From the NCBI GenBank assembly GCA_029212425.1, contig JARGNC010000003.1, positions 1 through 39,818 of the forward strand: a stretch of DNA of 39,818 bases, written 5' to 3'. How positions within the stretch are numbered: position 1 is the first letter of the stretch; each line of letters begins with the position of its first letter. Shown here piece after piece: positions 1 to 39,818 of this stretch. Source of the DNA: Phycisphaerales bacterium. Lineage in GTDB: Bacteria; Planctomycetota; Phycisphaerae; Phycisphaerales; UBA1924. The position numbers were made by a program, and so were the translations under genes. The notes beneath the pieces are model-generated. The model ran no database searches, was not told the DNA's origin, and worked only from the letters and a program-made list of their open reading frames with translations.

Positions 1-216
1 TCGATATTCCTGACCCCGACCAAGACCAACGCGGCTCCGCTCATCGCATGGTCGGTGATCCCCAACATGCAGTCGTACTGGCTCATCGACGCGATCAACA
101 AGAATCAGCCCGTCCCCGCATCGCACATCATTCTGGTCTTGCTCTACAGCGCGACGCAGATCATCGTGTTCTTGGCGCTCGCTGTTGTGCTGTTCCAGGG
201 ACGGGATGTTGGCTGA
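1..216 (+). CDS. C-terminal fragment of an integral membrane permease, possibly ABC-2 type; the 5' end lies outside the window
   Basis: Frame 1 is open from base 1 to TGA at 214-216. The translation ...AAPLIAWSVIPNMQSYWLIDAINKNQPVPASHIILVLLYSATQIIVFLALAVVLFQGRDVG ends in a hydrophobic TM helix followed by a short charged tail, as in ABC-2 permease C-termini. It is absent from the ORF track only because it lacks a start in the window. Confidence 0.45.
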   Translation, partial: SIFLTPTKTNAAPLIAWSVIPNMQSYWLIDAINKNQPVPASHIILVLLYSATQIIVFLALAVVLFQGRDVG

Positions 217-232
217 TTGTTGATGCCGTCGT

Positions 233-1705
233 TTATTGATTCGCGATAGCGCGTGCGTAGCTCTTGATACACTTTTCGCTTGCGCCGTCCCATGTCAATC
301 CACGAAGCTCGAATCGCCCGTGCTCGGTTAAGGTCTTGCTGAGCGGAGGGTACTTGAGCACCGCGACGATCTTGTTCGCCATCTCGTCGGTGTCCCAGAA
401 ATCAACCTTCAGCGCGTGGGTCAGCACTTCTGCAACACCTGACTGCTTGGACACAATCACCGGCGTGTCGTTGCGCATCGCTTCGAGCGGCGCGATCCCG
501 AAAGGCTCAGAAACGCTCGGCATGACATAGCAGTCCGCCATCGCGTAGACCTTGTCGACATCCTTCCCACGCAGGAATCCTGTAAAGAGTACCTTGTGTC
601 CTATGCCGTTTGCTGCGGCGTCTTCGATCATCCGGACCGCCATATCCCCTGAACCCGCAACGACGAACTTAACCTTCGGATACACCTCCAGCACGCGCTT
701 CGCGGCTTGGATGAAGTACTCAGGTCCCTTCTGCATCGTGATTCGACCGAGGAACAGCACGATTTTCTCGTCTTTCTCGATCGCTTTCGCAAGCAGCGGA
801 TCGGCATGATCTTGCTCGACCCCGTTGTAGACGACATCGATTTTTTCGTCGGGAACGCCGTACTTGTTATGCACGACCGCTTTGGTCAATCGGGACACCG
901 CGATCACGCGGTCCGCGGCGTTCATACCCATGCGTTCGAGGTCGTACACCGGTTGGTTGATGTGCTCTCCTGAGCGATCAAACTCTGTTGCGTGGATGTG
1001 GCAGACGAGGGGCTTGCCGGTGAGGGCGCGGACCGCCATCCCAGCTGGGTAGGTCAACCAGTCGTGCGCGTGGATGACATCGAACTGTTCGTGCAAGCAC
1101 AACGCACTCGCAAGCCGAGCGTAGCGGTCGGCATCAGCGAACAGGTCCCCGGAATACCCTTTGGAACCGGTACCGAGCTCTCCGAGCGAATCCAGAGCAT
1201 CTTGCATTGAATCCGCGAGGGTCTTTGCATCCGAACTCTGCAAGCCTCGCATGATGGTGGAGGTTTGGCTCGATTGCTCTTCGATTGATTCTGTTTCTTG
1301 AGTGGTCCCGGCATGGATATGCTCGACGACCCTGCGGAGGACATCTCCCGCATCAACACCAGGATACGAACTTGGGTACGGCGACTGGAAGGACTCGATC
1401 AGTTCAAACTCCCGTGTTTCGGGAGTTGTATGCTGAACCAACTTCTTGGATCTGGTCGCGTTGGTGGTAACCACTTTGCGATCCGCTCCGATGTTGTTTA
1501 ATCGGAGCTGATCGATGCGTTCTTTGAGCACGCGCGGCCCGATCAATCGAACATGAGACTCATGCCCCGCTGGGATGGGCTGTGGAAACACAAAGGTGAT
1601 CTCATGACCTTGCGCGACCATGGACTTGGTCAGACCAGCGCACGCTGTACCGAGTCCTCCGGCAATGAACGGTGGGAACTCCCAACCAAGCATGAGTATC
1701 CGCAT
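233..1705 (-). CDS. Glycosyltransferase, glycogen-synthase-like (GT-B fold, GT4/GT5 type)
   Basis: 490-aa ORF. The N-terminus MRILMLGWEFPPFIAGGLGTACAGLTK matches the glycogen/starch synthase KxGGL-like loop. HAHDW, a C-terminal Rossmann half (FLGRITMQKGPEYF...VVAGSGD...) and EPFGIAPLEAM (E-x7-E motif region) are also present. Confidence 0.8.
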   Translation of the reverse strand: MRILMLGWEFPPFIAGGLGTACAGLTKSMVAQGHEITFVFPQPIPAGHESHVRLIGPRVLKERIDQLRLNNIGADRKVVTTNATRSKKLVQHTTPETREFELIESFQSPYPSSYPGVDAGDVLRRVVEHIHAGTTQETESIEEQSSQTSTIMRGLQSSDAKTLADSMQDALDSLGELGTGSKGYSGDLFADADRYARLASALCLHEQFDVIHAHDWLTYPAGMAVRALTGKPLVCHIHATEFDRSGEHINQPVYDLERMGMNAADRVIAVSRLTKAVVHNKYGVPDEKIDVVYNGVEQDHADPLLAKAIEKDEKIVLFLGRITMQKGPEYFIQAAKRVLEVYPKVKFVVAGSGDMAVRMIEDAAANGIGHKVLFTGFLRGKDVDKVYAMADCYVMPSVSEPFGIAPLEAMRNDTPVIVSKQSGVAEVLTHALKVDFWDTDEMANKIVAVLKYPPLSKTLTEHGRFELRGLTWDGASEKCIKSYARAIANQ

Positions 1706-1742
1706 GATTCCATCCCCGTCCGGCGTTCAAACGCGACCGGCA

Positions 1743-2216
1743 TTAGTCTTCTTCAGAATCGTCCATATCCCCGAGCTGGCGGAAACACTGTTCGTACGCA
1801 AGCAACCACTGTAGGCAAGCCTCGGATTGTTCTTGACCGTCCATTGGGATGACCTTCGATCTGAAGACAAACTCCATATCATCCGAACGGTAATGCTCAA
1901 ACTTCACGGCTCCGCTGTCCTCTGCGTATCCGAGATCAACCAGCTCGTCCTCGATCAACTCATCGAGCTTGTCCCCAGATTCGACGAGTTCAGCTTCGAT
2001 GGATTCGGACAACCAGCGGTCCTTGGTCGCGAGTTCAACGACGGCTGCCCCACCGCTCTCGAGACCCTCAAGATACAGCCGGTAGTTCGCGGGCTCCGCG
2101 GCTCCCCACGCTTGAAGGGTGATTGTGGACCCTGTGGATTCAATAGAACCGAACACATTGGCGCTTTTTGCTCGCTCAACAATGGTTTCGATGATCTGAA
2201 CGGTCGTGGTAGACAT
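1743..2216 (-). CDS. Hypothetical small acidic protein (157 aa), probably co-transcribed with the downstream glycosyltransferase
   Basis: This is the internal ATG (2214-2216) of the 255-aa track ORF. The longer N-terminal extension would run through tRNA-Leu, so it was trimmed. The product MSTTTVQIIETIVERAK... ends in DMDDSEED. It lies 37 nt upstream of the GT gene on the same strand. Confidence 0.55.
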   Translation of the reverse strand: MSTTTVQIIETIVERAKSANVFGSIESTGSTITLQAWGAAEPANYRLYLEGLESGGAAVVELATKDRWLSESIEAELVESGDKLDELIEDELVDLGYAEDSGAVKFEHYRSDDMEFVFRSKVIPMDGQEQSEACLQWLLAYEQCFRQLGDMDDSEED

Positions 2217-2417
2217 AGCTATTCCTCTACATAAGCTGGATCCGACCCGAGGTGCCCAGAATTTGGCCGAGCGATGGGTCCGTATATCCAATCGTATGAC
2301 CGCTGGACCCTGTTCGCGCTGGAAATCGTGGATTTGATACGAACTGGGGTGTTTGATGGTCGACATGGGATACCAGAGGTGTATACTTCCTCCCCTATCC
2401 TCGGATAGGGATCCGCG

Positions 2418-2501
2418 GCCCAGGTGGCGGAATTGGTAGACGCGCCACCTTGAGGTGGTGGTTCTCGCAAGGGAGTGGAGGTTCGAGTCCTCTTCTGGGC
2501 A
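2418..2501 (+). tRNA. tRNA-Leu (anticodon GAG), class II with long variable arm; CCA not encoded
   Basis: Hand-folded cloverleaf. Acceptor GCCCAGG/TCTGGGC with discriminator A. D-arm GCG-AATTGGTAGA-CGC. Anticodon stem CCACC/GGTGG with loop TTGAGGT. Long variable arm TTCTCGCAAGGGAG. T-arm GGAGG-TTCGAGT-CCTCT. Confidence 0.9.
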
Positions 2502-2508
2502 TTGCAGC

Positions 2509-2545
2509 AAGAAGCATCGGTTCTCCGATGCTTCTTCTCATTTTT
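2509..2545 (+). terminator. Rho-independent terminator following tRNA-Leu
   Basis: A 12-bp perfect stem, aagaagcatcgg (2509-2520) with ccgatgcttctt (2525-2536), has the loop ttct. It is followed by ctcaTTTTT (to 2545). Confidence 0.6.
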
Positions 2546-2675
2546 CGATCTACACAACACGGATTGTTTCCCCATTCGATGGTGCTTTTTTGCTCTTTCC
2601 ACAGGGACATCCTGAAGCCAACTCGTGAATTATTCGATCCTTCTGATGTACCAGTCCAACATCAGGAGATTTGCT

Positions 2676-3812
2676 GTGCGCGTTTTGGTCGTTGATGATT
2701 CTGCTTTCATGCGGAAAATGCTCCGAGAGATGATCCAGTCGGATCCATCGCTTGAGGTAATTGACTCAGCGCGCGATGGCGCAGAAGCGGTTGAGAAAGC
2801 ACTGAAACTCAAACCAGACCTCATCACCATGGATATTGAGATGCCTCGAATGAACGGCATCGAGGCGCTAAGAAAAATCCTTGCACAATGCGAGACCACC
2901 CCACCCGCAATCCTGATGTGCTCCTCCTTGACAGTTGACGGGAGTGTCGAAGCACTCAAGGCACTTGAACTGGGCGCATCTGACTTCATCGCAAAGGACC
3001 CACAAGCGGGCGGGATGCAGAGTTTGGGGTTTAAAACCCAACTCCTGAGCAAGCTCCGCTCGATTGGTGGACATCGCCGACGCGTTGCCAGCGGATTCAT
3101 TCCAATGCCGATGATGACGAACACCACTCGCGAGAACCAATCTCGCGCAAGCGATCAGGTCGCATTGAACAATCAGTTTGTGCCTGATCAGGTTGATGCG
3201 ATTGTCATTGGTGCGTCGACCGGTGGCCCCGCTGTTCTTGAAAGCATCCTCGCGGATCTTCCTGAATCACTCCCAATCCCGATCTTGGTTGCTCAGCACA
3301 TGCCGAAGCTGTTTACGGAATCATTCGCGAATCGGCTTCATGGATTCTGCGGATGCGGCGCCATGCTCGCGACGCATGGAACGACACTGCATGCCCCGAA
3401 GGTGTATATCGCGGAGGGCGGATCGCACCTCAAACTCACACGCATTGCGGGTAAAAAAATCATCGCAAGAACCATCGAGCATATTGATGGATTGTCATAC
3501 AAGCCCTCTGTGGATTTGCTATTCACTTCAGCAGCGGAACTGTTTGGACCGCGCGTACTCGCGATCCAACTGACCGGCATGGGTGAAGACGGAGCAATCG
3601 GCGCGAACGCGATCCGATCGAAGGGTGGCGCGGTGATTGCGCAAGACTCAAATTCGTGTGTGGTTTATGGCATGCCGCGAGCGGTTGTGGAAAATGGTTC
3701 CGCAAACGCGATTATGACGCCTTCGGAAATCAAAGCTGTGATCCAGAGTGTCGTGATAACTGACCAAATGGGTGATTCCATCCAATCTGAAAATCCACGA
3801 AAGAGTGCATAA
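2676..3812 (+). CDS. cheB: Chemotaxis response regulator protein-glutamate methylesterase CheB
   Basis: The receiver domain reads VRVLVVDDSAFMRKML...DLITMDIEMPRMNG. The C-terminal methylesterase part has AIVIGASTGGP, VAQHMP and GMGEDGA motifs. I prefer the GTG start at 2676, preceded by AGGAG at 2664-2668, over the track's upstream GTG at 2625. It is in the same frame. Confidence 0.9.
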   Translation: MRVLVVDDSAFMRKMLREMIQSDPSLEVIDSARDGAEAVEKALKLKPDLITMDIEMPRMNGIEALRKILAQCETTPPAILMCSSLTVDGSVEALKALELGASDFIAKDPQAGGMQSLGFKTQLLSKLRSIGGHRRRVASGFIPMPMMTNTTRENQSRASDQVALNNQFVPDQVDAIVIGASTGGPAVLESILADLPESLPIPILVAQHMPKLFTESFANRLHGFCGCGAMLATHGTTLHAPKVYIAEGGSHLKLTRIAGKKIIARTIEHIDGLSYKPSVDLLFTSAAELFGPRVLAIQLTGMGEDGAIGANAIRSKGGAVIAQDSNSCVVYGMPRAVVENGSANAIMTPSEIKAVIQSVVITDQMGDSIQSENPRKSA

Positions 3813-3901
3813 CTGCTGGACTTTTGGTATACGGCTTACTTTGCCCCCACTGTTAGACGATACCACTGCCGGACGCTCACCGAGATAGATGAGGAGGCAG
3901 T

Positions 3902-4426
3902 ATGTCAGTATCGAGTTCGGACATCGAAAAGAAGCAGCAATACGCAGGAACCAGCGACAGCGATCCGCTGCGCTTGGTCAGCTTCAATGTTGGACAAGAA
4001 CGATTCGCTGTTGATATTCTGCGAGTCCAAGAGATCAACAGGATGATGTCGTTGACACAGGTGCCACAGAGTCCTCCCGGCGTCTGCGGGATTATCAATC
4101 TTCGCGGACGGATCGTCCCTGTGCTCGATCTCAGAACCCGATTCGGTATTTCGGTCGCTTCGGAAACACACGAGAGCTCACGCATCATTGTTGTTGAAGT
4201 CAAAGGCACCACCGTTGGTTTCATTGTTGATGCTGTCCATGAGGTCCTTCAGATTGATCAGGGGATTGTCGAGCCAATGCCTTCGACTTCATCTACTGCT
4301 GATTCGAGTTACATCTTGGGTGTTGCAAAGCTCGAGAGCGCGTTGCTGATTTTGCTTGATCTTGATCAGCTGTTCACCAACGAATCGCTCCAGTCGATGA
4401 ACTCCGTCAACCGTGCTGCTGCCTAA
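3902..4426 (+). CDS. cheW: Chemotaxis coupling protein CheW
   Basis: 174 aa. The core LVSFNVGQERFAVDILRVQEINRM...PGVCGIINLRGRIVPVLDLRTRFG...IIVVEV...VGFIVDAV.EVL is typical of CheW. A GAGGAGG RBS precedes the ATG. Confidence 0.9.
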   Translation: MSVSSSDIEKKQQYAGTSDSDPLRLVSFNVGQERFAVDILRVQEINRMMSLTQVPQSPPGVCGIINLRGRIVPVLDLRTRFGISVASETHESSRIIVVEVKGTTVGFIVDAVHEVLQIDQGIVEPMPSTSSTADSSYILGVAKLESALLILLDLDQLFTNESLQSMNSVNRAAA

Positions 4427-4449
4427 ACCAAAGAATCAGGAGATTTCGC

Positions 4450-5316
4450 GTGTCGATTACAGTAACAAAGATTCCGATGTCTAGCGAGCAGTTCACACGG
4501 CTTGCTCAGATTATCTACGACCGTTCCGGCATCCACTTTCCTGAACCCAAGAAGTACATCTTGGAATCGAGATTGTCGCATCGTCTCCAAGAACTGGAGA
4601 TCACGGACTTCGATCAGTACATCGCGTATCTCACGATGGGGCCGTACCAGATGGACGAGTTCCAGGAGATGTTCAATCGGATCACAATCAACGAAACAAG
4701 CTTTTTCCGGAATGAAGCACAGCTGAATGTCTTTGAACATCAGATCCTTCCCGAGATCCTTGAAGCTCGCGCCTCGACCAAACGACTTCGTATTTGGTCC
4801 GCGGCTTGTTCCACTGGGGAAGAGCCCTTCACGATTGCGATGCTGATTCATCGCACGCTCGGTATTCGACTCAACGATTGGCACATCGAAATTCTTGGTA
4901 CTGACATTTCCGAGAAAGCACTGAATGTTGCCAACTCCGGCACATACACCAGCTACGCGCTGCGTTCGACACCTCAACTGATGAAGTCGAAGTACTTCAC
5001 AGAAAGCGGACGCGAGTTCCAGCTCAGCGAAACCATTCGCTCGATGGTGAACTTTGAGCGTCACAACCTGAAGGATCGTCTTGCAGCGAAGCGGCATGGC
5101 GTGTGGGATGTGATCTTCTGCCGCAATGTGTTGATCTACTTTGATGATGAGATGAAAAAGGGTGTTGTCTCGATGTTCAACAACCAACTCGCTGATGACG
5201 GCACCCTGTTTATTGGGCATTCCGAACGGATCAAAGATCTGACCGACGATTTCGAACAACTCCCGATCCCACAAGGGTTCTGCTACAAGAAGTCCGGCAA
5301 GTCCAGCAACGCATAA
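4450..5316 (+). CDS. cheR: Chemotaxis protein methyltransferase CheR
   Basis: 288 aa. Motifs: INETSFFRN, RIWSAACSTGEEPFTIAM (SAM binding), DVIFCRNVLIYFD. It starts at GTG with an AGGAG RBS. Confidence 0.9.
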   Translation: MSITVTKIPMSSEQFTRLAQIIYDRSGIHFPEPKKYILESRLSHRLQELEITDFDQYIAYLTMGPYQMDEFQEMFNRITINETSFFRNEAQLNVFEHQILPEILEARASTKRLRIWSAACSTGEEPFTIAMLIHRTLGIRLNDWHIEILGTDISEKALNVANSGTYTSYALRSTPQLMKSKYFTESGREFQLSETIRSMVNFERHNLKDRLAAKRHGVWDVIFCRNVLIYFDDEMKKGVVSMFNNQLADDGTLFIGHSERIKDLTDDFEQLPIPQGFCYKKSGKSSNA

Positions 5317-5327
5317 GAGGAACACCG

Positions 5328-7685
5328 ATGTCGATACACGACTTTGATCCAGAAATTTTGCAAGACTTCATCACCGAATCTGGTGAACTGCTCGAACAGC
5401 TCGAGAGCGACCTTGTCGATCTTGAGTCCACGCCGCAAGAACAGGATTTGCTCAATCAAATTTTCAGAGCGTTGCACACCATCAAAGGCAGTGCCTCGTT
5501 CCTCGCGATGACCAACTTGGTGTCGATTGCTCATGTGTCCGAGAGCGCACTCAACTCAGCCCGCAACGGTGATGTCATTATTGGTTCAACGGAGATGGAC
5601 CTTCTGCTCGCGGCGGTTGATGTCCTCAAACTCCAGTTTTCTGAGATCACAGCAGGCAATCTGGATCTCACAGCAGCGGATCCGGCGCTGATCGATTCAT
5701 TGAGCGCGCTCGGAAACGGATTGCAATCACTTGATGCAGAAGATCCGGAAAACATTTCAGACTCGTCGAACGACACGACTGATCCGCAAGAGTGTGTGAT
5801 TTCATCCCCAACGCATCCAGATGGACGCGTTGAATCCCCTCTGGAACTTGATTCATCAAAACTCGATTTGATCGAGCACCTCACGGCAGACATCGAGGAA
5901 TCGCTCAGAGAAGTCTTTGAGAAGATTGACTTGCTCCGCGATGACTCCACCCGATCCAACGCGCTCAGCGAGCTTGCAAGTCTCACAGACGAGCTTGTCA
6001 AAACGATCGACTTCTTTGATCTTCCAGAGATGATGGAGATCATGAACGAACTCGAGCAGAGTATCCAGAACCTAGCAGTCTATGCGGATGCTCGATTCGA
6101 TCAGATTACCCCTCGCTTGCATGGTTTGTGTATGCTGCTTTCAGAGCAGACATCCAAACTGACCGAGCAAGTCCTTGTCTCTTGGGATACTACAGTCGTC
6201 GTCGATCGGCTCCGCAGCTGGATCTCCGGTGAAGCGGTTGATGGTCCGCCCCTTAGCGAAGACGCTGATGGGATCGAGGCGCTCCGCATGGATGGGATTT
6301 TCTTTGGTGATGCCGAGGATCAATCCGGTACTCAAGCAGACCCTGGAGCGGCGCAAGTCATCGAGGCGATTACCAGTGCCGACGAATGCTCGATTGAATC
6401 AACACTTGATACGACCTCTGCAGTTGCGTCAGGAAAGCGTGCTGAGATTGGGCAGATTGAGCAGACCATCCGCGTGGAAGTCGGGCGTCTCGAATCGCTG
6501 ATGAACTTGGTCGGAGAGCTTGTCCTCCAAAAAAACCGGATCGGTGCGCTCTCAGAAGACATCGAACGGACAAATCTCGACAGCAATCTCATCGAACAGA
6601 TGGAATCAACCGCAAGCACGCTCGATCGCGTGACAGGTGACATCCAACTCGCGGTGATGCGCACACGGATGCAGCCTTTGGTGAAGCTGTTCGGGAAATA
6701 TCCACGACTGATCCGTGATCTCGCAAACAAGACAGACAAGAAAATCAACCTCATCATCGAAGGTGCAGAAACCGAGGTGGACAAATCCGTCATTGAAGAA
6801 CTCGGCGACCCACTCGTGCACCTGCTCCGCAACTCGGGGGATCACGGGATCGAACTCCCTGCGGACCGAATCGCAACTGGTAAAGAAGAGACCGGCACCA
6901 TTCGGCTCATCGCGGGTCACGCGGGATCGCATGTCTGCGTTCAGATCATCGACGACGGCAAAGGCTTGGACCGAGATGTGATCGGCGCCAAAGCGATCGA
7001 ACGCGGATTGACGACCGCTGAACAGCTCAGCACGATGCCTGATGAAGAAGTCTTCCGATTCATTCTTGAAGCGGGGTTCTCGACTGCAGAGAAAGTATCC
7101 GATCTCTCAGGGCGCGGCGTTGGGATGGATGTGGTCCGGACCAACATCGAATCCAAACTCAAAGGCGAGCTCACCATCGAATCGGAGCGCGGCAAAGGGA
7201 CAACACTGACAATCACGATCCCGCTCACTGTCGCGATTATGCCCGCGATGATGATCGCGGTTGCGGATGAAGTCTTCGCAATCCCGCTGACCAACATCAC
7301 CGAGATCGTTCGGCCATCGGCGGATCAGCTCTCGTATCTGGGGAACGATCCAGTGATTCATCTCAGAGGCCAGGTCTATCCACTGATCAGTGCTCAAGAG
7401 ATGTTCGATGTCCCGCATCAATCGAGGGACGACGAGAACTTCGTCGTAGTTCTCAGTTACAACCAGCGTGTTGTGGGTCTGAAAGTGTCCTCAGTAATCG
7501 GACAGCAAGAGATCGTCATCAAACCGCTCGATGGAATCCAACGCGAAGGACCGATCTCTGGAGCGACGATCCGGAACGATGGATCCGTCAGTCTCATCAT
7601 GGACATCGCGAAACTGATGAGCACCACCAAGTCACACCCCAATCAAACCAACTCACTAGAACCTGTCGCCGCGAGCGGCCGCTGA
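5328..7685 (+). CDS. cheA: Chemotaxis histidine kinase CheA
   Basis: 785 aa. The Hpt/P1 domain carries FRALHTIKGSASF. The dimerisation/P3 region reads IRVEVGRLESLMNLVGELVL. HATPase boxes are HLLRNSGDHGIE, DDGKGLD and GRGVGMDVV. A C-terminal CheW-like P5 domain is present. Confidence 0.92.
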   Translation: MSIHDFDPEILQDFITESGELLEQLESDLVDLESTPQEQDLLNQIFRALHTIKGSASFLAMTNLVSIAHVSESALNSARNGDVIIGSTEMDLLLAAVDVLKLQFSEITAGNLDLTAADPALIDSLSALGNGLQSLDAEDPENISDSSNDTTDPQECVISSPTHPDGRVESPLELDSSKLDLIEHLTADIEESLREVFEKIDLLRDDSTRSNALSELASLTDELVKTIDFFDLPEMMEIMNELEQSIQNLAVYADARFDQITPRLHGLCMLLSEQTSKLTEQVLVSWDTTVVVDRLRSWISGEAVDGPPLSEDADGIEALRMDGIFFGDAEDQSGTQADPGAAQVIEAITSADECSIESTLDTTSAVASGKRAEIGQIEQTIRVEVGRLESLMNLVGELVLQKNRIGALSEDIERTNLDSNLIEQMESTASTLDRVTGDIQLAVMRTRMQPLVKLFGKYPRLIRDLANKTDKKINLIIEGAETEVDKSVIEELGDPLVHLLRNSGDHGIELPADRIATGKEETGTIRLIAGHAGSHVCVQIIDDGKGLDRDVIGAKAIERGLTTAEQLSTMPDEEVFRFILEAGFSTAEKVSDLSGRGVGMDVVRTNIESKLKGELTIESERGKGTTLTITIPLTVAIMPAMMIAVADEVFAIPLTNITEIVRPSADQLSYLGNDPVIHLRGQVYPLISAQEMFDVPHQSRDDENFVVVLSYNQRVVGLKVSSVIGQQEIVIKPLDGIQREGPISGATIRNDGSVSLIMDIAKLMSTTKSHPNQTNSLEPVAASGR

Positions 7686-7716
7686 AAGCTCAGCGTTTCA
7701 CACCAAGGAGTCTCGT

Positions 7717-8196
7717 ATGGACGCCAATATGATCACACCGTTTGTGAACTCAATTCAGAATGTATTCTCGACCATGTTCCAACTCCCTGTCGAGATCGGT
7801 GATCCGCGGATCAAGTCTGATCGGAAAGCGACGCACGATGTCTCTGGGATCATCGGTGTTTCGGGTGAAATGGTCGGCACGATCGTGCTTTCCATGCCTT
7901 CCGCAGCTGCTCAGTCCATCGTGACACTGTTTACCGGAACCGAGTTCGCGGTCGAATCTGATGACTTTGCTGATGCAGTCGGAGAACTGGTCAACATGAT
8001 TTCCGGGAATGCAAAAGCAGAGTTCCAACGCAAGGGTGTCTCGATCACTTGCCCATCTGTTGTGATCGGAGAGAACCACACCATCGCGGTTCAGTCCGGG
8101 ACCCCATGCGTATTGATCCCCTGCACAACCGATTGTGGGGAAGTTGTGCTTGAAGTAGCTATCCGCGAAGCAGAGGTCGAAGCCGCTGCTGCGTAA
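7717..8196 (+). CDS. cheX: CheX/CheC-family CheY-P phosphatase (single-motif, CheX-like)
   Basis: 159 aa. The N-terminus is INPFVNS-like (ITPFVNSIQNVFSTMF). There is a single D-x3-E-x2-N motif (DAVGELVNMISGNAK). It sits between cheA and cheY. Confidence 0.72.
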   Translation: MDANMITPFVNSIQNVFSTMFQLPVEIGDPRIKSDRKATHDVSGIIGVSGEMVGTIVLSMPSAAAQSIVTLFTGTEFAVESDDFADAVGELVNMISGNAKAEFQRKGVSITCPSVVIGENHTIAVQSGTPCVLIPCTTDCGEVVLEVAIREAEVEAAAA

Positions 8197-8246
8197 CAGA
8201 TTCATATCATCGTACACATTTTTGATCATACCTTTAGGAGTATGCA

Positions 8247-8621
8247 ATGAAGATCCTACTCATCGACGACTCAAAGACCATGCGGAACATTCAGAAGTCC
8301 GTACTCAAGCAGCTCGGCTACACCGAGATCGAAGAAGCATGCGACGGCCAGGACGCGCTCTCAAAGATCGGCGCTTTCAAGCCTGATCTCTGCTTGGTGG
8401 ACTGGAACATGCCCATCATGGATGGCTTGACCTTCGTTACCACTTTCCGCCAGACCGACAAGACGACACCGCTCATTATGGTCACCACCGAAGCGGAGAA
8501 GTCCCGTGTCATCCAAGCAATCAAAGCGGGTGTCAACAACTATGTTGTCAAGCCATTCACGCCTGACCTCCTTTCCGAGCGAATCACAGAAACACTCGCA
8601 AAGTGCTCAGTGGGTTCATAG
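8247..8621 (+). CDS. cheY: Chemotaxis response regulator CheY (stand-alone receiver)
   Basis: 124 aa: MKILLIDDS..., the phospho-acceptor context DLCLVDWNMPIMDG, then MVTTEA and YVVKPF. Confidence 0.9.
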   Translation: MKILLIDDSKTMRNIQKSVLKQLGYTEIEEACDGQDALSKIGAFKPDLCLVDWNMPIMDGLTFVTTFRQTDKTTPLIMVTTEAEKSRVIQAIKAGVNNYVVKPFTPDLLSERITETLAKCSVGS

Positions 8622-8642
8622 AACCCCGATCGGAAAGATGGA

Positions 8643-10352
8643 ATGGAACGCGGCGAACATGACATTGATCACCTGCTCAAACTGAGCACTGATTCGTCGA
8701 ACATTGAGGGAACTCTCATCTGGGAGCCGAGCGAATCGGTAAGCGGGATTTCCTCACTCGCACTGCAAGGGTATCTTGCGGGTCGGAATGTACGAGACTC
8801 AGCGATTGATTCCGATGCACTGGAGACTTTCAGCAAAGCGATCCACGCTGAGCCGCTCGTAGCCCATGAGTTGGTGGTTGCGAGAGGAACTCCACCGATC
8901 CATGGCGACAGCGCCACCTACACCATCGATCCCTGCATCGCGGCACAAATCGAACGAATCTCTGCTCGCGCAGATGCGATCAAAGCCGGGAATATCACGA
9001 GGTCGATGATTGAACAGACCCCGGATGATGGAACAGATGATCCAGAATGCGGTCACACGGATGATGCAACCGAACCGTCCGAACTGCCGGAAACTGATTC
9101 AGATGAATCGGGCACTTCGCATTACGACCAGATGGGGTTCGTTGTTGTCCAGCGCGGAGACACCATCGCACACAAATCTGAACGCTCCGAGGGAGTCGAT
9201 GGGTGCGACATATTCGGGAAAACCATCCCCGCGCACGAGGGTAAACTCAACGAGGGCTTTCTTGATGAATCGATTTTCGTTTCCCCTGATGGCGTGTGCA
9301 CAGCACTCATCTCAGGCGTGCTGACCGCAACCGATACCAGTATCTCAATCTCCAATCACCTCTCCATTCACGGCGATGTTGATTTCACGACAGGAAGAAT
9401 CACCTTCCCGGGTAGCGTTTCAGTCAAAGGTTCAGTACGCGACCGTTTCTTTGTGCACGCACTCAAAGATATCGAGATCGACGGGCTCGTCGAAGCCGCG
9501 GATCTTCAATCCGACCAAAGCATCACGCTCCATAGAGGCATGGCCGGAAAAGACATTGGACAGACGAACGCAGAACAGAACCTGACCGCAGGGTATCTCG
9601 AATCCGTCATCGGCACGATCAAAGGCAATGCGGCCGTCAACAGCGAAATCACAAACTGCACGCTCATCATCCGCGGCGAACTCCATGCAGATTCCGCAGC
9701 GCTACGCGGCGGTGCAGTTGAAGTGAGCAAAACCGCTCGGATCGGCTCGATCGGTTCCGTACAAGGTGTCAAAACCGAAGTCCGTATCGGCACGCTACCT
9801 GATGTCGAGAAGCTCATCAGAAATGCTGACGAGTTGCTCAAGCAGATCGAGCGGAAGATCGAAATCGAGACATCCAAGAAAGAACGGATGGACAAAGCCA
9901 TCACCAAACCGACGCCTCAGCAGATCGAAGAACTGATGGGGCTGCAGTTCGAGATCGACGAGCTCCAATCACGCAAAAATGACCTCGATACATCACGCGA
10001 TATTCTTCTGAACCTGCTCTCGATCCACACCCAAGCCAAGCTTGAGATCACCAAAGCAATCTACGCGAAAACAGTCCTGTACTTCCCAGGATACCGGTGC
10101 GAGTTCTCAAATGACCTCATCGGCGAATCTGTGATTACGATCGGTTCGAACAGCAAACCCACACTCAACTACCTTGGCAAATCGATGCCACTGAGTGAGC
10201 GAGCTCGCATCATCCCGGACGATCGGATCCTCAAAGCTGAGTTCATCGATCCTGATCTTGAGGTGATAGAGCAGATCGAACCGGTCAGCCAAGACGGACA
10301 GGGCCCTCTGGACGACATGGATGATGGATCCGCGCTGCCCAATGCCGCGTAG
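8643..10352 (+). CDS. DUF342/FapA (flagellar assembly protein A)-family protein
   Basis: 569 aa. It has the DUF342-type signature VVQRGDTIAHK...GVDGCDIFGKTIPAHEGK. This is followed by repetitive beta-helix-like G-x-I/V segments, a coiled coil (EKLIRNADELLKQIERKIEIE...EIDELQSRKNDLD) and a terminal AKLEITKAIYAKTVLYFPG block. The assignment is from remembered family features, not a search. Confidence 0.65.
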   Translation: MERGEHDIDHLLKLSTDSSNIEGTLIWEPSESVSGISSLALQGYLAGRNVRDSAIDSDALETFSKAIHAEPLVAHELVVARGTPPIHGDSATYTIDPCIAAQIERISARADAIKAGNITRSMIEQTPDDGTDDPECGHTDDATEPSELPETDSDESGTSHYDQMGFVVVQRGDTIAHKSERSEGVDGCDIFGKTIPAHEGKLNEGFLDESIFVSPDGVCTALISGVLTATDTSISISNHLSIHGDVDFTTGRITFPGSVSVKGSVRDRFFVHALKDIEIDGLVEAADLQSDQSITLHRGMAGKDIGQTNAEQNLTAGYLESVIGTIKGNAAVNSEITNCTLIIRGELHADSAALRGGAVEVSKTARIGSIGSVQGVKTEVRIGTLPDVEKLIRNADELLKQIERKIEIETSKKERMDKAITKPTPQQIEELMGLQFEIDELQSRKNDLDTSRDILLNLLSIHTQAKLEITKAIYAKTVLYFPGYRCEFSNDLIGESVITIGSNSKPTLNYLGKSMPLSERARIIPDDRILKAEFIDPDLEVIEQIEPVSQDGQGPLDDMDDGSALPNAA

Positions 10353-10433
10353 TCCACAAGCGACCAGAACCGTCCGGGGTGTTTCGTGGTATATGCTCCT
10401 AGAAGCCATGCAATGATTGGCTCGAGGAAACAA

Positions 10434-11720
10434 ATGCCCGCACGCAGACCAAACATCTATTCCAAACCACCGCGATTCCTAAGCGTACTCGCGCTGTGCG
10501 GGTGTTCAATCATGGGATTGGGTGCGTCACAACTCCCGCAAGAGCAGGATCAGTCCACCCAAGATACTGAACAACAACAGCATTCCAAAGCTGCGCAAGC
10601 GTCAACCGAAGCGAGTGAGTGCACCATCACCCTTGATTCGGGTCGATCCATCACAGGCATCCTGATGCAATCCGATGAAGAAAGCATCGTCCTGCGGATC
10701 AATGGGATCGACACGACCTACCGACGAGAACGGATCGCATCCGTCAAGCTGCTCCCTCCGGTCTCAGAGAGATTTCGCAAACTCCGGGAATCCATCCCAG
10801 ACAACGACATCGAATCCCGGCTCATCCTCGTCGACTGGCTCCGAGATCGACGAGCGTATCAACTCGCGATTGATGAGCTTGATTCCATCCTCGAACTTCA
10901 TCCAGCACATCCACAAGCAACCATCCTCAAGACTTGGCTCGAACAACATCTCAAGCTCACCATGTCCAGCAACAAGCGGACACAACGCGCAACAACCCGC
11001 CGTCCCGCCGCTGAGCCGAAGCATTCTGTCCCGCTGCTAACTCCAGAGCAGATCAACCTGATCCGTGTCTACGAGTTGGATCTTGCTGATCCTCCACGAT
11101 TCCGGATCGAGGATTCAACGATCCGCACCCTGATGTCCCAGCAGCCAGATGCGTTCCCAGTCAATGAGCAGCAACGCGAAGCGATCCTCAAGAGCTCCGA
11201 TCTTGACAAACTCAAACTCCTTTTCCGGAATCGCGCTCGAAACCTGTATCACGAAGTCCAGGTGGATGAGGACCCTGAATCCTTTAAGGTGTTCAAGAAG
11301 CGCATCGCGGGACGAACAGGATGGTTGCTCAACTCCTGCGCAACGGTGAGATGTCATGGAGGCGAAGCCGCGGGTGAGTTTCGTCTCGTCAACCACGACC
11401 CGAACTCACCAGAATCGTTGTACACAAACTTCGTGACCATAGACAGATACAAACTCAAAGACGGGACTCCGCTGATCAACTACATCGACCCCGAACGATC
11501 CCCGTTGGTTCAGATGGGCATGGTCCGATCCAGATCCCTCTATCCACATCCGGATGTTGATCCGGTCGAGTTTGGACGCGACTGGAAACCGGTCTTCCGG
11601 ACCTCCACATCGACCAACTTCAAACGTGCGATCGATTGGATCCGCTCGCTCTATACCCCAAGACCAGATTACGGGTTTCAATACCCCCCAGCGTCCTCAA
11701 ATCCAGAATCCAATCCATAA
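10434..11720 (+). CDS. Hypothetical exported protein with a TPR-like segment and a C-terminal CX4CH motif
   Basis: The start was chosen at the ATG preceded by GAGGA. The track's GTG at 10386 is in frame. The signal-like N-terminus is MPARRPNIYSKPPRFLSVLALCGCSIMGLGA. The motif NSCATVRCHGG lies at 11337-11357. Confidence 0.55.
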   Translation: MPARRPNIYSKPPRFLSVLALCGCSIMGLGASQLPQEQDQSTQDTEQQQHSKAAQASTEASECTITLDSGRSITGILMQSDEESIVLRINGIDTTYRRERIASVKLLPPVSERFRKLRESIPDNDIESRLILVDWLRDRRAYQLAIDELDSILELHPAHPQATILKTWLEQHLKLTMSSNKRTQRATTRRPAAEPKHSVPLLTPEQINLIRVYELDLADPPRFRIEDSTIRTLMSQQPDAFPVNEQQREAILKSSDLDKLKLLFRNRARNLYHEVQVDEDPESFKVFKKRIAGRTGWLLNSCATVRCHGGEAAGEFRLVNHDPNSPESLYTNFVTIDRYKLKDGTPLINYIDPERSPLVQMGMVRSRSLYPHPDVDPVEFGRDWKPVFRTSTSTNFKRAIDWIRSLYTPRPDYGFQYPPASSNPESNP

Positions 11721-11834
11721 TGACCAAGATGCACGATCAGCCCCGGCGGTCGCTTGGCGCGCTACGATAGGAACAAATGCCCCTTGACGAGCCGGCAAGC
11801 CCGGTTGGTGAGACTGAGTAAGGATTTCACTCCG

Positions 11835-13277
11835 ATGACAGAACCGACACAACGATTCAACACCACACCGCGCATGACCTGGACCACCCGATCGCTGCTG
11901 CTTGCCGCTGCTGCGACTGCGATGATGGTCAGCGGCTGCTCCAAGAGCAACGACGCAAAGGACGCGGTGAACGAAGCCAGCCTTGAGTTCAGCAAGATCT
12001 CCGTCGGCGATCCAACCCTCTCAAGCACCATCGCGAGCACTTCTTACACCAACGCGGGCAACGCAACCTCTGAGTATGCAGGAAACGAGAAACCGTTCGG
12101 CGAAGCCGCTGCAGTCTCGCTCGCACTCTCGAAACTCGGGATGGCAACACTCGCGACAGGCGATTCCACCGACGCAGAGACTGAAGCGATGCACCGTTCA
12201 CGCATCATCCGCGGGCACCTCAGCGAATGGATCGCAATGAACGCGGTCGCAAAGGCATCCACCAACTTTGATCCCTCGCAAGACAAACGAGCACTGCAAG
12301 AACTCATCGAGCTCCGCAAAGCGGATGTGAAGGAATACTCCGAGTTGTTCGAGTCGCTGCAAGATGAGATCAAGCAACTCCAGTCGCAGATCGACGAGCT
12401 TGATGCAAAATCGGCGACCGAACGCAATGAGAGTGCGAAATACGAGCTTCAGATGACCAGCGTATCGGCAACCAAAGCCGCCCAACTCGCTGAGCGCGTC
12501 CGCGAGCACACACTCCGCGGCGATTCCTACGAACTCGAATCCATCCGGATTCAGGGACGAGTCGGCCAACTGCTCCCAGGCGCGCACGAGGTGGAACTCC
12601 AGGTCAAGAAAGCAATGGACCAGATCGAGCTGCTCGAACTCTCCATTGATGAACTCGACCAGCGTGTCCGTGATTCCAAGACCGATTCCGCTCAAGCACG
12701 CGCCAATGCTGAAGCCGCGAAAGCGAAGCTTTCCGAGTTGGTCCGCGATCTTGAATCGTACAGGTCTGACACAGTGATTCCTGCGAGCGACAAGGTCATC
12801 TCACTGATCCGTCAATCGCTCAGCGCCTCACGAAACGCGTCGAGTACAGCAAAAGCAAGCGGCGCGATCGCGAAAGCATCCGCTCAAGAGCATCTCGCTC
12901 GCGCGTTTGCTCAACAGGCGCGTGGAGAAGCGGAAATGGTTTCGCTCTACCAATCCATTATCAGCTCAGGAATCAGCGGCGACTGGCAGTCCAAGCTCGA
13001 CTCCCATACCGAAGCATTCAGCAACCTCACCGAAGAGTCGAAGCAAGCGTTCCAGGACGCCGCGTCCGCGCTCCGCAGCGGTCGATTCCGTGGTGTTGAA
13101 GGCGAGAGCATCGAAGCCGCCGCGATCCGCTTGGATCGTCTCGGCGGGATTGAGCCGGAACCTGAATACTCTGAAGAGAGCGAGTACACCGACTCGGAGT
13201 ACGACGAAGAGTACGATGAGAGCATGGACGACGAGAGCTTCGAAGACGAATACGACGACGAAGACAGCGACGGCTAA
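11835..13277 (+). CDS. Hypothetical coiled-coil lipoprotein with a highly acidic Tyr-rich C-terminal tail
   Basis: Starts at ATG 11835; the track's TTG at 11754 is in frame. The signal plus lipobox reads LLLAAAATAMMVSGC. A long heptad-like region follows (KQLQSQIDELDAKSATERNESAKYELQM...). The tail is EYSEESEYTDSEYDEEYDESMDDESFEDEYDDEDSDG. Confidence 0.6.
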   Translation: MTEPTQRFNTTPRMTWTTRSLLLAAAATAMMVSGCSKSNDAKDAVNEASLEFSKISVGDPTLSSTIASTSYTNAGNATSEYAGNEKPFGEAAAVSLALSKLGMATLATGDSTDAETEAMHRSRIIRGHLSEWIAMNAVAKASTNFDPSQDKRALQELIELRKADVKEYSELFESLQDEIKQLQSQIDELDAKSATERNESAKYELQMTSVSATKAAQLAERVREHTLRGDSYELESIRIQGRVGQLLPGAHEVELQVKKAMDQIELLELSIDELDQRVRDSKTDSAQARANAEAAKAKLSELVRDLESYRSDTVIPASDKVISLIRQSLSASRNASSTAKASGAIAKASAQEHLARAFAQQARGEAEMVSLYQSIISSGISGDWQSKLDSHTEAFSNLTEESKQAFQDAASALRSGRFRGVEGESIEAAAIRLDRLGGIEPEPEYSEESEYTDSEYDEEYDESMDDESFEDEYDDEDSDG

Positions 13278-13304
13278 AGAACTCCAACAACCCGATGGGT
13301 CAAT

Positions 13305-14279
13305 ATGAGTGTTTCCAATCAATCTGCTGCCATCGAAGGAACGCCTGAACTTCCTGATGTGCAGCAGCATCTGGTGAAACCCAATGATCCTGTTATCGGC
13401 ACCATCGTTTCCAATGAGGTTTGCACAAAGTCGAAGAAAGCCGCGAGATTTGTGCGCCATATCGAGATCGATGTTTCAGGCACTCCACTCGAAAACGCAT
13501 GGGTTTCCGGGCAATCCTTTGGGGTCATCCCAGAAGGACTGACCGAACAAGGGAATCCGCACAAACTCCGCCTCTACTCCATCGCGGCGCCAGCGAGCGG
13601 GGAGAACGGCAACGGGAAGGTCATCTCCACCACACTCAAACGCGTGGTAGATGAACGCTGGGACGATCACACACTCTTCAAAGGTGTCTGCTCCAACTAC
13701 CTCGCGGATCGTCAGATCGGTGACAAAGTCCAACTGACAGGACCGGTCGGCAAACGGTTTTTACTCCCCAAAGACCCCTCTGCACACAACTACATCTTCA
13801 TCGCGACCGGCACCGGGATCGCGCCGTTCCGTTCCATGCTCGGAGACTTGACCAAACTCGGGATGCCTTCGCGAGTGGACCTCATCATGGGTTCGCCTTA
13901 CGAGAGCGACCTGCTGTACGACAATGAACTCCGCGAACTGGCAGAAGACTATCCAAACCGATTCTTCTACCGGACCGCGATCTCCCGGCACAGGGTCCCG
14001 AATCAGAACGGCATGTACTATGTCCAAGGCAGAATCTTGGAAGACGCTTCCGTCCTCACTGAAATCCTCAAGAGCGATCGCACGCTGATCTACATCTGCG
14101 GGATCGCAGGGATGGAACTCGGTGTATTCCAATCACTTGCTGCGATCCTGGACCCCGTTTCGCTCGCTCAGTACCTCACAATCGACCCTGAGATCAGCGC
14201 CGATCCCAAAGCATGGGAACGCAAGATGATCTCCAGGCAAATCAAGCACACCAAACGCCTGTTCCTTGAGGTCTACTAA
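13305..14279 (+). CDS. Ferredoxin--NADP(+) reductase, plant/plastidic-type
   Basis: 324 aa. FAD-binding RLYSIAA, then GVCSNYL. The NADP-binding motifs are IFIATGTGIAPFRSM and YICG. The C-terminal residue is Tyr (...LEVY), as in plastidic-class FNRs. Confidence 0.85.
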   Translation: MSVSNQSAAIEGTPELPDVQQHLVKPNDPVIGTIVSNEVCTKSKKAARFVRHIEIDVSGTPLENAWVSGQSFGVIPEGLTEQGNPHKLRLYSIAAPASGENGNGKVISTTLKRVVDERWDDHTLFKGVCSNYLADRQIGDKVQLTGPVGKRFLLPKDPSAHNYIFIATGTGIAPFRSMLGDLTKLGMPSRVDLIMGSPYESDLLYDNELRELAEDYPNRFFYRTAISRHRVPNQNGMYYVQGRILEDASVLTEILKSDRTLIYICGIAGMELGVFQSLAAILDPVSLAQYLTIDPEISADPKAWERKMISRQIKHTKRLFLEVY

Positions 14280-14391
14280 ACCGCTCAGAATCGCACAGAA
14301 TCCCATATGATGGGGAACACCGCCGGTCAACGCTCGGTATGGGCCATAGACTTTGCTCGTTCGTATGCACTCGATATTGATGGAGGATCCG

Positions 14392-15522
14392 ATGAGGACC
14401 AACCGTACACGCTGTAACCCTTTGACTTCCAAGCTTGGACGAGCTTCCGCGTTCGTTGCTCTGAATCTGGTGCTCGCTACCTCAGCGATTGGTCAAACCA
14501 CAACAATGCCGCTCTCGACAATCGAAGCCGCATCGATCGGTGGTACACAGCAAACTCAAATTTCGAGCTTTGTCGATCACTGGGGTGAGCGTGCTGCATC
14601 CGCAGACGCTCAAGCCGCGTCCCGCGCTCAAACCAAACTCCTCGAACCATTGATCAACTCGCGTGTCTCCATCGCGTTCCGCAGTTCATACTCCGATGCG
14701 TTGGGATCGTACTTCGACTCCCTCACATCCGCCGGCGACATTGGATCCACCTTCTCCGCTCTGCGTCTTGCAGGAGAGCTGGGGACAGCACGAAGCACTC
14801 AGATCATCATGGATGGTCTCGACAGCGACGATGCGGGCGTACGCATCTTCGCCGCTGGTCGTGCTGGTCGCACATTCCGGACCACCGCTGCCAATGGCCC
14901 AGCACTCCCTGCGAATGATCTCACATCACTCATCAACAAACTCGCATCGATCACCAAATCCAGCGACGATCAATACCTCATCAGCGCCTGCGTGCAATCA
15001 CTCGGACAGGGTTGCAACCTGCCATCAAAGGACTTTCTTGCTGCTCGTGCGTTGTGTCTTGCCGCGATGTGCGACGCCGCTGGAGCACAGTTGACAAGTG
15101 GTGATTCTGATCTTGAATCCCGCGTGCGCATCGCGATGCTCGGATCAGGCGCTGCGACCAACTCGCTTTTCCAGATCGGAGAGGATTCGACCAACGCTGC
15201 AGTGAAGTCTGCGGTTGCGCTTGGTGCTGACATGATCTCGATCGCCCTCTCCGAGGTCATCAACGGCACCATGCCGAGCACGGACAACCGGGACCTGTAT
15301 ATCTCGCTTGTGCAATCAGGGGAGTCGCTCCTGTACTACGCACTCCGCGAGAATGCAGAGCTCAAGCGGAAACCGGTCGGGAATGTTCAACTCACCGCGT
15401 TCGCTGACCTCCTCCAATCGGGCAAAGACCGCGACTTCCGCAACCAAGCGGCTCTGCTGCTCGGAGCGGGATCACCGATCGTCACCGAGTTCGGATTCAA
15501 CGACGACCGATTCGTCAACTAA
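14392..15522 (+). CDS. Hypothetical secreted protein (Ala/Ser-rich, possibly HEAT-like repeats)
   Basis: ATG 14392 is preceded by GGAGG with a 5-nt spacer. The track's TTG at 14353 is in frame. The signal peptide is MRTNRTRCNPLTSKLGRASAFVALNLVLATSAIGQ. There is a weak HEAT-like DSDDAGVRIFAAGRAG segment. Confidence 0.5.
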   Translation: MRTNRTRCNPLTSKLGRASAFVALNLVLATSAIGQTTTMPLSTIEAASIGGTQQTQISSFVDHWGERAASADAQAASRAQTKLLEPLINSRVSIAFRSSYSDALGSYFDSLTSAGDIGSTFSALRLAGELGTARSTQIIMDGLDSDDAGVRIFAAGRAGRTFRTTAANGPALPANDLTSLINKLASITKSSDDQYLISACVQSLGQGCNLPSKDFLAARALCLAAMCDAAGAQLTSGDSDLESRVRIAMLGSGAATNSLFQIGEDSTNAAVKSAVALGADMISIALSEVINGTMPSTDNRDLYISLVQSGESLLYYALRENAELKRKPVGNVQLTAFADLLQSGKDRDFRNQAALLLGAGSPIVTEFGFNDDRFVN

Positions 15523-15571
15523 CCACGCTCTGTGAGCAACATTCCTGCACGCCAACGGGTACAGTGGTTCT

Positions 15572-17503
15572 ATGAGCCGAATGCTGATTCCTGTTGCTGT
15601 TCTTGTCGCTCTGGTCGCGCTGTCGGTCTTTGGTGATCGACCGCTCCCTCGTGCGGACCTGACCTTTATCAACTCATCAGAAGTCAACACGCTCGATCCT
15701 CAGAGGATGAGCTGGATGCACGACCTCCGCACCGCTCGCTTGCTGTACGAGGGGCTCGTCAAGAACAATGTCCTCTCCGACGATTTCGAGATCACCCCAG
15801 GAGTTGCTGAATCTTGGGAGCTGTCTGAGGATGCTCGGACCTACACCTTCCACTTCCGCGACGATGCAAAGTGGAGCAACGGCGAGCCGGTCACGGCGCA
15901 CGACTTTGTGTACTCATGGCGCCGAGCGATGCTCCCAGACCTGGTTTCCGATTATGTCGCGATGTTCATGAACATCGATGGCGCAAGCGAGTTCTACGAC
16001 TGGAGGCAATCGCAGCTCGACGGATTCTCAGATCGCGAGTTTGCAAATGATTCTGAGCGGCGCCAAGCCGCGTTCGCGCTCTGGGAAGAAACCAAGTCTC
16101 GGTTCAATGAAACGGTCGGCATGCTCGCTGTGGATGATCGCACACTGGTTGTGACGCTCGAGCGTCCTGTGCCGTACTTTCTTGAACTCTGCGCGTTTAC
16201 TGTGTTCGCGCCTGTGTACGAACCCTTGGTGGCGCAGTATGAACGCCCCGACCCCACAACCGGTCGACTGGTACGCCGACCTGGTTGGACCAAAGGCGGC
16301 GTGCTGATCTCTAACGGCCCATTCGAACTCACTGAGTGGCGCTTCAAACGCGATATGAGGATGGATCAGAACCCCCACTACTGGGATCGTGAATCGATCG
16401 CGATCCGATCAGTGTCTATCCCATCGATATCTGACCCCAACGCGGGAGTCCTCGCGTACCAGACAGGGTCCATCGACTGGATCTCCGATGTCACCAGCCC
16501 ATACCGCGGCGATATGGTCGCTCAAAAACTCGCGTTCCTCAACGAACACAAGGAACAAGTCGAGGCACTCAAAGCGCAGGGATACGACCAGTTCTCGATC
16601 ACGCGACAGCTCCCACAAGACCCACGCGCCCACACGCACGCGGTTTCATCGTTCGGGACATACTTCTACAACTTCAACTGCAAACCAAGACTCCCAGACG
16701 GAAGGAACAACCCATTTGCAGATGCGCGCGTTCGAAGAGCGTTCGCGATGTGCATCGATAAACCCGCGATCGCGAAGCAGATCCGCCGTCTTGGTGAACC
16801 CTCTGCGCACACACTCATCCCTCCCGGTTCGATCGGCGGCTACACCTCACCCAAAGGGCTCCCCAACATCGGAGACGCGGCGGATGAAGCCGAGCGTCAA
16901 GAGATCATCGAACAAGCAAAGGCACTCCTCAAAGAAGCCGACTTCCCCGATGACTTTGTCGTTGAACTCGCGTTCAACAAAGACGCAGGACACGACCTGA
17001 TCGGGCAAGCGATCGCAAAGAGCTGGCAACAATCGCTCGGCGTTGAAACCCAGCTCTCGCAAAAAGAAATCAAACTCTTCCGCGAAGACCTCAAAAATAA
17101 GCAATACATGACCGCGCGAGCAGGATGGTTCGGAGACTACGGCGACCCCACCACCTTCCTCGACATCAACCACTCCAAAGACGGGAACAACGATCGTGCG
17201 TACAACAACCCTGTGTACGACAAACTGCTCGAAGACGCAGGAAACGAGCTCGACCCCTCCAAACGCATGGCGATGCTCAGCGAAGCGGAACGGATCTTGA
17301 TTGAAGAAGATGTCCCGCTCGTCCCCATCTTCTTCTACGCAACAATCTATATGTTCGATGCGCACAAACTCACCGGACTCTCAACTCATCCACGCACGAA
17401 GCAAAACGCGTTCCTCATCGACATGCTCGGCGATGGGATCGGTCCCGATCTCCCTCGCCCGATGAACCCAGAGCGGATCAATACCGGAGCACCAACACCA
17501 TGA
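15572..17503 (+). CDS. ABC transporter substrate-binding protein, family 5 (peptide/nickel, OppA/DppA-like)
   Basis: 643 aa with an N-terminal signal/TM. The family-5 SBP blocks are LDPQRM...LLYEGLV, AESWELSEDARTYTFHFRDDAKWSNGEPVTAHDFVYSW, and NPHYWD...GW.GDY.DP.TFL. Confidence 0.85.
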   Translation: MSRMLIPVAVLVALVALSVFGDRPLPRADLTFINSSEVNTLDPQRMSWMHDLRTARLLYEGLVKNNVLSDDFEITPGVAESWELSEDARTYTFHFRDDAKWSNGEPVTAHDFVYSWRRAMLPDLVSDYVAMFMNIDGASEFYDWRQSQLDGFSDREFANDSERRQAAFALWEETKSRFNETVGMLAVDDRTLVVTLERPVPYFLELCAFTVFAPVYEPLVAQYERPDPTTGRLVRRPGWTKGGVLISNGPFELTEWRFKRDMRMDQNPHYWDRESIAIRSVSIPSISDPNAGVLAYQTGSIDWISDVTSPYRGDMVAQKLAFLNEHKEQVEALKAQGYDQFSITRQLPQDPRAHTHAVSSFGTYFYNFNCKPRLPDGRNNPFADARVRRAFAMCIDKPAIAKQIRRLGEPSAHTLIPPGSIGGYTSPKGLPNIGDAADEAERQEIIEQAKALLKEADFPDDFVVELAFNKDAGHDLIGQAIAKSWQQSLGVETQLSQKEIKLFREDLKNKQYMTARAGWFGDYGDPTTFLDINHSKDGNNDRAYNNPVYDKLLEDAGNELDPSKRMAMLSEAERILIEEDVPLVPIFFYATIYMFDAHKLTGLSTHPRTKQNAFLIDMLGDGIGPDLPRPMNPERINTGAPTP

Positions 17504-18504
17504 TGACCATGATCCTCCGCCGACTCGCGTCGCTCCCCATCATCCTGCTCGTCGTGTACACCATCACCCTCACCCTCGCGTGGGCGGTCCCTGGGAACCC
17601 TCTTGAAAACCCAGAAAAAAGACCCAAGCCTGAAGTCATCGAGCAGATGAAAAAGCAGTACAACCTCGATTCATTCCCGAGGTTCTATGTGTCATACCTC
17701 AGCAGCGTGACGGGGTTCGAGTACGCGAAAGATTGGATCAGCGGCGAACTCGAACGCGAACAAGAAGCGGCAGCGCAAGCGGGATTCCCACCTGCACCCA
17801 GACCGGTGTTTGATCTTGGTCCCTCGCTCGAATACGACGATTGGACAGTCAATGAAATCGTCGGCTCCGCGCTCCCGGTTTCCATCACACTCGGAGCCGC
17901 GGCCATTCTGATCGCGCTTGTGGTTGGGGTCAGCGCAGGAGTCATCGGCGCGGTCAAGCCCAACTCCGCATCCGACCTCTTTACACTCACCATCGCGATG
18001 ATCGGGATCTCGCTCCCCAGCTTTGTGATCGGGACTGCGTTGCTGCTGGTCTTTGCCGTCCTCATCCCATTGTTCCCAGTTGGGGGTTGGGGAGGTCCAA
18101 TGAAAGCGGTCCTCCCAGCGGTTACCCTCTCGCTCCCATTCGCGGCGTACATCGCTCGGCTCACCAGAATGGGCATGATCGAATCGCTCGGCGCTGATTA
18201 CATCCGAACAGCACGCGCCAAGGGAGCAAGTGAGAACGCGGTCCTTTACAAGCACGCGCTCAAAAACGCGTTTCTCCCTGTGCTCTCGTTCCTCGGACCC
18301 GCTGCGGCGCTCGCGATGACTGGGTCATTTGTCATCGAGCAGGTCTTTACGATCCCTGGGATGGGACAGCACTTCGTCAACGGCGTGCAGAACAAAGACC
18401 TCTTCCTCATCATGGGGGTGGTCCTGATCTTCGCGACGATGCTGATTCTGTTCAATCTGATTGTCGATGTGCTCTACCGCTGGGTCGATCCGCGGATCGC
18501 GTGA
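17500..18504 (+). CDS. ABC transporter permease (OppB/DppB-like)
   Basis: 334 aa. Its ATGA start overlaps the SBP stop. The multi-TM protein carries the EAA-type loop YIRTARAKGASENAVLYKHALKNA and the typical C-terminus DVLYRWVDPRI. Confidence 0.85.
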   Translation: MMTMILRRLASLPIILLVVYTITLTLAWAVPGNPLENPEKRPKPEVIEQMKKQYNLDSFPRFYVSYLSSVTGFEYAKDWISGELEREQEAAAQAGFPPAPRPVFDLGPSLEYDDWTVNEIVGSALPVSITLGAAAILIALVVGVSAGVIGAVKPNSASDLFTLTIAMIGISLPSFVIGTALLLVFAVLIPLFPVGGWGGPMKAVLPAVTLSLPFAAYIARLTRMGMIESLGADYIRTARAKGASENAVLYKHALKNAFLPVLSFLGPAAALAMTGSFVIEQVFTIPGMGQHFVNGVQNKDLFLIMGVVLIFATMLILFNLIVDVLYRWVDPRIA

Positions 18505-18509
18505 TCAGC

Positions 18510-18974
18510 TCAAGCAAGTCCCTTGAATCGGAATGATGTCCCAGGCTGCAGATCGCAGGTCACAAAGTCCGCGTGCGCTAAATCCGTCGCACGCTGTCCC
18601 GGCGCTCCGAGGGTGAGCCAGACAGACATGTTTGGACCAACATTGATGACCATGCCATTGGTTCGGGGGTCGATCCCGACGATGGTTCCCATCGCACGAC
18701 GCGGGGTCCCGACGCATGGATCAATGCAGCGTCCTCCTGCGCCAGCTGGGTCGATCCGACGCGCCGTTGCGTGGATGGTGCCGAGCACAGTTTTGCCCAC
18801 CAGTGTGCGGAGCTGCTCAAGATCACCCTCAGCGACAAGGTGCGTTGAGTAGTTGGTGTTCGCATAGTTCAGTACGACCATCGCGGGTTTCGCGTGTGTC
18901 TCGTCGATGATCTCGACGATCGTGGCGCGGGTCAGGGTCGGGTCGATCTTGGTGGTCGGTGAGGGATGCAGCAT
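18510..18974 (-). CDS. Hypothetical protein (154 aa)
   Basis: This is the only ORF here with protein-like composition. The + strand alternative at 18523-18852 is Arg/Pro/Ser-rich. It lies 38 nt downstream of trpG on the same strand. I recognise no motif. Confidence 0.45.
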   Translation of the reverse strand: MLHPSPTTKIDPTLTRATIVEIIDETHAKPAMVVLNYANTNYSTHLVAEGDLEQLRTLVGKTVLGTIHATARRIDPAGAGGRCIDPCVGTPRRAMGTIVGIDPRTNGMVINVGPNMSVWLTLGAPGQRATDLAHADFVTCDLQPGTSFRFKGLA

Positions 18975-19012
18975 GGGGTAAGGATAGCCGGGAATCGTCG
19001 AAAATGTAGTGA

Positions 19013-19735
19013 TCAGATGCGGGCTTCGCCCATCTGGGTCCCCATCTCGGTTCCCATAGGTGGTCTGGGGAGGTCGCGTCCCGCTTCGCCCATCTTGAGG
19101 AAGTTCCAGAGCATGATCGATCCGCTGGGGGTCATGAAAGATTCAGGGTGAAACTGAACACCTTCGAGCGGAGCTTTGGATTGATCCGCCCACACCCTCC
19201 GCATTCCCATGACCACTTCAACTGGTTTCCCATCGATCTCATCGACGCACGACGCGGAGACCTGCCAGCCGTCTTCGCCTTCGATCAGTGCTGGGATTGT
19301 TGAGGGTTCAACGATCAGGGAGTGGTAGCGTGCAACGGTCGCTGGTGCTTCGATGCCTGCGAAGAGTCCCTGTCCATCGTGGTTGATCTCGGAGGTTTTG
19401 CCGTGCATGAGTATCTGATGGCGTGCGACGGTCATGCCGTTGGAATCCGCCATGCATTGATGTCCCAAGCAGACTCCCATCACGGGAACGCGTCCTGCGA
19501 AATACTCGATTATCTCGCTGGAGACCCCCGCTTCCTTTGGAGTGCAAGGTCCCGGAGAGATAATCACATGACTTGGACCGCGACCATTGTCAAGCTGCGA
19601 TGCTTGCTCAGGAGTGATCTCGTCATGTCGTTTGACAACAAGATCCCGATCGGGCTCAAGCGTCCGGTCGATCTCACCCAAACGCTGGACAAGGTTCCAG
19701 GTAAAGGAGTCGTAGTTGTCAATCAGGAGAATCAC
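19013..19735 (-). CDS. trpG: Anthranilate / aminodeoxychorismate synthase component II (class I glutamine amidotransferase, TrpG/PabA)
   Basis: The sequence runs MILLIDNYDSFTWNLVQ, SPGPCTP, the catalytic GVCLGHQ, then GVQFHPES. An extra C-terminal extension of about 35 aa (…GEAGRDLPRPPMGTEMGTQMGEARI) is present. TrpG and PabA cannot be distinguished from the sequence alone. Confidence 0.85.
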   Translation of the reverse strand: MILLIDNYDSFTWNLVQRLGEIDRTLEPDRDLVVKRHDEITPEQASQLDNGRGPSHVIISPGPCTPKEAGVSSEIIEYFAGRVPVMGVCLGHQCMADSNGMTVARHQILMHGKTSEINHDGQGLFAGIEAPATVARYHSLIVEPSTIPALIEGEDGWQVSASCVDEIDGKPVEVVMGMRRVWADQSKAPLEGVQFHPESFMTPSGSIMLWNFLKMGEAGRDLPRPPMGTEMGTQMGEARI

Positions 19736-19752
19736 GGCAGACTGTAGGTCGA

Positions 19753-20559
19753 TTATGCCGCGTCTTCACGCATCCAAGTGGTTCCCGCAACCCCGTCCTG
19801 CGTTACCAGGAACAAGTCCTTGGTGATCGGATACGGGAGCTTGGTGAAATCCTCGCTGACGCGAGCGCACAAACGCTGAACGAATGATTCAGGCTCGCAA
19901 CTCAGCGCGATGAACATGTCCCGCGCCGGAGTCGCGACATAGAAGTCCGGACCAAGCTCTTTCGCGAGTTTCGCATGCAGATCGCTCATCAGCAGACGAG
20001 CGGCGTCGTAGCCGTCTTGTTCAGCAACGATGACCGCTTTGCCACCCTCGGCGCTCTCGATGACTTGCATCTCGAGTTCCGGAGCGTACAAATCCAGATT
20101 CTCACGAGCGAGATCGTCGAGATCTTCGATCGAGATTCCCCAACGGACCACCTGGTCCATCGTGATACTCACGGTCATGTGAGGCATATCAAGCACGAAC
20201 ACGATCACCGTGTCATTCACATACGGTACATGCGCCACGAGCGATTCAGTCAGATGCTCGAAGATCGAGATCGGCTGGATGCGAGGCATGATCCGTGCCT
20301 TCGCTTGCTCAAGCGGTATGTCGTTGACCTCGACATGATCCCCCATAAAGAGCTGATCAAGGAAGTGCTCGACGATGTCTGTTCCGCGGTCTGGTTCGTG
20401 CGCAACCATGCGGTAGAGGTTCTCAAGGTCAAGGCGACGCCCGTTGACATGAAGTTCGTTGGGATTGACCCTGTTGATGTTGAACTCGGGCTGCATGCGT
20501 TTGATCAGCTTGACCACATGCTCGACAAACGCATCGGGTTCCTTGGGCATTGTTCCCAT
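19753..20559 (-). CDS. Hypothetical protein, possibly DUF1444/UPF0354-like
   Basis: 268 aa with good coding composition. It lies immediately upstream of trpG (17-nt gap). The family guess rests only on overall resemblance to YtpQ-like proteins. Confidence 0.5.
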   Translation of the reverse strand: MGTMPKEPDAFVEHVVKLIKRMQPEFNINRVNPNELHVNGRRLDLENLYRMVAHEPDRGTDIVEHFLDQLFMGDHVEVNDIPLEQAKARIMPRIQPISIFEHLTESLVAHVPYVNDTVIVFVLDMPHMTVSITMDQVVRWGISIEDLDDLARENLDLYAPELEMQVIESAEGGKAVIVAEQDGYDAARLLMSDLHAKLAKELGPDFYVATPARDMFIALSCEPESFVQRLCARVSEDFTKLPYPITKDLFLVTQDGVAGTTWMREDAA

Positions 20560-20766
20560 GACGATTCCTCCAGTAGCAGCAGATGCGGATACGCCGCGTG
20601 CTGTTGTGGACAGTTTCGACGGGTTCTCGTGCTCAATGAACGATGAATTGGATCGGATATGGCTCTAGGACCTAGATCTGCAGGTTGGACCGGATGATTC
20701 TGGATGGGAGGGACGATAATCCGAGAATACCGAACAAAGAACAACTCTCCATGATCGATATATGGC

Positions 20767-20796
20767 TTGGCAAAACCTACACTGACGGGATACAAT
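20767..20796 (+). promoter_or_regulatory. Putative sigma70-type promoter of acpP-fabF
   Basis: TTGGCA (20767-20772), an 18-nt spacer, then TACAAT (20791-20796), 66 nt upstream of the acpP ATG. Planctomycete promoter consensus is poorly defined, so this is tentative. Confidence 0.3.
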
Positions 20797-20862
20797 CGAG
20801 GCCAAGATCGGGACCAGGATTCTCGGGCGTATGGAGCGACCGAGCAAAGAACCCAAGATCGA

Positions 20863-21129
20863 ATGAGCGGAGACTACGCTGTGACCGAAGCAGAAATTGA
20901 ATCAAAGGTGATCGAAATCGTTGCTGAGCAGATGGGTGCTGACAAGGAGAAGATCTCTCGCGAGACCAGCTTCATGGAAGACCTGAACGCTGACAGCCTC
21001 GACACCGTCGAGCTGGTGATGGAGTTTGAGGACGAGTTTGAAACCTCAATCCCAGATGATCAGGCTGAAAAAATCCTGACCGTTGGCAATGCCATCGACT
21101 TCATCAAGCAAGCGAACGGTACGGATTAA
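20863..21129 (+). CDS. acpP: Acyl carrier protein
   Basis: 88 aa from the internal ATG at 20863. It has ...IVAEQMG...[30 protein letters not shown]... with the phosphopantetheine-attachment DSLD motif. The track ORF's TTG-initiated 32-aa extension was rejected. Confidence 0.92.
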
Positions 21130-21155
21130 CCCCCGTCCCGCTCGACCCCCTTATA

Positions 21156-21192
21156 AAGCCCCCCGATCAGTGTCGGTGGGGCTTGTGTATTT
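21156..21192 (+). terminator. Hairpin / partial terminator (attenuator) between acpP and fabF
   Basis: An 11-bp stem with one bulge, aagccccccga (21156-21166) with tcggTggggctt (21173-21184), has the loop tcagtg. The following U-tract is weak (tgtgtattt). Confidence 0.4.
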
Positions 21193-21254
21193 GACTCGCT
21201 GAGTGTTTTTGACACCAGAGTCCGACAACCAACCCTCAAGGTCAGGATGTATCC

Positions 21255-22550
21255 ATGAGCTCCCCTACTTCTCCCAATAAGCGTCATCGTGTGGTGATCA
21301 CAGGATTTGGTGCACTCACCAACATCGGTCACAACGCCGCTGATACATGGGACGCTATGAAGTCCGGCAAATCAGGCATCACCACAATCGACTCTGAGGA
21401 CTTCAAGCAGTACGACGACTGGACCGTCACCATTGGGGGGCAAGTCCACAACTGGACTCCCGATGCGGTCATCGACAAACGCGAAGCAAAGCGCATGGAC
21501 AGAGTCTCGCTTCTGGGACTTTTCGCGGCACAAGAAGCCGTGGATCACTCTGGATTCGATTTCAGCAAAGGCGATCCGGAACGACAAGGCATTGTCATGG
21601 GATCGGGAATCGGCGGGATCTCGACCATTGAAACAAGCGTTCAAACAATGGTTTCCAAAGGTCCAGCACGAATTTCCCCGTTCACCGTCCCCAAACTGAT
21701 GGCCAATGCGGTGACCGGGAACATCTCGATCCGCTTTAACCTTCAGGGTCCTGCATCAACCCACGCGACCGCGTGCGCTTCTTCAGGACACGCGATTGGT
21801 GACGCGATGGAAGCGATCCGTTTGGGACGCGCTGATGTCATGATCGCTGGTGGGTCAGAAGCGGCACTCACCCCGTTGTGTCTCGGCGCGTTCATGACCA
21901 TGAAGGCACTCTCGACACGCAACGACGCTCCGCACAAAGCATCCCGCCCGTTCGATACTGGACGCGATGGGTTCGTGCTCAGCGAGGGAGCCGCGGTCTA
22001 TGTGCTCGAATCCGAAGAGCACGCGAAGGCACGCGGAGCGACGATCTACGCGGAACTCAGTGGTGCCGCGAACTCCTGCGACGCTGGTCACATCACCGCT
22101 CCACATCCAGAGGGACGCGGCGCGGGACACGCGATGCGTTGGGCGCTCGAAGACGCTGGACTCAACCCAGAAGACATCGACTACATCAACGCGCACGGCA
22201 CATCCACCCCGCTTGGTGACAAAGCGGAAATCATCGCGGTGAAAACCGTCTTCGGTGACCACGCAACCAAGGGTGGTGCGAACGGCGGATTGGTCATGAA
22301 CTCCACCAAGTCCATGCACGGGCACTGCCTCGGCGCATCGGGTGCTGTCGAACTGATCGCATGCATCAATGCGGTCCGCGAAGGCATTGTCGCTCCGACA
22401 ATCAACCTCGACGAGATCGACCCAGAATGCTCCGGAGTGGACATTGTCGCGAACACCGCTCGTGAGATGCCTGTCCGCAGAGCGATGAACAACACCTTTG
22501 GGTTCGGTGGACACAATGTCAGTCTGATCGTCAGCCAATACGAGGGCTGA
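21255..22550 (+). CDS. fabF: 3-oxoacyl-ACP synthase II
   Basis: 431 aa. It runs RVVITGFGALT, the active-site ATACASSGHAIG (Cys), then INAHGTSTPLGD (His), KSMHGHCLGASG (His) and the C-terminal NTFGFGGHN. Confidence 0.92.
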   Translation: MSSPTSPNKRHRVVITGFGALTNIGHNAADTWDAMKSGKSGITTIDSEDFKQYDDWTVTIGGQVHNWTPDAVIDKREAKRMDRVSLLGLFAAQEAVDHSGFDFSKGDPERQGIVMGSGIGGISTIETSVQTMVSKGPARISPFTVPKLMANAVTGNISIRFNLQGPASTHATACASSGHAIGDAMEAIRLGRADVMIAGGSEAALTPLCLGAFMTMKALSTRNDAPHKASRPFDTGRDGFVLSEGAAVYVLESEEHAKARGATIYAELSGAANSCDAGHITAPHPEGRGAGHAMRWALEDAGLNPEDIDYINAHGTSTPLGDKAEIIAVKTVFGDHATKGGANGGLVMNSTKSMHGHCLGASGAVELIACINAVREGIVAPTINLDEIDPECSGVDIVANTAREMPVRRAMNNTFGFGGHNVSLIVSQYEG

Positions 22551-22688
22551 TGACACCTCCTCGATCTGATCCGTTATCCGGACCCAGCTCCACTATTTGA
22601 TGGCATCCCGCTTGCGATTCTTCATCAGAGTCCCGAGAGTTGTGCGCGTTGAGTACATCGGGGCGCACTTTGTGCCGATGAGGATGGT

Positions 22689-23042
22689 ATGGGTTCAAAC
22701 ATCAGTTCAATCTTGCGTATCGAAGTCCCGCTCGTCGTCGTCCTCGGCGAACGCACTATGGAGATGCACGCTGTCCGCCAGTGGGTTCCAGGATCGATTC
22801 TTGAACTCCCGATCAACGCTGAATCCGATCTCGAAGTCCGCATCAACAACCGGCGCATCGCGAGCGGATCTGCTGTGAAAATCGGCGAGAACTTCGGTGT
22901 CCGCTTCACAACCACGCTTGGACAAACAGAACGCATCGAAGCCCTCGGCCCCGCTCAATCAAGCGACAGCGACGCAATGGGTGGATCAGACGAGATGACC
23001 CCAGATGAGATCGCTGAAGCGATGCTCGCTGGTCAACTCTGA
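22689..23042 (+). CDS. FliN / SpoA (surface presentation of antigens) domain protein
   Basis: 117 aa. ILRIEVPLVVVLGERTMEMHAVRQWVPGSILELPINAESDLEVRINNRRIASGSAVKIGENFGVRF matches the FliN C-terminal domain pattern (v.l.velG...l.l.....L..G.vi.L.......v.l.vn...ia.Ge.V.....fGvri). Confidence 0.7.
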   Translation: MGSNISSILRIEVPLVVVLGERTMEMHAVRQWVPGSILELPINAESDLEVRINNRRIASGSAVKIGENFGVRFTTTLGQTERIEALGPAQSSDSDAMGGSDEMTPDEIAEAMLAGQL

Positions 23043-23074
23043 TCGCGGCTGATTGAGTCCAAAGTCTGGCGCGA

Positions 23075-24124
23075 TTATCGAACGATGTCTCGGCCTTTGA
23101 TGCCGTCGCGCGTCGCCCAGAAGTACGCGGGATACTTTCCTGCTCCGAATCCATCGATGTTGAGCAAGCCCACTTCAAAGTAGTCTTTGTCCATGCCATA
23201 ATCTTCGAGCAGTGATCCGGGAATATCCCACACATCTGTTGGCTGAAACTCGCGTGCGACACGCGGGTTTTCGTCCCCTGCCAACTGACGAATTTCTTCG
23301 ATCTTTGCCGCGATCACGGAGCCGTCTGAAGTCAGGACCGCTGGTTGCGCTTTGGGATTGTTCCACTGCGGATGATGGTTCTCTTCGCCCATCGCGATGG
23401 AAGGCGCGGTCGGATCGATCGGGTGCGGGATACTCGCGGTCCGCTCATTCTGTGACCAATCAAACCGCTCCCAGATGATGACCTTGTTCGCGGGAAACGA
23501 GGTGTCAGAAATCTTGTTCCGCCGGACCATTGAAATTGGAGCACTGTTCCGCTGAGCCGCTGGGCGGTTTGTATCCTCGTAACGCTTTGGTGAGAACCAG
23601 AGGGTCGGCGAGAGAATATACGAAGAATCCCAGATCCCGGTATTGAGATTGAAGTTGTCGTTCTCGTTGAGGAAGTCTGCGAATCGCGTGATGATCGCTT
23701 TGTCAGAGGGCGCGAACTGGATTTCAGATCCGTAGTCGCCCTCGTTGACCCATCCGCCGACGAGAGAGTACCAGTGGAACGCGTACATTTCAGAGTACCA
23801 TTGAGCTGGACCGGTGAACTCGTAAACGCCGTTGAGACCCGGCTTGCTGACGCGTGCCCACCCCCCTGCTGCTGGACCTCCGTTCCCGCCTGTGACTCGA
23901 CCAGCATCGAACGGATTGATGTAGCTGTCTTTGAAATCCCCAGCATACAGGAACTGGATCTGCCCCAATGATCGGAGATTGGCTTTGCTCTTGACCGCTT
24001 GTGCGGTGGCGCGAGCTTTACCCAACGCTGGGATCAAGATCCCCAGCAACAACGCGATGATCGCGATCACGACCAACAACTCAATCAGGGTAAACCCTTG
24101 CATCTTTCGACAGCGATTCCGCAT
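23075..24124 (-). CDS. DUF1559 domain protein with N-terminal prepilin-type cleavage/methylation leader
   Basis: MRNRCRKMQGFTLIELLVVIAIIALLLGILIPALGKAR is the classic planctomycete H-X9-DG/DUF1559 N-terminus. ATG 24124 is preceded by AAGGAG. The track's TTG start at 24139 lies within that RBS. Confidence 0.85.
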   Translation of the reverse strand: MRNRCRKMQGFTLIELLVVIAIIALLLGILIPALGKARATAQAVKSKANLRSLGQIQFLYAGDFKDSYINPFDAGRVTGGNGGPAAGGWARVSKPGLNGVYEFTGPAQWYSEMYAFHWYSLVGGWVNEGDYGSEIQFAPSDKAIITRFADFLNENDNFNLNTGIWDSSYILSPTLWFSPKRYEDTNRPAAQRNSAPISMVRRNKISDTSFPANKVIIWERFDWSQNERTASIPHPIDPTAPSIAMGEENHHPQWNNPKAQPAVLTSDGSVIAAKIEEIRQLAGDENPRVAREFQPTDVWDIPGSLLEDYGMDKDYFEVGLLNIDGFGAGKYPAYFWATRDGIKGRDIVR

Positions 24125-24344
24125 TCCACACTCCTTCAATCAACCCACACAATACCACAAATACACCCGAATTACACGGACTTTCCTCGCTTCAAGCAAT
24201 GAACTTGTTAGACAAGCGGTTCAAGTGCAGAGTGTTTCTGTATTATCGACACCGATTCCGGAATATCATCGGTCAGACCAAGAGTTTCCGCCGATAGATT
24301 CGTTAGATTCTTGATCACATCACCCGAACCACCGGACTCCCACT

Positions 24345-26345
24345 ATGCCCCGTGATATCCCAGTCGGCAACGGCTCAATCCTCTTCACCTTCGACGACAA
24401 GTACCGTATCCGCGATATCTATTCGCCACGCGTCGGTCGCTACAACCACACCGAGGGGCATGTCCAACGCTTCGGGGTCTGGGCCGACGGCCAAATCTCA
24501 TGGATCGAAGAAGATTCATGGGAACGCGACCTGAGATACAAACCAGATTCAATGACCACCGATGTTCGGCTCACCAACCGCAAACTCGGACTTGAACTCA
24601 CTTGTCACGATCTTGTGGACTACCACAAACCGGTCTTCTTCCGCAAGGTCTTCGTCCGCGATCTCCGCGGCGCGACGCGCGATGTCCGCCTCTTCTTCCA
24701 CTTCGATCTCTCGATCAACGGCTCGCCGGTCGGTGATACCGCAAACTTTGACCCCAACACCAACGCGGTCATCCTCTACAAGGATGACTCATACTTCCTG
24801 ATCAACGCGAGCAGCGATCCAACCAAGTGCGGGATCGATCACTGGGCAATCGGCGCCAAGCGTGTCGGCGGCGCAGAAGGTACCTGGCGCGATGCAGAAG
24901 ACGGGCAACTCGGCCGGAACGCGATCTCTCAAGGATCGGTTGACACAACCGTCGGAGTCCATGTCCAGGTTCCTGAAAACGGCGAAGCACAAGCGACACT
25001 CTGGGTCGTGTGCGCGGATAACTACGAAGCCGCAAAGAGCTACAACCAGCGCGTCTGGGAGACCAGCCCTGATCGATTGATCGCTCGCACCGAAGCGTAC
25101 TGGAAGCTTTGGAGCCGTAAGGAACCGATCAACACCGCTCCGCTGACGGAGCCGGTACGCGATTTGTTCTACCGATCGCAGTTGATCCTCCGCACGCAGA
25201 TCGACAACGGCGGCGCGATCATCGCTGCCAACGACACGGACATTACACACTTTGCGGGGGATCATTATTCCTACTGCTGGATGCGTGACGGCGCGTTGGT
25301 CGCACACTCACTGGTGCTTGCGTGCCAGAGTGAGCTGAGCCGGAACTTCTTCCGTTATGCCGCGGACTGTATCGGTGACAAGCCGTATTTCTTGCATAAG
25401 TACAACCCAGAGGGTGACCTGGCAAGCTCATGGCACCCCTGGATGATCGACGGCAAGCCTGTGCTTCCGATCCAGCAAGACGAAACCGCGCTCACGCTCT
25501 GGGCGCTGCGTCAGCACTTCAACGAGTTCCGCGATGTGGAGTTCATCAAACCGCTGTATTCCAAGCTTGTGCTGCGTCCCGCGAAATGGATGCTCGAGCA
25601 CCGCGACCACAACGGTCTCCCGCTGCAATCGTGGGATCTTTGGGAAGAGCGTCGCGGGATTCATACCTTTACCGTTGCCGCGACGATCGGCGCGCTCAAC
25701 GCCGCCGCGGACTTCGCGAACGACTTTGGCGACCTCGATCATGCCGCGAACTTCCGTGAGGGAGCTGAGCGGATGAAGGGTGCGCTTCGTCGTCACTTCT
25801 GGCACGAAGATCGTGGACACTTCGCACGCATGGGTGTCCCCCTCGATGATGGTTCGTACCGGCTCGACATGACACGCGACAGCGCGAACTATGCGTTGTT
25901 TGCGTTCGAAGCATTCGATGCGACCGATCCGTTGGTGCAATCCGAGATGGAGACCATGCGTGATCGACTCTGGGTCAAAACTGATGTCGGCGGATGCGCT
26001 CGCTACGAGCGAGATTACTACCACCAAGTCGAGTGCAACAAAACCGAGGATGTCCCAGGAAATCCGTGGGTGATCTGCACACTCTGGCAAGCACAGTACC
26101 AGATCGCAAAGGCAAACACGATCGACGATCTCAAAGCCGCGATGACCTTGCTGGACTGGACTACCCGCCGCACGCGCCCATCAGGCGTACTCGCGGAGCA
26201 GTTTGATCCGTACACAGGTGCCCCGATCTCCGTCTCGCCGCTGACCTGGTCGCACGCGACCTTTGTCAGCACCTGTGTGCAATATCTCAACAAACTCGAA
26301 GCGATCAAAGCGGGTATCACCGCTTCCTCCGAATCTGCGATTTAA
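24345..26345 (+). CDS. Glycoside hydrolase family 15 (glucoamylase / glucodextranase / trehalase-like)
   Basis: 666 aa. An N-terminal beta-sandwich region is followed by an (alpha/alpha)6 catalytic part with YSYCWMRDGA, LWEER.G.HTFT, and PWVICTLWQAQY...LAEQFDP.TG...SPLTWSHA. Confidence 0.85.
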   Translation: MPRDIPVGNGSILFTFDDKYRIRDIYSPRVGRYNHTEGHVQRFGVWADGQISWIEEDSWERDLRYKPDSMTTDVRLTNRKLGLELTCHDLVDYHKPVFFRKVFVRDLRGATRDVRLFFHFDLSINGSPVGDTANFDPNTNAVILYKDDSYFLINASSDPTKCGIDHWAIGAKRVGGAEGTWRDAEDGQLGRNAISQGSVDTTVGVHVQVPENGEAQATLWVVCADNYEAAKSYNQRVWETSPDRLIARTEAYWKLWSRKEPINTAPLTEPVRDLFYRSQLILRTQIDNGGAIIAANDTDITHFAGDHYSYCWMRDGALVAHSLVLACQSELSRNFFRYAADCIGDKPYFLHKYNPEGDLASSWHPWMIDGKPVLPIQQDETALTLWALRQHFNEFRDVEFIKPLYSKLVLRPAKWMLEHRDHNGLPLQSWDLWEERRGIHTFTVAATIGALNAAADFANDFGDLDHAANFREGAERMKGALRRHFWHEDRGHFARMGVPLDDGSYRLDMTRDSANYALFAFEAFDATDPLVQSEMETMRDRLWVKTDVGGCARYERDYYHQVECNKTEDVPGNPWVICTLWQAQYQIAKANTIDDLKAAMTLLDWTTRRTRPSGVLAEQFDPYTGAPISVSPLTWSHATFVSTCVQYLNKLEAIKAGITASSESAI

Positions 26346-26381
26346 CTTGGCTATTGGGCAAACCAGCTGATACCCTTGCCG

Positions 26382-27845
26382 ATGGACACTGGTTTGATTC
26401 AATCGACACTCAGCGACCGATTCGGTCTCGAATCTCTGCGCCCACTCCAAGCGGAAATCATCGAGCAGGTCATGGATGGTGGCGATGCGTTGGTCGTCAT
26501 GCCCACCGGTTCGGGTAAATCCCTCTGCTTCCAGCTCCCATCGCTCGCGATGAACCACGAATGCGGCGGCGAAGGGATCGGGCTTGTGTTCTCGCCGCTG
26601 ATCGCGCTCATGGAAGACCAAGTCCACGCGCTCAAGAAACGAGGCATCCGCGCCGAGTATGTCAACTCGACCGTTTCCAAACCCGAGCGGATCAAACGGT
26701 ACAAGAAGCTCGCCGCGGGTGAGTACGAGCTGTTTTACGCAACCCCCGAACGCATGACCAAGCCTGACTTTCGAGCGGCGCTCGATCAATGTCCCGGCGG
26801 CGTGAACCTCCTCGCGATCGATGAATGCCACTGCGTCACCAAATGGGGGCACGACCTGCGTCCCGCGTACCAACGCATCGGGGAGTTTCGACACGAGCTT
26901 GGCGACCCCGTCACCATCGCGCTGACCGCAACAGCAACCAGAGCGGTCCGCGAGGATATCCGAGTGGTGCTTGGGACGGATGAAGATTCCATGCCGCTCT
27001 TCGCGGCTCCTGTCGATCGTCCCAACCTCAAACTCAGCTGTGAAACTGTCTGGGATGATGAAGACAAGATCGACAAGCTCCGCTCAACACTCAAAGGCAT
27101 CGAGGGGACCTCGATCGTCTACTTCACGCTCATCAAAGACCTCGATCGGATGGCGCCGTTGATCAAGCGTGCGATGGATCGTCCCGTCGAGATCTATCAC
27201 GGCCGGCTCCCCCCTGCTGAGCGAAGGCGCGTGTACAACCAGTTCATCAACGCGACCCCCAAAGAGAACCTGCTCCTGTGCGCAACCAACGCATTCGGGA
27301 TGGGGGTGGACAAATCCGATCTGCGTTCGGTCATCCACGCGCAGCTCCCAGGATCGGTCGAAGCGTACCACCAAGAGGTCGGACGCGCGGGACGCGATGG
27401 GCTGCCTTCGATGTGCAAGATCCTGTACGCCCAGTCCGACCTGACCATCCAGCAAGAGTTCATCCGCTGGCAGAACCCCACCGCGGACCTGATCATGCAG
27501 ACCATGAGCGCGATCGAGGCACGCTTCAACCACGATGACTTCGATTCCGACGACCTCCGCATCCATGTCATCGGCAAAGGACACGCGCACGGGCTCGGAG
27601 GAGGGGTCATGGAGTATGTCCTGATCCGTCTCGCAGAATACGGCGCGATCGAACTCACCCCAATCCCTGGAAATGAACGCGGACAAGGCCGATACCGCTA
27701 TGTCCGCACCATCGACGACGACGAGATCGATGCAGAATCAATCGACGAGAAACTCAAACGCGATCTCATGAGGCTCCTCGATGTCGTCAACCTGACCAAA
27801 TCGGCTGATATCCCAGCGTATATCACTGAATACTTTGGGCTTTGA
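26382..27845 (+). CDS. RecQ-family ATP-dependent DNA helicase (short form, no obvious HRDC)
   Basis: Helicase motifs: LRPLQ, VVMPTGSGKSLCFQLP (I), AIDECHCVTKWGHDLRP (DEAH-type II), ALTATAT (III), ATNAFGMGVDKSD (V), HQEVGRAGRDG (VI). The ATG is at 26382; the track's TTG at 26376 is 2 codons upstream. Confidence 0.85.
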   Translation: MDTGLIQSTLSDRFGLESLRPLQAEIIEQVMDGGDALVVMPTGSGKSLCFQLPSLAMNHECGGEGIGLVFSPLIALMEDQVHALKKRGIRAEYVNSTVSKPERIKRYKKLAAGEYELFYATPERMTKPDFRAALDQCPGGVNLLAIDECHCVTKWGHDLRPAYQRIGEFRHELGDPVTIALTATATRAVREDIRVVLGTDEDSMPLFAAPVDRPNLKLSCETVWDDEDKIDKLRSTLKGIEGTSIVYFTLIKDLDRMAPLIKRAMDRPVEIYHGRLPPAERRRVYNQFINATPKENLLLCATNAFGMGVDKSDLRSVIHAQLPGSVEAYHQEVGRAGRDGLPSMCKILYAQSDLTIQQEFIRWQNPTADLIMQTMSAIEARFNHDDFDSDDLRIHVIGKGHAHGLGGGVMEYVLIRLAEYGAIELTPIPGNERGQGRYRYVRTIDDDEIDAESIDEKLKRDLMRLLDVVNLTKSADIPAYITEYFGL

Positions 27846-27963
27846 CTCAGCGCCCCATTGTCATTGCCAAACTGTAGATATAATGTTTTGTCGGATGACC
27901 TGTTGTCCGAAGCAGGATCTGTCCCATTCACCAGATCCTGACAACACGCAAGGGAATCTGTGC

Positions 27964-28749
27964 ATGGCGCATTCTGCATCTACATCCCCGCCGCCAGTTG
28001 AGGCAGCAGTATCTCCCCGACTCTCGATCATCACGGTTTGCAAAAACGCAGAATCTGTCATCGGCTCCACAATCACAAGCGTGATGGAACAGAGTTCCTC
28101 AAGTATCCAGTTTCTCATCCTTGATGGTGCATCCACAGATGAAACCACGAGTGTCATTCGACAGCTCGGCAAAGATTCCATCGAGCTCATCTCTGAACCA
28201 GACAACGGCATCTACCACGCGATGAACAAAGGAATTCAGCACGCGAGTGGAGAGTTCCTGCTCTTCTTAAACGCGGGAGATACCCTGCTCCACACGCAGA
28301 CTGTCGAATCCTTGCTGCGTGCTATTGATCGCGCTCCATATGCTGATGTGTACCACGCCGCGGTCGTGTGGTTTGATCCCAGAACAGGACGATCGCGATA
28401 CAAACCAGCCCTCCGTGATTCAAACACCAATCTCTTCCGAGGTTCATTGAACCACCAAGCGATGTTCATCCGGAGAGAGCTGTTTGAGCGATTCGGAGCG
28501 TACGACGAGAGCTTCCGATTAGCCGGGGATTATGAATGGGTTCTTAGAGCGAAGCGGAAGCATCAATGTCGATTCGAGAGACTCAATGCGTGCAGTTCGG
28601 TGTTCCTTCTGGGTGGGCAATCCACAAGCGGAGAACACGATGAACTCATCCGTTCTGAATGCAAGCGTTCCCGCGACATGTACTACGGATCATGGGACAA
28701 GATAAAATATCGCATTTTGATCCGAGTACGGAAGATCCTCGGCATCTGA
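27964..28749 (+). CDS. Glycosyltransferase family 2
   Basis: From ATG 27964: LSIITVCKNAESVI...FLILDGASTDET...DNGIYHAMNKG...FLNAGD (GT-A fold with DxD-like motifs). The track's upstream start at 27835 overlaps the recQ end and encodes a Cys/His-rich junk-like extension. Confidence 0.8.
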   Translation: MAHSASTSPPPVEAAVSPRLSIITVCKNAESVIGSTITSVMEQSSSSIQFLILDGASTDETTSVIRQLGKDSIELISEPDNGIYHAMNKGIQHASGEFLLFLNAGDTLLHTQTVESLLRAIDRAPYADVYHAAVVWFDPRTGRSRYKPALRDSNTNLFRGSLNHQAMFIRRELFERFGAYDESFRLAGDYEWVLRAKRKHQCRFERLNACSSVFLLGGQSTSGEHDELIRSECKRSRDMYYGSWDKIKYRILIRVRKILGI

Positions 28750-28814
28750 CCAGTCTCATCGCACGCACCGATCGATCTCTGGGACTACCATCACACTCAA
28801 TCGAAAGGAAAGCC

Positions 28815-29144
28815 ATGAGCCAAATCACCGAAATCATCATCGAGGATTCCGTCGTAGGCGACGGGATGGAATGCCCTAAGAACGCGACCGTCAATGTCCA
28901 CTACAAGGGCACACTCATGGATGGAACCGTCTTTGATTCCTCCTACGATCGCGGAGAATCCATCAACTTCCCGCTCAACAACCTCATCCAGGGATGGCAA
29001 GAAGGCATCCCAGGCATGAAAGTCGGCGGCAAGCGCAAGCTCACCATCCCCTACGCGAAGGCGTACGGCGAGTTCGGATCACCGCCTGCGATCCCAGCGA
29101 AAGCTGACCTGATCTTCGAGATCGAACTCCTCGGACTCAGCTGA
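28815..29144 (+). CDS. FKBP-type peptidyl-prolyl cis-trans isomerase
   Basis: 109 aa from ATG 28815 (RBS AAGGAAAG). VNVHYKGTLMDGTVFDSSYDRGESINFPLNNLIQGWQEGIPGMKVGGKRKLTIPYAKAYG...LIFEIELL is near-canonical FKBP. Confidence 0.9.
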   Translation: MSQITEIIIEDSVVGDGMECPKNATVNVHYKGTLMDGTVFDSSYDRGESINFPLNNLIQGWQEGIPGMKVGGKRKLTIPYAKAYGEFGSPPAIPAKADLIFEIELLGLS

Positions 29145-29160
29145 TTCAATCAGACAACCG

Positions 29161-30003
29161 ATGACCCTACCAACCGTTTCGATTGTGGTCCCGTCGTTTC
29201 AACAGGCGCGATTCCTCGACGAAGCGTTGGGTTCGCTGTTGCAACAACGAGATCAAATCCATGAACTCATCGTCATGGATGGTGGCTCAACCGATGGTTC
29301 AAAGGAAATCATCGAGCAACATCAATCTGCATTCACACACTGGCAATCTGAGAAAGACGATGGACAAGCCGGCGCGATCATCAATGGATTCGAGCGTGCA
29401 AGCGGGGACATCCTCGCGTGGGTGAACTCCGATGATGCGTTGCTTCCAGGAGCAGTCCGCTCGATGCGTGAAGCGTTCGCTTCAAATCCACAATCCGGAA
29501 TGATCGAGGGCAACACCGTCATCATCGACCAGGATTCAATGGTCATCCGTTGCGACCGCCGAGCTGGACCATCGCACACCTGGGCGCGGTTTGGGTACAT
29601 GCGTGTCCACCAACCCAGCACTTTCTTCCGCCGATCACTCTATGAACAAGTTGGAGGCATCGACCGCTCGATGCACTGCACGATGGACACCGATCTCTGG
29701 TACAAGATGCTACCGACCGCGAACGCCCTTCGGCTCAACCGGTACATCGGGGTCCACCGAATCCACACCGACGCGAAGGGCGAGAACGAAGCGTGGAAAG
29801 CAAAGTACGCCGAAGAACGCATGATCCTTGACGAACGCTACCCCCACTACCGGAACAACCCGATCCATCACCAGCTCGGACGCATCGCGTACTACACCAC
29901 TCAGTTTTTCAATGGTCGAGCATCCAACGCGAAGCGCGATACCAAATCGATGACTGAAAGGACACTTGCTGAGTCCGTCGATCTCAATCTACTCGATCGA
30001 TGA
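29161..30003 (+). CDS. Glycosyltransferase family 2
   Basis: 280 aa: VSIVVPSFQQARFLDEAL.SLL.Q...LIVMDGGSTDGS...DDGQAGAIN.G...WVNSDD. It is a paralogue-like relative of the GT2 at 27964. Confidence 0.8.
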   Translation: MTLPTVSIVVPSFQQARFLDEALGSLLQQRDQIHELIVMDGGSTDGSKEIIEQHQSAFTHWQSEKDDGQAGAIINGFERASGDILAWVNSDDALLPGAVRSMREAFASNPQSGMIEGNTVIIDQDSMVIRCDRRAGPSHTWARFGYMRVHQPSTFFRRSLYEQVGGIDRSMHCTMDTDLWYKMLPTANALRLNRYIGVHRIHTDAKGENEAWKAKYAEERMILDERYPHYRNNPIHHQLGRIAYYTTQFFNGRASNAKRDTKSMTERTLAESVDLNLLDR

Positions 30004-30006
30004 GCT

Positions 30007-30879
30007 TTACTGTGCTTTGAGCACAAAGAGCATGTGATCCTTCGCTGGGAGCCAACCGGGTGAGGATTGGTTCTTGTGCAATCCCATGCGCATCCCCAAG
30101 CCCCAAATCAAACCCCGGACCGCATCGCGGACTCCGCGCGTCAACTTGTACCGCGCGTGACTCGATCGTTCATAATGCACCACATCCATGTTGTGTCTTT
30201 GAGCAAGCTGATCAACTGTGCCGCGTTCAAAGAACACCTGATGCTCAGGGAGTGAGCAGTACCAATAGCGAGCGCCATGCCATTTCCATGATGGCGAACC
30301 AGCATCCCCAGTGAGTCCGACGAAAATGCCGTTGGGATTGAGCATTGATCGAGTTCTCTCAATAAACGAATCCGGATCGTGCAGGTGCTCAAGCACATCA
30401 ATCGCGAGGATCACATCAAAGCGTTTCTCTGTGGTGCAATCATCGAGCATCGGTGCGATGATCTCCACCCCACGCTCTTGCGCATGTCTCGCAGCTTCTT
30501 CACCCGGTTCGATCCCGAACCGCTCCCACGATTGCCCCATGTATCCGAGCAACGCCCCGTTCGAGCAACCAATATCCAGAACCATCGGCCCCTCTGCATG
30601 TGAATTGATGACACGCTCGATGTCATCGAACCGCCGCTTATGAGGGTCCGGCGTTTCCTCCCAGTGATCCCCCGATGCTTTCTCGTAGCACTCGATCAAG
30701 TCTCGCTCAGGAATACAAGGCACCTTCACTTGCAGTCTGCATTGAGGACAACGGCGCATCGTGAACTGCGTATCACCCAGATCGATCTCGACCCCCGCGA
30801 CCTCTGGTGGGCTGTTGTGCACAACCCTGCCGCAGAATTGAGTCTCAACTTTGCAGATTGGACAGACCGTTGAACTCAC
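30007..30879 (-). CDS. Class I SAM-dependent methyltransferase with N-terminal Cys4 zinc-ribbon-like segment
   Basis: 290 aa. CPICK...C and CPQC pairs sit at the N-terminus. SAM motif I is VLDIGCSNGALLGYM. Motif II-like is DVILAIDVLEHL. Confidence 0.75.
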   Translation of the reverse strand: MSSTVCPICKVETQFCGRVVHNSPPEVAGVEIDLGDTQFTMRRCPQCRLQVKVPCIPERDLIECYEKASGDHWEETPDPHKRRFDDIERVINSHAEGPMVLDIGCSNGALLGYMGQSWERFGIEPGEEAARHAQERGVEIIAPMLDDCTTEKRFDVILAIDVLEHLHDPDSFIERTRSMLNPNGIFVGLTGDAGSPSWKWHGARYWYCSLPEHQVFFERGTVDQLAQRHNMDVVHYERSSHARYKLTRGVRDAVRGLIWGLGMRMGLHKNQSSPGWLPAKDHMLFVLKAQ

Positions 30880-31715
30880 TGCTGGATCGTCTCGTCGATC
30901 ATCGAATCAAAGGCGCGTGTATTGAGGTTCACCGTATCCTGAGGTCCCCACATCTTGATCACGATCCGGGATTCACCAAGATCAAAGATTGCCGCGTGCA
31001 TCGCGTAAAAGATCTGCTCATTCGTCCCGCCCTTGGCGCCTGGATCAAGATAGGTTCCATCGAGATCGACAATCTGGACCGGGAATCCCGCGATGGACTT
31101 GTCATCCGTCTTTGCACGCGAGCGTCCGCCCATCGAATCGACAAACTGGCTTTGCATGATCCGCACGATATCACGCACACTGCCGGTTTCTTTGGTAAAC
31201 GAAACCGATGCGTTCCCCAGCGTGTTCTTGATGTACATCTCCGCGAACTGACCACGAGGCGGGACCGCCATCGACCATCCCTCAGGCATCTCCCAGCGGA
31301 GACCGGAACTCGAAGCGTACTCTTCGTCGCTCAAGGTGTACGCGAGCCCATCACTCGGACTGGTGCCGCCTTGGATTTGGTCGCGGAGGTCGCTCGCTTT
31401 ATCCCGTGAGCGTCCGAGCAGCGATTGAGAATCTCGTTCCCGCTCCCACTCGCGCTCTTCATCACCATTCGGCTCTCCAGCATCGACGAGTTCCGCGCCG
31501 TCCCGCTCAGCTTTATGATCCGCTGACCCCTCTTCAGACTGATCCATCTGGATGCCTTGCTTCGCAGCAAGTTCATCAAGGTAACTCGTGTCCGCAGTCG
31601 GTTCGCTTGTTGCAGCATCAGTCGCTTTGGTGTCAGGTGCTTTGGAACAACCGACAAGCAAACCAGAGCACAAAACCACAGCAGACGCGATAGAGATAGA
31701 GGTGTTCATAGACAA
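30876..31715 (-). CDS. Hypothetical lipoprotein
   Basis: 279 aa. The signal plus lipobox reads ASAVVLCSGLLVGCS. An acidic linker precedes a C-terminal globular part. There is a 4-nt stop/start overlap with the downstream methyltransferase. Confidence 0.55.
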   Translation of the reverse strand: MSMNTSISIASAVVLCSGLLVGCSKAPDTKATDAATSEPTADTSYLDELAAKQGIQMDQSEEGSADHKAERDGAELVDAGEPNGDEEREWERERDSQSLLGRSRDKASDLRDQIQGGTSPSDGLAYTLSDEEYASSSGLRWEMPEGWSMAVPPRGQFAEMYIKNTLGNASVSFTKETGSVRDIVRIMQSQFVDSMGGRSRAKTDDKSIAGFPVQIVDLDGTYLDPGAKGGTNEQIFYAMHAAIFDLGESRIVIKMWGPQDTVNLNTRAFDSMIDETIQQ

Positions 31716-31756
31716 GTGTAGGAAGTAGCCCCGATGGGATTCCGAGATGACCGGAA

Positions 31757-32170
31757 TCAGGATTCCCAGATGTTCCCAGTGATGAGCTCAATCGAGTTCC
31801 CGTACGGATCGCGGACATAGATCGACCGCCCCTTCGCAAAGCCCTCCTCCTGCTCCCAATCGATCTCCTGCTCGATCCCGATCCCGAACGAGCTCATCCG
31901 CTTTTTCCAGTTGTCATAGTCAGATTCCTCGATTCGCAACGCGATATGCCCCGCCCCGCGTGGTCCATGGCTCGGGACATCCCTCCCAGGTTTGTCGGAT
32001 TCCTGCGGATTAAACACCAGCAGTACATGATTCCCATCGATCCGAAAGTAGGTCATCAGGTCCGAAGCACCCCCCGGCTTCTCCAATCCAAGCACTTCAT
32101 GATAAAACCACACCGCTTGCTCAATATCCGACGCATAGAGGACCGTTTCTAAAATGGAATGGGGTTTCAT
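31757..32170 (-). CDS. VOC (glyoxalase/bleomycin resistance/extradiol dioxygenase) family protein
   Basis: From the internal ATG at 32170: MKPHSILETVLYASDIEQAVWFYHEVLGL...GAGHIALRI...GRSIYVRDPYGNSIEL, the typical paired beta-alpha-beta-beta-beta motif sequence. Confidence 0.75.
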   Translation of the reverse strand: MKPHSILETVLYASDIEQAVWFYHEVLGLEKPGGASDLMTYFRIDGNHVLLVFNPQESDKPGRDVPSHGPRGAGHIALRIEESDYDNWKKRMSSFGIGIEQEIDWEQEEGFAKGRSIYVRDPYGNSIELITGNIWES

Positions 32171-32257
32171 ACCCAAGCATAGTCGACCACAGCAGAATAT
32201 CAGGATACTATTTGCCAGCAATTATGCCTGCCTGACAATAAACACAAGGACTCTCCC

Positions 32258-32749
32258 ATGCCCGTTGCTGATAAATCAAAGTGGTCTCCGAAGACCTTCC
32301 ATTCGATTGACGAGCTTTCCGCAGAACTGGATCGGATCGAAGCTGCACATCAGTCCGGGACGCTTTCCACTGCCGGAGGATGGACCCCAGGACAGTGCAT
32401 GAGCCACACCGCGGTGTTTATTCAAAGCTCATACGACGGCTTCGAGCTCGGCGCTCCATGGATCCTGCGTGCTGTGTGCTCACTCTTGCTCAAGCCGATC
32501 GCAACGAAACCCAAGTCGCAGATGAAGCCGGGCATCAAACTCCCTGCGAAGGCAAAGGAACTCCTCCCAGAAGACGCGGTCAGCGTCGAGGAAGGCATCG
32601 CACAGATGCGTACCCAGATCGCTCGGATCAAGTCAGGTGAGCAGATGACCCAGGTCAGCCCGCTCCTTGGAAAGATGAGCCATGAGCAATGGGTAAACCT
32701 GCACCTCAACCACTGCAGGATGCACTTAGGTTTTTTCAGTTACGAGTAA
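32258..32749 (+). CDS. DinB-superfamily (DUF1569-like) protein
   Basis: 163 aa. It has a four-helix-bundle-like pattern with conserved His positions (GQCMSHTA..., ...WVNLHLNHCRMHLGF). The family call is from memory of DUF1569 C-termini. Confidence 0.55.
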   Translation: MPVADKSKWSPKTFHSIDELSAELDRIEAAHQSGTLSTAGGWTPGQCMSHTAVFIQSSYDGFELGAPWILRAVCSLLLKPIATKPKSQMKPGIKLPAKAKELLPEDAVSVEEGIAQMRTQIARIKSGEQMTQVSPLLGKMSHEQWVNLHLNHCRMHLGFFSYE

Positions 32750-32769
32750 TCCCGATCAGCGAGATCAGA

Positions 32770-33510
32770 TCAGCACATGGTCATCCCACCATCAATCGCG
32801 ATGGTTTGGCCTGTCATGAACTTGGATTCGTCGCTCGTCGCGTACGCAACAGCTGCGGCAACATCTTCCGGCTGACCTAGATCACGCGTTGAGATCACGC
32901 CTTTGATGTGCTCAGTGACCGCCGCAGGGAGATCCTTGGTCATGTCGGTCTCGATGAACCCCGGCGCGATGCAGTTGGCGGTGATGTTCTTCTTCCCAAG
33001 CTCGCGAGCGATGGTCTTGGTGAATCCGGTCAAGCCGGACTTTGCTGCTGCGTAGTTTGCCTGTCCCGAGTTCCCAACGAGTCCCGATGTCGAAGCGATG
33101 TTGCAGATGCGACCGAACTTCCCCTTCATCATCGGACGCGCCGCCGCTCGGCACGCAACGAACACACTCTTGAGATTCGTGTTGATCACATCGTCCCACT
33201 CTTCGTCGCTCATCCGCAAGATCAGATTGTCCTTGGTGATCCCCGCGTTGTTGACAAGGATGTCCAATCGACCATGCTCGGATGCGACGCCTTCGACCAT
33301 CTCCGCGACTGCGGTAAAGTCCGACATGTCGCAGGTCTTGACGCTCGCGCTGCCCCCGGCAGCTTTGATCTCTTGAGCGAGCTCATCGAGCGGCCCCTGC
33401 GAGCGCGACACGCACACCACATGGCGGCCGTCGGCGGCAAGACGCGTCGCGATCGCGCGTCCGATCCCTCGTGATGCTCCGGTGACAATAGCGACTCGTT
33501 GATCGGTCAT
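32770..33510 (-). CDS. fabG: 3-oxoacyl-ACP reductase
   Basis: 246 aa from ATG 33510: VAIVTGASRGIGRAIA, NNAGIT, the catalytic YAAAKSG, IAPGFIETDMT, and the end GQTIAIDGGMTM. Confidence 0.9.
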   Translation of the reverse strand: MTDQRVAIVTGASRGIGRAIATRLAADGRHVVCVSRSQGPLDELAQEIKAAGGSASVKTCDMSDFTAVAEMVEGVASEHGRLDILVNNAGITKDNLILRMSDEEWDDVINTNLKSVFVACRAAARPMMKGKFGRICNIASTSGLVGNSGQANYAAAKSGLTGFTKTIARELGKKNITANCIAPGFIETDMTKDLPAAVTEHIKGVISTRDLGQPEDVAAAVAYATSDESKFMTGQTIAIDGGMTMC

Positions 33511-33842
33511 GTTTGATTCTTTCTGTTTTGAGATTCTTTGGCTATCCACCAGCCGTACTGATCGTATTCGGTCGGGATGTCGTCTTCCCATGGGTCAAGG
33601 CCATTTGACTCCATAGTCTCAAACCAAAGGTCTCGTTTGGAATCGGGTAACTGTGTTCCACAAAATGGGCAGTATGAGATTGTGATAGAGGAAGTTCCAC
33701 CGTCATGAATGATTATGCCGTATTCATCGAACTTACCTGAATACTTCAGAATTGCGTCCGGGCACGCAAAGATGTCTTTGTGCACATTGCACTTGAACTC
33801 AAGATGATGCCGTAGGGCATCACAACAATGCGTAGGCCCCAT
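33507..33842 (-). CDS. Small Cys-rich hypothetical protein (about 111 aa) inserted between fabD and fabG
   Basis: The product is MGPTHCCDALRHHLEFKCNVHKDIFACPDAILKYSGKFDEYGIIIHDGGTSSITISYCPFCGTQLPDSKRDLWFETME.... Its ATG shares one base with the fabD TGA (TGATG). Its TGA overlaps the fabG ATG (ATGA). The ORF is visibly more AT-rich than its flanks. Confidence 0.6.
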   Translation of the reverse strand: MGPTHCCDALRHHLEFKCNVHKDIFACPDAILKYSGKFDEYGIIIHDGGTSSITISYCPFCGTQLPDSKRDLWFETMESNGLDPWEDDIPTEYDQYGWWIAKESQNRKNQT

Positions 33843-34789
33843 CACAATTCCTTCGCAGCCTCGGGTTCGTTGTGTGCTTGGACCTTGGTCCCTTTGCTGA
33901 TCCGGCGCATCATGCCGCCGAGTGTCTTGCCAGGAGCGAGTTCATGGAACTGTGCTTCGGTGTTGTGCTCGACAAGGTACTCGCAGCACGCAGCCCACCG
34001 GACTGGGGATGTCAACTGATCGACCAAACGCTGACGGATCGAGTCAGAACTTTGCTCGTGTGGTTGAGCTGTTACATTGGACATCACAGTGCATGACGGC
34101 GCATGAATCTGTGTTGCCGCGAGTGCTTCAGCAAGTTGATCTGCAGCGGGTTTCATGAACGGCGAGTGGAATGCTCCAGCAACACTCAACCGCGTTGCGC
34201 GGAGTTTCATCTCTCCTGCAACAGTCTCCGCACGATCGCATGCTGCGGATGAACCAGAGATCACAACCTGTCCCGGAGCGTTGAAGTTCGCTGCGACAAG
34301 CACATCGTCACCACGCGCTGCATCGCACACCGCGTTCGCGCTCTCTTCATCCGCGCCGATCAACGCGACCATCGAAGAATCCGCCGCTTCCGCGGCTTCC
34401 TGCATCGCTTTCCCACGCAGCGCGACGAGCTTGAGACCATCAGCAAAGCTGAACGCATCCGCGAGATGCAGCGCGGTGTACTCTCCGAGCGAAAGTCCCG
34501 CGGTCGCGGCAACATTGAGTTCGCGCTTGGTGAGGTTCTCACCATCGAGCCAACCCGCGAAACACGCGATCGATGCAGTGTAGATCGCAGGCTGGGAAAC
34601 ATCTGTTCGATTCAGCGTGTCCGCTGGTCCCTCGAAACACAGCGTCGAGAGTGGTGCGCCGAGTGAATCCCCAAGCAACTCATCCGCTTGCTGAAAGATC
34701 GCACGAGCCGCTTCCGAGGACTCGCTCCAGAGCTTTCCCATCCCGATGATTTGTGCACCCTGTCCGGGACAAAGAATGATGTTGTTCAT
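33842..34789 (-). CDS. fabD: Malonyl-CoA:ACP transacylase
   Basis: 315 aa: ILCPGQGAQIIGMG, the active-site GLSLGEYTAL (GxSxG), then VAGAFHSPFM. Confidence 0.9.
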   Translation of the reverse strand: MNNIILCPGQGAQIIGMGKLWSESSEAARAIFQQADELLGDSLGAPLSTLCFEGPADTLNRTDVSQPAIYTASIACFAGWLDGENLTKRELNVAATAGLSLGEYTALHLADAFSFADGLKLVALRGKAMQEAAEAADSSMVALIGADEESANAVCDAARGDDVLVAANFNAPGQVVISGSSAACDRAETVAGEMKLRATRLSVAGAFHSPFMKPAADQLAEALAATQIHAPSCTVMSNVTAQPHEQSSDSIRQRLVDQLTSPVRWAACCEYLVEHNTEAQFHELAPGKTLGGMMRRISKGTKVQAHNEPEAAKEL

Positions 34790-34821
34790 CGAAGTACCCT
34801 CCGCGAATATGGATCAAGAGA

Positions 34822-35838
34822 TCAGAGCTGCCAGAGCGATGAGCCCCAGGTCAATCCCGCACCAAACGCGAGGAACATAACCTTCTGTCCGGGTTGAACT
34901 TTCCCGTCAGCGACCAACTCATGGAAGACAATCGGGATTGAACCCCCGACTGTGTTGCCGTATTTTTGAATATTGACGAGCAGCTTCTCGGAAGGAATCC
35001 CGAACCGCTCTCTTGCAGAATCAAGAATCCGAGAGTTTGCTTGATGACACACAAAGTGATCGATGTCGTCTGCGCTCAGCCCGGATTCCTCGAGCGTCTC
35101 GGAGATCACCTCTTGGAACTTGGTCACCGCAAACTTGAACACGGCTTGTCCATTCATCTGGACTTTATCGAGCTTCCGCTCGTCGAACTCCGCTTCTTCA
35201 GGGAAATCGATCTCGCACGAAGGGATGAAGAGGTGCTTGGCGCCGTTGCCGTCCGCGTGCATCTTGTGGGAGATCATTCCCTTGCTCGAATCATCCGTCG
35301 CTCGGAGCACCATCGCGCCAGCGCCGTCTCCGAACAGAATCGCGGCACCGCGACCAAAGTTTGAATAATCAATATGCCGCGTGATGCAGTCAGCACCGAT
35401 CACACCGATCGTCTTATAGGTCCCCGACTTGATCATCGCGTCTGCCATCGACACGGTGTAGAGGAATCCGGAGCACGCAGCATTGATGTCCATCGCACCA
35501 ATATCCCTGCACCCAACCTCGCGAGCAACCACACAACCAACAGAAGGCGTTGGCGAATCGCATGTCATCGTCGCAACAAGCAACAGGTCCAACTCTGTCG
35601 CATCCACCTTTGCGTTCGCGAGCGCTTTGCGCATCGCTTCGGTCGCGAGCACACTGGTGGTTTCACCATTGGCAATATCCGCTCTACGGCGAGTATTGAT
35701 ACCAGTCCGCTTGACGATCCATTCGTCAGAGGTATCCATCATGCCTTCGAGATCTTTGTTGGTCAGCGTGCCCTCCGGGAGGTGGAGTGCTGAACCAATG
35801 ATTTCTACGCCGATCCCACCACCGGATTGATCACTCAT
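34822..35838 (-). CDS. fabH: 3-oxoacyl-ACP synthase III
   Basis: 338 aa: TSDEWIVKRTGI, the active-site Cys in INAACSGFLY, HQAN, GNTVGGSIP and the C-terminal GAGLTWG. Confidence 0.9.
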   Translation of the reverse strand: MSDQSGGGIGVEIIGSALHLPEGTLTNKDLEGMMDTSDEWIVKRTGINTRRRADIANGETTSVLATEAMRKALANAKVDATELDLLLVATMTCDSPTPSVGCVVAREVGCRDIGAMDINAACSGFLYTVSMADAMIKSGTYKTIGVIGADCITRHIDYSNFGRGAAILFGDGAGAMVLRATDDSSKGMISHKMHADGNGAKHLFIPSCEIDFPEEAEFDERKLDKVQMNGQAVFKFAVTKFQEVISETLEESGLSADDIDHFVCHQANSRILDSARERFGIPSEKLLVNIQKYGNTVGGSIPIVFHELVADGKVQPGQKVMFLAFGAGLTWGSSLWQL

Positions 35839-36869
35839 GCGAGTTCACCTTGCATTGCACTTTCCGCTTGGGCCAATCGTTCGACGATCGCATCGTTGAT
35901 ATGCCCATTCACATATTCGATGGTCTTCGCAATCGCATTCTTGATTGTGCGAGACTCCGAAGATCCGTGCGCGATCATCATGACGCCGTTGACACCCAAG
36001 AGCGGCGCCCCTCCGTGCTCGTGGTAGTCATTCTTCGCATAGATGCTTTTGACCACTGGCTCAAACTTGACCGCAAGCGCGGGGTCTTGTTGATAGATTT
36101 CTGTTGCGATCGCTTGGAACAAGCTCTTTGCCATGCCCTCTGCCATCTTGAGCAGTGTGTTCCCGAGGAACCCATCGGTGACAATGACATCCGCTTTGCC
36201 TGCGAAGAAGTCGCGTCCCTCAACAAACCCAACGAAGTTGATGCCAGGCGTGTTTCGGAGCAACTCCGCGGCCCCCTTCGCAAGACCAGACCCCTTTGAT
36301 TCTTCCGAACCAATGTTCATCACACCAACGCGAGGACTTTCAACCCCATGAATCCGCTTCGCGTAGACCTCAGCCATCAAGCCATATTGCCAGAGGTGGG
36401 TCGAGCGTGGTTCTGGGTTCGCGCCTGCATCGCACAGAGTCACAGGACCATGAAATGATGGAATGGTGACCGCGATCCCAGGACGATGCACGCCGGGAAG
36501 TCGACGCATGTTCATCTGTCCCGCCGCGACGCATGCGCCGGTATTCCCAGCTGAGATCACCGCATCACACCGGACCTCGGCTTTCTTGGAACCGAGCACC
36601 GACATGCGGACGATCGTGGAATCTTTTTTATTGCGAACCGCATCCATAGGAGATGCGTCCATCGCGATCACTTCGCTGCAATGCTCGATGACCAATCGAT
36701 CATCGTTGACACCTTCTGCTTTGAGAAATGCGCTGATGACGGATTCTGGACCGATGAGCACGAGGGTGTCATCACTCGCCAGATTCGGAAGTGCTTCGAT
36801 GCAGCCGCGCAAGATAGCGTCCGGCGCATCATCCCCACCCATGACATCAATTCCTACTCGGACCGCCAC
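35835..36869 (-). CDS. plsX: Phosphate acyltransferase PlsX
   Basis: 344 aa: VGIDVMGGDDAP, ISAGNTGA, VMNIGSEE.KG, GFVEGRD and HGSS motifs. There is a 4-nt overlap with the fabH start. Confidence 0.9.
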   Translation of the reverse strand: MAVRVGIDVMGGDDAPDAILRGCIEALPNLASDDTLVLIGPESVISAFLKAEGVNDDRLVIEHCSEVIAMDASPMDAVRNKKDSTIVRMSVLGSKKAEVRCDAVISAGNTGACVAAGQMNMRRLPGVHRPGIAVTIPSFHGPVTLCDAGANPEPRSTHLWQYGLMAEVYAKRIHGVESPRVGVMNIGSEESKGSGLAKGAAELLRNTPGINFVGFVEGRDFFAGKADVIVTDGFLGNTLLKMAEGMAKSLFQAIATEIYQQDPALAVKFEPVVKSIYAKNDYHEHGGAPLLGVNGVMMIAHGSSESRTIKNAIAKTIEYVNGHINDAIVERLAQAESAMQGELA

Positions 36870-36896
36870 GGTTCACCTCTTGTCTGAAGAATCAAT

Positions 36897-37094
36897 TTAG
36901 GCGTTGACGCCGATACCAAGCTTGCGGACCTTGATGCGAAGACCTGGACGGACATAGCCCGACTCAGTGCAAGCACGGTGGTGCAACTTAGGCATACCCG
37001 AGAGTGGGCAGATCGTTGGTTTGACGCCGGTGATCGCGTCGTGGGAGCGGCGACGCTTGCTTCGTCCTCGGCTCTGTCGTTGTGCTGGAAGCAT
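36897..37094 (-). CDS. rpmF: 50S ribosomal protein L32
   Basis: 65 aa from ATG 37094 (RBS AAGGAGAG): MLPAQRQSRGRSKRRRSHDAI...CPLSG.PKLHHRAC. It holds the conserved position upstream of plsX. The track's 29-aa upstream extension was rejected. Confidence 0.9.
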   Translation of the reverse strand: MLPAQRQSRGRSKRRRSHDAITGVKPTICPLSGMPKLHHRACTESGYVRPGLRIKVRKLGIGVNA

Positions 37095-37248
37095 GTCGCT
37101 CTCCTTGAATCGGGCGCGTGTAAGTCCCGTCAATCGTCTACAAATACACCCGCGGCACACGCCGGAGGTGGACGGGAACAATAGACCCCGACTTATATCC
37201 CGTCAATCGACAACCCCCACTCTTCAACCCGATCAGCACCCATCAAAC

Positions 37249-37277
37249 TGGACATGTCCAGAAATCGAGGTTATCAT
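37249..37277 (+). promoter_or_regulatory. Putative promoter for tRNA-Lys
   Basis: TGGACA (37249-37254), a 17-nt spacer, then TATCAT (37272-37277), 21 nt upstream of the tRNA 5' end. The -35 lies inside a perfect 14-bp palindrome. Confidence 0.3.
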
Positions 37278-37298
37278 CCTGTCGGTCCAAAGACCATT

Positions 37299-37371
<73 letters not shown>

Positions 37372-37467
37372 CTTCCCAATCGCACACCCGATTTCCAACC
37401 AGAATCACGGATTTTCACGATTCGCGTTCGGGATTTGATCGTGCCTGTTCCAAGTGAGAGACCCACC

Positions 37468-37734
37468 ATGGCAAGCGGACGCGAGTTCTCAAGCACACAG
37501 CGGAAGATCATCAACCGCTACTACGACAACCACGACACCATCCTCGCGACCCGTCTTGGGGAGATCGTGACGGACATCGCCCTCGCCGAGGACAACCTGA
37601 AAAAGCTCGATCGCCTCTGGATCCGCGCCGAGCAGGCACTCTCCAAGACCCAGCTCAAACCAGAATCATGGAAAAAAATCATCGCATGCCGCGATCCCAA
37701 AGCACTTGCGCGGCTCATATCCAAGTTGATGTGA
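37468..37734 (+). CDS. Small hypothetical protein (88 aa, helical, basic/acidic mix)
   Basis: ATG 37468 gives MASGREFSSTQRKIINRYYDNHDTILATRLGEIVTDIALAEDNLKKLDRLWIRAEQAL.... The composition is good, but I recognise no motif. Confidence 0.5.
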   Translation: MASGREFSSTQRKIINRYYDNHDTILATRLGEIVTDIALAEDNLKKLDRLWIRAEQALSKTQLKPESWKKIIACRDPKALARLISKLM

Positions 37735-37741
37735 TCCCAGC

Positions 37742-37770
37742 TTGCTCTGGGAACACTCCTCTGGTACAGT
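37742..37770 (+). promoter_or_regulatory. Putative promoter of the riboswitch-led transcript
   Basis: TTGCTC (37742-37747), a 17-nt spacer, then TACAGT (37765-37770). The -10 element ends 6 nt before the first base of riboswitch P1 (37777). Confidence 0.35.
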
Positions 37771-37776
37771 CCACGC

Positions 37777-37974
37777 GTTGAAGGTGCCGAGGATTCTTGA
37801 AAACCTCGGTGAATAGGGAAGTGTGGTGAGATTCCACCGCGGACGCGCCGCCGTAACGGGCAACGACGACCGCTCAGCTGTTTCAAAGCAGCAACCACTG
37901 GCACGATCTTTCGATGGATCCTGTGTCGGGAAGGTGAGCGGATCTGAGCCCCGAGCCGGAAGACCTGCCTCAAC
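37777..37974 (+). promoter_or_regulatory. Cobalamin (B12) riboswitch aptamer
   Basis: P1 is gttgaagg/cctcaac. The P2 hairpin is gccgagg...cctcggt. Conserved blocks appear in canonical order: AATAGGGAAG, GGTGAGATTCCAC, GCGGACGCGCCGCCGTAACGG, the B12-box-like AACCACTGG, CGGGAAGG, GAGCCGGAAGACCTGCC. Confidence 0.9.
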
Positions 37975-38151
37975 AGATGTGTCGGACCTCGCGAAATGGG
38001 TCGGCGGATCGGTTGTGCGCCCCTCCCCGCTCTCAGCCCCCGCTTTCAACCCCGCAAGCTCGACTCAAATGTTCCGGGGAGTGTCCTGCGCGAAACAGGG
38101 CAACACATCACACGCCCACATTCTTTCATGGGCAGAGAGTCGAGTATTGTC

Positions 38152-38994
38152 ATGAATCTTTCTATTGGTTTCAACGGAGCTGTATACGCAGGAACGCTGA
38201 TCACAGCCCTCTCAACCGCCGCGAATGCCTCACCGTTCGCATCATCCGTTCTCGGATACGACGCGGGGTCCAACGCCGCCGCGGGGTACACCGACGCATC
38301 AACCGCACTTGGGAGCGCCGAGCGATTCACAGGTGAAGGCGTCTTCCCCTCCGGAGTCACCCCGTTCAATCCCGCGTTTGGCGCAGACGAAATCGTCTCC
38401 GTCGGTTCGGGTGGGTACCTCTCCCTCGGATTCAACACCGCGATCACCAACGACGCATCACACGCGTTTGGTGTCGATCTCATTGTCTTCTCCAACGCTG
38501 GATTCGCAGATGCGACATGGACCGATTCGGATCCAAACAACGACGGGACTGGGAACACAGGAGCAAACCCATTCATATTCGGCGCAGGTGGTGCCGCGAC
38601 GATTCAAGTTTCTCAAAACGGAACTGACTGGATCACCGCAACAACCACCACCCTCGACCTCTTCCCAACGCTTGGATATTCAGACTTCGTCGATGCGACT
38701 CCGGCTTCGCACGGATTGATCGAGTCGGACTTCACGAAAGCACTGGATCCAACACTGACCGCTGCGGACCTTGCGAACATGTCCTTTGACGACCTCCGCA
38801 CATTCTACAACGGCTCAGGTGGCGGCGTCGGCATCGACATCGCTTCGACCGGACTCACCTCCGCAAGCTTCGTCCGTTTCCTCAATGAGTCAGGCGAAGC
38901 GTTCGAGATCGACGCTGTCGCGGTCGTCCCAACGCCGAGCACCCTGATCGCGCTGAGTCTCGCTGGACTTGCAACAACGCGCCGTCGTCGCTAA
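38152..38994 (+). CDS. Secreted protein of unknown function with a C-terminal PEP-CTERM sorting signal
   Basis: The signal peptide is MNLSIGFNGAVYAGTLITALSTAANA|SP. The C-terminus VPTPSTLIALSLAGLATTRRRR is a PEP-like motif plus TM helix plus Arg cluster. In-frame alternative starts exist at 38128 (ATG) and 37996 (ATG, track start). Confidence 0.8.
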   Translation: MNLSIGFNGAVYAGTLITALSTAANASPFASSVLGYDAGSNAAAGYTDASTALGSAERFTGEGVFPSGVTPFNPAFGADEIVSVGSGGYLSLGFNTAITNDASHAFGVDLIVFSNAGFADATWTDSDPNNDGTGNTGANPFIFGAGGAATIQVSQNGTDWITATTTTLDLFPTLGYSDFVDATPASHGLIESDFTKALDPTLTAADLANMSFDDLRTFYNGSGGGVGIDIASTGLTSASFVRFLNESGEAFEIDAVAVVPTPSTLIALSLAGLATTRRRR

Positions 38995-39044
38995 ACAACT
39001 CCATGCTTCGCCCAACGGTTCATTGGGGACCGGGCGAGCACCGC

Positions 39045-39075
39045 GTCGCCGCGCCCAAACGCGCGGCGACGATTT
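39045..39075 (+). terminator. GC-rich hairpin, possible weak terminator after the PEP-CTERM gene
   Basis: A perfect 10-bp stem, gtcgccgcgc (39045-39054) with gcgcggcgac (39061-39070), has the loop ccaaac. Only gaTTTa follows, so termination efficiency is uncertain. Confidence 0.35.
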
Positions 39076-39095
39076 ACATCTCCGAGAGAAACCCT

Positions 39096-39818
39096 GTGCA
39101 GAACCGATCTCACATCCTGCGATTCACCCCACTGCTCATCACCGCAGCGGTCTTTGCGCAGCCGATCCGCTATCAGCACGGTCCGATCAACACATCCCAC
39201 TCCCCCTGGACACAACTTGGCGGCGATTCTTCCCACACCCATACCCCGCGCGTGATCGGGTCGCACCTCTCAACGCCTGACTGGACAAGCACCGGAGATG
39301 GATCGATCACGCTGAGCTTCACACCTCAAGCGGGGGTCGTTGCAGATGACCAGCGTGTGTATGCCGTGGGTCAGGATCAGGGGTTTGTGCGCCACCTTTC
39401 CGCGTTCGATCAAGATTCCGGAGAACTTGCATGGGCAACCGAAATCCCCTTCGCGATCCTCGATTCGTGGTCCACGCCAACGCTCGATCTGCAGAACAAC
39501 ACGATCATCGCCGCGAGTGGGTTCTCGATGGTCGCACTCGACCGATTCACAGGAGATCAAGTCTGGTTGACGCCTATGGATCGTCCCATCGTCAATGCGT
39601 CGCCTTGCATCACCGACGACCTCGGTTCGTCCAACCGACTCTTCATCACGGACTACACATTCGGTTCCGCAACCAACGGCTCGCTCATCTGCATCAACAC
39701 AGATCCCAACACGCAGGACAACCCCTTCGATCCCGGCGAAATCCTCTGGAGCACACAACTCCCAGGAAACTGCTCCGGGAACACCCCTGCATACAGCGAT
39801 GGGGTTGTTTATGTCTCG
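39096..39818 (+). CDS. Secreted PQQ-like / BamB-like beta-propeller repeat protein; the 3' end lies outside the window
   Basis: The frame is open to the window end, which is why it is not in the ORF track. GTG 39096 gives the signal peptide MQNRSHILRFTPLLITAAVFAQP. An in-frame ATG at 39003 is also possible. Repeats of the type VYAVGQDQGFVRHLSAFDQDSGELAWA, IIAASGFSMVALDRFTGDQVW and GVVYVS resemble PQQ-like propeller blades. Confidence 0.65.
   Translation, partial: MQNRSHILRFTPLLITAAVFAQPIRYQHGPINTSHSPWTQLGGDSSHTHTPRVIGSHLSTPDWTSTGDGSITLSFTPQAGVVADDQRVYAVGQDQGFVRHLSAFDQDSGELAWATEIPFAILDSWSTPTLDLQNNTIIAASGFSMVALDRFTGDQVWLTPMDRPIVNASPCITDDLGSSNRLFITDYTFGSATNGSLICINTDPNTQDNPFDPGEILWSTQLPGNCSGNTPAYSDGVVYVS

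Follow-up and report, generated by a model that had tools for sequence, protein, structure and literature searches.

A cobalamin riboswitch and a putative BtuH-related surface protein in a candidate corrinoid-capture operon of a marine Phycisphaerales bacterium

Vitamin B12 is traded as a micronutrient in the ocean, and to our knowledge its acquisition by Planctomycetota is not understood. The question is raised by one end of a 39,818-nt stretch of DNA from a Phycisphaerales bacterium (contig JARGNC010000003.1, hereafter the window). A first-pass annotation of this stretch had placed a cobalamin riboswitch ahead of two genes for exported proteins and had suggested that these form a B12-repressed surface module for scavenging corrinoids. 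Unlike the genes of classical RF00174 regulons, those controlled here are absent from the known regulon lists. In this study, we ask what this riboswitch controls. The features of the locus are listed in Table 1.

Table 1. Features of the riboswitch locus, with their positions in the window
Feature	Position	Strand	Description
Promoter-like TTGCTC-N17-TACAGT	37742-37770	+	Just 5' of the riboswitch; pair conserved in relatives
Cobalamin riboswitch aptamer	37764-37986	+	RF00174 (cmscan); classical form with peripheral extension
P13-like hairpin (GACCU / CGCGAAAU / GGGUC)	37985-38002	+	Covarying stem, invariant CGCG loop
Remaining expression platform	38003-38151	+	Outer helix CGGCGG/CCGC enclosing a hairpin with CCUCCCC loop; invariant GGGGAG
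Second platform hairpin GUCCUG-CGCGAAA-CAGGGC	within 38003-38151	+	
Purine-rich GGGCAGAGAG	within 38003-38151	+	Ahead of the gene 1 start
Gene 1 (280 aa)	38152-38994	+	Signal peptide 1-26; predicted BtuH-like jelly-roll ~27-258; predicted PEP-CTERM-type sorting signal 259-280
Intergenic region	38995-39095	+	Two GC-rich hairpins; fold -46.2 kcal/mol
Stronger intergenic hairpin GTCGCCGCGC-CCAAAC-GCGCGGCGAC	about 39046-39071	+	Followed by a weak T-run
Gene 2, 5' part	39096-39818	+	Cut by the window end; GTG start, signal peptide, PQQ_2/BamB-type beta-propeller

A classical cobalamin riboswitch separates gene 1 from a conserved promoter. The RF00174 covariance model was matched over its full length (model positions 1-189 of 189) with 83.4 bits, far above the gathering score of 31.5 (E 3e-19). 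The span annotated at first pass (37777-37974) was slightly narrower, and the six aptamer sequence blocks quoted with it were all found in the order given. The L5 loop of the aptamer reads GCGG-ACGCG-CCGC. The promoter proposed with the riboswitch is a weak match to the sigma-70 consensus (7/12) and was missing from the consensus-scan list, but the pair TTGC/TTGA-N17/18-TAnnnT is kept at an equal offset from the aptamer in relatives with diverged flanks, and the promoter is therefore supported phylogenetically.

Between the aptamer and gene 1, neither a clear terminator nor an RBS-sequestering helix had been recognized by the first-pass annotation. The terminator scan likewise listed no intrinsic terminator on the plus strand, and the minimum free energy (MFE) of the leader was no better than that of its shuffles (z = -0.19). 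Since the MFE fold and the terminator scan were uninformative, the platform helices had to be sought by comparative analysis, which revealed a conserved platform made up of the P13 hairpin and further covarying helices. Seven double-sided changes were observed at one pair of the P13 stem, and the CGCG loop was invariant in 26/26 sequences; among 71 loci, CGCG was present within 60 nt 3' of the aptamer in 61 and in L5 in 63. The P13 loop matches the CGCG of L5 and, to judge from its sequence, can form a kissing loop with it. The outer platform helix showed 3-6 compensatory changes per pair (leader alignment and RNAalifold), and the C-rich and GGGGAG boxes, present in about 30-38 of the 71 loci, are clade-specific. 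Classical RF00174 riboswitches with an L5-L13 kissing loop, such as that of E. coli btuB, likewise have a full aptamer, a B12 box, a peripheral extension and, directly 3' of P1, a hairpin whose loop is complementary to L5. In contrast to this type, the start codon here lies ~150 nt past P13, and extra conserved helices and the CCUCCCC/GGGGAG boxes are placed between the two.

The association with the riboswitch extends to the whole gene 1 family. RF00174 was found directly upstream of the homologue in 20/20 loci with the Rfam test, and an nhmmer profile made from the verified hits detected it directly upstream in 83/86 sources, the three misses being sources without upstream sequence. The association spans 41-95% protein identity (lower end about 41%) and differing neighbourhoods, and the link is obligate, being present wherever upstream sequence exists. 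The family comprises 649 homologues / 743 clusters at 50% identity, and an obligate link of this breadth is what one would expect if the gene had a direct part in supplying B12. In the six contexts that were annotated, no TonB receptor, no btuCDF and no cob gene was located within 10 kb. A nitroreductase and His_Phos_1 pair ~4 kb downstream in relatives was considered as bluB/cobC and rejected by NCBIfam, in which the nitroreductase was NfsA-like (218 bits) and reached 39 bits for BluB against a cutoff of 150, and the His_Phos_1 protein gave no CobC match.

The N-termini of homologues favour the gene 1 start at 38152 over an upstream in-frame ATG at 37996, and the signal peptide, of signal-peptidase-I type, ends between ANA and SP. 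The open reading frame annotated at first pass is real. The PEP-CTERM anchor was less certain for this protein, the C-terminus of which (VPTPSTLIALSLAGLATTRRRR) scored 14.1 bits with TIGR02595, under the cutoff of 16; however, 38/69 family members matched PF07589 (best E 6e-7), and the family alignment shows a conserved order VP[AT]P - hydrophobic - RRRR. No exosortase (EpsH) genes were found within the 39.8-kb window. The family has no Pfam model, and the cluster entries of its distant members carry neither names nor taxonomy. An AF2 model built from a 69-sequence alignment reached a pLDDT of 92.4, and one built from 24 close sequences was unusable (pLDDT 54.4). Gene callers run gene 1 back through the riboswitch expression platform and produce 332-aa calls, an annotation problem that is flagged here.

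Profile and structure comparisons indicate remote homology between the globular domain of gene 1 and the B12-binding domain of BtuH, which is represented in Bacteroides thetaiotaomicron by BtuH1, BtuH2 and the H-domain of BtuG1 (7BIZ, 8BLW). The best PDB match of the family profile was to residues 435-498 of 8blw_B, the BtuH domain of BtuG1 (E 0.009), and 8blw_B was also the sole Foldseek match at E <= 1e-3 (E 1.7e-5), with a low global TM-score (0.34). BtuH2 (7BIZ) was not in the Foldseek top 50, and 8blw_B was followed by generic CBM32/discoidin jelly-rolls (E about 3e-3 to 2e-2). With hhalign, the family matched the BtuH domain at 96.6% (E 5.8e-10) and gave 96.7% against a broadened profile (97.2% in global mode); 60 column-shuffled nulls gave at most 1.5% and the reversed control 0.4%. 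Reciprocally, the family HMM matched 137/142 BtuH sequences and 0 shuffled ones, and the BtuH HMM matched 126/269 family sequences (best 35.8 bits). The BtuH search seeded by a 63-aa fragment yielded three short fragments only, on frameshifted contigs, and the intact BtuG1 genes came from a metagenome scan. The earlier statement that gene 1 belongs to no known B12 gene class must be modified accordingly: it is related to a known accessory B12 binder of Bacteroides, but this kinship is revealed by no Pfam or NCBIfam model and by no database name.

The BtuH2 pocket is recognizably conserved only in part. N115 of gene 1, kept in 62/69 members, aligns with the phosphate contact Asn399 of BtuH2, and BtuH2 Gln333 aligns beside the variable N41/A42. 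Where BtuH2 has the segment containing His476, Tyr510 and Trp511, the family has a shorter and different sequence, and Trp577 has no clear counterpart in a segment where residue-by-residue alignment is not possible; within the BtuH domain, recognizable conservation is confined to the N-terminal half and the last strands. BtuH proteins bind B12 with picomolar affinity and are encoded in riboswitch-controlled loci (PMC8941943, PMC10404256), and BtuH2 reads the corrin ring and nucleotide loop, not the lower ligand (PMC8941943). Both groups share a homologous domain, predicted to be surface-exposed in the gene 1 family, behind a cobalamin riboswitch, and both are linked to a beta-propeller, in one family case by fusion. 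They differ in that the gene 1 family is only about 17-23% identical to BtuH over aligned columns and has a shorter domain, which is predicted to be anchored through a signal peptide and PEP-CTERM instead of as a lipoprotein, and in that the planctomycete operon lacks PKD domains and btuB. Reports of BtuH homologues are limited to Bacteroidota and three gut Firmicutes (PMC13616437), whereas the present family occurs in Planctomycetota. A relationship with DUF4465 was also considered and rejected, with 0/69 members matching PF14717 at E <= 0.1. According to the literature, DUF4465 is BtuJ, and no Pfam model exists for the BtuH domain. BtuJ/DUF4465 proteins, one of them from the Phycisphaerae member Mucisphaera calidilacus, are also exported beta-jelly-rolls and are proposed or shown B12 scavengers in marine and PVC lineages (bioRxiv 10.1101/2025.08.21.671476), but their conserved GTPAY/NTPAY loop motif is missing from the gene 1 family, and no BtuJ structure was among the Foldseek matches listed.

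Gene 2, annotated at first pass as a second signal-peptide protein with PQQ-like blades, matched PF13360 (PQQ_2) with an E of 1.4e-11; its orthologues, full-length in five relatives (L002-L004, L158 and L159), are 511-571 aa long. In relatives, a third gene, lying beyond the window end, encodes a prepilin-type (pseudopilin-like) DUF1559 protein. Partners were counted by same-strand ORF chaining and profile searches of stop-to-stop translations. The propeller followed the family gene directly in about 46-51 of 80 loci, about a third of loci lacked it, and the DUF1559 gene was present in 58/80, with ~1.1 such genes per 16-kb locus. Genes 1-3 move together into different neighbourhoods, and in relatives the last 4 nt of gene 2 are shared with gene 3 (L002 12630). 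L157 has a solitary family gene behind its riboswitch, with neither a propeller nor a pseudopilin on the same strand. In another homologue, P0261, a propeller is fused to a following family domain, in the order of BtuG1 and behind a riboswitch; it is taken as the only genuine fusion. Two other candidates (P0139 and P0129) were rejected as probable read-through calls, since each contains an internal PEP-CTERM signal. The analogy with BtuG drawn in the first-pass annotation therefore holds for architecture, a secreted propeller beside or fused to a BtuH-type domain under a B12 riboswitch as in the BtuG and BtuB-BtuG systems of Bacteroides, but not for propeller homology: gene 2 is of PQQ_2/BamB type and showed no specific similarity to the DUF5074/YncE-type propellers of BtuG1 (hhalign 3.7%), so that it was rejected as a BtuG homologue, and no TonB-dependent partner is nearby. 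The GC hairpin noted earlier at 39045-39070 was recovered, and paired hairpins of differing sequence occur at the equivalent position in 12/12 relatives inspected. These hairpins may cause partial transcription termination and would probably raise protein 1 over the downstream products.

We consider it probable that the operon is a B12-repressed module for predicted corrinoid capture at the cell surface of this marine planctomycete. The universal riboswitch association and the BtuH homology of gene 1 both speak for this idea, which the first-pass annotation had already put forward. At low intracellular cobalamin, the aptamer would be empty and the operon expressed. Protein 1 would then be displayed on the outer surface, where its BtuH-like domain would bind corrinoids, and the propeller may work with it as BtuG does with BtuH; one homologue combines the two in a single protein, as BtuG1 does. 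The DUF1559 protein may pass cargo inward or aid the assembly of the system. When cobalamin is plentiful, the ligand would stabilize the L5-L13 (CGCG:CGCG) kissing loop, and the conserved downstream helices would stop expression; as no intrinsic terminator is present, this would most likely take place via Rho or at the initiation of translation. A bolder and rather doubtful extension is that Planctomycetota take up B12 without a TonB-type BtuB, the exosortase-anchored BtuH-like binder and the PQQ propeller capturing corrinoids and handing them to the prepilin-anchored DUF1559 (SBP_bac_10) protein, whose role would be that of a pseudopilus component or of a periplasmic binding protein tethered to the membrane.

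Protein 1 might instead serve on the surface as a lectin or adhesin whose CBM-like jelly-roll binds glycans, not corrinoids, and B12 starvation would induce it for attachment to B12 producers or particles. The CBM32/discoidin modules that rank below BtuG1 in Foldseek are carbohydrate-binding, no counterpart can be identified in the family for most residues of the BtuH2 pocket, and PEP-CTERM proteins are classically tied to exopolysaccharide and biofilm (PMC1569441). We regard this reading as unlikely, however, since no Pfam CBM or F5/8 match was obtained in 69 members, the profile evidence with its clean controls is specific to BtuH, and the obligate riboswitch link fits a direct role in B12 supply. 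Still less likely is a ligand other than B12, whether cobinamide, another incomplete corrinoid or cobalt. B12 riboswitch regulons do include transporters of cobalt and of corrinoid precursors, and the family pocket is unlike that of BtuH2, which itself recognizes the corrin ring and nucleotide loop, not the lower ligand (PMC8941943). Against this, no metal-binding motif and no known cobalt-transporter domain was found, and the one BtuH2 contact with a clearly conserved equivalent, N115, touches the nucleotide-loop phosphate, which is missing in cobinamide and cobalt.

The extent of the operon can also be read differently, with the riboswitch governing gene 1 only, the GC hairpins terminating transcription, and the propeller and pseudopilin genes being unrelated neighbours. 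Gene 1 does have strong hairpins behind it, both in the window and in the relatives inspected, the L157 gene is solitary, and about a third of loci are without a propeller. This arrangement nevertheless seems improbable, given that the hairpin is followed by only a weak T-run and was not listed by the terminator scan, that the three genes travel jointly, that the pseudopilin-like gene is operon-specific at about one copy per locus, that P0261 unites a propeller with the family domain, and that genes 2 and 3 overlap in relatives.

These findings have several implications. A large and wholly unannotated family, always found behind a cobalamin riboswitch, is newly defined, and through it the BtuH B12-binding fold would be extended to a new phylum, in which both the anchor and the partners are different. 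B12 status is also tied to a PQQ-type propeller and to one specific pseudopilin-like protein of the DUF1559 type. If the TonB-independent route proves true, a function would for the first time be assigned within the planctomycetal DUF1559 family, which is very large. The hypothesis is directly testable, and in marine metagenomes the family may serve as a marker of B12 scavenging.

The cobalamin riboswitch upstream of gene 1, the 280-aa ORF, is a standard, full-length member of RF00174, and all sequence blocks quoted for it in the first-pass annotation were found in the window in the order given. The promoter proposed there (TTGCTC-N17-TACAGT) is weak by consensus and was not listed by the scan, but relatives with unrelated flanks retain a similar pair (TTGC/TTGA-N17/18-TAnnnT) equally far from the aptamer. 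The remaining window encodes housekeeping functions, including the che operon, FapA, an Opp-type ABC transporter, fab genes and glycosyltransferases.

Coordinates of features in the window and in loci of relatives (L-numbers)
Feature	Position	Strand	Description
Chemotaxis cluster	2625-8196	+	complete: cheB, cheW, cheR, cheA, cheX
FapA-domain protein	8643-10352		follows chemotaxis cluster
Two ORFs	10386-13277		444 and 507 aa; no Pfam match
353-aa protein	23075-24139	-	prepilin-type N_methyl motif only; unlinked to riboswitch operon
tRNA-Lys(CUU)	37299-37372		
88-aa ORF	37468-37734	+	between tRNA-Lys and riboswitch promoter; no Pfam or NCBIfam match
ORF at same position, relatives	L002 9473-9739; L003 9315-9581; L157 9292-9558		
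Cobalamin riboswitch	37764-37986	+	RF00174, 83.4 bits (gathering score 31.5), E 3e-19, model positions 1-189 of 189
Leader hairpins	37985-38002; 38084-38101		identical CGCGAAA loop
Gene 1	38152-38994	+	280 aa; signal peptide MNLSIGFNGAVYAGTLITALSTAANA followed by SP at start, VPTPSTLIALSLAGLATTRRRR at C-terminus
GC hairpin	about 39046-39071		one of two intergenic hairpins after gene 1
Gene 2 (propeller)	GTG 39096 to window end	+	own signal peptide; PF13360 PQQ_2, E 1.4e-11; runs off window
Convergent gene pair, relatives	L002 13447-15069; L003 13308-14933; L157 11109-12709	-	directly downstream of operon
NfsA-like nitroreductase, relatives	L002 15186-15923; L157 12859-13590; L158 3012-3821; L159 951-1721		

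Gene 1 and its homologues (the family) were compared across 80 loci of species-representative genomes, with identities from 84% down to 41% and with other Planctomycetota and Isosphaeraceae included. All 18 loci scanned with Rfam had RF00174 immediately 5' of the family gene and in its orientation, as did two more that encode fusion proteins. An nhmmer riboswitch profile, built from 16 Rfam-verified hits and run on 86 sources, gave exactly one match in 83 of them, in every case on the plus strand a short way before the family gene; the other three carried <235 nt of contig sequence upstream of that gene. The neighbourhood varies by lineage (fab/plsX cluster in that of the window, rpoBC in L158 and L159, others elsewhere), and the riboswitch remains with the family gene despite every such change. 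The link, whose recurrence the first-pass annotation had posed as a question, is obligate.

That annotation had recognized neither a clear terminator nor an RBS-sequestering helix in the leader. The terminator scan likewise found no intrinsic terminator, and the leader MFE was unremarkable, but comparison of 26 leaders revealed conserved covarying helices. Directly after P1 stands a P13-like hairpin whose stem covaries and whose loop carries, on its 5' side, an invariant CGCG that matches the invariant CGCG of L5 (GCGG-ACGCG-CCGC). Covariation is of textbook quality in an outer helix (CGGCGG/CCGCC, TGGTGG/CCACCA, GACGG/CCGTC, CAGCGG/CCGCTG), which encloses a hairpin with a CCUCCCC loop; an invariant GGGGAG lies ~70 nt upstream of the start codon, and a second hairpin also covaries. 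Among 71 non-redundant loci, CGCG was present in L5 of 63 and in L13 of 61, while the C-rich and GGGGAG boxes were clade-specific. The platform fits the kissing-loop mode, L5 with L13, that is known from cobalamin riboswitches; the final OFF step may be Rho-dependent termination or may sequester the initiation region. CGCG is self-complementary, so that L5 and the first and second hairpin loops could form alternative kissing pairs; the second-loop CGCG is not universal, since in L015, L018, L029 and L032 the stem is conserved but its loop differs.

A 332-aa alternative to gene 1 (37996-38994) begins at an upstream in-frame ATG, at 37996, and passes through the expression platform. The start at 38152 is favoured by homologue lengths (mostly 275-282 aa) and by aligned N-termini, and a stop codon breaks the upstream extension in some relatives. 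Public gene calls of close relatives use the upstream ATG (332 aa in P0001, 330 aa in P0109), so that some annotations systematically extend the family too far in the 5' direction. A word-indexed search returned 649 matches, all unnamed or 'hypothetical' and mostly from Phycisphaerales MAGs, and an exhaustive search returned 743 clusters at 50% identity. Apart from the PEP-CTERM motif, matched by 38 of 69 members, no Pfam family was detected in the family. The structure predicted for gene 1 from a 69-sequence alignment (mean pLDDT 92.4, pTM 0.88) is a beta-sandwich flanked by signal and anchor helices.

The best PDB-sequence match of the family profile was 8blw_B residues 435-498, at a marginal E of 0.009. 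This chain is BtuG1 of Bacteroides thetaiotaomicron, whose C-terminal ~250 residues form a BtuH domain homologous to BtuH2 (PMC10404256), a surface lipoprotein of picomolar B12 affinity (7BIZ; PMC8941943). The same chain ranked first in Foldseek with the gene 1 model (E 1.7e-5, probability 1.00) and was the sole match at E <= 1e-3, with a low global TM-score of 0.34; CBM32/discoidin jelly-rolls came next (E ~3e-3), and 7BIZ was absent from the best 50 matches listed. A BtuH-domain profile (A3), aligned from intact BtuG1 genes recovered in gut metagenomes and itself matching 8blw_B 390-662 and 7biz_A 217-492, was matched by the family in hhalign at 96.6% (E 5.8e-10, 115 columns). Broadening the profile with BtuH2-type sequences gave 96.7% (score 75.2), and 97.2% in global mode with the C-terminal strands in register, against at most 1.5% (score <=21.8) for 60 column-shuffled family alignments, 0.4% for the reversed alignment and 0.2-2.0% for unrelated pairs (family with BtuG propeller, window propeller with BtuH domain). 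The family HMM matched 137 of 142 BtuH sequences at E <= 0.01 and none when these were shuffled (maximum 2.6 bits); conversely, the BtuH HMM matched 126 of 269 family sequences (best 35.8 bits). From these profile comparisons we conclude that the family and the B12-binding domain of BtuH are remotely homologous. As a side result, a search with a 63-aa BtuG1 fragment gave only 80-97 aa pieces on the gut Bacteroides contigs L086 and L087, where btu locus genes are split into many short ORFs, probably reflecting frameshift-rich long-read assemblies.

Between the family and BtuH, conservation is confined to the final strands and the N-terminal half. With 7BIZ residues numbered as chain index + 100 and mapped onto published contacts, Asn399 of BtuH2, which touches the nucleotide-loop phosphate (PMC8941943), aligns with N115 of gene 1, kept in 62 of 69 members. 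Gln333 falls beside variable positions, the segment with His476, Tyr510 and Trp511 is shorter and different in sequence, and Trp577 has no clear counterpart. Because of this partial conservation and the low TM-score, we only infer corrinoid binding by the gene 1 product. The first-pass view of gene 1 as outside known B12 gene classes holds for Pfam but must be qualified by this kinship: gene 1 falls outside BtuH as operationally defined (a lipoprotein in a btuB locus), yet it is distantly related and predicted to work like BtuH, with the pocket kept only in part.

In relatives, where the operon can be followed past the point at which the window stops, the family gene is succeeded by a PQQ_2 propeller (511-571 aa) and then by a ~270 aa pseudopilin-like protein with a prepilin-type N-terminal methylation motif, a DUF1559/SBP_bac_10 domain and a GspG-like N-terminus. 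The propeller directly follows the family gene in about 46-51 of the 80 loci, and 58 have the pseudopilin-like gene in the same orientation <4.5 kb away. In about ten distant loci it comes directly after the family gene. Such genes number only ~1.1 per 16-kb locus, and the link to the operon is therefore specific. After the pseudopilin-like gene, 12 of 80 loci (L035:11860-16338, L037, L038, L047, L048 and others) encode on the same strand a 1300-1500 aa protein without Pfam or NCBIfam matches, which may be a further module component. The BtuG analogy drawn earlier for the propeller stands in part: the homologue P0261, preceded by a riboswitch with the contig end cutting it, joins signal peptide, PQQ_2 propeller, family domain, an extra module and C-terminal anchor in one polypeptide with the domain order of BtuG1, whereas the operon propeller has no specific kinship with that of BtuG (hhalign 3.7%). 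Of the convergent pair downstream of the operon, one gene encodes a ~270-aa protein in which the N_methyl prepilin motif is weak, and the other a ~260-270-aa protein of no assigned function; the pair is kept even in L157, where propeller and same-strand pseudopilin are absent. In several lineages a nitroreductase recurs ~10 kb or less from the operon, and PAS/GerE regulators often accompany it; its identification as BluB was rejected, since NCBIfam places it as NfsA-like (218 bits, slightly below the NF008033 cutoff of 223).

Full uncoupling of the downstream genes from the riboswitch by the hairpins after gene 1, as had been suggested for the GC hairpin and the propeller gene, is a rival, less likely reading. 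The hairpin is real, and equivalent paired hairpins of different sequence were found in 12 of 12 relatives inspected, but only a weak T-run follows it and the site is absent from the output of the terminator scan. Partial termination or 3'-end protection is likeliest; either would leave the downstream products less abundant than protein 1. As to adjacency to btuB/TonB-dependent receptors or corrinoid genes, which the first-pass annotation had raised as a check, six Pfam-annotated contexts contained neither a TonB-dependent receptor nor btuCDF or cob genes up to 10 kb away. A BtuB-independent route, with the DUF1559 pseudopilin-like protein taking part in import, seems to us a rather unlikely reading.

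According to a September 2026 review (PMC13616437), BtuH homologues are predominantly from Bacteroidota plus three gut Firmicutes, and full-text literature searches returned no papers that connect B12 riboswitches in Planctomycetes with PEP-CTERM or DUF1559 proteins. With moderate confidence, the system is best explained as a predicted B12-repressed operon for cell-surface corrinoid capture.
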